Shown one piece after another: positions 1 to 64,000 of a stretch of 64,000 nt of DNA; position 1 is the first letter of the stretch; every line of letters starts with the position of its first letter. Under the pieces are notes generated by a model. It saw nothing but the letters and a program-made list of their open reading frames with translations, made no database searches and was not told the DNA's origin. This stretch comes from Podarcis vaucheri (Eukaryota), in NCBI GenBank assembly GCA_965113315.1, contig OZ220367.1; one strand, 5' to 3'. A program made the translations under genes and the position numbers.

Positions 1-1876
1 TGGAGCCACTATGTATTGGTGGGTATGCGATTAGCCTTTTAGCTGCCTCAGGTTCTTATTATGCCATGCATGTTTGTCATTGTAGCTTGCATAATTGCAG
101 CAGGAATGGGTGTAGGTTTCAGCCTGCCACAAAAGGGCAGGGAGCAATGCTTGTTCACCCCATCCATTCAGGGTGGTCCTTCCTGGTGTCTTGGAAACGT
201 GCTTCCCCGTTCCACCCGCACCAAGCAGTCTCATAATGAAAGGAGGCCAGCAATCTTTGTGATCGAATAGATGCAATTAGCTGCCGTTTCAGCTGGACAA
301 TGAGGTCTCTCCGAGGGATGATGCTTGCTTGTTTCATGGGCGAAGCCATATCCATAGTCTTGACCCTACGCAAGCCAAGCATACAAATTATCTGTTTGTG
401 GAACAGTCTGGCTGAGGTGGAATTGCAAAGAAATTGTCCCAGGACCCTCCTATCAGTAGGCAGTGGGTTGAAGCTGAGAGTGGGATGAAAAGCTGGTGCT
501 GTGTATGTTTGCTCTGACGCATCCAAAACTCCACATTCATCACAGTTGGAAGGACAGAGAGTTGGCATTGCACACAAAGGCGCTTCCTCCAGCCATGGCA
601 AGTAATTAGTGGTTCCCTGTGTGTCAGTCTCCTTTGCCACCACACTGGGCTAGAAAATATATCTTTGAACACCCAGAACCCTAAATACATACCATATAGC
701 CATCACTTCCACACTCTACATTACATACCTAAAGTTTCACATAATTAACGCTGTCTCAACACAGACTCTTTGTATATTCCAGATCCCATCTAAAATCTCT
801 CCCTGGTCTATCCAGGCTCTGGTTTTCACTCCTGCTCAAACCAGTCAGGTTTTTCCTTTCCTCTCTTCTGTCGGTGAACCTTGCCAGTCCTCCCACTGGC
901 TACTTTTGGTTCTCATTTGGGGGCTCAATTAAAAAAGGGGGGAGGAAAGGGGGGAGTAGTTTGTTTCTCATCCTCAGTAATTGTAGAAAGAAACTTGAAA
1001 CTGAATAGCTGTAGCACAGAGACCTGAAGGTCAGAGAGGGGCATCAATGCACTACAACTGCTGCCATGGACCTAGTTTTTCATACCAGTGAAGAGGCAAA
1101 GGATTGAGGAGGAATATATACCCCCCCCCCCATGTTTTCTGCAGTGAAGCAGGCAGGGAAAAGAGATGCTGTTGAAATGTCAGAATTCAGACCCATCTCA
1201 AGTTTGTAAAAAAGCTGCTATTTTGTTTTTTATTCCATTCATTTCATTTCTTACCTGCCCTTCACCACAAGATTCCAGCATGGGTTACAGCGCTATAACA
1301 TACAGGATTAAAATTAGTTAAAATAATTTACAGTCAGAAGAATAAGGTGGGTCCTGCCTGTCTGCCTATCTATGTGTATGTGTGCGTGCATGCATGTGAA
1401 AGGCTCACAACCCCCTGCTGCTCAATAGATGAACTCTTGTGAAATATGGTGCTAACTATGTGGAAAGCATAGTAAGGTGTCCAGGACAGGTGAACTCTGT
1501 TTTGCTTGTATGGAAATAGTACATATGAGGCTAGCACTCTTGTGTTAGGGACTACGGATCTGGCACTGGGCTGGTCCTACCATTAGGTAAAGTGCGGTGG
1601 CCACCTCAGGTGGAGGTACTGAGTGGAGGAGAGAGCTCCGCATTGCACACATAACCTTCCCTGCAGCCCCTAAACTAGGCTGCTGCCCTCAGGTGCATTT
1701 GAGCATACTGTCCCATCACGAGTCTTGGAATAAGATTCAACGGCTAGTCCAGTCATAGCCTCTGCATGGCATGGCAGTGGGCAGGCGCCATTTTGTCCTC
1801 TGCCTCAGGCAGCTGAATGTGTTTTAACCATGTGTCTGCTTCCTAACTTAGAGTGTTTCTGTCCTTCACTTCACAG

Positions 1877-1948
1877 GGAGCTGAATGGGAACAACATCAC
1901 CCGCATCCACAAAAATGACTTTGCTGGGCTGAAGCAGCTGCGAGTTCT
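1877..1948 (+). CDS. SLIT1: SLIT1 internal coding exon (equivalent to human exon 2), one LRR of domain D1
   Basis: ccttcacttcacag acceptor and gtgagt donor; 72 nt; encodes [23 protein letters not shown](L), matching recalled vertebrate SLIT1. Confidence 0.95.
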
Positions 1949-2031
1949 GTGAGTGGCCTCTCCCTGCTGCCTCCCAAGTGATATTATCCTCATGTCTCCA
2001 CCCCTGTTATTACTGAAGCCACGTGGGGCTG

Positions 2032-2032
<1 letters not shown>

Positions 2033-2068
<36 letters not shown>
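2033..2068. repeat. (TG)18 microsatellite
   Basis: Direct reading. Confidence 0.95.
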
Positions 2069-2069
<1 letters not shown>

Positions 2070-2374
2070 CTGTGTTCCCTTTAATTCAGAGGTGGGGGAC
2101 CTTTTCCATCCCAAGGACTGCATTTCTTTCTGGGCAACCTTCTGAGGGCCACATGCCAGTAGTAGTGGGCAGGGCCAGGAGCAAAGGGGCCAAATTTATG
2201 CCTTTGTACAGTAACTTGCCTTCAACAAACACTCACACACCCTTCTCTATCCTGTGCACAGTCAGCCCAACAAAGAGGAACTCCCATCTGCTAGGATGCT
2301 GGGCTCCCTTTGTCCTCTTCCTCTTGTTTTTCCCTTCTGCTATCCCAGCTCTGATGCTCTTATTCCTTTTTCAG

Positions 2375-2446
2375 GCAGCTGATGGAAAACCAGATCAGCG
2401 TGGTGGAGCGAGGGGTGTTCGACGACATGAAAGAGCTGGAGCGACT
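2375..2446 (+). CDS. SLIT1: SLIT1 coding exon (equivalent to exon 3), LRR
   Basis: tattcctttttcag / gtgagt; 72 nt; [23 protein letters not shown](L), in frame with the previous exon. Confidence 0.95.
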
Positions 2447-3461
2447 GTGAGTGTCTCAGGGAACTGATCAAACTACAGAAGCTGGGGGTGGGGGAAGTAT
2501 ACACACAGAGGGAAAAGATGTGTGTGTGGCACGCGGTGGGGGGGCGTGTAGAGATTTCCCAGCAGAAACCCTGTTTTCTCTCTCCCCTCCATGCAGGCCA
2601 TTCACAGGCCTAGGATCATGCACTTGGTGGGTTTCTTGGTCCTAGGAAGTTCAGAGGTGGGACTGGGCCAGGGGTGGAAAGAACAGCTCAAAAGCAGTCA
2701 GCTCCAGTACCTACACCAAGAACCAGTGCTTCTCCACCCCCTCCCTCCTGCTGACACAGGCAGATGGTGTGAACACTAAGTGTTTTTACACCCAGCCCTG
2801 AACAGCCTGGCTGGTATTTACACCCAGATGCTTCCCAGTCTGTTCACCATTTCTTTCAAATCTAAAATAATTCTCAGCAGTGTGCGTTCAACGAGGGGCA
2901 GTGTTCAAATCAACCCAAGCTGTGTCTGCCTCTTTTCCACACAACAGCTGTAAATTGTCACCTGCGAAACGTGCTTCTATTGTCTCTGAATATATCCTTG
3001 CCTTGTCCTGCCACTGCCAGGGGGAAAGAGTTGTTCCAGTGCAGTCCTGGATGAGACTGGCATGCCTAGCATTGTGCAGAACATGCTACCCCTTTAATTG
3101 GCAAATGCCAGGCTAAATGGACTTTCATCAGTATAGAGATATCATACAGAAACCCCAATCTTCATCCATAAAGCATCATGGGTAATTTATTATTGGAAGT
3201 TTAGGCTGCATTGCCTTTTCATTAATCTGTGGCCACACTCTGACCATTATCCATGTCCTGTACAAATCTGCAAACACCACAATTGGACCTCTTATCTAGT
3301 TGTGTCTTGATACTTGGTCCTATACTACCTTTGTATTAGTTGCCCATTCAGATTCTTTGTTCTCCCCCTTCCTTAAAAACAATACTAAATTATATTTTAA
3401 AACACATGTAGTTTGCAATCTGAATTTAAAACCCCGCGCTAAAACTGCACACATCTGTATA

Positions 3462-3653
3462 CAGATAGGTAGCTGCGTTGGTCTGACACAGTCGAAATAA
3501 TAATAATAAAAATGTCCACTAGCTCCTTAGAGAGCAACTAAGTTTGTTCTGGGTATAAGCTTTTGTGTGCATCTGAAGTGTGCATGCACACGAAAGCTTA
3601 TACTCAGAACAACTTAGTTGGTCTCTAAGGTGCTACTGGACATTTTTATTTTG
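3462..3653. mobile_element. Penelope-like (PLE) derived short palindromic insertion with 13-bp TSD
   Basis: TSD acacatctgtata at 3449-3461 and 3654-3666; ~67-bp inverted arms within 3505-3650; resembles recalled squamate PLE terminal sequence; related fragment at ~25251-25316. Confidence 0.7.
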
Positions 3654-4059
3654 ACACATCTGTATAGTTTACCTGTACATTCCTACGTACCTTTGACAGA
3701 ATTTGTACCCCTCTTTTCTCTTGAAAATACACACTTGTACCTTTTATCACAAGTATTTTTATGTTCTTAATCTGTAAGGGTGTGCTGAAGCAAATGGAAT
3801 AGTTGGCTGAAAAATATCGGCAAAGGTTTTAGGGAGGTATTCTAGTTAAGCTGTGAGATCATTGGGGCACAAAGACTACTAGTGGCAGCAACAGTACCAA
3901 GTGACCTTTAAGCCCAGCTGCTATTGTTGTAAGACATATAATAAGGTGCAGAACGTGTGGACTCCCAACTCCCATCAACCCAGGCTACCATGACCAGTGA
4001 TCAGGGATGATGGGAGTCTGTGAATGCTTATGAAACTTCCTTCCCCTCTGTTTTCCTAG

Positions 4060-4131
4060 ACGTCTGAATCGGAACCAGCTGCACACTTTGCCAGAGCTCC
4101 TATTCCAGAATAACCAAGCATTGTCTCGGTT
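4060..4131 (+). CDS. SLIT1: SLIT1 coding exon (equivalent to exon 4), LRR
   Basis: ctctgttttcctag / gtaagt; 72 nt; [23 protein letters not shown](L). Confidence 0.95.
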
Positions 4132-7100
4132 GTAAGTACCTAGAAATATCTTTCATATTGCTTTTGTTTTTTCTATCTTGAATGGGAAAGCAGCAAGAAA
4201 ATGGTTTTTGGTGTGGTGCACCAATTGCTGTGTACTGGAATTGGCTGATGGGGCTACCAGAACATCAAGGTGTGGATCTGTGGTGTGCCCTGAATGTGTA
4301 GAATGAGAAGTGGGTCACCTTTGTCCAGTCCACAACTGCCACATCTTGAGATCCAGGTCACAAGAGTTTTAAGGCATGGTACAAATTGAGGCTGCATGCT
4401 CCCTGACCGGTTCGTAGAACAAAAATGTAGTTTTTCTCCGTCCAGAATCATTCATCCTCATCATCAACATGCTGCTTTCAGTCTTTGATTCTAGAACCTG
4501 CCATTCTCAAGAGGTGTGTGGTTACTTGATACACATTTGAAAACCCTCACCTTGATTAGGTTATCTATGCCTTTTCCTTTCTGCATATGCTCCAGGTAAA
4601 TTAAGTAGGAAGTGGTGACTCTAGCCTTGGTATACACCCACCCACAGTGTTATTGGGCAAGTGTTGATACATTCCCCCATTCATGGGTCTGCTTACATTT
4701 CTCTTCAAATGGACACACTGCATTTCAAATGGAAACAATCTGCAATGAGGTCCCAGTCCCCTCTGAATTAAACCACCTTCTCAAGTAATGTTTTTTAAGG
4801 AAGGTGGAATACGCAATAGCTCTAGATTGCATGCGAACTACATAGAAGAAACAAGTACTCAGTCTCCATTGATTCTAGAATAAAATGTTGTGTGTACACA
4901 GCCTGGTATTATTGCCACCTGGGTATGGAGAGACCAGTGGGTTCTTGAGCTCTCCATACATATCACTTGGAAGCTGAGGACATTATGTGTATTGGACATT
5001 TCAAAGGTCATGTGTTGCACACAGATGACCACAATCCACCATGAACTGCAGATTTTAGGTGGACTGAATCCCGCTGAATGCCTACATAGAATAGCAGCAG
5101 AGATATGGAAGTTGATCATTGATCATTTATCTAGAACGCCTTCCTGTAAAACAGAGGTGGGGGATATTTTTCAGCTTGAGCGCCATGTTCAACAGGGGCT
5201 GCTTGCTGGTGCTGGACAGGGCCAGAGGCAAAAAGTGGGTGGGCAAGTGGATGTGACTGTTCCCTTTGTATACAGTGGACTTCATTCCAGACATGCAGAA
5301 GTCAGAGGTTTATACGCCCCAAATTGCATAGGTACCATTAAGCATCCATTTGTATCTGTGTATACCTGTATACCCCACAAAAAAGGGCTGTGATGAGTGA
5401 TGCAAGAGGACTCTTTAGATTTTTGCTTTGCTGAGTTGATTGTGAATCTAAACATTTTGTCTCCCTAGTTGAACAGACAATATATAATCACTTCTATCCT
5501 CCCTTGCTAATTACCAAGAGCTAGGAAAGACAGAAAATGAACAACTGTGTCTTTTAAAAATAAAGATTATTGATAAAATGTTCATGTAAAATAATTAATA
5601 AAAGGAAGTATAAAATAACATTTCCTTTGTATACCAGCCTCCTTAAAAGCTCGTGCTAATAATTTGAAATATGCAGTTGCCCATAAAACGTGTTTATAAT
5701 TATGTATTTCTTTATGGCTTCTATAAATACAAAAGTAACAATGACTTGCGTAACATGTTTTCTTCTCTGTGCACCGGCAGCTGCTAACAAAACATTATCA
5801 AAATCATAGGGGGTGGGCACCTGCCAAGGCTCATTATCACATGTTGGAGGGATTCAAAAAGGGCTTCTGGCAAAGCTTTTGAGTCAGAAAAAGCCAATTG
5901 CATTGTTAAAGTGTGTGTGTGTGTGTGTGTGTTTGTGTTTGTGTGTGGGCACAAACACAGAAGGTAGAAGCATTAGCAGAGATGACAGCTTGCAATAGGA
6001 GAGCTACTAGTAGAAACAAATGAATTACTTAAGCTGAGTTTTTGGCTTGGAATACTTTTTGTTTTTTAGCTTTTGTAGAAGTTGGCGGATAACCATGAGT
6101 CATTTCATTTTTCCTGTCTTATTTCCCTTCCACATCTTCACTTATCCAGGCTTGCCTGATTTTTAAAGACCAATTTCTAGAGGCTGGTGGAAGGACTTTC
6201 AGATCTCATTTAAGAACAGAAGTTCATACAACCACAATTAAAAGATTTTAAATCATCACAAGTGTTCTTGTAAAAATTATATGTTGGTATACATTCTCCT
6301 TACCCACACAGAGAATGAGGGTCTTTACTGTGTCAGAGGTAGCCAATGTGAAGCCTTGCAGATATTTCTGACCTATAGCTCCCATCATTCCTGACTATTG
6401 GCTACACTGGCTGGGGCTGGTGGAAGTTGGAGTATGATAACATTGAGAAGGCGTCATTTTGTCTACATGAGTTATAAGGGGAAGGGATGGGCTGCAGTGC
6501 ATCAGAGAGTAGTTAATTTTTATCTTCATTTTGTATCCTTCACTTACGAATTGCCTTTCTAATGACATATGAGTTTCTTAGAGAGATTAAAAACTCACGA
6601 AGATCAGAAAATCAACATGTATTAGCTTCAAATGCTTACTTACATTGTTCCTTGCTGAAGGCTATGAATATGTGGCAGGGTACAGATGTCTAAAGCCATA
6701 TTCTTCCGATCAAGTGTCTGAAATGGACCCCTGTCAGAGCTAAGGAAGACAAGCCATTAGACTTAACACAGTAATGTTGTCATTGCATTTTTACCCATGC
6801 AAACCAGACTCTGCAGAGTGCCTGGAATTATATTGGGAAGAGGTAAAAAGCCCAGTTGAAGAAGCCCACATGATCATAGCACAGTATCCTCAGCCAGTGG
6901 GTGGCATTCTGTGACTAGAAAAAGAGCACAGCGATGTATGTAAGGGAAGAAGAGGTTTCAGAGAATAAGTGTTTGCTCCCCTTCCCTCTCCCAACATTTT
7001 AAGGAGTGCCAGGTTGATTCCTGAGGAATGTCAGCTTGGCCTGGTTTGTTTGGGGCTCCAATCCCAAGAACAAGGACAGGAGGCATGTGCAGATATTTCC

Positions 7101-7849
7101 CACTGCTCTCCGGGACATGCTTCTCATCCAGATGCAAGACCTTAGGAATGAGTGTGAAAGGAAGTACCAAGGAGATGGTTTCCTCTGTTTTATATGTGAT
7201 TATAAAAGGACAAGAGAGGGGATAGGCCTGTGCCAAGCCCCCTAAAAGGCACGGTTTCTGAGGCAGCCGTTACCATGGCAGCTGATGGCTTGATCTAGCT
7301 CACTGCCATTGACTGTCGACTTTGCTTCTTCAAGCTGTTAAACAGTTATTCACTGTTGTTGGACAGTGTGCCCCCACAACTGTGTATCGCCCCCTCCCAG
7401 AACGATGTATCCCCAAGTCATACTCAGAACAGACCCATTGAAATCATTGTCCTTGACTAAGGCAAGCGCATTGATTTCAGTGGATCAACTCTGAGAATGG
7501 CTTAGTTGGATGCAAATTTCCATAAATAAAAATGTAGACATTTGTGAGTTTGCCTGAGGGGCTCCAGAGCATATGTGCACACAAGTGCACACTCACAAAC
7601 CCACACATAAAACCAGGGTGTCACGCTAACTATGAAGTTCTGGATGGATTAAGCCCTGCAGTGCAAAGCTACTTCTTCCCTACCTGATCTGGCCTGGATG
7701 TGATTAATTTTCAACCTTATGTTAGATGCAGCAGATACACACAATATTTATATTATTTCATTATATCATAAGGCATTTCGGAGAAAGGCAATGGCACACA
7801 ACCCTATTTCTTGGTGACATCTGAATCAGATATGAGGCTGTGCAAGCTC

Positions 7850-8270
7850 TGGGCCAGTGTCTGGATGCAGTGGTGGACCTGCAGGAGGGCTAATGAATTG
7901 TGTTTGAATCCTGAGAAGATGGAGGCTCTTTTGGTACCCCTGGATGTATCTTTGTCCCTAGAGGCTCAGGTGTCCTCTCTGGCTAGGAGTGCCTTCTACC
8001 AGCTTCATCTGGTTCACCAGCTATGGCCATTCCTGGTCAGGGACAGCTGACTTCTGTAGTTCATATGTTGGTAACCTCAAGTCTGAATTACTAAATATGC
8101 TGTACGTGGGGCTACCCTTGGGCCTCGTCTGTGGTGGCTAAACTACTGATGGGGGCAGATAGGTGGCAACATGTTACACTGTTGTTAAAATCTCTGCAGA
8201 AGCTGCCTATCTGCTACCTAGCCAGGATCAGTGTTCTTGTATTAATTTACAAAGCTCTGAAAAACTTGGG
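7850..8270 (+). mobile_element. Degraded L2-clade LINE ORF2 fragment
   Basis: Translates to LCLNPEKMEALL..SLEAQVSSLARSAFYQLHLVHQLWPFL, then with stops/frameshifts LVTSSLNY..LYVGLPL, typical of the region C-terminal to L2 RT. Confidence 0.75.
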
Positions 8271-8904
8271 ATGAAATAGAAGAGATGGTGGCTATGGTGC
8301 CCCGTGTCAAGGAAATGGTGACGGGGGAGGTAGAGGATTCCCTCCCTTATTCTTGGGGTGGGCCAGCCATGTCTGCCTGGTTCTGAGTTTTAAAAAAATG
8401 ATGTGCACGCATAAGCCTTGGTCTAGAATGAAGGAATGCAAGTGGTCAAATAAGCCGAGAATTGCATATACAACTTGGGGGGGGGATTTTGTCCCTGTTG
8501 GGGGGGACAAATGTTAAGTATCATGAGCTTCCACATACCTAAGTTTCCCTTGGGTACGCTGTAACCTTTGATTTGTTGATAGGAAGAAGCATTATCCTTT
8601 CATAGTCATTGGCACAGGGCCACTCAAATTCAGTATTGGAGGACTTTGTAACATTTGCTGCCATGGAACAACTGTAGAACTCAACATTCATATTCCACAG
8701 TCTGATAATTTTCCAAAAAGACACACAGATCACACTAGGAAGTGGTGTACAAGAACTGAGGCTGCCAGAAGTGTGTCTTTCAGAAATATGGGTACTTTTC
8801 TTTAGGTGTTTCGGGTATTCATAGCTCTTTGAGAACCTTCGTTCATTCGACCACGATGCTCCCTCCCCTGGAAGGACTCCCTTGGTTGTTGTATTTCTTC
8901 CGTA

Positions 8905-9240
8905 CAGTGGTGCCTCGCAAGACGAAAATAATCTGTTCCGTGAGTCTCTTCGTCTAGCGGTTTTTTCGTCTTGCGAAGCAACCCTATTAGCGGATTAGCG
9001 CTATTAGCGGTTTAGCGGCTATTAAAGGCTTAGCGGCTTAGCGGCTAAAAGGCTATTAGCGGCTTAGCGGCTTAGAAAAAGGGGGGGAGCAAAAAAAATC
9101 ACAAGACTCGCAAGACGTTTTCGTCTTGCAAAGCAAGCCCATAGGGAAATTCGTCTTGCGAAGCGCATCGAAAAACGGAAAACCCTTTCGTCTAGCGGGT
9201 TTTTTGTCTTGCGAGGCATTCGTCTTGCGGGGCACCACTG
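8905..9240. mobile_element. Tc1/mariner-type MITE, intact ends
   Basis: TA on both sides; 22-bp TIR cagtggtgcc(t/c)cgcaagacgaa with 1 mismatch; internal TTAGCGG tandem array. Confidence 0.9.
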
Positions 9241-9524
9241 TATTTATTGTGTTTCAGGTATCTCTGGAATACAAAATCTTACCGATCTGAGGCGAGTTGT
9301 TAAAAAAATTAGGATATCCTTGTATATGCTTCAGTCTCAGATATTAAGGATGTCATAGAACAGACTTGTAATTATGTCCCCATCTCTCTTTTAAAAAATG
9401 CAAATAGAAAAAGAAAAACCAACACCATTAGCTCACATTAGCAAAAAACAATAAGTCGTCAGTCCTGCTTTAAACATTAATATAAACAGTCCAACTAGAT
9501 CCCCAAATGAGATTAATGATAGGT

Positions 9525-9770
9525 AAGATAAAACTTTATTCGCATTAGCCAATGGCCATAGCAACAGTAAAACATTACAGTATACGCAGAAACGGAAATT
9601 TGATATAAGAGCACAATTTAAAGTCCTAAATCAACTGTCAGTTAGTGGCCCTTATTCTGATTGCCCCTGCTATGAACCTAGCATGAACCTTTGCTGTTAT
9701 CTGCTCATTTTGATCTGATAGAAGAAAGGACATTGTGGCAGCGGTTGAGCGCCCTGGGATGGTTAGTATG
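9525..9770 (-). mobile_element. 3' end of a non-LTR retrotransposon (RTE-X-like, tentative)
   Basis: Minus strand reads ..SFLLSDQNEQITAKV..ARFIAGAIRIRATN*, followed by a 3'UTR ending tatggccattggctaatgcgAATAAAg; family assigned from memory. Confidence 0.45.
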
Positions 9771-11832
9771 AGTGGAGTGATGATCTCGTTCCTGAGGTCT
9801 TTCTAGAGAGTACAAGACAGGAGGACGTCTGCCGCTGTTTCGGTGCTATGATCTCCACAGGGGCAAAGGCATTTCTTGGGTGAGATCTTTTGTAATCGAC
9901 CCTCAAGTACCGCAGATGGAAAAACATCCAGCCTTGAGAGATTAATGATGATATATGTTCAAATGTAGAAAAGGCTTTGAGTATGTGTGTCTTCATGTGT
10001 GGTGCATTATTTGCCTTTTGGCATTTCAGGCCTGGTGGCAACACCAGTGCATTAGCTGATGTATATTTAGCTGGGCCCTGTGTCTTAGGTGCTGTGGGAT
10101 ATTTAAGTTCAGTCGCTGAACTTGAGTGAGTCACTTTGTGAGTGAGTCACTTTGGAAAGAAGGATGCCAGGGATGCTGTAGGCAGTGGCCTGTGGAGAAA
10201 CACTGCCCAGTTCGCTGGCTGGTCACAGAGTAGCTTCCCCACAACTATCACACCTCGTCTTCCAACTTTCAGGACAGAACCAGTCAGAGAAACCAAATGT
10301 GTATGCTGTGCAACAGCATGCCCACAGTCTGGTAATGGCACCTCTTTAAAATTAAGCTACAGACATTGCTATAGATCTTGGGTCATAGATGTGTGTGGAA
10401 ATGGCACACAAGTATATGCTGGCTGGAACTAATGCTGCATCAAGGTCACCTCTGACTTTTACATTAGAAATAAAACAATTAAGATAATTATTGTAGAGCA
10501 GAATTCTGCCCCTCCCTTAATCGGCTCTGTCTTTAATGCCATCCTTGTAAACCCAAATCTCATCAACAGAAGATGGATGTGGGAGGGAGGAATGTTTAGG
10601 AGACTCCCTCATATTTCCTTCGTTTGTTGGCCAAGAGGTAAAACAGCTAGACAGAGGCAAGGGGGAGTGGATGGTAGGGGAGGGATCCTAGTCTTAGAAG
10701 ATCTGGGTCTTCACAGTTTCTGACCATTTCCCACATCACCTTTAGTTCCTTGTCACATTTTAAGCTTTGTGTTGTTCTTTTACAGAGAACAACTATGTAC
10801 AGTGCTTGGAACTTCTGTATTGACTTCTCCTGACTACATGGAGAGTATCCATGCCTTTAATTGAATGTTTCTGCAAGTATTTGCTGTTGGTGTGGAAATT
10901 CTCCTTGGAATTGGGACGGTCATAAGGACAAACTGTCCAACATATTGGAGCTGGGCAGGGAGAAAAGCAACGTCCTACATAGACCGTGGTAAAGAAAATG
11001 AGCAGTAAGCCCAGAAATTCATTAGTTTAGCACACAACCCAACTATGAATATATTGGGTGATGTTAAGCAGGCCACTACAATATTCCAAGTTTGAAACAC
11101 TACTGTCCCCCAACTCACATTTATAATATGAGGAGGATAATACTGACCCCAATGTGCTGCCAGACTCAAAGCCTGGGGTGACTCCTTGTGTTCTGACTTT
11201 CAGTGAGTTGTGTATGGAGTTCTCCTCTGATGTTTACTCCTGTCTCCTCTCCTATGGTTCATTCCAGCCTTAATATCCTGTACTAGTCATAAAATGTCCT
11301 CTGCAGTTTATTGTTTTCTCCTATAACACAAATAGTATTTTCCCACCATGACGATGATGAATTCGGTTAGGGTGAAACCGAGTCTGGTGCATTTAAATCA
11401 ACTCTGAGCACTAGCAGGAATGACAGCCTTAAACTGCGGTTACCATGCCTTGCATGGGAAATCTTGGTCGCACAGCTGGAAGTGGTGTCACCCTACAAGC
11501 CAGCTGTCCTCCCATGCCCTTTACGAGTCTCGTTTTAGAGGATGGCCCTTTATTCCTCACAGTCTCCTTGAATACAAAGGATGCCCCCTTTTTCAGTTAT
11601 GAATGTTTCTCAAGGCTATTATTAAGTGACAAACAAGCTGGTTTGGCTGTAACAGTTTCCCTCAAGAAACCTTCGGGGTGTTCTTTGATGGGAGACGAAG
11701 AATTCCCAGCATCTATACAAAATTACATTTCACAGGAGAAATCATGATAGTTCAAAACCTGTTGAGATTTGTAATGTAATCCTAATGATCACTTTTGCAA
11801 ATGACATTTTTTAAAAAAATATCAGTCCTAGG

Positions 11833-11980
11833 AAATGCTTTTTTCTGGGGGGATGCAGGGGAACACATACCCCTAAACATTTTGTGAATCTAAGTTTGGC
11901 CTCAATATGAGTAGGATACTCAATATGAGTAGGAAAATGAGAGTACCCCTAAACATATTTTTTAAAGAAAAAAAGCACTG
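11833..11980. mobile_element. hAT-type MITE
   Basis: 8-bp TSD gtcctagg (11825-11832, 11981-11988); ends aaatgcttttt / aaaaagcactg. Confidence 0.75.
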
Positions 11981-12201
11981 GTCCTAGGCATGTGGCTCCC
12001 ATTAGTTGAAGTCTGCTGTAAGCCTTTGGCCTGTAATTGTGATTGTTAGCTGTGGCCAGGTAGGCAGGGTGAGAGGGCGTGTTGTGGCAGTGGGGAATTT
12101 CTCTCTCCCCACCTCATGGACCTTTGTGTAAAAGGACTAAGACTTCAGTCAACTACCCACTTACCAGAACTCAATGGGACTTCCTTCCAAGGGGGCATAT
12201 A

Positions 12202-12281
12202 CAGGGTGAGTCTTTTAAAAGAGGCCCCATGGAACATGTGTACTCTGTATCCACAGGGCCTCTTTTAAAGGACTCACCCTG
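12202..12281. mobile_element. 80-bp mariner-type mini-MITE (hairpin)
   Basis: TA flanks; 26-bp TIR cagggtgagtc(t/c)tttaaaagaggccc with 1 mismatch. Confidence 0.8.
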
Positions 12282-12894
12282 TATAAGGCTGTACCACTGT
12301 GGGGGAGCAGGCTGTGTCAGCTAATGGGCAAGACAGTGGTATGTTTAGATTAAAGGGAAAGTTTCAGTGGGAAAAGCACAGTGTGGAGAGAAGATGGTGT
12401 TTGGGGGAATTGACCTGAGGCAGGACTCAAGTCATCAGCTCCAAGGAAGGGTACCTGCTAATGTTGATCAGTGACCTGCATTTGAACTCAGATTTCTGCA
12501 TGTGTGGATTTGGATATGGACATGTCTCTTTGGGCATTCTTTCTACAAGGTATATTTCATCTTAACTGAACAACAAAGGCTGTGCATACGGCAGAGTGCT
12601 AATGCCCATGTGGGTTGCACAGATTTTTCCATGTGAACTTTTGTGTACATTCATCTACGCATACGCATGAATGCTTTGAATTGAACTCTGTTCCCATCAG
12701 CGCTAGTGGACTATGCTTGATGAGGTGTATTTACTCCATGTTGCCGTTCCCTCCCCTCAATTAGTATTTCCCTACCCTCCCTAAGCTCTGAAAACCTAAG
12801 GTCCATTGTGGGAATGCATGAAGGCATATACTTTTTTTTTTTTTGAGATACAGGTTTTCCAACATACCAGACTTGCCCAAAATACTGGGTTACT

Positions 12895-12935
12895 GTTTTG
12901 TTTTGTTTTGTTTTGTTTTGTTTTGTTTTGTTTTG
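12895..12935. repeat. (GTTTT)n pentanucleotide microsatellite
   Basis: Direct reading. Confidence 0.9.
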
Positions 12936-15649
12936 TATGCATGTGTATGTTCAGCCTGACCTGGCCCCACCAGTAACGCACCCTCTCTGAGTTCTGGAAA
13001 ACTGAGGTCCATTGTGGGCATGCACACAGGTATCATGGGTACAAAATAGTGGGTTAAAGAATACAAAGTAATTATGTGTGTGTCCTGACCAGCCCCACCA
13101 ACAGCTTACAAAGGAGTGACTCACCAACAGGGGGTGTGATGATAGGTGACGGAAAACACCCTACCCACACAATGTGCTTCCATACATTCACAGTTGGGTA
13201 ACATGCAATTTTATGTTGGATTTCTCTCCTTAGGAAAATCCAAATTAAATGGGGTGGGGTGGGGAGAGTATGGACTACTACTTGAATAAGAGCAACGTTG
13301 TATGGATGACGCAAAAGATATGGACACTTGGGGTGCATCAAATCCACTTTAAACTGTTGTGTGGACACTGCTAGAGAGTTCTATAGCAGTATAAAGACTT
13401 GTCGTTTTCCATGCCTCAGGCTATCATGGCTGCCTCTCCTGAAGTTGCTCTTTCCTAACTGCTGTTGCATCACTGACTATCTTCATGGTTTATGTGTGGT
13501 GTAGTTGTTTTGATTTAGGTCCCTCATTCCCTTTAAGATGGCATATATAGGTCTACGGTATTTTGTCCCCGCAGGAAACCTGTGAGATATGTTAGGCTGA
13601 GAGGTGGTGATTTACCAAAGGTGTCCTTAAACCTATGCTCTTTGTCCTCTGGAGAGTATCTCATTAAGTAGCCTTGGTGCCTGAAAATGGTGCTTAGTTG
13701 ATATTTTGCTGGAGAGCACCTGACCTTGCTGACCCTGCCTCAAATGGGGTTTAATTAAACTGTCAGCACTGGACGGAGGAACAAAGGGCCAGGCCTCCCC
13801 CACTTCTCCCCAGTCTCACACTAGCAGGAGGGCAGTGTCACTGTGAAAATGAAGAGCTGTTAAAAATGAATCTTGTTTCCCATCAAGGAAAATTACCAAG
13901 GCGGGAAGGTGACCTTGGCAATCATGCAGCCAAATACATTTCCATCGCTCTCGTTCTTGCTATGCATATAGTTGGTGACCCACAGGGATGTCCGAAAGAT
14001 AGGCAAAAGTGGTGACAGGGAGAGAAAATTGTGGGGATAAAACAATGTAGGTTTCAAGATACAAGTTGCTTGTTATTCCTTGCCGGCCTGGCCACAGAGT
14101 ATGATCGTCTGTCTCCCTGCTCTCTTGACTCTACAGCTGTTTTATCCAGCTACTCTATACAAGGCAGCATTGCTGTTTTCGTCCACACCATGTGAATGAC
14201 AATGCCGTGCCTCCATCTCTGTGGACACTCACAGCACTCCTGTCCACATTCACAGTCTTCCAAATAAGGATCAAACTAGACATTATACCACAGACTTGCG
14301 TAACAGTCACTTTCTCTCAGATAGGTAGACAGAATGGATATAGCTATAGATATATCAACCATGGAGACTTCATGTTTGAGCAAAGGACTGGCAAGGCGGG
14401 GTCTGCTTAATCTTTTCTCCCTCTGCTCAAGATTCACCCTTCCTCAGCAGCTTTGCCACCTATGGGGAAAGGACATAGATACCTCTTTTCATCACAGGAG
14501 AGGCAATTTTGAATGGGGACTGGAGGGCAAAGGGTGAAGCATTCCCTCCCCTTGCTGTATCTTCACTGAAGATTGCAGCCGCCTGTGTCTCCTTTTTATT
14601 CTTTTACTTTAAAAACAAAGAAACCCAGTCTGCTGTGTGACTTCTAAGATTATTGTTCTGGAATCCATACAATTTGTCACTATCATGATCAGAATGAGTT
14701 CCTTTTAAAGGAAGCAAACAGGAAACCTGGTTAACTAAGCCTATAAATGTCACTGGGCTGCCATTTCAATTGGTTTAGCCTATAGTCGCTCAACAGTATT
14801 ATGAATACCAAATGTCTGAACCTCCAGTTCCATTAAGAGGATATAGTTTTATTGTAGAATTGGGGACACATGGCAATATAGGCACTTTTCTGAAGCTAAG
14901 CAGGTCTGGTCAGTTCCTGAATGGCAGATTGCCTCGAACCCCATCTCCTCATTTCTGCAGGAAAAAATAGGCAGGTATCTTATATCTGCTGATGCCCCCC
15001 CACCCCCAAATACCACAACTGCCTTCAACTAAAAACAACAGCATGGGATATATGGTGATGGTTCTCTTGCCAACTTTCATTCAGGCAGCAGTCTAAGAAT
15101 CTCTTTCCATTAATCTCCAGTTCCATCACTTTTCATAACAAATCCTCTTTTGGCATACAGTTTCCATAGCACACATATGAAATGTCTTCTAGGCAATAAA
15201 GAGGTAATAGATGAAGAGATGGTATCTTGCTGGTTATTAAAGAAGTTATCAACAAAGGCTATTTGCATTTTGACAATGCATGTTTAGGGCTTTCTACAGT
15301 GGCATACAAACTGACCTAATTTGCAGATTTTGACTTATTGCCTTAGGATAGATGCAGTGCATGTCCGTCCTGTCCCCCCACACCCTTCAGTGCTTTGACT
15401 ACTTGCTGGAGATGCATAGTTTCTCTCCTGGTTGCAAATATGTATGTTTGATGAGGCAATGAACATCTTCCAAACTTGGAACAGACCCTCAGCAGTGCGT
15501 TCCATGTAGTGCCGCAAATCAGGACCATCTGTGGAAGCAGCAGGTGTCAGTCATTTTATGTGTTGTCGGAGCAATCAGATCTACACCAAGTTTCCTTTTT
15601 TTAAACAACAACAACAATACAACCCATTGGGTCCAAGATACATCTGACG

Positions 15650-15809
15650 CTGTTCTTAACCTGAGGTACCACTTTAGCTAATGGGGCCAACTGCTGCCAC
15701 CACCGCACAATTTCTGTTCTCATCCTGAAGCAAAGTTCTTAACTCGAGGTACTATTTCTGGGTTATCGGAGTCTGTAACCTGAAACGTCTGTAACCCGAG
15801 GTACCACTG
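15650..15809. mobile_element. Partial Tc1/mariner MITE, same family as 34878-35103 in the opposite orientation
   Basis: Ends gtaacccgaggtaccactg+TA; the body is the reverse complement of part of 34878-35103. Confidence 0.8.
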
Positions 15810-15811
15810 TA

Positions 15812-16160
15812 ATAGAATCATGGAAGTATGGAGTTGGAAGAGACCCTGAGGATGTTCTAGTCAAGTCCCCAGCAATGCAGAGATCTTACCTGAAGCATCC
15901 AAACTCTGCTTAAAAGCCTCCAAGGAAGAAGAGGTCACCACCTTCTGAGGATGTCTGCTCCACTGTTAAGCATCTCTTACCATCAGAAAGTTTCTTCCGG
16001 GTGTTTAGTTAGAATCCCCTTTCCTGTAACTTGAATCCAAGTTTGCTCCATCTTCCATGTGACAGCCCTTTAGATTTCTGAAGGTGGCTATCATATCTCC
16101 TCTCAGTCTCATTTTTACAGGCTAAATATACCCAGCTCCCTCAACTGCTCCTCATAAGAG
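15812..16160 (-). mobile_element. CR1-type LINE 3' fragment
   Basis: Begins tagaatcatggaa (complement of the CR1 ATTCTRTG tail); continues with CR1-like 3' sequence (..ggctaaatatacccagctccctcaactgctcctcata). Confidence 0.7.
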
Positions 16161-16239
16161 TAATGACTAAATGTCTACTTTTAGAACCGTAGAATCACAG
16201 AATTGTAAGGTTGGAAGGGATATTGAGGATCGTCTAGTC

Positions 16240-16377
16240 CAGCCTTTCTCAACCTGTGGGTCCCCAGGTGTTGTTGAACTACAACTCCCATCACCCCTAG
16301 CTAGCAAGGCCAGAGCTCAGGGATGATGGGAGTTGTAGTCCAACAACATCTGGGGACCCACAGGTTGAGAACCGCTG
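16240..16377. mobile_element. hAT-type palindromic MITE nested in a CR1-tail element (~16183-16455)
   Basis: TSD (g/a)tctagtc at 16232-16239 and 16378-16385; ~55-bp inverted arms; degraded relatives near 3945-4020, 6340-6460, 31360-31470, 39935-40075, 43700-43825. Confidence 0.85.
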
Positions 16378-17226
16378 ATCTAGTCTAACCCCCTGCAGTG
16401 CAGGAATATGCAGCTTTCCGTATGGAATCTGCTACCACTCTTTAACCAACTGACCTATCTCATGCCATCAGGAATGCAGTGAATAGGCATTTCATCCCCC
16501 AGTGGAACAGTGACAACCTGTTGATTTGGTGCTGGTTTGGACCTGACCTGTTTTCTTTTTCTTGGATGTAACATTCCTGCAAAGTGCTTCCTGTGAGGTG
16601 AGAGTTTTCCTGCCTTTATGCTTTCCCGCACTGGTGAGGGGGCAACTCTTGTCACCCGACATGTCAGGGTTTACCATTTGCAATTCTCTACCACAATCCC
16701 ACAGCGCTGGGGAGGTTGAGTGTGTGTGCTTAAATGGCATAACTGACAAAAGACCCTTCTGTGGGAAGAAGGCAAGAGGCTCGGTGCTGAGAGTGATTTG
16801 CCGAATACCAATAAGGAGGAGAAATTTGCTTTGCCAAAATGGTTGGGGTGGGGTGGGGTGGGGGGAGGTGTGTGTCTGGGTCTGTGCAACTCAGCCTGGA
16901 AGGAGGGGGAGAGTTGTGGATGCAGGGTTAATGTCAACAGTGATCAACAGGAAAATGGGATGGGATGGGGGGGGTGAGCTCAAAGCAACAAAGAGTCAGT
17001 GTGGCTGGGTGACAGTGATAACAAATGAGGTGCTAATGGGTGAGGAGGATCACCAGAGTTCTTAGTCCAAAAGGAGTTGGCATGAAATAGACAGCTATAC
17101 TTGGCTGTGTGGTGGAAGAGGCTTCAATCTGCACCCCTGCTTTATGTGCATAAAAGTTTCAACTGTGTCCTCGTGCATGATGAAATTAATTTTCTGCATG
17201 AATAGCCAATCAACGAATGGAACAGA

Positions 17227-17400
17227 GGGAGCAACTTTATTATGAGCCACACCATGGTCCATCTCATTTGGTATTTTCTACACTGACTGGCAGTAGCTCT
17301 CCGGTGTTGCAGGGAGGGGGCTCTCACAGCCCTACCTGGAGGTGCCAGGGATTGAACCTGGGCCCTTCTGCATGCAAGTCAGACACTCTACCACTGAGCA
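17227..17400 (-). mobile_element. tRNA-derived SINE (older family), degraded
   Basis: Minus strand head gctcagtggtagagtgtctgacttgcatgcagaagggcccaggttcaatccctggc with A/B-box-like motifs; related copy at 50101-50290 (+). Confidence 0.65.
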
Positions 17401-19164
17401 CAGAATGCAGAAACATTTTCCAGGACTGAGACTGCTGGTGTTACACTTCCTGGCCTACGGTATGACCTATATGTTGTAGTGCATGGAGTGCTGAGCATGA
17501 ATGGGTTCAAATTCCCATTCATGGTGCAATCCTGTACACACCTAGCACTTACTTCCGAGTAGACATGCATACTTAATTCAGGAAGCTCACTGGGCAGCCC
17601 ACCTCTCAGCTTCACTCATCTCAAAATGGATAAAATTGGACAATACCCATTTGCTACCACGCTGAGCTCCTTGGAAGAGGGGCAGGGATCCTAGCAATTC
17701 TCCCAGATATTGATAAGGTAACTTTTATTGTTTTTCATTGCATAGAAAAAGGCACCTTCTCCTCCCCCCGCCCTTTTCTTGTGTCAGTGCAAATAGCCCA
17801 CCATTTATCAGTTTCCAAAATTCATCTTTTTTTAAGCAAAAGTTTGGAGCTCTGAGTACTACCCTTGGACACTGCTGAGAATTCCATCTATCCAGCTGGT
17901 CAATGTTATTTCACCAGCAGAGCCACAGAAAATAATCCTTTTGAGGGTTTAGATGCTATTAGCAGAATTAAAAAGACCATCCTCCTAATGTGGTTTAGCT
18001 CAATCCATATAATAAAAATAAGTCAAAGCAATTAACAGAAGTAAATAAAATTGCCAATGGTTTACTAAGCAAATCAATCTGGGATAATTCGATTTGTGGA
18101 AAATAGAGAAGTAAAGGCTATTACTGGATGCTTTTAAGTGGGGATTATTAGGAATGGCTGGTAGGTAGGAAGCTTGTGGAGATGACAGGCTGCCCTATAG
18201 CTATGCGTTAATACTGAGCACATTTGCCCTAGTTGCTTTTTGTCCATTGATTTATCTCGGTTGGATCCACTTCTGATGAGCAAAACCTGTGGCTTCTTTG
18301 TTCCAGCAACCCCTTAATAAGAACCCTTTCTTTTTGTTGATTTTGCTGTCTCTTTTTGTGCATACCCTGCTTGTACTATTCTTTCCCACCCTGTTTGTGC
18401 TGCCTGTAGTCTTGAACATGCGGTGACATTTCCAATTATGCCTGCCTGTGTTTGCAATGGGACCTCATGTCAGTGTCTAGGCAAATCCCTGTCAATTGTG
18501 CTTTCTTAATCACTGGCATTCCACTGCTCAAGGGTATCTGCTCAAGTCTGGGCTCATTGCAAGTAGTCATAGCAGCAGGTTTGTGTCCCACAACACCTCA
18601 CATTTTAGAAAACTGAATATGGTTGAATATTGAGAAAGGAAGAGATTTAGCTTCATGTCAGTCTAACGTTACGTTATTATTGTGTATGTGATATGTGTTC
18701 TTAATGTAGTTAAACAATTATGATGAAAGATATGGGGTGGGGATCATTAAAGGCAGTCTGGTTTTGATTCACACACTGCTAGAAATACCTGATAAAGTAT
18801 GTGGTCCTGTTTCCAGTTTACACTAGCTAGATGTGAATAAGGTCACTCTAAAGTCTCTTAGCATTGGCAGAGGCCACAGATGCACAAATAAGGAATCTGC
18901 ATTGACCCCATAACACTATTAGCTGAAGGAAACTGAGTGGAGTTGGGGGGCTTTGCAGAAGTATTTATTTGCAGTATTTATATATCACTTTTCAGGCAGA
19001 CCTCACAAAATGGTTTACAAAAGATTATTAAAACAAAAAGCAGTGCTTTTAAAAAGTCACAATAGAATGGGCAAGACAACATGTTTGTGCAGAAGGAGCT
19101 GTTACTGCTTCTTCTCCCCTCCTCAGGGCAAGGTCTCCTGTAGTGGCTGTTTTGGGGAGAAACA

Positions 19165-19241
19165 TGGAGCCCCCAGCCAAGGATCAAACTTGTGACCCCT
19201 GGTTTACAAGACCAGTGCTCTCACCTCTGAGCTATGAAGTC
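19165..19241 (-). pseudogene. tRNA-Thr(TGT) pseudogene/retrocopy ending in genomic CCA
   Basis: Minus strand GACTTCATAGCTCAGAGGTGAGAGCA CTGGT CT TGT AA ACCAG GGGTCACAAGTTTGATCCTTGGCTGGGGGCT CCA; perfect anticodon arm; B box decayed (GTTTGA); acceptor stem mismatched. Confidence 0.8.
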
Positions 19242-21529
19242 AAGTCGAAGTTAATTGGGATCATGTGCTCACAAGGGTTGATGCTACACCTGATGACAGT
19301 GAAGCACAATACCTGTGAAAGTGGTGTTGTGAATTTAAAAACACCCAAGTCACTCAAGAGCTCCAAGCAGTTGTTGCTCCTCCACCACCTTAGCCATAAT
19401 GGAGGGGAGGATTCTAAGTAACTCTGCAAACAATTGTGGCATATTAGCAGGAGTAGAAAAACTCCAGCAAGGAAGCAGAGCTGATACATTAAGACAGCAC
19501 AGGGATACACCACTGTGCCCTTGTGTCTATAGTACAGTACAGTACAGTTCTCACAAAGCTTTACCAGATGGGTACTTGCACAGACCTTGAGGCTAGCAAC
19601 AGATAGAGGAAGGTCAGATGAATAATGCTTGTCTTCTCAGAGCCCTTACAGGTACTCTGTCTCTTGGGAATCTGCACACAAACATCCACCAAGACCCTTC
19701 CCTCCACCCCAGCATTTGGGCCTAAAGGGACAAGGCACCCCATGCAGGTAAGCAAGTGAGGGAGGACTCACCTGGAGGGCAGGGTCCTTGCTTTAAAGCT
19801 TGACACCTGCATCTCCTCCATCCCTCCTCCTAAATTCCCCAAATGCAAGGGGATGCCTTCCGTGCTCTGGAGAGGGCAATGGGAAATATAGTTACCTCTG
19901 CTGGTGAATACAAGGCACTCTTGCTTGGCCTCTTGCTACTGCTGGCCAAACACAGCTTGTTTTTCTTTGCAGGGCACATGAGCACAGGAAACAGAAATTA
20001 CAGGTGGCACTTCATTGCATCTTCCTGCAGCGGATGGTTGAATGTTGTCTGCCCTGAGAAGTGAACATCCAGATGCAGTTAACAGGTGGATTGTCAGTGG
20101 AAAATTGCGGAGACCAGAGTGAGGCATTACCAGTACCTAGGGAGATATTTTCCCCTCCTTTATGCATTTGACAGTCCCAAAGTAGCACATGGTTACTTGA
20201 ATTTAATGCCTGTTACCATCCTCAAGTCTCTTGTCTCTCTGCAGGCGACAAGGCAGCTATTCAACACACTCAAGAGGCAGATTCCCTGTGCTAGGCAGAC
20301 AAAGCCTACAGTAGCAGTACCAGCAAGAAATTTCTCTGTGGGGCTACCATATTTTTAGTTCTAGTAGGGCCCCTGTGCCTTTCCAGAGTGTACAATGCAC
20401 AGAAATGTATAAACTGCTGCATTACCCAGGGTAGAGATGCTGTGATGGAGAGAGGTATGTCAGGCAAGGTATGCAAGGCATTGGGGCCTTGCAAGATAAA
20501 GAAGGATGCCAACCCTCCATTATTCTGTGATGATGCCAGATCAGACTACAGAACCAATGTTCTTCAATAAAACTTGTGACCACTTTAGCTATGCCTCTGT
20601 TCTCATTAGCTGATGGGGAACCTGCATGTTTCTCACCTCAGGATGGGACGCACTAATGGGAAACAGTATCTTTAATCTTCTACCACAGCACTTCACCAGG
20701 GATGAGGAGCCTGCCTATAGTGGGACACTAGCAAGGGAAAATGGAGGTCTTAGTAGCACAGTGCTGACATCTCTCACCCCCTGCCTCCAGATACTGTTCA
20801 GGTGAAAATGAACCAATGCAGCTGGTTGGATGAGGAATGTTGGGTGGATAACAATATGTCCTAGGAAAATAAAAGGCAGGCACAGGCAGTCATCTCAACA
20901 AGTGCATGTTGCAGAATAGAATGAAGGAGGCTAGCAAAGTGAATGGTTTCCTGTGACACAGACAAGTCAGATGGTTACCTTGGGGTATTTGTTTATGTAC
21001 CAGACACTCTGGTTGGCTATCACATTTCACTCTTTTTGGTGTGAATACATGTCCCAGAACTTTGTCCTGTGAGATTTTAACCAAAGGTTGAACCTCAGTC
21101 TTCATGTAGAAGAAGATAGTGCTTTTCCACTGTGTTTTTCCACTTATCCATGGCTCCAGTTAGGGTTCCTTTGGAGTTGGACTACAGGTCTGGAATCTCT
21201 TGGTTCCATGCACAGGTAAGCTGGCGGGTGACAAGTGGTGTGTACTCATGGACGTGGCCTCTGGACAAGCACAAAGATGTTAGCGGTTGGTTATATGGCT
21301 AAGCTGTTGCTCTTTGAGTTTTTGTCCTGCTCCCTCTCCGTGTTTCCACCTAAAATTATTGTTGCCATTAGAGCCCAGGGAAGTTAAGCTTTGTCCTGCG
21401 ATGGACACATTTTTTTCTCCCTAAAGTTGCACCCACATCTCTGTTTCCTATTGCATTGCTCTTTCCCACTGAGTTACCAGGCAATATATTACCTCCCGTG
21501 ACCCTGCTTTTGTTACTGTCCATCATGGC

Positions 21530-21753
21530 TTATTTATTACATTTATATACCACCTTTTCTCCCAAGGAGCTCAAGGTGGTGCATTTGGTTCTTTCCCCCT
21601 TCCGTTCTATCCTCACAACAACCCTGTGAAGTAGCTAAGGCTGAGAGATGGTGACTGGTCCAAGGTCACTCAGTGAGCTTCATGGCTGAGCGGGCGTTCA
21701 AACCCTGGCCTCCCAGGTCACAGGCCATCTCTCTAACCATTACGCAGCACTGT
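21530..21753 (-). mobile_element. Older tRNA-derived SINE (MIR/Squam3-like)
   Basis: Reverse complement closely parallels 50293-50510; tRNA-like head and tail ..ccttgagctccttggg..gtataaat. Confidence 0.65.
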
Positions 21754-24062
21754 CCTTCCTCCCTTCAGTAAAGATTTCCCCTCTCACTCAGGTCCAGTAC
21801 AAATGTGTTATGTGCAGTATTGTTGGTATTGGCTGTGTGGAATCATTGGTACCCCAGCAGGACTTCTGGGAATCCTCTGCATTATATGGGAAGCATTGCC
21901 CTCTATTCCTGTGGGCACGGCTGTGTGCATTGCCTCTGGAAGGAGGGATGTGCTTGCTCCAGGAAGCAACCATTGCATTCTTGTCTTCTGTCATGGCTAA
22001 TATTGGGGCACCATTGGCAAGCATTGTCACAATTGGCAGTTGATGGTGGCAAAAAGAAACTGCCTTATGCTGGGCCAGACTGTGGGTTCATTTAGCTCTG
22101 TATTGTCTCCACAGGCTGGCAGCAGCTTTAAAAGATTCCATAAGGTGGCCTTTCCCAGCCCTTCCTGCAAATACCAGGAGTTATGTAGCTCTCCGTGAGC
22201 TACTTGCCTCCAAGAGTTGTCAGGGTGCTGTGGAGTGACTGCTGGCCTCGCTGCATGAGCTTTTGCTTCTCATGCTATTGCCGTGTTTCTGTCTTTGCTG
22301 GTGGCAGTGCGAGGGATCCCAGGAGGATAAGATCATAGAATCGCTCTGGCTATCAGTAAATGGGGGGGGGGGATAAGTGTCTCTTAAGAAGTGTCTCATT
22401 CCTGGACGAGTTGTCCACAATGGGTACATGCACATGTGTGTGCAAAGACACACACCCTGTCATTAACAGCATGGGCCACAGTTATTTAGGAAGAAAAGGG
22501 GGGGGGTTCATTCCTCTCGCCTCTGTTAAGCTAATTACCATTCCATGCTTATCTGCTCTTAGGCACCTAGACTGAGAGTCTGTGGTTAACTTCCCCACCC
22601 CTTGCCTAAAGTCTACTAGAGTGCTTGAGCAATTAAACAGTCTTTGGATTAGCATGTCTCATCACCGGCTGCCTCTCCCCCCCCCCTTTAGAGGCTTCAA
22701 TCTCATTTTACGCCCATGTTTTTCTTAAAGACAAGAAAAGCTGGATTAATTTTTACTGTGCCCAAGGGAGCCATTTGTAACTAAAGATGTCTCACTGTCT
22801 GTGCACTGGGTGGTAGGAAGCAGCAGTAGAGATGGCTTGCAATATATAGCTCTGAATCTCCATCCCCACCCCCTCCCTGTCCTTCTCTCACATCTGACTC
22901 TGGACTTTGCCAGGAAGAGAGCTGACAGTCAAGACAGTGCTTGGCTTTTTAAATGAGAGGGGGCAAAGCTGCTGCCTGCTGTGATATCTTTCCTCCCCTA
23001 ACTCCAGGTATCCATGTTTATTCAGACTACTTCCACCACACCTTAAACTGTCTGTCTTCATCTCAGTTTCTCTAAGCAAGGAGGTTGGCAGCATGCCTGT
23101 TTGTACAGTAGTTTTACACAGGTGCAAATTTATAAGGGAACAAAAATATGATACTAAATTAATGTTTGTTGTCTGCAATGTGATTTTTTTTTTAGGTGAA
23201 CCCATGTAGAAGAATTATGTTTTGTTCTGGTTTACATAATTCTGTGGTTATTGTTCCATAAACAGGATCTCAGGTTCCCCATGAGTCCTACTCAGAGAAA
23301 ATTTACATGGATTTCCCATGTGTATATATGCTCATGAGTGTTTCAGAAAGTTACCATGTGAGAATCAAGTGTTACACCAGAATAGGATAGGCTTTAGAAA
23401 GCTCCATGTGTATATACTGTTTCATTGGTAACGTAAGAGGAAAAATGACTATTACTCATACTTAATCTAAGCACAATCACAAGGGCTCCTAATTAGGTGT
23501 TTAGCTATGTGATATTGAATGTTAACAGATAACTCTGTTCTATCCTGTTTCCCCTTTGTTTTTGTTTAAACCAATTCACAAACCAGGAACTTATACATTG
23601 CCCACTAATAGCTATTTTTGTGATGTGCAAATGACATGAAAAGACTTGGTCTCTTTATTTGTGTCATTTAGTATTGCTATGATCCTTGTTTATAAGATCC
23701 CAAAAAGTTATTTAAAAGGGGGGAGCTCCATGTGCATGTTTTTTCATGCTGTGTTATATGGGGCCGAATGTGCCTGTGTTTGGGCAGGGGGGAAAGCATA
23801 TTGTGGTATTGAGAGTTCTGTTCATTTTCATACTACAGCTTCACTTTGGCTGTTTCTTTCTCGCTTAAAATTGACCCAATTTTCTCTCAAGGCCAAACTC
23901 CATGCTACATAATTAATCACATAACTTACATGGCTTTTTTTCTTTTAAGTGTAGCAGGACCATGAAGCATAGGGAAGAGGTTTAACTTTTGCCCTGTGAT
24001 GTAGTCCCAAGGAAAGTTGCCACCTGAAAAGAATATTTGGCACAGGAGGAAAGGTGCCATTG

Positions 24063-24305
24063 CCAGTGTGGTGTAGTGGTTAAGAGCAGTAGACTCGTAA
24101 TCTGGGGAACTGGGTTAATGTCTCCGCTCCTCCACATGCAGCTGCTGGGTGACCTTGGGCTAGTCACACTTCTCTGAAGTCTCTCAGCCCCACTCACCTC
24201 ACAGAGTGTTTGTTGTGGTGGAGGAAGGGAAAGGAGAATGTTAGCCGCTTTGAGACTCCTTCGGGTAGTGATAAAGCGGGATATCAAATCCAAACTCTTC
24301 TTCTT
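24063..24305 (+). mobile_element. Young tRNA-derived SINE (Squam3-like) with (CTT)n tail
   Basis: A box tggtgtagtggtt; nearly identical to 30434-30704. Confidence 0.85.
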
Positions 24306-24911
24306 GCTGACCACTAGTCACTACCCCCCCCCCCGAAGTATTTTTTAATGGAGAAGCTTTTAAGGAGACAAAGTGGCTTTGCCCTTTGGTAGCCCCATGG
24401 TAGGACAGGAGGCAGTGGAGAAAGTCTGAGAGAGATCTGGGGTTAGAAACTTTTTGCAGACGTACAGAGAAGCAGAGAGTCACGTGGACTTTTCTAGGGT
24501 TGAGATAATCCAAAAGGGACCATGTAAAAAAGAAAAAAAAAAATGTGATTGCATTGGAAGGGGGTTCTTAGTACTTCAGACTGCTGCAGAAGCCAGTGGC
24601 ATGATTCCTAAGAGGATTCCAAGGCATGTCCTCGGCTTAGCACACTGAGCTGGGTTTAGCTGCAGGATTAGGAATCTAAGGGCCTTTCCAAATTATCAGT
24701 GAAGGGGTCTCCCCATGCAAATTTTAATCTTTTCATGATAGACTTGCACATCTCTTTACAATGGCAGCACAATATCTTAACTACATGCGACACATAGTAA
24801 AGCTTTTCTACCTAATCTATTTATGAACAGAATATGAGGAGTTTCTAATACCACAGTGTGCAGAACGCAAACCTATTCTGCTCTATGTAAAACAGCGTGA
24901 TAAACCATATA

Positions 24912-25110
24912 CAGTGGTACCTCCGGTTATGAACTTAATTCATTCTGGAGGTCCGTTTGTAACCCAAAACCATTCTTATCCTGAGGCGCGCTTTCGCTAA
25001 TGGTGCCTTATGCTGCTGCCATGCCACCAGTGCGCAACTTCCGCTCGCATCCCGGGGCCAAATTCGCAACCGGGAGCACCTACTTCCGGGTTACTGGAGC
25101 TCGTAACCCA
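24912..25110. mobile_element. Truncated Tc1/mariner MITE (cagtggtacctc family)
   Basis: TA+cagtggtacctccggtta left end; right TIR not found. Confidence 0.7.
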
Positions 25111-25250
25111 AAGTGTGTGGCATGGGTAAGAAAGTGTGCTGTTGATGTTGGTGTAGCCCTTTTGCACCTGTTTGGACTAAAGTGCATCTACTGTTCCTTG
25201 CATGTTGCTCAGTAATATCTGCTGCTTAACCGTGAATTGGATTCTAAGTT

Positions 25251-25316
25251 ACAGGTAGGTAGCTGTGTTGGTCTGCCGTAGTCGAAACAAAAAAAAAAAA
25301 ATTCCTTCCAGTAGCT
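25251..25316. mobile_element. Penelope-like fragment
   Basis: caggtaggtagctgtgttggtctgccgtagtcgaaac..ttccagtagc, homologous to the left part of 3462-3653. Confidence 0.6.
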
Positions 25317-25774
25317 ATTTTGGATTTTATTTTGGATTTTAAGGGCAGTTTCACACACAAACCGCTGTTTTCATCCACATAAATAGTCCCAGTTGTCTCT
25401 GGGTATGTAGTTGTATGGACAAATGTCATGTGTGTGCAGCCATGTCATCAAGGATATGGCTGACAGCAATTCGTGTAATTGCAGCAGAAGAAGAAATGCA
25501 CGGTATCATGGGAATTGTTGCAGTCACATCTGTGGTCATTCTGATGGATTCCAAGTGATTTTTGGATCCTTGGAATATATCTGTTGTTTGATCCAGGGAA
25601 ACATGGGCAGAACTGGTAGTTACCCCTAAACAGCTGCAGGCTACACAGGTAAGTGCAAATGGGACTTGCTCATTTCCGTTTCAGGCAGATGGGGTAGCTG
25701 AGGATTCTCAGGACCTAAGTGATGAATATATATACCTGTCTTGGAATAACCACCAGATAATATACTTGTTTTGG

Positions 25775-26524
25775 CTTATGAAAATGGTTTACAGATGGTA
25801 CATGACTCCAGTCAAGCTGGCAAAAATTTATCATTTGCCCGATAATAAATGTTGGAAATGTAGAGAGACTGAAGGCACCTTCTACCACCTCTGGTGGACG
25901 TGCCCGAAGATTAAGGCTTTCTGGGAAATGATCTATAATGAAATGAAAAAGGTACTTAAATGTACTTTTCCTAAAAAGCCAGAGGCCTTTCTCTTGGGCA
26001 TTGTCGGCCAATTGGTGTTAAAAAGGGATAGAGCTTTTTTTATGTATGCTACAACAGCAGCAAGAATACTCATCGCGAAGTATTGGAAGACACAAGATCT
26101 ACCCACTCTGGAAGAATGGCAGATGAAAGTGATGGACTATATGACATTGGCTGAGATGACAGGCAGAATCCGTGACCAACGAAAGGAGACGGTGGAAGAA
26201 GATTGGAGAAAATTTAAAAGCTATCTTAAGGACTATTATAAACTTAATGAATGTTAAAGTGTTGTGGTTTTTAGAAATAAAGGGATACAGTGATATAAGG
26301 TCAGAATATAGAGAGGAATAAGATGACAGAGGGTGGAAGTAACAATTGGGAGTTGCTAAAAATTATGGACATTGGGATGCAGAAAGGGGGGGGAAGGGGA
26401 AGTCCAAGAAAAGAGGCTTATGAAAATATGTTATGAAACTATACGTGTATGTTTGTCTTTTTAAGTGTTTGTTCGTTATTTAAAAACTTTGTAAAACCAA
26501 TAAAAATTTTATTTAAAAAAAAAA
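25775..26524 (+). mobile_element. 5'-truncated L1/Tx1-type LINE: ORF2 C-terminus, 3'UTR, poly(A)
   Basis: Open frame to TAA at 26257 with CX2CX8HX4C zinc knuckle (KCWKCRETEGTFYHLWWTC); AATAAA at 26499-26504; A-tail; 20-bp TSD agataatatacttgttttgg (25755-25774, 26525-26544). Confidence 0.9.
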
Positions 26525-26542
26525 AGATAATATACTTGTTTT

Positions 26543-26904
26543 GGGACGCAGGTGGCACTGTGGGTTAAACCACAGAGCCTAGGACTTGCCGATCAGAAGG
26601 TCGGCGGTTCGAATCCCTGCAACAGGGTGAGCTCCCGTTGCTCAGTCCCTGCTCCTGCCAACCTAGCAGTTTGAAAGCATGTCAAAGTGCAAGTAGATAA
26701 ATAGGTAGGTTTACCTTCAGCAGGAAGGTAAACGGCGTTTCCGTGTGCTGCTCTGGTTCGCCAGAAGCGGCTTAGTCATGCTGGCCACATGACCCGGAAG
26801 CTGTATGCCGGCTCCCTCGGCCAGTAAAGCGAGATGAGCGCCACAACCCCAGAGTCGGTCACGACTGAACCTAATGGTCAGGGGTCCCTTTACCTTTACC
26901 TTTA
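26543..26904 (+). mobile_element. Full-length Sauria SINE (lacertid/Podarcis-type)
   Basis: Head gggacgcaggtggcactgtgggttaaaccacagagcc with B box ggttcgaatcc; (ACCTTT)n tail; TSD taatatacttgttt (26528-26541, 26903-26916). Confidence 0.92.
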
Positions 26905-27218
26905 ATATACTTGTTTAACATCTGTACTTTCAATATGTGTAGTATTTCTCATGAAATCTAGGATGTGATACAAAATTTGGTGCTTGTGACAAAACCTCAT
27001 TTTTCATGTTAAAAAAGTAGCATGTTTCAATGCCTTGGGGTCATGGTGATACATCTGAAACGTCAACGCTGTACTTATAAAAGGCTGTAGTATCCAGGAA
27101 CCTGTGACCCGCAAGTTTTCCTCTACCAATAGCTTTCCCTCAGTTAAACATAAATCTCCTCCTGCTGTTACATCATTCCCATCAAGAAAGAAATTGAACC
27201 ACATATATATATTCATAT

Positions 27219-27395
27219 TCATAGAACCATAGAGACCCTGGTGGGATCACCTAGTCCAGCCCCCTGCAATGCCGGAATCTCAACTAGATCATCCATGACA
27301 GATGGCCATCCGGCCTCTGCTTAAAAACCTCCCAGGAAGCAGAGTCCACCTCCTCTTGTGAGCGTCTTTTCCACTGCCAATCAACTCCTACCATT
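27219..27395 (-). mobile_element. CR1-type LINE 3' fragment
   Basis: catagaaccataga..ctagtccagccccctgcaatgc..catccatgacagatggccatcc, same 3' sequence as 15812-16160. Confidence 0.65.
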
Positions 27396-28686
27396 CAAAT
27401 AATGAGCTGAGCTCGACAGTGTATGCACATATGTAAAATATTTTACATATTTACCCATTTTCATAATTTATTCTGTGTGCTGAATTTGAGTTCCCCCTGG
27501 TACAAATGTGAGTTTCTTTCATGGGAGGGGGTTTGGATTTTGGGGAGAGAGGTGTAGATTATAGACAGGTCTGGATAAGGATGAATCTCTTAAAATCTGG
27601 GTAGTAAACTAAATCCCTAAGTCCCAAGCAATTGCTGCTGGATGTACAGCGTTCTTGCACTGGGAACGAGATAAACAGTAGTGCTAATAAAGAGAATGGC
27701 TGCTGTGAAAAATAGTGCACTGTTCTTTCAGTTCTGCAACACATTCCTGAAGCTTAATGTGTGCATATTTGCGTGGAGGATTCTGTTGCATTTATGATAC
27801 TTCCTTGGACATGGAGGAGCAGAAATGCTAACACCTTGTTAGTAGGCTCAGAATAGTGATTAAACCTAGCTGACTGGCAGACACAAATTTTTCCATCCCC
27901 TTTACTTGGAATCTAGAAAAGGGGATGGAATTTATTAAGCTATTGAGGTCATAGGTGGACTAGTTACACACTCAGTAAATGTGCAGCTTCTCTTCAAAGG
28001 TGTATTAACTGTAAGAAACAAGTCAGTGCAGGAGTTGTGACTCCTACTTCTGATCCTCCCCACTCCCCAATCCATTATATTAGCCCACTCTTCTTGCACA
28101 ACTGATGCCCCCCGCTTTCCTACTCCTCTCGCAGATATGGGAATGAATGAAACATGGGAGTCCTGGCTTTCTGCCTGTTCTCGTACACATTGCAAATGCA
28201 TTGCGTGACTCCTCTAAGGAGTGCCTGAAACATCTATGCGTGAGAATTGCATTGCACCCACAGATGCTTGGCACACTTGGTTGCGAGAAAAAACTAATGG
28301 ACGTCTCTGACTCTTTTCTATGGCCCCTAAGAGTGGATTAGCATGTCCCGCAGGAGTCGGGAGGGTATCATTCCTAAGAGGGCCTCTCTGGACTAGTTTG
28401 TTCATCTCAGGACAGTTCCGGGTCCTCAGGATCCCATTCTTTGCCAGCAGGGACCTGGAGCCAGAACAGGACCCAGCAGTTTGCCAAGAAACAGCTGCAT
28501 GTGTTTTTCCCATGGGCTATTGTTCCTGGTTGCTAAGGAACAGGGCCCTTCAGGTGTCGCCCGGGAGACAAGGGCCTGGGTATTTGGTTTTAGGTCAGCC
28601 GCAATAAAGGCGACAGAACTGCCTGGGCGTCCTGGGTCCTCCTCTGTCATTTGTCAGCTGCTCCTCTTTCCCTGTGCATGTAATAC

Positions 28687-28688
<2 letters not shown>

Positions 28689-28749
<61 letters not shown>
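28689..28749. repeat. (TG)n microsatellite with one interruption
   Basis: Direct reading. Confidence 0.95.
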
Positions 28750-29860
28750 TCAAGAGAGAAAGACTGGGCAGACTGCCTGCCAGTCTGGGACCTATGCCAG
28801 TTTGGTAACGCACCTGACATCTCCCTGAGCAGTGTGTTATTTGCCTGGGCTCACTTTGGCCACATGGCAAAAGCACTGATGGGCATCCTTTCCCCTTGCT
28901 GTCAATATCCTATCATGGAATCATAGAATTGTAGAGATGGGACCCCGAGGGTCATCCAGTCCACCCCCTGCAATGCAGGAATCCTGCTCACAGCCATCCC
29001 TTGGTAGGCTCAAACCACCAGCCTTTTGATTAACAGCCAGGCGCATTGACCCATTGTTTCATCTGAATCAAGTATCTGGCTTGTATCCTGTAGACTTCTG
29101 GGGTCACCTAGGCCAGCATAGGGAAACATCAGGCCTGGAGGCCGGATGAGGTACTCCAGGGCCCTGAGAACATCACATACAGAGTATTTCTGCCTGACTG
29201 GAATGTATCCTTGAACTCTGATAATGCCTGTCATTTGTGTATGTACCATATGTGCAGAAACTGGCCTGCTTTACAAAGTTAAGATTCACATTCATTGCTC
29301 CGGCCACTTTTGCCTTTGCCCCGGCATCACAACTGACTGCCATGTGTCCCCAGAATTTACGCAGCCTTCGTGCTGAAAAGGGCTCTCCACCCCCACCTTC
29401 GGCACACATCTGGCAGCTTCCTAGTCCCTGCCCCCGAAATGGTTTTCTTCTACTAGAAAAGCAAACTCCTTGCTTATTATTTTTCTATAGTGCCCAACAG
29501 CCAAAGCTCTCTGGGTGGTGCACAAGATAAGAGATTAAAGCTATAAAATACAAGACTATAACAATAAAACTTACCATAAAATCTAAAACAAATTTAAAGC
29601 AGCCACAGAATAAAAACCAAAGTCCTTTTCCCTCCCTCTGCCTTTTTACTAGAAAGGGGCGGGGGGCTATTCAACCTGCATCCGATGCATTATTCTGTCT
29701 TCCTTTCATAGGCAAAGCCAGTCATATGCTCATGCATGGTCCATGTTCCCTAGAGAAAAGGCTGTCAGGTAGCAGATATGAAAGACCTCTGCCTGAGACC
29801 TTGGAAAACATACATATTTGGGAGGAAGTGGGTTTTGGCTCAAGCCCTCCCAATCGATTA

Positions 29861-30080
29861 TAGACAACCCCCGATTTGTGCAGGGGTTGCGTTCTGGGTC
29901 ATTGTGCGCTTGCGTGAAATCACATACAATTGAAACACTCTGTTCCGCTCTTGCCGCTGCCCTTGCCGCACCCTTTTAGTGATGTCTTTTATGAAGTTTC
30001 TGGGTTAATTCTGGGTTTGGCGCTGTGCACATGTGTGCAATTGCATACATATCAGTCACACCTAAAACAGGGGTTGCCAG
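29861..30080. mobile_element. Degraded Tc1/mariner-type MITE
   Basis: TA flanks; imperfect TIR tagacaacccccgattt / aaaacaggggttgccag. Confidence 0.5.
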
Positions 30081-30433
30081 TACTGTATGTGATTGATTCC
30101 TACCCCAAAACAGTGGCACCCAGAAGCCCCCTGTTGCGTCTCCTCTGCCTTGGTTGTTTCTTCTGCTGCTCACCATTTGGTTTGTTTTCTGCCTACCACC
30201 CCATTACCACCTATCTTACCACCTGATCTCACAGGTTCATGTATTAATCATTGGCTGTCCACATTGCCTTGGCAACTGCTGCTTATGTATTTTTGAAGTG
30301 TTCAACTCATAAAGTCATGTTTGCTAGTGAATCACATAAACATAATCCTACAAGCTGAACATATTTGTATGTATCCAGTTGGAAAGTACCAGGTTATACA
30401 AAGTGTGTCATTGAACGTCTTCCTCATTCTGCA

Positions 30434-30704
30434 CAGTGTGGTGTAGTGGTTAAGAGCGGTAGACTCGTAATCTGGTGAACCGGGTTCGTGTCTCCGCTCC
30501 TCCACATGCGGCTGCTGGGTGACCTTGGGCCAGTCACACTTCTTTGAAGTCTCTCAGCCCCACTCACCTCACAGAGTGTTTGTTGTGGGGGAGGAAGGGA
30601 AAGGAGAATGTTAGCCGCTTTGAGACTCCTTCGGGTAGTGATAAAGCGGGATATCAAATCCAAACTCCTCCTCCTCCTCCTCCTCCTCCTCCTTCTTCTT
30701 CTTC
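30434..30704 (+). mobile_element. Young tRNA-derived SINE (Squam3-like) with (CCT)n(CTT)n tail
   Basis: Near-identical to 24063-24305; B-box-like ggttcgtgtc. Confidence 0.85.
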
Positions 30705-31771
30705 ACATTGGCTATCTTAATCCAATTGGTAGAGGGCACCACCACCACATTTTTGGGGGGGGAGGGGAGCCTTTTATGGTCCAGTGCCCAAGGCTGTTCA
30801 GAATCTGTGTCTGCAAGGAAATCCAAAATCTGAAATGTGCAGAAGAATAAAGTTTTCACATTCTGGTGCCATAAGCCAGAACTTGTGTGCCTGTGGGTGT
30901 GTACAAACTGAATTGTTCTGTGACCACTGCGCTGATACCTAGGGATTTAGGCTGCTGTTGGTTTGCATATGAGAAGAAATAGAGCACTGCATCACTGCAT
31001 GGTTTCTTGATGCATAGAAGGCTCATCAAAGAGCATCTTTTTAGAATCTGCCTTCTATTTCAGATGCCTTGCTCTTCTCATCCTGAGCTCCGGATGCTTT
31101 CTCCACACACACCCAACTTAAATAAAAGCGGAACATCTCAGGGAGCCAAACCTGTGCCAGATTCCAGAGTGTTGTACACGGTACTAGGCCAGTGTACAGT
31201 TGAGCATATAGTGGAAGGAAAAAGCTAATGCCACCTTCTTGGAAAGACTGATTTGGATGCTACAGGGCTCCGCCTTTTAGCTGAGAAAATAGCACCACAA
31301 ATGGGCGGTTTGGAGCATCTGTTGGTTCTCGCTCACTCTTGCCCAGCCTTCTCCATCCTAGTCCCCTTCAGATGATTCAGATTGCAACTTCCGTCAGCTT
31401 CAGCCAACACATGTGTTGGCTGAAGCTGTTGGGAGTTGTAGTCCAAAACCTCCGGATAGAGGCATACCTAGGGTCCCTTGCACCCTCTGATAAGGAGCTA
31501 TATCTGTGCTGCCCCTCCCCAAATCTAAAAAGCAGGCAAGGTTGCCTGGACAGGAGGAACATGACTCTTCAGGGTTGGATGGAGTGCCCACACTGCTCCC
31601 TGCCTGGAAGCTGCTCCAAGGACTTCTTTCTGTCCCCTCCTGCAGCAGCAGCAGCAGCAGCTTCTCCTATTGGAGATCCTGGCGGATTCCTTCTGTGGGT
31701 GAAGCAAGGTGCTGTAGCGCTGAGCTGAGGTTGCATGTGCTCCAGGTGTCATGGGAGGATGTTGACGATGA

Positions 31772-32120
31772 TAATAATATAATAATTTATTATTTATACC
31801 CCGCCCATCTGGCTGAGTTTCCCAAGCCACTCTGGGCAGCTCCCAATCGAGTGTTAAAAAAAATACAGCATTAAATATTAAAAACCTCCCTAAACAGGGC
31901 TGCCTTCAGATGTCTTTTTAAAATAAGATAGCTGCTTATTTCCTTGGCATCTGTTGGGAGGGTGTTCCACAGGGTGGGCGCCACTACCAAGAAGGCCCTC
32001 TGTCTAGTTCCCTGTAACCTTACTTCTCACAATGAGGGAACCGCCAGAAGGCCCTCGGCGCTGGATCTCAGTGTTGGGGCTGAGCGATAGGGGTGGAGAC
32101 ACTCCTTCAGGTATACAGGA
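31772..32120 (-). mobile_element. L2-type LINE 3' end with (AAT)n-like tail
   Basis: ttatttataccccgcccatctggctg..ccactctggg..ccctaaacagggctgccttcagatgtc; shorter copy at 38568-38709. Confidence 0.75.
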
Positions 32121-34877
32121 TGCCTGATAGGTGACATTTGTGGGTCCTCCCCAGCCTACGCCCCCAGGTGGTTTCGCCAACCCCTAGGTCTGCCTCTGCT
32201 TCTGGAGGAACTAGGTTGGGGGAAGGCTGGTTTAGCCGGTGGAATTGAGGCTGGAGGGAGGGCCCACCTGTTGGCTTTCTCCAGACATTCTGCTGCTGGG
32301 CTGCCTGCCTGGTTGCATGGATTCATGTTTCCTACTTTCTCTCATTTCCTTCCATAAATGATAAAAAAATAAATAGTGCAGAATGAAGAGGCAGGGCTGC
32401 AGAGGACTAGGGGGAGGGGGTGAAGCAGGAGATAGATTACCGGCCTCATTCGGCCCATTTTCCTTTACACAGGTGCTGACCCCTGACATTCCTTGGCAGC
32501 TTGGGGGCCTTAACCTGAGAAAAAGCAAACATTCGCTCTCCTCTACGCTTTGGCGGTGGAGTCTCCGCTCCTAGCCAGCACTTGCACTGGCCTTGTGGCT
32601 GCAGGATGGGTGGTCTTCACAGAAAGAGTTATCCCACCCTTAACCAGAGAGGCAAACCTTTCTGATTTGCTCAGCTCCTGATAATGGCTTGTTCCATAGT
32701 GGTGTAGCTGGAGGTTTGCCTTGTGGGTGGTGGCTGTCATCAGTGATGGTGAGGCAGTGGGAGAAAGCAGTGTTTTCAGATAAAGGAGTCTACACTGAGC
32801 ATAATACTTTGCTTAAACTACGTATGTCTTTTAGTATTGTTGGGAGTGCCTCAGGCATGCCTTAATCAACTGACAGGGTTGTCAGATCCAAATTGAACCT
32901 ACTTTGTTCTATAGAGTGGTGACATCCTGGATTAAGGGATAAACAATAGGATACCTGCTCAGACACAGGGCATCTGGAAGAAATACTCCCGAACCTTTTT
33001 CATAGGAGTCCCTTGGGTAGGGAACAGTCCCTAATGGGTTACTGCCCAAATCTCACTTGTGGGTCTTGAGATTCCCCAGGATTTTGAAAACTGTATGCTT
33101 TGACTCAGAACTAAAGACAAGTAAGAGGACTCCATAAGGGGCTTAAACAGTACTCTAGTTGGAACAGGACCTCACACCAGCTCAGTTTTATAGTGTGCAC
33201 ATAATTGCCTCTTGGCTTCGGGATTGTAATGTATAGCAGATGTAGGACTGAGCCACCTGGTGCTGCAAGGGAGGGTCAGGGTGGTGAATATTTTGACTAG
33301 GAGAGGCAACAGTGGCTGGTGAAGGTGCTTGGCTACTTTGGGGCAATGCTCAAGTCAGGCAGGAAATCTGTGACAAAGAGCAAAGGATATATACAAGGCC
33401 TCCAGCTGGCCCTGCATGGAGCCTTCGAAGGCTGCTGGGCGACTCCTAGCAGAACACATCATGAATATGCCCATCTCCACATTTTTATAGTCTTGTTCTC
33501 TTGGCATAGTCGCTACTTTGCCTTGCCCTTGTGGCTCTCCCACCCCCCACTGCCAGTATGCTACTCAGCTGAACAGACTGTCGGTGCCAGTGAAGGTTTG
33601 AGCTCCTGATGCTCAGGGTCAAAGGACTGCCTGAAAAAGCTGCGCTTTCTGGATAAGCAGAAGCGAAACAGATTTTCCTGACATAAATAGGGGATTTACT
33701 GAGATATTACGGGGGCAGCTGAGGAGAGGAAATGCAAACCTATCTCAGCTTACTAAACCAACTTAAATCTAACCCTTGAGTATATGTAATAGTGAAATGT
33801 AATCACCCACACAGAGTGAATGACTTTGGATTGGCCTCCTCAGATTTTACACTGGCTGTCTCACCCCATATATATGTGGGGCGGGGGGAGGATGTGGGGA
33901 CTGCATCGGAGACCTGAGGCTTCGACCACCCAGATTTGACGGAACTCCTCTTGTTACATCCTCTAAGAAACTTTTAAAACAATGACAAGCTCTGTCCCCT
34001 TTTCCAATGTTCTCTATAGATTCAGAATTATAATAAGGTGGTGCATGCGTACATGACTGGGAAACTGTGGCAGGGAGCATCACATGGTTGTGAAGAAGGG
34101 CATAAGTGCTGCCTTGCTAAATAAGGCCATAGATTAGGATCGGAAACAGGAAGCCCTTTGGCTCTGGCTTTCAGAAGGAAGCATTCAATCCAGATGAAAG
34201 GGAGTTGTAAAAGATGTGACAGGAGTAACCGGATTTGCTGTCAGGCAGCTTTGAAGGACTGGGCTGTGTGGCATTATCTCATCGCTCCTCAAACCCTTTT
34301 CAGAAGGACTCCCCAGGAAAAGCAGTTTTTGGCCAGGTCCATAGGCCAATCTAATTCAAGATTCTGTCTTTTGCAGCAGCCAGGGCTGACCTACCCATGG
34401 GGCAAGGTGAGGCGACTGTCTCCAGTGTCCACAGGGGCAGCAGATCCAGTTTCCAAGGAATGCATTGCCCACTGCAGTAACAGCAACAACTGCGGCACAC
34501 TCCTTGGAAGCCGGATCTGCCATTTTCTTGGGCAACCGTTTCCATGCCACTTCTACAGTGGCCTCTTGGTGAATAGGAGGAGCTGCTGCTCTCCTCCCAC
34601 CCTTGTTCCCAATGCAGAACATTATTCTCCACCCTCCACCTTGTTACCTGATATAGATCGCCACTCCTTCCATGGCAGAGAGTGGAGTGCCATTTTGTGG
34701 TTCACCTCAGGTGCCAAAATGTCTTGGTCTGGCCCTGGCATCGGCCATTCCATGCACCTGAGAAACCCACAACTAGGGCAGGGTACAGCTGGTCATCCCC
34801 AGTTGTGGTGAGCATCACTAATGTCTGGTAAACAGATGAATGTGAGGTTTGCATTCTTAGCTATAATAACTAATATA

Positions 34878-35103
34878 CAGTGGTACCTCGGGTTACAGAT
34901 GCTTCAGGTTACAGACTCCGCTAACCCAGAAATAGTACCTCAAGTTAAGAACTTTGCTTCAAGATGAGAACAGAAATCATGCTCCGGCGGCGCAGCATCA
35001 GTGGGAGGCCCCATTAGCTAAAGTGGTACCTCAGGTTAAGAACAGTTTCAGGTTAAGAACGGACCTCCAGAACAAATTAAGTTCTTAATCCGAGGTACCA
35101 CTG
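34878..35103. mobile_element. Tc1/mariner MITE, intact ends
   Basis: TA flanks; 18-bp TIR cagtggtacctcgg(g/a)tta with 1 mismatch. Confidence 0.9.
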
Positions 35104-35616
35104 TATACTGCTATGTGTGCAAACTATGGTAGGCTAGTTGGATCTTTCTCAGGCGGTTTTAATAGTTGTTGTCAGGTGACAACTTCTAGTACTACCCATG
35201 TTCGTCTGTGGTAAGGGGCTTCTAGGCAAACAATAACTTGCAACTAGTCATTCTGATCCACTTTTTCTCTTTGTGCTATTGTCATATGAGGTTCAACATA
35301 GGCACAGTTTAAGTCCTATGCTTTCCACAGCTATACAGCAGTTTCCCATTTACACCAATGGGCCGTCCTTGAGGGGAATGTTCCTATGCTCGGTGGTCTG
35401 GCTCCCCATCTATATAACTACTCCCTTGTCATCCACTTACCTTTTCCTGTTCTGGACATGTGCACAAGTATTTCTTCTCCTTAGGGAAAAAGTGGCACCC
35501 TCTCCCCAAATACAGTGCAAATATTTAAATTGACAGTTTGCTGCTATTTCTCAAAATTTGATGTTTGAGGTATTCATTTTCCTCTGCTGACTTTTTAGGG
35601 TCAGCACTTGGCATAG

Positions 35617-35760
35617 TAGAATCATAGAACTGTAGTGTTGGACAGGACCGTGAGAGTCATCTAGTCCAACTCTCCAATGCAAGAATCTTTTTGCCCAACA
35701 TGGGGCTCAAACCCACAGCCTTAAGATGAAGAGCCTCATGCTCTACTGACTACGCTATCC
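35617..35760 (-). mobile_element. tRNA-Lys(CTT)-headed SINE with CR1-like tail
   Basis: Minus strand ggatagcgtagtcagtagagcatgaggctcttcatcttaaggctgtgggtttgagccccatgttgggc followed by the CR1 3' end. Confidence 0.7.
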
Positions 35761-35824
35761 CAACACCTGCTTCTGAAAGCTGAGAAGTCCTCATATATAT
35801 TTGTCCTCATGGGCATATATTTGT

Positions 35825-35826
<2 letters not shown>

Positions 35827-35861
<35 letters not shown>
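35827..35861. repeat. (CA)n microsatellite
   Basis: Direct reading; other (CA)/(TG) tracts at ~5911-5946, 38759-38790, 42789-42815, 45697-45732, 46508-46536. Confidence 0.9.
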
Positions 35862-35864
<3 letters not shown>

Positions 35865-38566
35865 CTCATTGCCTCTTCCCAAAAACCTTTGCATTTGATG
35901 ATAGGCATTTCCCCTCAGGCTGCCACTAACAAATACACCTATTCTGCTGCTGGGTTAAGGGATTTGCACAGAAAGCCCAGCCTCTACGCTCATGAGAAGA
36001 ATTAGACCTCACCCGGTCTGCAGGGAAGGTCACAGGAAGTGAAGCATGCGGCTCCTTTGTGTCCCTTTTGTAATTCTTTGTCACAATGAACTGCCCCTGG
36101 CTGCCCACCCAAGTTAAAGTGCATAGGCCTCGGTGACAGGAGCGGTCTGTCATTATTAGCCCCCACCTCTTTGGCACGAGTGCTTCACTCTTTTGCTACT
36201 GAGCTCACTTGTCATCATTCTGCCTGTCACCATCCCAAACTGCACAGAATGGTGGCAGACCCAAGTCTCAAGGAAGTGAAGGTTTCAGCTGAAATATCCC
36301 AGCTTGTTTCTATCTCCATTTAATTTAATCCCCCTTCTGCAGCCCTTAATGTAGGTGGTCCTGCTCTCAACCAATGGGGTCACAAGCTTGTGACTCTCTC
36401 ATCCACAGAACCTCTAAGCACCAACCTGTCTCAGGCAGGCTATCGCCAGCTCTGCCATCCCATGGATATAATGAACCGTTCACACACTCGAACCCTTAAA
36501 CCTGGCAAATTACAACCCTCTTTTGCCCAGCCTCTTAAGACTGGGCACCTGCAGAACTTTTTGCTGAACTGGCTACAGTGCTTTGCTGGCTGGTTTGCCA
36601 GTTCACCTTGGATTGTCAGTCTAACTGTATAAAAGTTCAAGTGCAGTGAAAGTAAAATTATATAAATGCATTCAGCATTCAAGGGTTGAAGGAGATATAT
36701 GGTAAGCAAGTATATTGGCAGTACTGGCTCTTTCGCTATTTCAGTTCAGCATTCCCAAATCCAAACTAGCTCTTTACCTTACAGTTTCTTTTAATTGTCA
36801 TTTGGTTTCATGCAGCCCCGGATGTTTATTTTCCAGCTATCCCAGCATACATTCAGACTAGGGAACCCGCTTTTTAGGGATGGGTGTGATTCCCCATCCA
36901 ATGCATGTTACAGATGCTTGGAACAAAGGGGTTTCTAGCTGTATTCAGTTGCCCATTACTATGCATTGTTTCCCATCAACAAACAGGCTGCAGTCAAGGC
37001 TAAGGGGAGGGAGAATGGCATTTGTCCACTTTGCATAACAGAGTTGCTTGGCGTCAAACAATCCTCTTGCCCAGCAGTCCTCTTGCAGAGAGCATTCTTT
37101 CATGTCAAATCAATGTGCTTACTAGAAAGTATGCCAGGTGTTCTTTCATATAATATACAGCCATTTGGTTTCATGTCCCAGATGTATTTTAGCACTAAAC
37201 CAATTTTATCCTGGCATTTTCTCATGAGAATATCTCCTATTGTGGAACTAGAGGGCAACTGATTGATGAAATGTGGGATAAAAGAAATTAAGGTTTGTAT
37301 CAAATTAAGAGAGGGCAGCTGCTGAAATGGAAACATGGAAATAAGAGTATTATACTTAATTTAGCTAAAATCCATGCAATTGGGGGGGGGCGCAGGGGAC
37401 AAATTGTATAACTTTGTTTCATAGTTTTATGCTATCATCTCCAAACCTTAAAAGTGGCATCCAGTTAATGAACGATTTATACTGATAATTATGGAGATCT
37501 TAATATTGCTTTTAGTGCTTTTTTCACTGTTCTGAGTACAGACTGCTAACGTTCAGTATTTCCTTTCTTTGGCTCTTGGCATTTAAATCATCCTAACCTT
37601 ACGTCTTAACTCAGCATCCTGGGGAGTTGCTTGCACTTAAACAGAATATGCTACAAAACTACATAGGCCAGGAAAACCTGATTTTCTCCCCCACTGCCTG
37701 TATCTGAAGCAGAGTCCCCATTGCCACTTGCACTAACAGTTCTCCAGGAGCGTCTCAGGGTAAGGTAATGTCCAGGACTCAGTCATAGTGTATTTGCTTA
37801 GCGACACTTGGTTAAATATTTATCCCCTCGCTGTTCCTCCCCCCTCCCGCAACTCAGAAGCACATTAGTTGTTAAATGCCCCTCCTCGGGACAGCATGTG
37901 GCTCCCGGACCCTGACAGCTCAAGCTATCATTTGTACCTGTGAATTATTGATAAGCTATCAGACAACCCAGGTCTTGGAAGAGACAGGCTGCTTGGATGG
38001 TAAAGGTGCTGGGCTGCCCCTCTGCTCTATGTGTGTGTAGGGGGGGGAGTGGTCCAAGGGAAGATTTCCTCTCACTGGTGCTCAGTTGCAACAAAAGCTA
38101 TTGTAACGCAGTATCCCTGTGTTTGGATCAGGCGTCTCACTTGAGTGTGGTGTCATAATACAGGGCTTGGTCAGAATAAGCACTTCCATAGGATGAACAC
38201 CAACATGGCGTGGTGATTAGTGTGCCAGGCTAGGAGTGGGCAGGCCTGGGTTCAGATCGCCTGTCTGCAGTAGCTAAGGGTCAACACCTTGCCTTCTGGA
38301 GATGTGTTGGTGGGCGGAGTTCATTATTAGTAAAAGCCATTTCCTAGCAGAAGGCTGTGTCTGGTTTGTGGTCTGTCTCTTCTTTGTAAATTAGGCCCAG
38401 TTTGAAATGATGACTTTGGATGTTTGTCACCTCTAACCTACCCCACAGGGCTGTTGTGTGGATAAAACCCTCAACTCCTGGTAAAAAAATGGAATAGTAG
38501 GTCTTTGCATGTCAGTTCAGGAATTCACAAAGCTTGGAATATGTAGATCTACTTGCTGTTTCTCTC

Positions 38567-38567
<1 letters not shown>

Positions 38568-38597
<30 letters not shown>

Positions 38598-38709
38598 TAT
38601 TTATTATTTGTACCCCGCCCATCTGGCTGGGTTTCCCCAGCCACTCTGGGCGGCTTCCACAAAGACCAAAAATACACAAAGTTGGCATACATTAAAAACT
38701 TCCCTAAAC
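38568..38709 (-). mobile_element. Short L2-type 3' end with (AAT)n tail
   Basis: Same sequence as 31772-31895. Confidence 0.75.
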
Positions 38710-38755
38710 ATGGATGATACTAGGCGTCTGGTTTGAACTCTGGGCAGTCCATACC

Positions 38756-38793
<38 letters not shown>

Positions 38794-39004
38794 ATACAAG
38801 GGTTGTATTGGCCAGCCACTGGCCTTGAAGAAGGCACAGATCCAGGCACAGATCCAGCAGGCATTCCAATCATCCGTGTTTGGGTTGGCCCACATTTGGC
38901 TCAGAATCCAAGGAAAAGCCAGCAACTAGTGGAAATGCCTTTTCCCTAGTCTGAAGGAGCAATTCCTCAGGGAATCTGTTAATGTGCTGCTTTTGTACAT
39001 ATAT

Positions 39005-39145
39005 AATCATAGAATTGTAAAGTTGGAAGGGACCACAAAGGTTATCTAGTCCAACCCCCTGCAATGCAGGAATCTTTTGCCCAACATGGGGATTGAATCC
39101 ACGATCCTGAGATTAAGAGTTTCATGCTCCATTGACTGAGCTACC
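39005..39145 (-). mobile_element. tRNA-Lys(CTT)-headed SINE with CR1-like tail
   Basis: Minus strand ggtagctcagtcaatggagcatgaaactCTTaatctcaggatcgtggattcaatccccatgttgggc plus the CR1 3' end. Confidence 0.75.
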
Positions 39146-39156
39146 TTCTCTACACT

Positions 39157-39581
39157 CAGGGACGCGGACTTATAAAAAATATTGGGGGGGCCCGGGAAAG
39201 CTCGTGAAATGTAAATGAGCTCATGAATATGCAAATAAGCTCATGAATATGCAAATAAAGTGGCGCCGCCCCCTCGCGAGCGAATAGGGGAGAGCGTGCT
39301 GCTGCCTATTAATCAGCTCCGGAACAGCTGATATGCGGGAAACCTGGGGCTAGAGGCAGAAGCCCCCGCCCCCGGGGATTCCCCTGTTCTTGCGGGGGAC
39401 GGCCGGGGCTCTCCAGCTAGGGCGCGCGGCTGGCTGGCTGGCTGGCTGGGGAGAGAGCAGGTGGGGAGGAGGCGGGGGACGGCGGCAAGGGCGCCCGAGA
39501 TTATTGGGGGGGCTGAGCCCCCCCCAAAAAAATTTTGAGGGGGCTCAAGCCCCCTCAAGCCCCATGGAGTCGGCGCCTATG
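39157..39581. mobile_element. hAT-type MITE with GC-rich core
   Basis: 8-bp TSD tctacact (39149-39156, 39582-39589); imperfect 14-bp TIR cagggacgcggact / agtcggcgcctatg. Confidence 0.8.
39220..39256 (+). promoter_or_regulatory. Two tandem heptamer-octamer (CTCATGA-AT-ATGCAAAT) POU-binding motifs
   Basis: ATGCAAAT at 39229-39236 and 39249-39256, each preceded by CTCATGAAT; function not shown. Confidence 0.5.
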
Positions 39582-40738
39582 TCTACACTGATGTATGTGC
39601 TTCTGGAAGAGGTAAACTCTACTAGTTCCTGTAATATGACTCTGGAGACTGCACAACTCAGAAAGCAGCCCTAGATGAATTATTACAATGACCTTACAAT
39701 TACAGTGACTATTACAATGTAATTAAATCCTTTCCCCCCACAAGTGGTAGGGAGCACCACACAGATGAAAATAAGTCCCAGGCTGCAAGTGCAAAGATAC
39801 CTTCACTGGCTCTGCCTTCAGTGTATCAATATCAAGCCCATTGTGGACTCATGCTAGCCGAAAGCCTGTCATTCCTTGTTCCCTTTCTGAGTCTTAATTC
39901 TGAAAACTTCCCAAGGGCAGTCCAAAAGCCTGCAGCTGGTGTGCAGAATCTTTGGCCCTCCAGCTGTTGCTGAACTGCAACTCTCCACCATCCCTGGCCA
40001 TTGGCTATGCTTTCTGGGGCTGATGGAAGTTGTGGTTTAGCCACAGCTGGAGGACCAAAGGTCCCCCACGCCTGGCCTATGGATTCTTATCAGCCACCAG
40101 AGGCAGAGCTTATAGTTTCCAGATTCCCACCACCAATGTGAGGCCCCTGAATTGCTGAGTTATTAACTTCTTGGTGAGTACCAGGATGGCATTGGGGCGT
40201 TTGTTTCATTTCTGATACATTTTGGATAGAGGGAAAGGAGTTGGACTTGTCCTCAGTGCACACTCATGCGCTGACCATGTTTCCAGCAGGCTGTGCTCAA
40301 AATCTCACAGCTCTGCTCCGTACATAACCATGAATTCCAGAATCTAAACCAGCCTTTGTGGTTCTTGAAATGTGTGTAAATGTTATGGTTGTTTAAAAAT
40401 GCAGTAGATGGTAAATATTTAAACGTGAAGTGTCCCTGGTTCCCCAAAGTGTGTAGAAACTGGTAGCTGAAAGCAGTTCTGCCTCCCTAAACTCAGCAAT
40501 ATGTAGATAAGCAAAGGAGACATGTGTGTTCTGGAGGCAGCGGGAGAATTGAGGTTGGCCCTGAAGACAGGCCTCATTAGAATATTATTTTCGAAGTGAC
40601 AATATATTTGCATGTCTGAAATGGGATGTGAGCATTGGGGGAAAGGTATTGTGCGCCATGTTTTCACTGCAGGGTATTGTAGCAGCTTCGTGAAATGCCT
40701 ACCAGAATATTTTGAGCATTCTTCCATGATCAGTTATG

Positions 40739-40982
40739 GTCAGCAAACTTTTTCAGCAGGGGGCCGGTCCACTGTCCCTCAGACCTTGGGGGGGCGGACT
40801 ATATTTTTGGGGGGAGGGAAGAATGAATTCCTATGCCCAACAAATAACCCAAAGATGCATTTTAAATAAAAGCACACATTCTACTCATGTAAAAACATGC
40901 TGATTCCCAGACTGTCAGCGGGCTGGATTTAGAAGGTGATTGGGCCAGATCCAGCCCCTGGGCCTTACTTTGCCTACCCATG
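40739..40982. mobile_element. hAT/Charlie-like MITE (left end eroded)
   Basis: Ends gtcagcaaact / ctttgcctacccatg; agttatg repeated on both sides. Confidence 0.7.
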
Positions 40983-42784
40983 AGTTATGCTATATAGAGT
41001 TACACGATGGTAATTGGAGGTAGGATGGTATACTCCAGCTTTGTGGAAAAAAATAACCTTGCTTATGTATATTATCTGGACAAAGGCATGAAAGGAAAAA
41101 AGACATAATTTATTATTGCTTTGTTAATTGCCTTCTATGCAATCATCTCAAGGCAATGTACAGTAGTAAAAAAAGACATGACCCAGCCACTTTCAGATGT
41201 CACACAATGGAACTGAGTGGCACAACCCTATGACCCTGGGAAGGCATCCCAGGAGTCATAGACTGGATATCCTCTCTGGCAGTGCTCTGAAGTGAGATCT
41301 GGTGCCAGATCCCCCATCCCTGATGCCACTGAAGCCATGGCCTAACTGATGTTGGTGTTTTCATGGTTCAACTTTGATGTGACTGGAGCCAACGTGCTAC
41401 TTTGAATAAGCAAGACGCAAGTGTAAATGGAGGTGCCTATTCTGAATTGGTTTGGACGTGTTTGTCTTTATCGCTAAGTACAATACTAATATTGCTGTGC
41501 TTTTGTGAATGTATCTGCATGGTCAGAAGTTTGAGGATTTTAGTCCCTGTTGCCTGTACAACCTGGGAAGGGGAGCTTCATTTGCTCTTTCCCCACCATC
41601 TGAGCCACCCTTAGACCATCCTCATGGATAGTCTTGGCCTTCCTCCATTCCTGCCCTTTTGGTCTATTCCTGATATTATATGACCCTTATGGATAAAGAC
41701 CATGTCGTATACACCGTTCCGTACAATACTCAGGGCACCACTGATAAATGTATAAAAGTAGTTATAGTTAACGACTGCGACAATTGCTCCCTGGGGCTAT
41801 TCCACCGCTCGCTTCTGCTTTGCTGTGCTGGAGCAAAGGTGACTGCAGGCTTTGACTACATGCAATGCTGTTGAATTTAATGGTGCATTTCCTATTAAAA
41901 ATCTTATACAGGAGATTGGCCTGGATAGCCATTAATTGCAGTGTGTGGTGGGGTGAGGGGCCAGCTGGAGCCCAGAGCAAACTGAAATCTCTGGCAGCAA
42001 AAAGAAGGAAAACGGCAAGGGATTGATTGCAGCACAAAGGCCAGAGAGCCTAATTCTTTCCTCGTCCCCATCCGCCATCACCCCCCCCCCTTTTCTTCAG
42101 TCTCACTCTGCCTCAAATCTGGCAGGCAGCACAGGGCAAGACTATTCCAATATTGACTTTGAAGTGTGAATTTCAAACCCTCGTGGCCTTTTTATTATCT
42201 CGCCTGGGCCTGACAAGGAGAGCGAAGAAGAAGTGCCGAGAGATGAAACAGCTTAGCTTTTCAAAGGCTGCCACTTCCAGGTTCACTTCCACAGCCCTAT
42301 CACTTTGCAGGCAATTACACTGCATTCTTTCTCAGCAGTGATTCTCTGCTCCCTGCTGAAAAGCCAGGCTAGAAGGGTAATAAGGAGGGGGTACCTCTCC
42401 TACCTCCCACTCCCCCACCAACTTCACTGATGCTTCTGCCTTGCTTCCCTCAGTGCAGCTTTCTGCTACAAAACTTTGGAACTAAAGTGGTCAAAAGCAT
42501 CGCCACATGTGCGTATATTGCCTGTTTGCATGTCTGAACTATGAGGTGAGTGATAACCCAAGAGGTCCTTTTGTGTACCAGACAACAGTATACCTGCAGT
42601 GGTTTCATGTGGCACCTCTGTCTTGCTAGGCTAAAAGACAACCGCCTGTGCTCCCTGAGGTGCACTCACAGCTCCTTCCTTGCTGTGCCTCAGAGAATAG
42701 TCATGCAGTGCTTGAGGCCAGGAATCAAACTCCAAGCAGTTCACTGTGTTTGCTTAGCTCACTGGGCTGTGTTAGGGCTACAAC

Positions 42785-42822
<38 letters not shown>

Positions 42823-45694
42823 ATGTGATGTGTTGGTAGTATTTCAAGCTGATCACTTTCTGTCCCTTGATGAATCTCCAACCCTAATAAATGGCTGCAA
42901 GAAGGCAGATGGGGCCCTGCTTCCTGTCTGAAAAGAGAGATGTATGAAGATTGCTCACCCAGCCAAAAAGACACGCTTTCCTTGCCGCAGTGTCAGTGGA
43001 CAAGGGGCTAGTTTGCTGTAGCCTGCCGTATCTAACGCAGTGTCAGAAATGCCTTGAGATCCTTGCAATATTTAATTAGCATACAGCTCTCTGAGCGCCA
43101 GGCAGGAAATGTGTTTGCTAATTAGACATTGTTGATTTCATACCCAGGAACATAATGAATGCCTGGCGGGTGCCCAAAGCAGAATCCCTTCCTCATTTCT
43201 ATGCATGTATTCCACTTCCTACCAGCTGGGTCTTGCATGTCTGTGGGGCTGGTGTGCATTCACACTGGGCGCCTTATAGCAGCATCTTATGGTGATGCGA
43301 GAACACCAAGTATTCCTAGGTCGTGACGTGGAACTTCCCTTCTCCTCACCCAAAGTGGACACTAAGAAATGAACTCTTAATGAGAGAGAATTAAAGTGGC
43401 AAAAGTGTACAATGCATGCGCATCAATATTTAAAGGAGTTAAATGAAATGAGAAATTTTGCCTATGAATCAGGGCATCTCTCCAGTTACAACATCAGCTT
43501 GTTCTGTGATGGAGTGAGTGATCTATCTATAAAGAGAACTCAACTAAAACTACAATTCCCAGAGTTCCTTTGATAAAATGATAACTTACACCAGTTTGGT
43601 TGACGTAGGGTGTGTGTGTCCTTAGTCTTTTTGTTTTCACACTGCATTCCCCCCCCCCCATTTTCACAACTTATGTGCATTGGCTGTAGGGTGCTGGAAT
43701 CATGAACCTATAGTCCTCCAGATATAGTTGCACCATAATCCATGTACCCTGGTCATCCTGGCTGGGGCTGATGGGAGTTGGGAATTCCACAGCTACTGAA
43801 TGCCCACAGAATGGCCTATCCCTGATCTGAGGCCTGTTTCAAACAAAAATGTTTGTCTACATTGAAAGCACACGTTGCACGTACCCTAAGAACATACCAC
43901 AGATCTATTTAATCCAGCGTTCTGCTCCACTGCTACTGCCTTGACATTCTTGTTGATTTCTTATGGCAATTATATGTAAGTTGCTTTGGTGAGGAAAAAT
44001 ATAAATAAATAAATTTCCACAGCAACCAACTAGATGCCTCTAGGAAGCCACAAACAACATGTGAGGGCAGCAGTCCCTCCCGGCCACTGATACTCACTGA
44101 CTTGTTGCCTCTTATTGCCACATATATGCAGTCGTCACATGTCTTTACAAGGGTTGCATGCTTTTTCCTAGATGGAAGAGCTGTTGGTGCTGAAATTGTT
44201 TCATGTTTGAAGCAATCCTACCCCCCCCCCCGAGTGTTGGATTCATCAGAGTCCTTCAGATATTCAGATAATATCTGTGCTTCAGATGACCTTTCTTCTG
44301 TGTCATGGATTTGCATTGCTTGCCATATATTTGTTAGCTGCCTGCCTGCTTTTTCCATTGCTCCCATGTTCAATGCAGAGTTCTTCTTTACTTCCATGCC
44401 TGTTGGGATGTTTGATATCCCAACAGGCATGGAACAGAATACAGAGTACAGAATAGAGATGTCCTCTATTAGTTTTAGTGGTGTCTTGCACACATGGGGA
44501 ACTGGGCAGCCCCTGTTGAAGCAACCACTAAATGTTACCATGAAATGGGCTCATCTAGCTTACTGGTCTTTTCCTGCTGCTCTTCACTGGAGCTACTTGT
44601 AGAATGATTATTGCAAAGGAATAAGAAGGGATCATGAGCAAGGCATTTTTGTGTGGTTATTGTAGCTCAGGAAATGTCCAAAGTGATGTGTGTCTCATAG
44701 CAAGCCGTAGTGGGGAAAGCAGAGTAAGGGCTTACATGGAAGTGTTTTGATCATTGTTTGCTTAACTAAAGGCTGGTCGCTGTCTGGCTGTCTGGGTGGC
44801 AGAGACCCGGGCACTGACTGGACATGCTAATACCAAGGTCTGAACTGCTGCCACCTACCCTATGACTGGAGGCTATGATACTAGTCTCAAAGAAATGGTG
44901 CTGTGCCTGCCAACTGCTGTCTGCTTGGCAGGAGATGCAATGCCAGCTCTTATTCAAATGCCTAGTGCCAGTTCCTTGGGATGCTGGTAACATGCGCTAC
45001 AATTATTTGGAGAAAGACATGGCTGGCCTCCTCTCTTTCTAGGAAGCCATTCATGTTCCACGTGACTGCATTTGGGAAGCTGCAGTTTTTGAGCAGCAGT
45101 TGGGAAGGAGTGCTTAATTTTTCCACTAAAAAATTCCTTCCCTTAGCTTCCTTTTCCCCCTGTAGTTTCCAAATCATGAAAGCTGCCAAGCAGAGAAGAA
45201 TATAAGCACCCTGATGCCTTTGCTCAAAATTGCTGCTGTGCATTTAATAAAGCAGTTGTTACGTGCATTTGCATGTAATGTATAATTTGCCCTTTTGTTA
45301 GTACAGGAACTGGCTGACAGCCTGGTTGTGAAAGTAGAGAGTTGGCCCTGATGTGCTTGTGTCCTCTTCATCTTTTATTGTCCCCATTTCTTTACGTACC
45401 TGGGCTGATAATAGAAAAGGAAGGAACTTTGGGAGATGTTTATAGTGAAGGAAGGAACTCTTGTGTCCAACTGTCTAATTGCTCCTGTCCTCTGACACTC
45501 ACTCCAGAACAGTCCCTCAGGACTCTGAAGACGAGAAACACATGGAGAATAAAGGCATTGTAGGAGACACTTTCTGCAGGAGGACACGCTTTTGTTTCTT
45601 TTGATACCTGACCTCTTAACACTGATTTCAGAAGTTCTAAGCACTGTCCCCTGCAACCCCTCTCTGCACCCAAGCAATTACCTAGACACTTATC

Positions 45695-45734
<40 letters not shown>

Positions 45735-46507
45735 GTGTGGTTGATCTGGCACACATTTTCTCCATGCAGGTTTTTGCACCCAGGGCCCCACCATTCAGAA
45801 ATCTCATTCCTCACTTTCATCTTGGCTGTGGGAAGGCAGGGAGCCGATAATGAGGAAGGAGTATAAATGTCAACAGAAAACCAGCTTCAGTCAAAACTGA
45901 TAAAAATAAACCCACCAGGCTTTTATTTCGCAGGATATTTATTGTGAGAAGGTGTCTCTTCCATTGGGTCCTCGAGATTCTCAGTGCAATCTATGGTTTT
46001 TGTGCAAATGAAGACTTCCTTTAAAAAAAATTTGAGCTGACTTCCATTGGTGGGAATGCAGAAGGTGAATGGAATCTTTCCTTAAACTGTATGAGATACA
46101 TAGATTGTGTGCTAATCAGAAACACATCACATGTAAAACATTTGTCTGGAGTGTTTTAATCAGAGGTGGGATATGAGTAAAGCAATGAAGATTACCTTTT
46201 TAATAGCAAGGCCTCTCTTTCACATTTATAGTGCATTTCAGTTCTCTCTCTTTAAAGTGTCACTGTCCCAACCATTGTATGATATGAGGGATCATAAAAG
46301 GAACTGTCCCCGCAAGGTGAAGGAGGACAAAGTTATCTGATGCAGGTCTTCTTGTTCTCAGGTTACATTGTCAGGTTGCTGCACACCATACAGCTGATTC
46401 AGGCTACAAATAGAGCTACCCACCAATCTTTGTTGTTGCTGATAAGAAACTGTATTGTGTTGCATCCTGCACTCAATTCCCCCCACCCTGCAACGTCCTG
46501 CATCTGT

Positions 46508-46538
<31 letters not shown>

Positions 46539-49500
46539 CTGGCAATGTCCGAAAGCCACAAATTCCTAATTATAACACCCATTAACTCCCCCTCCCCATC
46601 TTCCTAGCCAAATTTAAATTCTGCTTCCATGATGTTGAGAAACCTGATTCCACTGACCCAGCCATCCCACAGGTCCCACTTATTTCCTACTTGGGTGTAC
46701 TTGAAAATGCACTTGTCGTCTACAGTCTTAACAATTCAATAGTTTGAAAAGGAGGCATTTTCAAACGCGGGGCCATTGTATACATTAGAATTTAAACATG
46801 TTCAAAATTTCTCATGTTTAATTTATGTGACTAAATTAGCAATTTATGGACAGAATTCACAGTTTCTGAACTCATTTGTACAAAATACTGTATGCATTCT
46901 GGTAATTTTTATTAATGCCCTGAAAAATCCCAAGCTTTGTGCTCAGTCCATAATAACATATTGTAAGATAAGAATGACATAGGCTTGCAGTGAAAGATAT
47001 TGTGGTCTTCTGTTGCTGTGTGATCTGATGTTGCAAGTGTAGTCACAGAATTGCATGAGTGGGACCTGTACCCTGCTCCTTCTGTTCACTCTTCCAGCCA
47101 GCCAGTGCCACAATAACCCAATCCATTCCCCCTCCCACCCAGTTTCCCACTCTCCATTTCACCTGCTTAATAGTAAGTCAGCATTCTGCGGTTACTGAGC
47201 ACTCTCGTTACTTATTGGGCTTTTGTGGGGGAAGGATTCCCCCCCCACAGGGTTTTTTCCTTGAAGATATTGGGGGGGGGGTACTTTTGCAAACCATAGG
47301 ATTCAGCCAAGCCTGTATAACACACTGAATATATTATAAAGTGAGTGTTGCAGGCCTGTGCCTCTCTGCCTCTTAGTGGGCTGACTGCAGAATCCCAGTA
47401 CAAACAGGACTCAATTCTCAGCTTGGCTTAGCTTTATCTTCACCTTTCTCAGATCTGCACAGGTGAGAATGCCCACTTCACACTTATTAGCGAAGTAAAG
47501 CCATCGCAGTGGGAGTAAAATGAACTCTGAGCACAACACCATCCCTGAAAAGCCCCCTGTGGGAACTAGCACCAGCACGGAAGAAAGAGACCATAGCTTT
47601 CTCATTTTCACCTTGGATGAGTGTCTATAAAAACAAGGAGCTCCATGCTGACAGGGACATGCCTAGTGCCAGCCATCCTATCCGGCTGGAAGAAGAGACA
47701 GTGATGAAACTTATTATGCATAACCACAGAGTGTAAAGTTATTTGGTCTTCTTGAAGCACAGTGCCTCCTGGAGTCCATTCTGGAGCAGTGCAGGTTATC
47801 AATTCCCCTTTGGTGGCGAAGGTCAGGCAAATGAGGATTCTGTTAGGTGCAAAGCCTTCCAGGCCTAAGGCATGATCCATAGCACTGAATCTAGGGGTGC
47901 TTCCATATGGGAGCCTTCTATCAAAAGTGGGTAGTTCAGATTCCATTTGTGCATGTTTGGCACTGTAGCTTCCACACATTCCTCTTTTTGTCCCAAAGTC
48001 ATGGATAGCAATTGATATTCTGCTGTTGCTGTCTATACCAGTGGGTGGTGCTTCATGGGATATATCTAGTCTCTTATGTGTTTTTGTCCCTCTCCTCCAT
48101 TACCCCACCGCACCCTCTACAGATTTTTTCTGTTTTGGGCGTGCACATAGGTATTTCTGAATCCCTGCATGTGTCCCTTTAAAAAAAAAATTCTGCAGGA
48201 AGTGTGCAAGAGCACAACAGCCAAAACTTTAGCTACCACATTTCACAATGGGCAAAATGAAGTGAGGGAGGGCAATATCAATTTCCCTGTGTTTGTTTAT
48301 TAATTTTTAATACTGCGGTCTTATGCAAGAGTGAAAATTACCTGACTAAAGCTTGCACAAGACTGACAAAGGGGGATTGTTGCTAAAGACTTATCGTCAT
48401 CATCATCATTATTATTATTGAAAGTCGAATGTATGTACTGCCATTCTAGCCTCCAAGGTGATTCCCCACATGTACTGTGTGGGGATCATGAGAGAATGGC
48501 TCCTCTAACTGGGTTGTTAACATTCGAGAATGCTTCCAGCATGCAGCAACTGATGGAAATATCATTTGGGCCACCAGAAACAAAATGACTTTAAGTTCAG
48601 GTGAAGAGCAGATGGAAGTAAGGGAGTGTAGTGCTAAAGTCTGCTTACGAAAACAGCACCGTTAATGTGACAAACTGTCCACCTAAACAACAACAAATGC
48701 ATGAATGAGCTTACACACCAGTGAATAGCCTGCTGGATCAGATCAATAGTCCATCCAATCCAGGAGCCTTTTCTTACAGTGACCAGCCAGATGCCAAAGG
48801 GAAGCTCAAAACAGGACTTTCCCCACTTGCGATTCCCAGCAACCACCAGCAACGATGATGGAAGATATAGAACAGGTTATTTTTTTACTTGTAGGATTTT
48901 ATTTGATAAGGGGATATCTCGATTAAGTGTAAAAAAATAAAGTATGAGTTGGTATTTTAATGATTACAACGTTATGTGGACATCACACAAAAAAGACTTG
49001 TATGCATGACAGTACCCATTTCACAATAAACTCCTGTCTGGAAGCTGTATTGCCAAACAGGCTTCACTACAACAAGCGATCTGCTTATCTCCAATGGGAG
49101 GTGCTGTGTTCACCTCTCCTGCACTAGAAATGGATAGAGAGAAACACATGGATGGATTGAGATATGTAGAAAGTCATTTACGCCCAAACAAAGAGATCTT
49201 GATATCCATGATGACTCAGAACCATAATTAAATGGCTGTTCCCAAGATATTTAGATAAGGGGGTAATTAGTTAATTAGCAACAACACCAATCAGAGGCAG
49301 AAAGCACAGCAACTCTGGGAATCACCCGCCCCCTTTTTCCCATAGTGAGCACTTCCCAGAGTGGAAGCCTTTTTCAGGCCCTTGGTGGTGGTGGTCCACC
49401 TAGGACTTGGTTGTGCCAAGTGACCACCAAGCGCTGGGCTTTGGAGCTGCATTGTCTGGGATCCCAACAGGAGTGTGTCCTTCAAAAAACCTTATTCCAT

Positions 49501-50292
49501 GTAGATCTTCATGATTAGAAGAATACAATTTAGTGGGATTGTGGTGCAGAAGAGAAGGCAACAGTTCTATGAATCTGTCTCCAGAGTCATATTTCCCTTG
49601 TTCATGCTAACCTTGCATCACGTGAGCAAGATGAAACCAGTCCCTGGTAAATCATATTTCTTTTAAAAAGAAACCTTTTAAGATATTTGACAGTGCCTCT
49701 TGTCCCCATCACTTCCATAAGCTAAATGTGGTTGGTCCTATTTCCCCTTTATATGTTGTGCATTCTGTAAACCCTTTATTTGTCCTTGTTTCTTTAGTAC
49801 GAATCCTTTCCAGTTTGTTTGTATCTTTATAATGTGGTGGCCAGAAGTGGGTAAAAAAAAAAACACCACAAAAAAACAATTGAGTCAGCAGCTGTGGCCG
49901 CTTGGCAGTGGGAGCCAAATTGTCACAGCGTAGTGCAAGCTGCTGGGGCTGCAGAGTCAGGGGCGTAATGAGATCTTAATAGTGCAATTACAGCCCATTG
50001 ATTTACTCAGCACATAATTGGCAGTGGCAGCAGCTGCCCAGTAATGGATGGCTGTGATTATTGGCAGTGAGGAGTCAGGAAAGACAGCGCTGAATTTTTG
50101 AGGGGCCATGGCTCAAGCGCATGCTTTGCATACAGAAGGTCCTGAACACAGAATCGGCTAAAGGATTTCAGGAAGCAGGCTGGGAGCGACCTCTTTCTGA
50201 GATCCTGAAGAGTGATGCTAGCCAAGAGTATGAAATGCTGAGCTAGGCAGACCAATGGTCTGACTCAGGATAAGACTGTTTCATATGTGCCC

Positions 50293-50510
50293 GTGTGGCA
50301 CAGTAGTTCGAGTGTTGGACTAGGACCTGGGAGGCCAGGGTTCAATCCCCCAGTCCCCATGAAACTCTTTGGGTAACCTTGGACTATTCACAGTATCTTA
50401 GGCAGCCCACCTCGCAGGACTGTTGTGAGGGTAAATTGGGGAGGAAGAAACCATGTACACCACCTTGAGCTCCTTGGAGGAAGGGGGGGTGTAAACGCAA
50501 GATATAAATA
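50293..50510 (+). mobile_element. Older tRNA-derived SINE (MIR/Squam3-like)
   Basis: gtgtggcacagtagttcgagtgttggactagg..gggttcaatccc head; same family as 21530-21753. Confidence 0.65.
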
Positions 50511-53500
50511 TATAATAAGTTATGGTAACCTATGGGGTAGCAGTGGTGGAAGTCTTATGCTGGTAACAGCTTATGTTAAGAAATACTGCAAGGGGAGCAG
50601 TAGATGGAAAGGAAAATTAGGGGTTTTTTTCCAGGTGCATCAAATGGGCTCACTACTTCCTCTCTCTCAATCACCCACCAGTAACACTTTTTGTTCTAGA
50701 TTTGGATGTATGAGGAAGGATACATGGCAGATGGAATTTGGATGGGGCAGATCCACTGCAGGATAGTTCATGTACCACTGTAGGTGTCACCTCTGTTACC
50801 CTGGCCCCAAGTGCAAGGATGGCTCCCTACAAACACGACAATAAAGAGCAGTACGTTAGCAGTGCCTCTTTTGTTTAGGAGGTGGCACGTTGGTCTTCTG
50901 TCACAGCTGCACTGAAATTCTGGATTTCTCCATTGATTTCTGTAAGTAGCTCTCACTTGTCCCCTGGGGAGAAAACAAGAAATGATTGAAACCAGGAACT
51001 GCTCTGTGTGCTAATTTTATAAATCTTGTGATCCAGACAGTTTGCAACGAGTCACCTGTCTCAATGGCCCTGGTAGGACATGTCCACTAACATTGCCTCT
51101 CTTGGCAAGATGAAAAAACAGAGGGAAAAGGTGCATTGGGCTTTGTTGAGAATGTAGTGAGAAAACTTCTTGGCACTGTGGCAGGACATGAGAAGCCAAT
51201 GGTTTAAATGTTATCCTTAATGAAAAATGAGATCCTGGTGAGCAAGAGGGCAGACTTTAGGTACACTTCATGCAAACATTCCTAAAAGACCTGGTGGCAG
51301 CCACATCCACAGCCTATGCTTCACGTTTCACACCGCACATAGTTGAGCAGGCCTGTGAATTTCTGAAAATCCATGTTGAGAAGTAACACAGGAATTTTGA
51401 AAGCAAGTTATCCTCTCTGAGGTTTTCATCCCTAATGAAGGTGCTAATTGCCCTTTTTATTTCCATTAGAACATGGCACCCTTCTTAGGCCTCACATTTA
51501 CCATTCTGACAGCTCCTGCTCCTTCATAATATGGTCAATAACCATAGTCCCTAACAGCAGTACTGTGTTTGGAGAAGTGAAACTCATTGTTTATTCACCT
51601 GGAATTTAGTTAGTGGCTGTACGTGCAGTCAGGGTCAGGGAGGTGGATAAAGTTCCTGCAAAGAATTTCAGACATTCCTTATATTGGATTAAACCTGTCA
51701 TGCAGCACTGCCTAGCTGTGACATTTCTTCTGGGTCACAGAACCTAAAGTGCTGCTTCTTTTCCCTGCAGCTGGTATTGGACTTTCCCCCCACCCATTGT
51801 AGTGGGTGTTCTTAAGACCTTGGTACAATAAGCAGCATGCAAACACGTCTTGGTCTTGCCTCAGAAGCACAAGGTGCAGAGGCTTCCTATTTTCTTTGCA
51901 TCTCTGTCACATCTGAAGCTGCTCTGTACAGTTTCTGGTATTGTGCGATCCAGTCGCCCTATTTGCTGTTCCTTCACGGAACACACGGCGGGGTGGGGGT
52001 GGTGTTGTATATAGTTAGTGATCTCTTGAGTCCTGTTATTTTGGAAGCAAATCAAGTGTGTTTCTGCACCATTTCAAATTACAGAGAAAACTTAATATGT
52101 AGGGTTTTATCAAATCTGGGAACCAGGAAATGGGAGAATATGTGAAACCCATCAAATTCCTTGCAGTATCCTGTCTGCCAGGAAGCCCTGAATTGATTAG
52201 AATCATGATCAAAGGGCTTGTTGTGAATGTCTTCCTCTACAAATTCCAGAGCCAGTATTGTCTATGCTCAGTCTGGATGTTTGAAGTTTGCCTCTAAGCA
52301 TGACACTGTAAAACGCAGCTGTCCTTGGGTCGGAAAACAGCAACAACAAACCAAATTAATATACAAAACACTGTCTCAAAACACAAAGACAGAATTGCAA
52401 GATGAGAAGGGTTTCTCTCACCCACCCTCCTGGCACAGGCCAGGGTATTTCCTCTTGTTAACACTAAGCCCATTCTATTATTATTATTATTTTAAAAAAC
52501 CTTGTCTTTGGCTACACGTGTCACCTCTAGGAAAGCTCCTGGTTTTGCTTTGCAACCTAGGAGTGGTGGTAAATGCATCCCTTCCCTGGGCAGCTTATTC
52601 CAGTGCTTAATCCAATTCATAACCATTGTTGTTCCCAAGTGGGATGTGTCATGCTTCACCTCCCAGCTGTCAGTTCTTGTTGTGCTTCCTTCGCTCTTTA
52701 GTGCTCAATTTCTTCTCCCTGGGAAGGTATCTGCCAATGCACTAATTCCATTGCACCCTTCTCTTTAAGACATTAAACAGATTTGAACCCTTATTGTCTG
52801 TGACTCTCAGACTCTCTCATCTAATTTCTAGATGGAGCAGTGATGGCGGGGGGGGGGAGGGGGAGGGGGGATACATGGGTGAAGGTCTGAGGATCCTTCC
52901 CTGATATTCCATCCCACAGAGATTGAATTGGCCAGAGTATCTCATTTGCATGCAGGGGGCTAAATACATTTCAGCTTTCCAGTCACAGCGGGAGAGGAAG
53001 GAGGCAACTGCTGCTGCAGTAAATTGCATTTGAATTTACAAGTACCTGCCTGCTGGCCTGCAGTTTTGAATGTGTTTTGGGGGGAGACAGAGGGAGATTA
53101 CTTTTTTTAAAGGCCCATTCAGAACACTGTGATGCTTAAAATCCTTTGGGGGGGGTTCTTTCTACCTTTAAAGTGTTGCCATGTCACCTCCGGAGTCTGT
53201 GTTGTCAGTCCGATATAATGGGTGGCATTCTTAACATGCCCTCCAAGAGCCTGCCATCCCATGGCTGGCCAGAACAAAACAACTGGTGTTGATTCTATGC
53301 TATCCAGTGTGCTTTGTGCAATATTCTTAACCCACAGGTGTAGATTCCTGCTTTGAATCTAAATAAGTGTGTCAAAGGGGAGCGGCGTTGCAAGTGTGCT
53401 TGCCTTTGGCACAAGTGCAGGGTATTCCCCTGGGAAATGCGATCCATTTTCACCACCCGCTGGCTGTCGGCTGATCCTACCTGTCTCCTGGCTGTTGTCT

Positions 53501-54559
53501 GCATGCCTCCAGCAGGCACAGCAAGGCCAGCAGCTGTGGAAGCGTCACTCCCATGGGCTGGATCCAAGGCCACTTTGGTGCTAATTACTGCCCACAAGCA
53601 ACAGGGACGAATGGGGGCGAGGTGTTTGAAGGATGCACGCTGTGTTGGTGGTGCTGGTGACCAGCTTGGTGGGAGTGGCTGTGGTGCCATTTAAAATCTA
53701 GTGGGGCTTCTTGGCCCCACAGGAGTTTCTTCTGCTCCCAACCCTGGCAAGATGCAGCTGGAGTCTAGTGCACCACAGGACATCACAGACTGCCAGGTCA
53801 GGGATGGCTGGGATAGAGACAGATCTGAAAAGCGCTGGAGATGTGGCAGCAGATGTCAGAGCAGCTTTCAAGCTGGGCCCAGTACACCATAGGCCTGGGA
53901 GCCACCATGTTTATTCCCAGAAAACCTCTGTTTGCCGGGAAAGGCTTAGGCTTAGCACCAGGAGTTGATTGCAACTGGCTCAGGACTTATGTGACATGGA
54001 TAATTTAAAGCAAAAACACTCCTCAGGAAGCCTGCCTAGTGAATGTCACACCAACAACCTTTCATCTGTAGAACCTGCACTTGGCTGAAGGCTTAATGCC
54101 ATTTAACTTATAGCATGGTGGCGTGAGAGAGCGCAGCACTTAGCTATGTAGTCTCCAGAGGAAAATGAGGCTGACAGTAGACTCTAATAAGGAATCAGAA
54201 TTCTGTCTTCTAGGAGAAGCAGTTCTGAATGGAGCAAAGGAGATAACTAGAAGGCGATAAAGAGAGGTGGAAATGGAGGTGGGAGTGAGAGAGAAAGACG
54301 CAGTCACGTGCACACAGGCAATCACTTTGGCAGTCTGGAAATTTTTAGAGGCTGAACATCAGGAGTGCGGTTGTTGGTATCTCCTCGCTTGTTAGCAAGA
54401 AAACTGTGTCCAGGCACTGTAGTGGCTGTTTAGAAAGGCTGGTGTAAGAGGGCAAAAGTTTTGTGTTTTAAAACTTCCATGCCATCCCTATATATCTGTA
54501 AGGTTGCTTATCTCTTCTGAATTCAATGTTTCCACAGAGAATGGGCTGGGCATGATTTT

Positions 54560-55910
54560 ATTTATATACATCCTAGCTGCTATTTCTGGACAAGGTGGCA
54601 TACAAATCAAAGTTTGCAAAATATCAACAAAACAAAAAATTTGCAACCTTCAATCCTTGTTAAAAATCAATCAACATACTCAGACTGTCAGTTAAAACAC
54701 TTTTCACAGCACTAGCAACCCACAATCCAAGCCAGAAGGCATTGATCAATAACAGGCTAAGCAGGTGATATGTATTTAAAGACCTCCAGATAGCTTAATG
54801 AATGGCAGCTCTCTCTGGACCCTCTGGAAGGGCATTGCAAAGCTGTGGGGCCACTACAGAAAAGGTCCTCCCTCTCACGGCCACCAACCTCACTGATGTA
54901 GGAGGTAGGTGCATGATGAGAGCCGCCACTGCACATCTTGGTGTGTGGGCAGCATCATGATGGGTGCAGGTGGTCCCTCAAACAATTTAAGACTTAAAAG
55001 ATGAAAGCTAGCCATTTAAATTCAACTCAGAAATGTCACAGAAGCCAGTGTGGCTGGTATGGTAAATATATTACTGAAGCTGACATTCTTATCCCTATCA
55101 AAACTTAAGTTTCAAAGGGCAGTCCCACAAAGAGCATAATACACTTGTCCAGCCTGGATGTGAGCGGGCACAAAATGTTTTGGCTGAGTGATCGACTACA
55201 TGGAATTGGCAGATATGACTGGCAGAATCCGAGACCAGGGAGAAGAGATAGTGAAAGAAGACTGGAAGAAATTTAAAGACTATTTACAGAAATATTGTAA
55301 AATTAATGAATGCTAGAAGGATGTTGGATAGAAACTAAGGGGTTTCCAGCTGTAATGCTTTAGGAGATACGAAAAAAAAGGTTTACAAATGGGTAAAAGC
55401 TTAATGGTAAGGATTTGCTGAACTAACAAATTGAAGTGGAATACAAAGAAGGGAGGTACGAGGAGCTCTGGGGAAATAAGTGTAAGGAAGATATGTTATG
55501 GAAAAATATTTGTTTTTTTAACTTTTTATGTTGTATTTTGTATTTTGTTTTTTTTATTTTTCATTTTCATTGTTATATTTTAAAAAAAACTTTAATAAAT
55601 ATCTTTTTTTAAAAAAAACAAAAACAAAATGTTTTGGCTGAGTTAGACCTATCCAGATAAGGCTGCAGTTGGCATATCAGCCAAAGAATGCACCCCTATC
55701 TACCAGTACCACCTAAGCATACATAGGTCACACCAAGTCCAGGAGTGCTTCTGAACTGTGTACCTAGTCTTTCAGGGGAGCACCACCCCATTGAGAACCA
55801 GCTCCAAACCTCCTTCCAGAGCAGTCAGTCTTCCATCCTACAGGACCTCCGTATTTCTCTGATTCAGCCTCAGTTTGCTTGACCTCCTCCTTCCCAGTGT
55901 GACAAGCTAA
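54560..55910 (-). mobile_element. Degraded L2-clade LINE interrupted by an L1 insertion
   Basis: Minus strand peptides RSSKLRLNQRNTEVL and VLNGVVLPLKD*VHSSEALLDL resemble L2 ORF2; boundaries approximate. Confidence 0.6.
55190..55623 (+). mobile_element. 5'-truncated L1/Tx1-type LINE, related to 25775-26524
   Basis: VIDYMELADMTGRIRDQGEEIVKEDWKKFKDYLQKYCKINEC* (stop 55314-55316); AATAAA and A-tail; 20-bp TSD acaaaatgttttggctgagt (55170-55189, 55624-55643). Confidence 0.88.
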
Positions 55911-58841
55911 GGAACCTCTCTTGGATTGGAAGATGGAAAAGACTGATAGAGTTGAGTGTCACCAACATACAGCATGCAGCAGACACAATCCAGGCATGAC
56001 AAACTGGCAGATCCTTCCTCTGTGGGTGCAATATATATGTGCCTCATACCTCCTTATGGTATGGATGGAAGCGGGGAGTCTGGGGAGCAAATTCTGCACT
56101 GCAGGTTCATTATCTCCCCACTGGTGACTGGGCAATGAAGACAGGATTTTCCATGGCATGGCTAAAGGCTGGGCAAGATGGTCTGGAGCAGTAGGAAGCA
56201 ATTACCATCCCGCTGAGCCGAACCCTAATCCCCTCAAACAGCACGAGGGGCTGGCAAGCCAAACACGCCTCAATCAGGTTAAAGTGTGAAGTTGGGATTA
56301 GCCAAGAGAATGAGAGCCTCATAATACCATTGCACCCCCTGCTTGCACCAGGCTCAGCCTGGCCCATAGGGCAGGAGATTAAGTGCTTGGCTTGTCTGCC
56401 TGAGTGGGCTCCCCACTGGGAAAGCTGTGTCCTATGGATGTCAGACAGTTTGGCTTTAGTTACTTGCTGAGTGCTGGCCAGGATCTCGCACTGGGAGGCC
56501 TCGCTTGCTCCCATAATCGAGACACCAATCCCAGCGAGGGATCCCTCCAAGTGGCTCATGTCCAAGGCACACAGGGGAGGAGGGATGGCTGAGGCAAAGA
56601 CAAAAGAGAGGGTGCAATGTTAAGGGTGCAGACTAGCCGGGAAAACTCTCTCGGTGTAATGATTTGTTTAGTGATGGGATGCGACCACAGCTGAAACTGG
56701 AAATTGGGTCAGATTGCCCTGGAGAGGCTGGTGGTCATGCCTGTTTTAAAGGAGTCATTGGGTGAAAGAGATGAGCTAAGCTTTTCTAAACTAAATGCAG
56801 AGGTAATTAAAGGAAATCAGCATGTTTTCTGGACAAAGTGGTTTAAGTCTTTGCACATCACGTTGTATTAGGAAATATAAACAAAAGGGTGACTTGGGGG
56901 TCTGTTGGAATTATTTGCAGTAGAATGGAAGAGATGTCTTGAAACACCCTTGTCCAAACTGAGCATTCCCATCACATGTGGAACCCCCCACCCCCACCCC
57001 TGTTTATTGCCTATTTAACATTGAGCAGTAAAAAGTAACATAAGCACTTTAGTTTTATGAACCTCATATTCTATTTGTGTTGCTATTAAAGGGCATTTAC
57101 GGTAGTTCAAAGTCAGATGAAGAGCCTGGGAGATATTTGCCCTGCTCTGTAGTCCGACCAGAATTTGCATTGCTTGAAACATACTTTGTTGTATGCATAC
57201 TGGTTATGGGGTCCCCTAGTTTTCACTCACTAAGAGATGATCCTTCATAAGGCTGCTTTTCTTGGGGGTTTTGATTTATCTGACTCAGCATAAATGGATG
57301 GCAGGATGGTGCAAGTATTGGTCAAAATGTTCCTCTAAAGCTAGACAAAGCTGTTGCTACAAGCTGTCATTCATCAAGACTGGAGCAATTTGTGTCTGGG
57401 AAACTGGCAGCTTAATGTTCCTTGGAGTTACTGTGATACTGAATGAAAACAGGTCCATACATGTACAAGAGGGAGAGAACATGGTGATTTTCTCCATTAT
57501 TTCCACTAACCTCTAGGGCAGCTGCCTCCCTGAAGAGAGGAGTGTGAATATGAACTCTCCAAAGGCAGGGAGAGTGGAAGGTTACATTACTCCAAACTAT
57601 GCTCTGGCTCAACATCTGTGCAGCAGGTTGCTAGTCCTGTTGATTGGGGACAGACCAGACCATGGAGACGAAAAGAACCAAAAGTGAATAAAAATAGTGA
57701 TAGAATCAGGCACTGTGAAAAGCTGGTGGACTCCAACCAAGTCATTTGTGGTAACAATGTTATAGAAAGATTTGAAGTTCCTAATAATCTCTAATATTCC
57801 CAGATTTTTAATTCTGAGGATGAAGCGATTGGAAAACCTACTTTCAGAAGAACTATGGTTTTAAAAACTTTCAATACGACACAGAATGTTGAGTTGTCTA
57901 GAACTCTGAAAGTCCTCATTAGATGGGAATGTTATTTGTGCTTTGGCATTTTCGCAAGGGCCTGGTTGTTCTAACGGTTTTGTGATCATGCACTCTTTCA
58001 GAGGAGAAATGTTGGCTCCCTGTTCCCAAAGGTTCTTTCCTTAGATTTTCAAGTGCCTCTGGCCAAATGCGCCCAATGGATGTTTTATAGGATTGTGTGA
58101 ATGGGGTCCAGTTCATATACAATGCTAATTCATGATTTATTAGACAATGGTTTATTAAGCCATGGCTTAGTGTTATGTGTGAACCTAGTCCAGCTGCTTC
58201 ATTGATGGTTTAAGGTCACTTGTTAACCAAGATTTGTAGTTTAATCTTAGTTAAATTTACCTTAGTTAAAATTACCCACAGCTTAGTCCTGTATGTGAAC
58301 TTAGACCTCTGTCTTAAATATGGTTAAGGATCTATTGTGTCCCAAAAGCTACAGATCTGCTGTTGAAAAGTGGCAAAAAAATTGAAACTGCTGTTAAAAT
58401 TTAACTGCTGTTAAATTGCTCTTGCTGATGCTTTTAACCATTCTGTGGCATAATAAGCTAAGGCTTAAGTGAAAGCCTGACAGGCACCACAGCTTTAACT
58501 ATGGTTTGTTTTTGTTTTTTAACTATGGTTAATGTTAAACATCACATGTGAACGAGACCTATGAGACCCTAGAAACAATTCCCCTTAGGGAATATATGGG
58601 AATAAGGTTAGCAAACACTTCTCACTAGCTAGTTGTCAAAAATTGCCATTAAAGTCATGGTGGTCCCGGAAGAAATTGAGAAAAGTAATAGTGGAGGCTG
58701 GATTTTCTTTTCTTTTTTAAATTGCCTAGGTAAATAGATCTATATATCAGAGGCACACAGTGTGGTGGGGCAGTGATGCTCACCTCCCAACAGCTGAATT
58801 GTTGTTGCTGCTTACCAGGTGGTGTGGTCCAAACCCTAGAT

Positions 58842-59363
58842 CAGTGTTTCCCAACCGGTGTTCCGCGGCACACTAGTGTGCCGTGAGACACCGGCTGGTG
58901 TGCCGTGGGAGGGAGGCGGGCGAGGCGGGCGGCGAGAGGCGGCGGCGGCGAGGATCCGCGTCGAGCCGGGGGCGGCTCCGCGGTGGTGGTGCCGAGCGGC
59001 GGGGCAGCGCGCGCAAAAGGGAGGAGCGCGAGACAGCGGAGGAGGAGGAGGCCGGCATGTCCGGGCAGCAGCAGCAACAGCAGCAGCAGCAACAACTCCC
59101 GGCGACGGCTCCTCCTCCGCCCGCTATCGCCGCCACCACCACAACAGCCGCCGCCGCCTCAGCTGCCGCCGTCCCTCAGTCCCTCGCTCTGCTGCCTCCT
59201 CCCACCCCGCAAGGGGAAGGGGAAAAACGTTCACTTTTGTGCGTCCCTCCCGGCGTGACGCTGCGCGCTGACGTCACGGGGCGGGGCTTTAATGGTGGTG
59301 TGCCGCGAGATTTTTTTCCGGTAAACAGGTGTGCCGTTGCCCAAAAACGTTTGGGAAACACTG
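58842..59363. mobile_element. hAT/Charlie-type non-autonomous element with CpG-rich internal cargo
   Basis: Perfect 8-bp TSD ccctagat (58834-58841, 59364-59371); perfect 13-bp TIR cagtgtttcccaa; subterminal gtgtgccg repeats. Confidence 0.92.
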
Positions 59364-59844
59364 CCCTAGATTGGCTCCAAAGCAGTAGCACCAGGTTGGT
59401 TCTGCTGATGTGATTGCACCATGTCAGCCTCCTCACTGCCTCACCCCTCCCAGTTGGCAGCAGCAATTGAACTGTCGGAAGGCCCCACCATGGTCTCTGC
59501 TGCTGCTGATACATAGAGATTGGTGAGGGATCCCATCACATGAAAACCCTAGTGCTATTTTTAGCACCTCCTAATAGTAAATTGCCTCTTTATAGCATAC
59601 ACCATTCACATGTGGAATAAACCGAATGAATGAATAGATAAATAAATGTGTCAATCTTTGGAAGTGTTTTGGTCGCCCCCAACATTCACATATTACCAGG
59701 AAGTTGTCAAGCCTCTGATAACCCCACAGTGCCTGGGTTAGAGAGATGTTTCAGAGATGAATTGGAGAGGAATACGAAGATGAACATATTCTCAGCTCTA
59801 AGCCTTTTCATCTCATTCTCCTTAGAAAAGGAGTACAGTCATTA

Positions 59845-60249
59845 ATATTTTTTTTTTTAATGGATGTACCGTGCTATATTACAAGAAAAAAAACACACCT
59901 TGTTTTGATGAATTGGAAGAGCCACAAAAAGATTCCATTGAGCACATGGATTGATAATATGGACAGATTAGCTACATATGAACAAATTGTATGTTGACGC
60001 AAATTAAGAATGGATAAATATGAAGAAATCTGGAATGAATATTTAAGCGATAAGGTGGATAGTGGGGGGAAGTGGGGGCGGAGAGAGAGGTGGGAAAATA
60101 TTGTTAAAAGGGGGCAGTCATAGGTATATCAGCGTATTTAAATCTGAATTGTCAAATTGTGCTATTATTGTTATCATGGTTTTTGTTGTAGTGTTTTTTG
60201 CGGTTGTTGCTTGTATCAAAAAAATGATTAAATATTTTTTTAAAAAAAA
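59845..60249 (+). mobile_element. Older L1-type ORF2 3' remnant with A-rich tail
   Basis: HLVLMNWKSHKKIPLSTWIDNMDRLATYEQIVC*RKLRMDKYEEIWNEYL parallels the C-terminus of the L1 at 25775. Confidence 0.55.
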
Positions 60250-60477
60250 TACCTCGCATTGCGTTTGCTTCAGGTTGCGTTGCATTTGCTTTCAGGTTGC
60301 GTCCCGCGGCGACCCGGAAGTACTGGAAAGGGTTACTTCTGGGTTTCGCCACTCGCGCACGTGCATGTGCAGAAGCAGAAAATCGCGACCCACACACGTG
60401 CGGACGCAGGTTGCATTCTGCTCGGGTTGCGAACGGGGCTCCAGAACAGATCCTGTTCACAACCAGAGGTACCACTG
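60250..60477. mobile_element. Tc1/mariner MITE (cagtggtacctc family), left end disrupted
   Basis: Right end gaggtaccactg+TA; left starts at acctcg. Confidence 0.75.
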
Positions 60478-60830
60478 TAGTGGGATCTTGGGGGGTGGAC
60501 TAAAGGGAAAGAGGCTGAAGAAAGTTGCTTCCAAAACGCGTCCTCTGAGAGAAACATGTCCCTGTGGGCAAAAGGTGCACAGCCGCTGCCAGTAGTGACA
60601 TGAGGGTCCAATCTAAAGGAGTGTTGGACACTCACTATAAACAGTGGAGGCTTTTTAATGATGCCACGTAGCTGGAGAGGTTGGTTGTTAGCAGAAGTGT
60701 GGCGAAGAAACCAGGATGTCATGCACACTTCCTTTCCTCAATGCTATGTGCCAAGTCTGAGGAGCTGCTGTTCTGTCTCAAAGGTAACAGACTGAAGAGG
60801 TGACATCAGTCGGCAATGAAAGAGCTTCTG

Positions 60831-60845
60831 CTGCCCTCTCCTGGT
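60831..60845 (-). promoter_or_regulatory. Candidate CTCF site
   Basis: Minus strand ACCAGGAGAGGGCAG is a near match to the CTCF core CCASYAGRKGGCRS. Confidence 0.35.
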
Positions 60846-61722
60846 TAGGATTGAGCTGTACTGTGGCAATCCTACTTTCTTCCTGCTCTTAGATTGCAGT
60901 TCTTATTTTCAAAAAAGGTTTGCAGGGGTGGTGGAGCAGGCTGTATGTTTGTGTCCACAATAGCATGTGTGCACATGTGTGTGTGTTAGTCTCATGATAC
61001 AGAAACTTATCAGAAGGCACCTCACTGATAAGCATCAGCCATTATAGGCTTGCAGGAAACAATTTGGAAGTCGGGAAATGGCAGCAAGGCAATTATAAAC
61101 CATCACAGCTTGTGCTCTTTTAAGATAAGATAAGACCGTGGTGTGACTCACCTTGTTTCTTGCATGCAGATGCCAGAGACTGGAATATGCATCTTCATTG
61201 TCCATTAGGTCACCTCCTTTGCTATTTTTAAAATGGACTGTTCATGTTTGTTTTGCTATTTTTAAAATGGACTGACTGGGTTGCTTTTGTACCTTGCCAT
61301 AAATCAGGTGGACAGTGGATGTTTGAAAACGTGCATTCTTATTTTAATTGCTTAAGGTATTCAAACCACCATCAGCCATCTCATCTTGCTGTCATGACAG
61401 AAGTGGCATGAGATGAACCATTCATTATATGAACGGGGCACATAATACAATGCTGTTTGCTGTGCCAGTGTCCTGGGGGGTGTTTGGTGAAAAGAGCAGC
61501 ATTTCGGGCCACAAACAGCACCTCTTCAGTGCCAGAGCTCACTCTGGTGCATATAAAACAATAAGGATGGTCATGCATCTGAGCATGTGCAGAATATTTC
61601 TTCATTGCTGCTTAGTATTCCCCTGCTAGTCCTCATAACCCGATGCCTCACTACCTTGCCAACCCCCCATACTTCATTGTTTCTCCACTGACAGATGGCT
61701 CTCTTAAAATTATCATCTGCAG

Positions 61723-61794
61723 GGACTTGAGTGAGAACCTCCTTCTGGCTGTTCCCAGGAAGGCGTTTCGTGGAGCTACTGATCTCAAGAACCT
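61723..61794 (+). CDS. SLIT1: SLIT1 coding exon (equivalent to exon 5), LRR
   Basis: tcatctgcag / gtgagt; 72 nt; [23 protein letters not shown](L), continues the frame of exon 4. Confidence 0.93.
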
Positions 61795-62230
61795 GTGAGT
61801 GACCTGGCCCAGCAGGGCAGCGGATAGGGAAGCACAGCATGCCACATTGCCCTGGAGAGATTGGCATTATGTTTCATGCATGCACATACTGAGGTCATAG
61901 GGCTAGCAACTGTGTAGAGGAAGATCTCAAAAATTCCTTCTACAACAGCAAATACTAATAGGATAACAGCAGTGGGAACGTGTCCCACAGATATAATGAA
62001 GTGCCTGTTGTGCCCCAAATCGTATTTCCCACCCACCCATACCTATACTTCTCCACCTCTTGGCTACTTGCAGTTCTCCAGTGATTCTTATGCATACCAC
62101 AAAGTCCTCCAGCATTTCTTCTCCTTTCATTGAGTGCAGCAGATTGGTCTTTGTGTCGAGCATCCTAGGTATTGGTCTGCCAGCACAGCTATTGAGAACA
62201 GGTATATTAATCTCCTCTTTCATCACTCAG

Positions 62231-62302
62231 ACAACTGGACAAGAACCACATCAGCTGCATTGAGGAAGGGGCCTTCCGTGCTCTCCGTGGCCTGGAAGTT
62301 TT
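62231..62302 (+). CDS. SLIT1: SLIT1 coding exon (equivalent to exon 6), LRR
   Basis: ctttcatcactcag / gtaagt; 72 nt; [23 protein letters not shown](L). Confidence 0.95.
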
Positions 62303-62689
62303 GTAAGTGTCTCTGGGGGGGCTGTGTAGAAGGTTTGTCCCATCAGGCTGGATGGAGAGCCTGCCTAGAGAAGCATGACTGTGGTAGAATTCAGCTCAGT
62401 TGATGGGAGGGTGGTCTGGAAGCATCCTGGGGTTAGGGCTAACTCTTCACAAGAAACAGTGCCCATCCCTAAATTTGGGCAAAGAGTCTGTTTTTCTATA
62501 TAGCTTTATCACTGGTGTACGATTTGCAGGCTCAGGTGGCCATAGCCTTGTCCCCTTCAAGTCCCACTCCACTCCTGGCCACATCAGAAATGTTTTTAAC
62601 TTAGAGTGTATATCCTGAGATTCCCACCCATGCTGGTAACATACAGGGTCCAGGTAGCATTCCATCTCCCCAGAAGGATGGAGGTCTTT

Positions 62690-63050
62690 TGGTATTACAC
62701 CGATTCTGTATCAGTTGCAGTGCTTCCCATCAGAACTGAAAGTGCTATTTCCCACCTTTAGAGCCCTCATTGGTTTGGGGCTAAGTTATTAGAAGGAAAA
62801 GCTGTGCCTGTATGAACCTACCTTTGCTTTAAGGTGGATATCAGAAGCCCTACTTGCTGGCCTGCATTTGAGATCATTTAGATTGGTGGGAACCGGGAAC
62901 CAGAGCCTTCTCAGTGGTGGCCCCTACTCTATGGGATACCCTCCCAAGAGAAGTGTTCACTTTAGCTTCAGTATTTAATTTGTTTTGAACTGTTTGTAAT
63001 GTTGAATTTTAAATTGTTTTCAAAGGGCGGGTGATAAATCAATACTACAA
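62690..63050 (+). mobile_element. Degraded L2-type LINE 3' portion in the intron after exon 6
   Basis: ..cagagccttctcagtggtggcccctactctatgggataccctcccaagagaagt (RAFSVVAPTLWDTLPRE, typical L2 ORF2 end), followed by an AAT-rich tail. Confidence 0.6.
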
Positions 63051-63629
63051 CGATAGTAATGATTAGTAATAATCATCCTATTATATTACTATGCAATTGT
63101 GCATAGGATTGTAGCTTAAGAGGGTTTTTTAAATCCCAGTGGTGAAAACAAAGCAAAACAAATAACATTATACCTGGGCTGGTTTCAAAAGTGATCAGGT
63201 GACAACCCAAAGCCCAGTAGCTCCCCTTGTGCAAACCACTGGAGCCTGGTCCTGATCTTACTAATGTAAGGAGGACCTTCCTCCCAAGCTTGAGGGGAGT
63301 GTTGGGTCAGATGAAGGGGTTGCATGCAATCCCAGGGAAGCTGATCTATTAGTCAGTGTAACTTTTCTTGCTAAGGTGAGCCCTAAAATTCACCTGTTGC
63401 TCTGTCATTCTAAGATCCTCTGTTGTAGGGGTGTGTTAGAACTGGCCCTTGCTTCTCCCATGCTGAAAGTGATTTTGAAAATAAGATGTGCTGTCAATCT
63501 GAGAAGTGTCACATGCCACTCTGTGAGCATTGATTTTTTTGTGTGTACACTGCACACACAGCCAGATGAAAGGACAAGATGTTTCTCTCCAGCGTTCACT
63601 GATGCTCTTCCTCTTCCTCCTTCCTGCAG

Positions 63630-63701
63630 GACTTTGAACAACAACAACATCAGCACCATCCCCATCTCCAGCTTCAACCATATGCCCAAACTGCGCACCT
63701 T
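63630..63701 (+). CDS. SLIT1: SLIT1 coding exon (equivalent to exon 7), LRR
   Basis: cctccttcctgcag / gtgagc; 72 nt; [23 protein letters not shown], then a codon split by the intron. Confidence 0.95.
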
Positions 63702-64000
63702 GTGAGCACATGATGAAGCAGCCCAAGGGCGGAGGGATTGGGGGTGGGGTGGAAGACCGCAGACTGGACATTTCATAAAGCATGGTGGGCTGGGAGCTAC
63801 CAGTCCATACAAGGAATCCTGGTGGCAACTTTTCAGTTTTAGATCCTGCAGATCTCCCATCTTGGCACTGATGTTTTCATAGTAGGTAATGCCTAACCCT
63901 GTGCCCAGGATCCCAAGAACTTGGGGCCCTACGAAGATGTGGGATGCTGCCCCCCAATGGCAGAAAGAGCCACAGCTCTGTTCATGGAGTTGTTGGCTCC

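Follow-up and report, generated by a model that had tools for sequence, protein, structure and literature searches.

Genomic setting and structure of the element

The window, by which we mean the whole 64-kb stretch of DNA that was analysed, contains 72-bp exons of the leucine-rich repeat (LRR) type at 1877-1948, 2375-2446, 4060-4131, 61723-61794, 62231-62302 and 63630-63701. Pfam LRR matches are weak and below cut-off in three of the four exons scanned, and a PDB search for the host gene returned generic LRR matches only. We take the host gene to be SLIT1 and the genome to be that of a lacertid-like lizard; the gene name, the exon numbers and the lizard group are our assumptions. The 57.6-kb intron at 4132-61722 carries a mobile element 2,360 bp upstream of the exon at 61723, in agreement with an earlier account made from the DNA letters alone (hereafter the sequence-only reading), which had placed it about 2.4 kb upstream of exon 5.

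The element is 522 bp long (58842-59363) and lies between two perfect copies of CCCTAGAT (Table 1). The 8-bp target site duplication (TSD), called perfect in the sequence-only reading, is indeed so. The terminal inverted repeats (TIRs), given the same description, deserve it over 13 of 13 bp but not beyond, as a mismatch at base 14 leaves 15 of 16 positions identical. Pairs of TIR and TSD like these are expected by chance about 1e-4 times per 64 kb, and a scan of the window identified two hAT-like pairs, the element itself and one at 16240-16377. The element shows the hAT features of an 8-bp TSD, a short TIR (5-27 bp) and a YARNG start, and CCCTAGAT matches the Buster target consensus nnnTAnnn (PMC3517528). 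A CTAG target core is common to other copies, as the loose ends from 58836 and from 59370 show. No Pfam family reached the cut-off in any of seven frames of the element (7/7) and no transposase remnant was seen there; an Rfam search returned nothing on it, and no second copy was found within the 64-kb window. By every feature tested, the element is a Buster-type (Charlie-like) hAT MITE. The GTGTGCCG subterminal repeats and the left arm are likely transposase-binding sites.

Table 1. Features of the hAT element and the nearest downstream exon
Feature	Position	Strand	Remarks
Left TSD CCCTAGAT	58834..58841	+	nnnTAnnn, Buster type
Left TIR	58842..58857	+	13 bp perfect, 15/16
Left subterminal arm	58851..58909	+	48-bp imperfect palindrome and GTGTGCCG repeats
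GC-rich layer, GC 0.84	58910..58954	+	Common to more than one subfamily; loose ends at 58942 and 58954
Inner module, GC 0.74	58955..59138	+	GGA repeat, ATG at 59057, CAG/CAA tract
118-codon frame	59057..59413	+	Runs through CRE, right arm and right TIR; likely no gene
Second GC-rich layer, GC 0.72	59139..59224	+	Missing from variants joining at 59224-59225
Palindromic CRE TGACGTCA	59269..59276	.	In family-wide right arm
GC box GGGGCGGGG	59278..59286	+	1-bp gap after CRE
Right subterminal arm	59291..59347	+	GTGTGCCG repeats
Right TIR	59348..59363	-	13 bp perfect, 15/16 with left TIR
Right TSD CCCTAGAT	59364..59371	+	Perfect
Host exon 5, 72-bp LRR exon	61723..61794	+	Exon number assumed

Base composition and promoter-like motifs

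CpG islands are at least 200 bp long, with GC above 50% and a CpG observed/expected ratio (o/e) above 0.6. The element, with a GC content of 0.69 and a CpG o/e of 1.01 (0.45 and 0.225 in the rest of the window), has the length, GC and CpG o/e of such an island. The sequence-only reading had described it as GC- and CpG-rich DNA in a CpG-depleted intron. Its GC content does stand out, but its high CpG o/e is not unique, since an element with TIRs flanked by TA at 8905-9240, in the same intron, has a CpG o/e of 1.4. As a control, this TA-flanked element shows that CpGs are retained in young elements.

The CRE and GC box lie where the sequence-only reading put them, separated by 1 bp, and TGACGTCA occurs once in the whole window. 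In 5000 dinucleotide shuffles of 58910-59290, the CRE arises in 0.2% and the 9-nt GC box in 5.1%, both motifs having been picked post hoc. The CRE beside the GC box arises in none of the 5000 shuffles, again for motifs picked after being seen.

Insertion age and abundance of the family

Parts of the stretch are contained in 20 of 24 sequencing runs listed, under 8 organism labels, and 14 runs contain at least half of its words. Depth and variants were analysed in four runs (X1, X9, X16 and X23), aligned at 85% likeness. X1 and X9 are DNA runs, X23 is RNA-seq and X16 is RNA by guess only; X1 possibly comes from the window's own source and hence is not independent.

Both junctions of the element are present in X1. 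In X9, a 368-bp contig (depth 168.5) joins 58833 to 59364, skipping 530 bp that correspond to the element plus one TSD, with 8 letters that fit either side; over its 368 letters, the flanks show 10 differences from the window. This is an exact empty site in a related organism, which makes the insertion young or polymorphic, as the sequence-only reading had proposed in calling the element a young non-autonomous hAT. Such an insertion makes a clean presence/absence marker.

The family is abundant. Contigs on the element number 4926 in X1 and 6064 in X9, and summed depth at 58960-59035 relative to the flank is 4600-4900x (X1) and 3300-3600x (X9), values that overlapping contigs inflate and that are not copy numbers. 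The corresponding figure for the ATG bin is 1260-1750x flank across X1 and X9, likewise not a copy number, and for the CAG bin, where repeats are skipped, 100-145x. From this coverage we read a family size of hundreds to a few thousand copies. The sequence-only reading had also held that the family spreads CpG-island-like sequence, and the interior is deeply covered in both X1 and X9. At 58836 the loose ends of 24 contigs are mutually unlike (agreement 0.37). As their flanks are unlike each other, the other copies are dispersed, and a tandem array is ruled out on the same grounds. At 58925, 59222 and 59229, the copy in the window has letters other than those of most copies.

Two further junction types occur in X23. 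Seventeen reads join 59365 to 58836 across one 8-bp spacer, as would a head-to-tail pair or a circle junction. At the loose end at 59370, 54 reads (agreement 0.65) pass the right TSD into what appears to be the TIR of another hAT; it seems that hAT elements insert next to one another at a shared CTAG target.

RNA reads and a predicted exon

In the portion of X23 covered (12% of the raw run), 1021 reads lie on the element, on both strands, and none on its flanks; 84% of the 1021 continue into unlike sequence. Nowhere do their starts or ends accumulate as they would at a transcription start, the reads being ordinary RNA-seq reads from other copies. The pattern fits many copies being included in other transcripts.

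Read in the host sense direction, the element also contains two pyrimidine-rich acceptors (AG at 59161-62 and at 59178-79) and, at 59329, a weak GT donor. As predicted from these letters, they could define a cryptic frameshifting exon of 166 or 149 nt (59163/59180-59328).

Modular interior

The interior is built in nested modules. Outermost are constant arms, which include the CRE; a middle layer follows, and the core, which carries the ATG, is exchangeable. In a sister variant, 58955-59138 is replaced by other GC-rich sequence, and 15 X23 reads carry the joint from 58954 to 59139; the loose end at 58954 comprises 54 reads with an agreement of 0.93. Among the loose ends listed (24 of 295), other GC-rich interiors branch at 58942, 58954, 58996, 59145 and 59224. 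The sequence-only reading had suggested comparing copies for variable cargo, and interiors do differ between subfamilies, as judged from loose ends and one joint, while within a very large subfamily the interior is uniform.

Depth agrees with this arrangement. Relative to the right arm, well-mapped inner bins (repeat-affected bins excluded) reach 0.64-0.76 in X1 and 0.53-0.74 in X9, and inner bins reach about 0.3 in X23 and 0.01-0.07 in X16. The CRE bin has 1.0-1.07 of the right-arm depth in all four runs (4/4). An interior that is less repeated than the ends, and variable between them, is equally expected of any set of MITE subfamilies. One contig from X16 aligns to 58999-59208 with a single difference and 6 gap letters (99% identity), and since X16 carries the same organism label as X9, the module with the ATG and CAG tract exists in the organism that has the empty site.

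Indels at 58937, 59127 and 59277 segregate among copies. The 5-bp indel at 59277 shortens the GC box in 80 of 259 X23 reads and in less than 1% of contig depth in X1 and X9. Eight X9 contigs represent a variant with a CCAAT box just before 58996; as a lead only, this variant may have retained a larger part of a promoter from the donor. No long single-copy continuation was found among the loose ends (24 of 295) and contig pieces (24 of some 11,170) listed, from which conserved reads were possibly filtered.

The ATG frame

The ATG at 59057 and its peptide are as the sequence-only reading wrote them. The frame stops in the flank, at 59413, and the interior is open in all three plus frames. ATG-open runs of at least 78 codons arise in 36% of 5000 shuffles and a Kozak-like GCCRNNATG in 5.2% of 5000, and there is no GTRAG splice donor 3' of the ATG.

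Protein searches were made in large databases with two of six frames; a donor contributing untranslated sequence would be invisible at this level. Among 6492 candidates for a relative of the ORF, none reached an E of 1e-3, with a low-complexity query of low sensitivity. Another search gave one match among 2574 (E 4.5), of low complexity, and one minus-strand frame gave none among 8000 candidates at E up to 10. In further searches the best E values were 0.19 (below the cut-off) and 0.33, and one search had no usable match. Two matches to long tandem-repeat proteins, which scored by summing weak stretches, were dropped. At the protein level, where low-complexity queries are insensitive, there is no match to a host gene.

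Blastn against plasmids gave short GC-rich matches to unrelated bacterial linkers (16 records, 8-18% of the query). Because GC-rich low-complexity DNA also matches such linkers, a resemblance to a 5' untranslated region (UTR) is weak evidence. The apparent protein start is likely incidental, and we infer that GC sequence rich in triplets gives rise to the polyQ/polyA reading from the ATG as a side effect.

Search for an autonomous partner

Pattern scans found no autonomous partner of the element. Two bacterial matches from these scans (L001 and L002), neither with the TIR, were discarded. A metagenome contig of eukaryote-like DNA (L003:1-579, minus strand) contains the first 45 bp of the element at 39 of 45 identical positions. 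This end stands behind TCCTGGAT, the contig ends 579 bp in, and no frame exceeds 41 codons. In this single case (n=1), the sequence continues with a GC of 0.36, versus 0.73 in the element. The likeness of this end suggests that the Buster-type family is widely spread and possibly horizontally moved.

Origin of the interior

We somewhat favour the view that the element belongs, as a young copy, to an abundant Buster-type non-autonomous hAT family whose interior came from host CpG-island DNA, was taken up by template switching in an ancestral copy and was amplified en bloc. A related autonomous Buster-type transposase would act in trans via the TIRs and the GTGTGCCG repeats. Gap repair after excision would occasionally copy foreign GC-rich DNA into the unconstrained middle, which would build up onion-like layers. 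In an ancestral copy, template switching would have patched in DNA of the host CpG-island type, and transposase supplied in trans would then have amplified the patched interior en bloc. The intronic copy in the window would most likely be a neutral passenger. A foreign origin of the middle is argued from the AT-rich continuation of the metagenome contig, the CCAAT variant and the rarity of the CRE in shuffles. A stronger version seems doubtful to us. It has host promoter and 5' UTR DNA of CpG-island type being taken up in series by a hAT family of lizards, giving one Pack-hAT at about a thousand copies per genome that seeds CRE/Sp1 mini CpG islands in several related species.

Since no partner was found, the interior could instead be the autonomous partner's own sequence. 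The element would then be a deletion derivative or recombinant of autonomous hATs or other repeats, with interior, CRE and GC box native to the transposon, for instance as transposase promoter or UTR. We consider this unlikely, although the segment with the CRE and GC box follows the depth of the right arm in all four runs, the protein searches yielded no host match, and most Anolis non-autonomous hATs treated in PMC3014272 are deletion versions of autonomous ones. Against it stand the several different GC-rich interiors inside the same arms, the one related end that continues AT-rich, and seven element frames devoid of transposase remnants. If, by analogy with TcBuster, the palindromic end of the element presumably corresponds to the transposase 5' end, the CRE would lie at the transposase 3' end, which also speaks against a native origin. 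It is rather improbable that the interior grew within the MITE, templateless, by slippage and repair synthesis of GGC, GGA, CAG and CCG runs. Much of it consists of triplet repeats and echoes itself in direct and inverted orientation, the segregating indels would suit such growth, and so would the chance matches to unrelated GC-rich linkers; but module borders are sharp, whole blocks of 180-300 bp are exchanged, and the stretches with the CRE and CCAAT motifs are non-repetitive. A one-piece capture that took in the promoter of a polyQ/polyA host gene together with its first coding exon, essentially what the sequence-only reading had proposed, strikes us as quite improbable. The Kozak-like ATG, the GGA and GGC runs that precede it, the CCAAT variant upstream of 58996 and the rarity of the CRE in shuffles could be cited for it. 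The CRE and GC box lie 3' of the ATG, in the right arm common to the family, and hence are not the promoter of an exon that opens at that ATG. They also belong to a different module; no GTRAG donor follows; shuffles often give comparable open frames, and none of the three plus frames is interrupted; and the failure to find a protein relative adds weak evidence, given the low-complexity query. The first-exon-plus-promoter reading is unsupported, and template-switched host CpG-island DNA remains the origin that we prefer.

Comparison with known systems

In TIR and TSD, on which alone it was compared, the element resembles hAT-HT3_AC and hAT-HT3N of Anolis, which are Charlie-related and have the TIR CAGTGRTTCCCAAA (PMC3014272, Table 1). 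Its TIR is one position off CAGTGRTTCCCAAA, and it shares with them an NTCTAGAN-type 8-bp target and short high-copy non-autonomous members; it differs in its CpG-island-like interior, which the portions of PMC3014272 on hAT-HT3 do not describe. According to the same source, Anolis hobo-N_AC and the "orphan" hAT-N have like ends and family-specific centres derived from genomic DNA and recombination between elements. The element shares the common ends and differing centres, whereas hobo-N elements are 1.3-3.4 kb long, have TAGGCTT TIRs and contain old TE fragments instead of promoter-like GC-rich DNA (PMC3014272).

Pack-hAT-N8_XT of Xenopus tropicalis is a short hAT with a piece of about 300 bp of the CAPSL 5' UTR, present in 3 copies and transposed afterwards (PMC8277862). 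The element is likewise a short hAT, and multicopy Pack-TIRs tend to be GC-rich, with high GC in four of five (PMC8277862). In contrast, Pack-hAT-N8_XT has a known parent and 3 copies, whereas the present family has hundreds to thousands by coverage, and the protein searches yielded no parent for it. Plant Pack-MULEs and Pack-TYPE elements are similar in having GC-rich interiors that raise local GC and are less repeated than the ends, but they are defined by an identified gene fragment and belong to another superfamily or kingdom (PMC5861414, PMC8903248; the comparison literature also includes PMC9498476).

Both ends of one TIR element enclose the internal sequence, whose length is within the Pack-TIR range of 100-5000 bp. 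By definition, a Pack-TIR has a parental copy that is unique, lies outside TEs and is at least 90% identical (Tan et al. 2021, PMC8277862). The element resembles a Pack-TIR in its variable GC-rich interiors and may be one, but because the definition turns on such a parent it is not filed there. Only four multicopy Pack-TIRs are reported from 100 animal genomes in the sections of Tan et al. concerned, and the lizard row there gives 0 Pack-TIRs and 0 hAT consensus sequences (PMC8277862). With no lizard hAT consensus in it, that survey did not extend to lizard hATs. The literature covered, mostly non-subscription, holds no description of this MITE family or of lizard Pack-hATs; the family may be catalogued in Repbase or Dfam.

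As it stands, the element adds a further young family to the hAT MITEs, which are familiar from lizards. Finding a donor would raise its importance, given how rare multicopy Pack-TIRs are, and serial capture, if true, would exceed the 3-copy animal Pack-hAT by orders of magnitude. A recent, polymorphic, CpG-dense family carrying a CRE and GC box would let filled and empty sites be compared in close relatives as a test of CpG-island methylation and transcription.

Other repeats in the window

The second hAT MITE (16240-16377) is 138 bp long, with SPIN/hAT-N1-like TIRs, TSDs of GTCTAGTC/ATCTAGTC and a CpG o/e of 0.1. The TA-flanked TIR elements at 8905-9240 and 34878-35103 are presumably Tc1/mariner-like. 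Downstream of the Buster-type element by 0.9 kb, a CpG-rich patch (60290-60479) contains CCGGAAG (60314) and two CACGTG motifs (60358 and 60395), and ends in the TIR type of the element at 34878; repeats that contain promoter-like motifs may be frequent in this genome. The sequence at 39250-39620 is CpG-enriched (GC 0.56-0.58) and repeat-like, with no TIR/TSD pair detected. At 25592-26520, a 221-codon frame is followed by a poly-A tail, which we take to be a LINE-1-like 3' end. Partial tRNA matches at 17345-17399 (38.6 bits) and 19177-19234 (36.3 bits) are likely the heads of SINEs.
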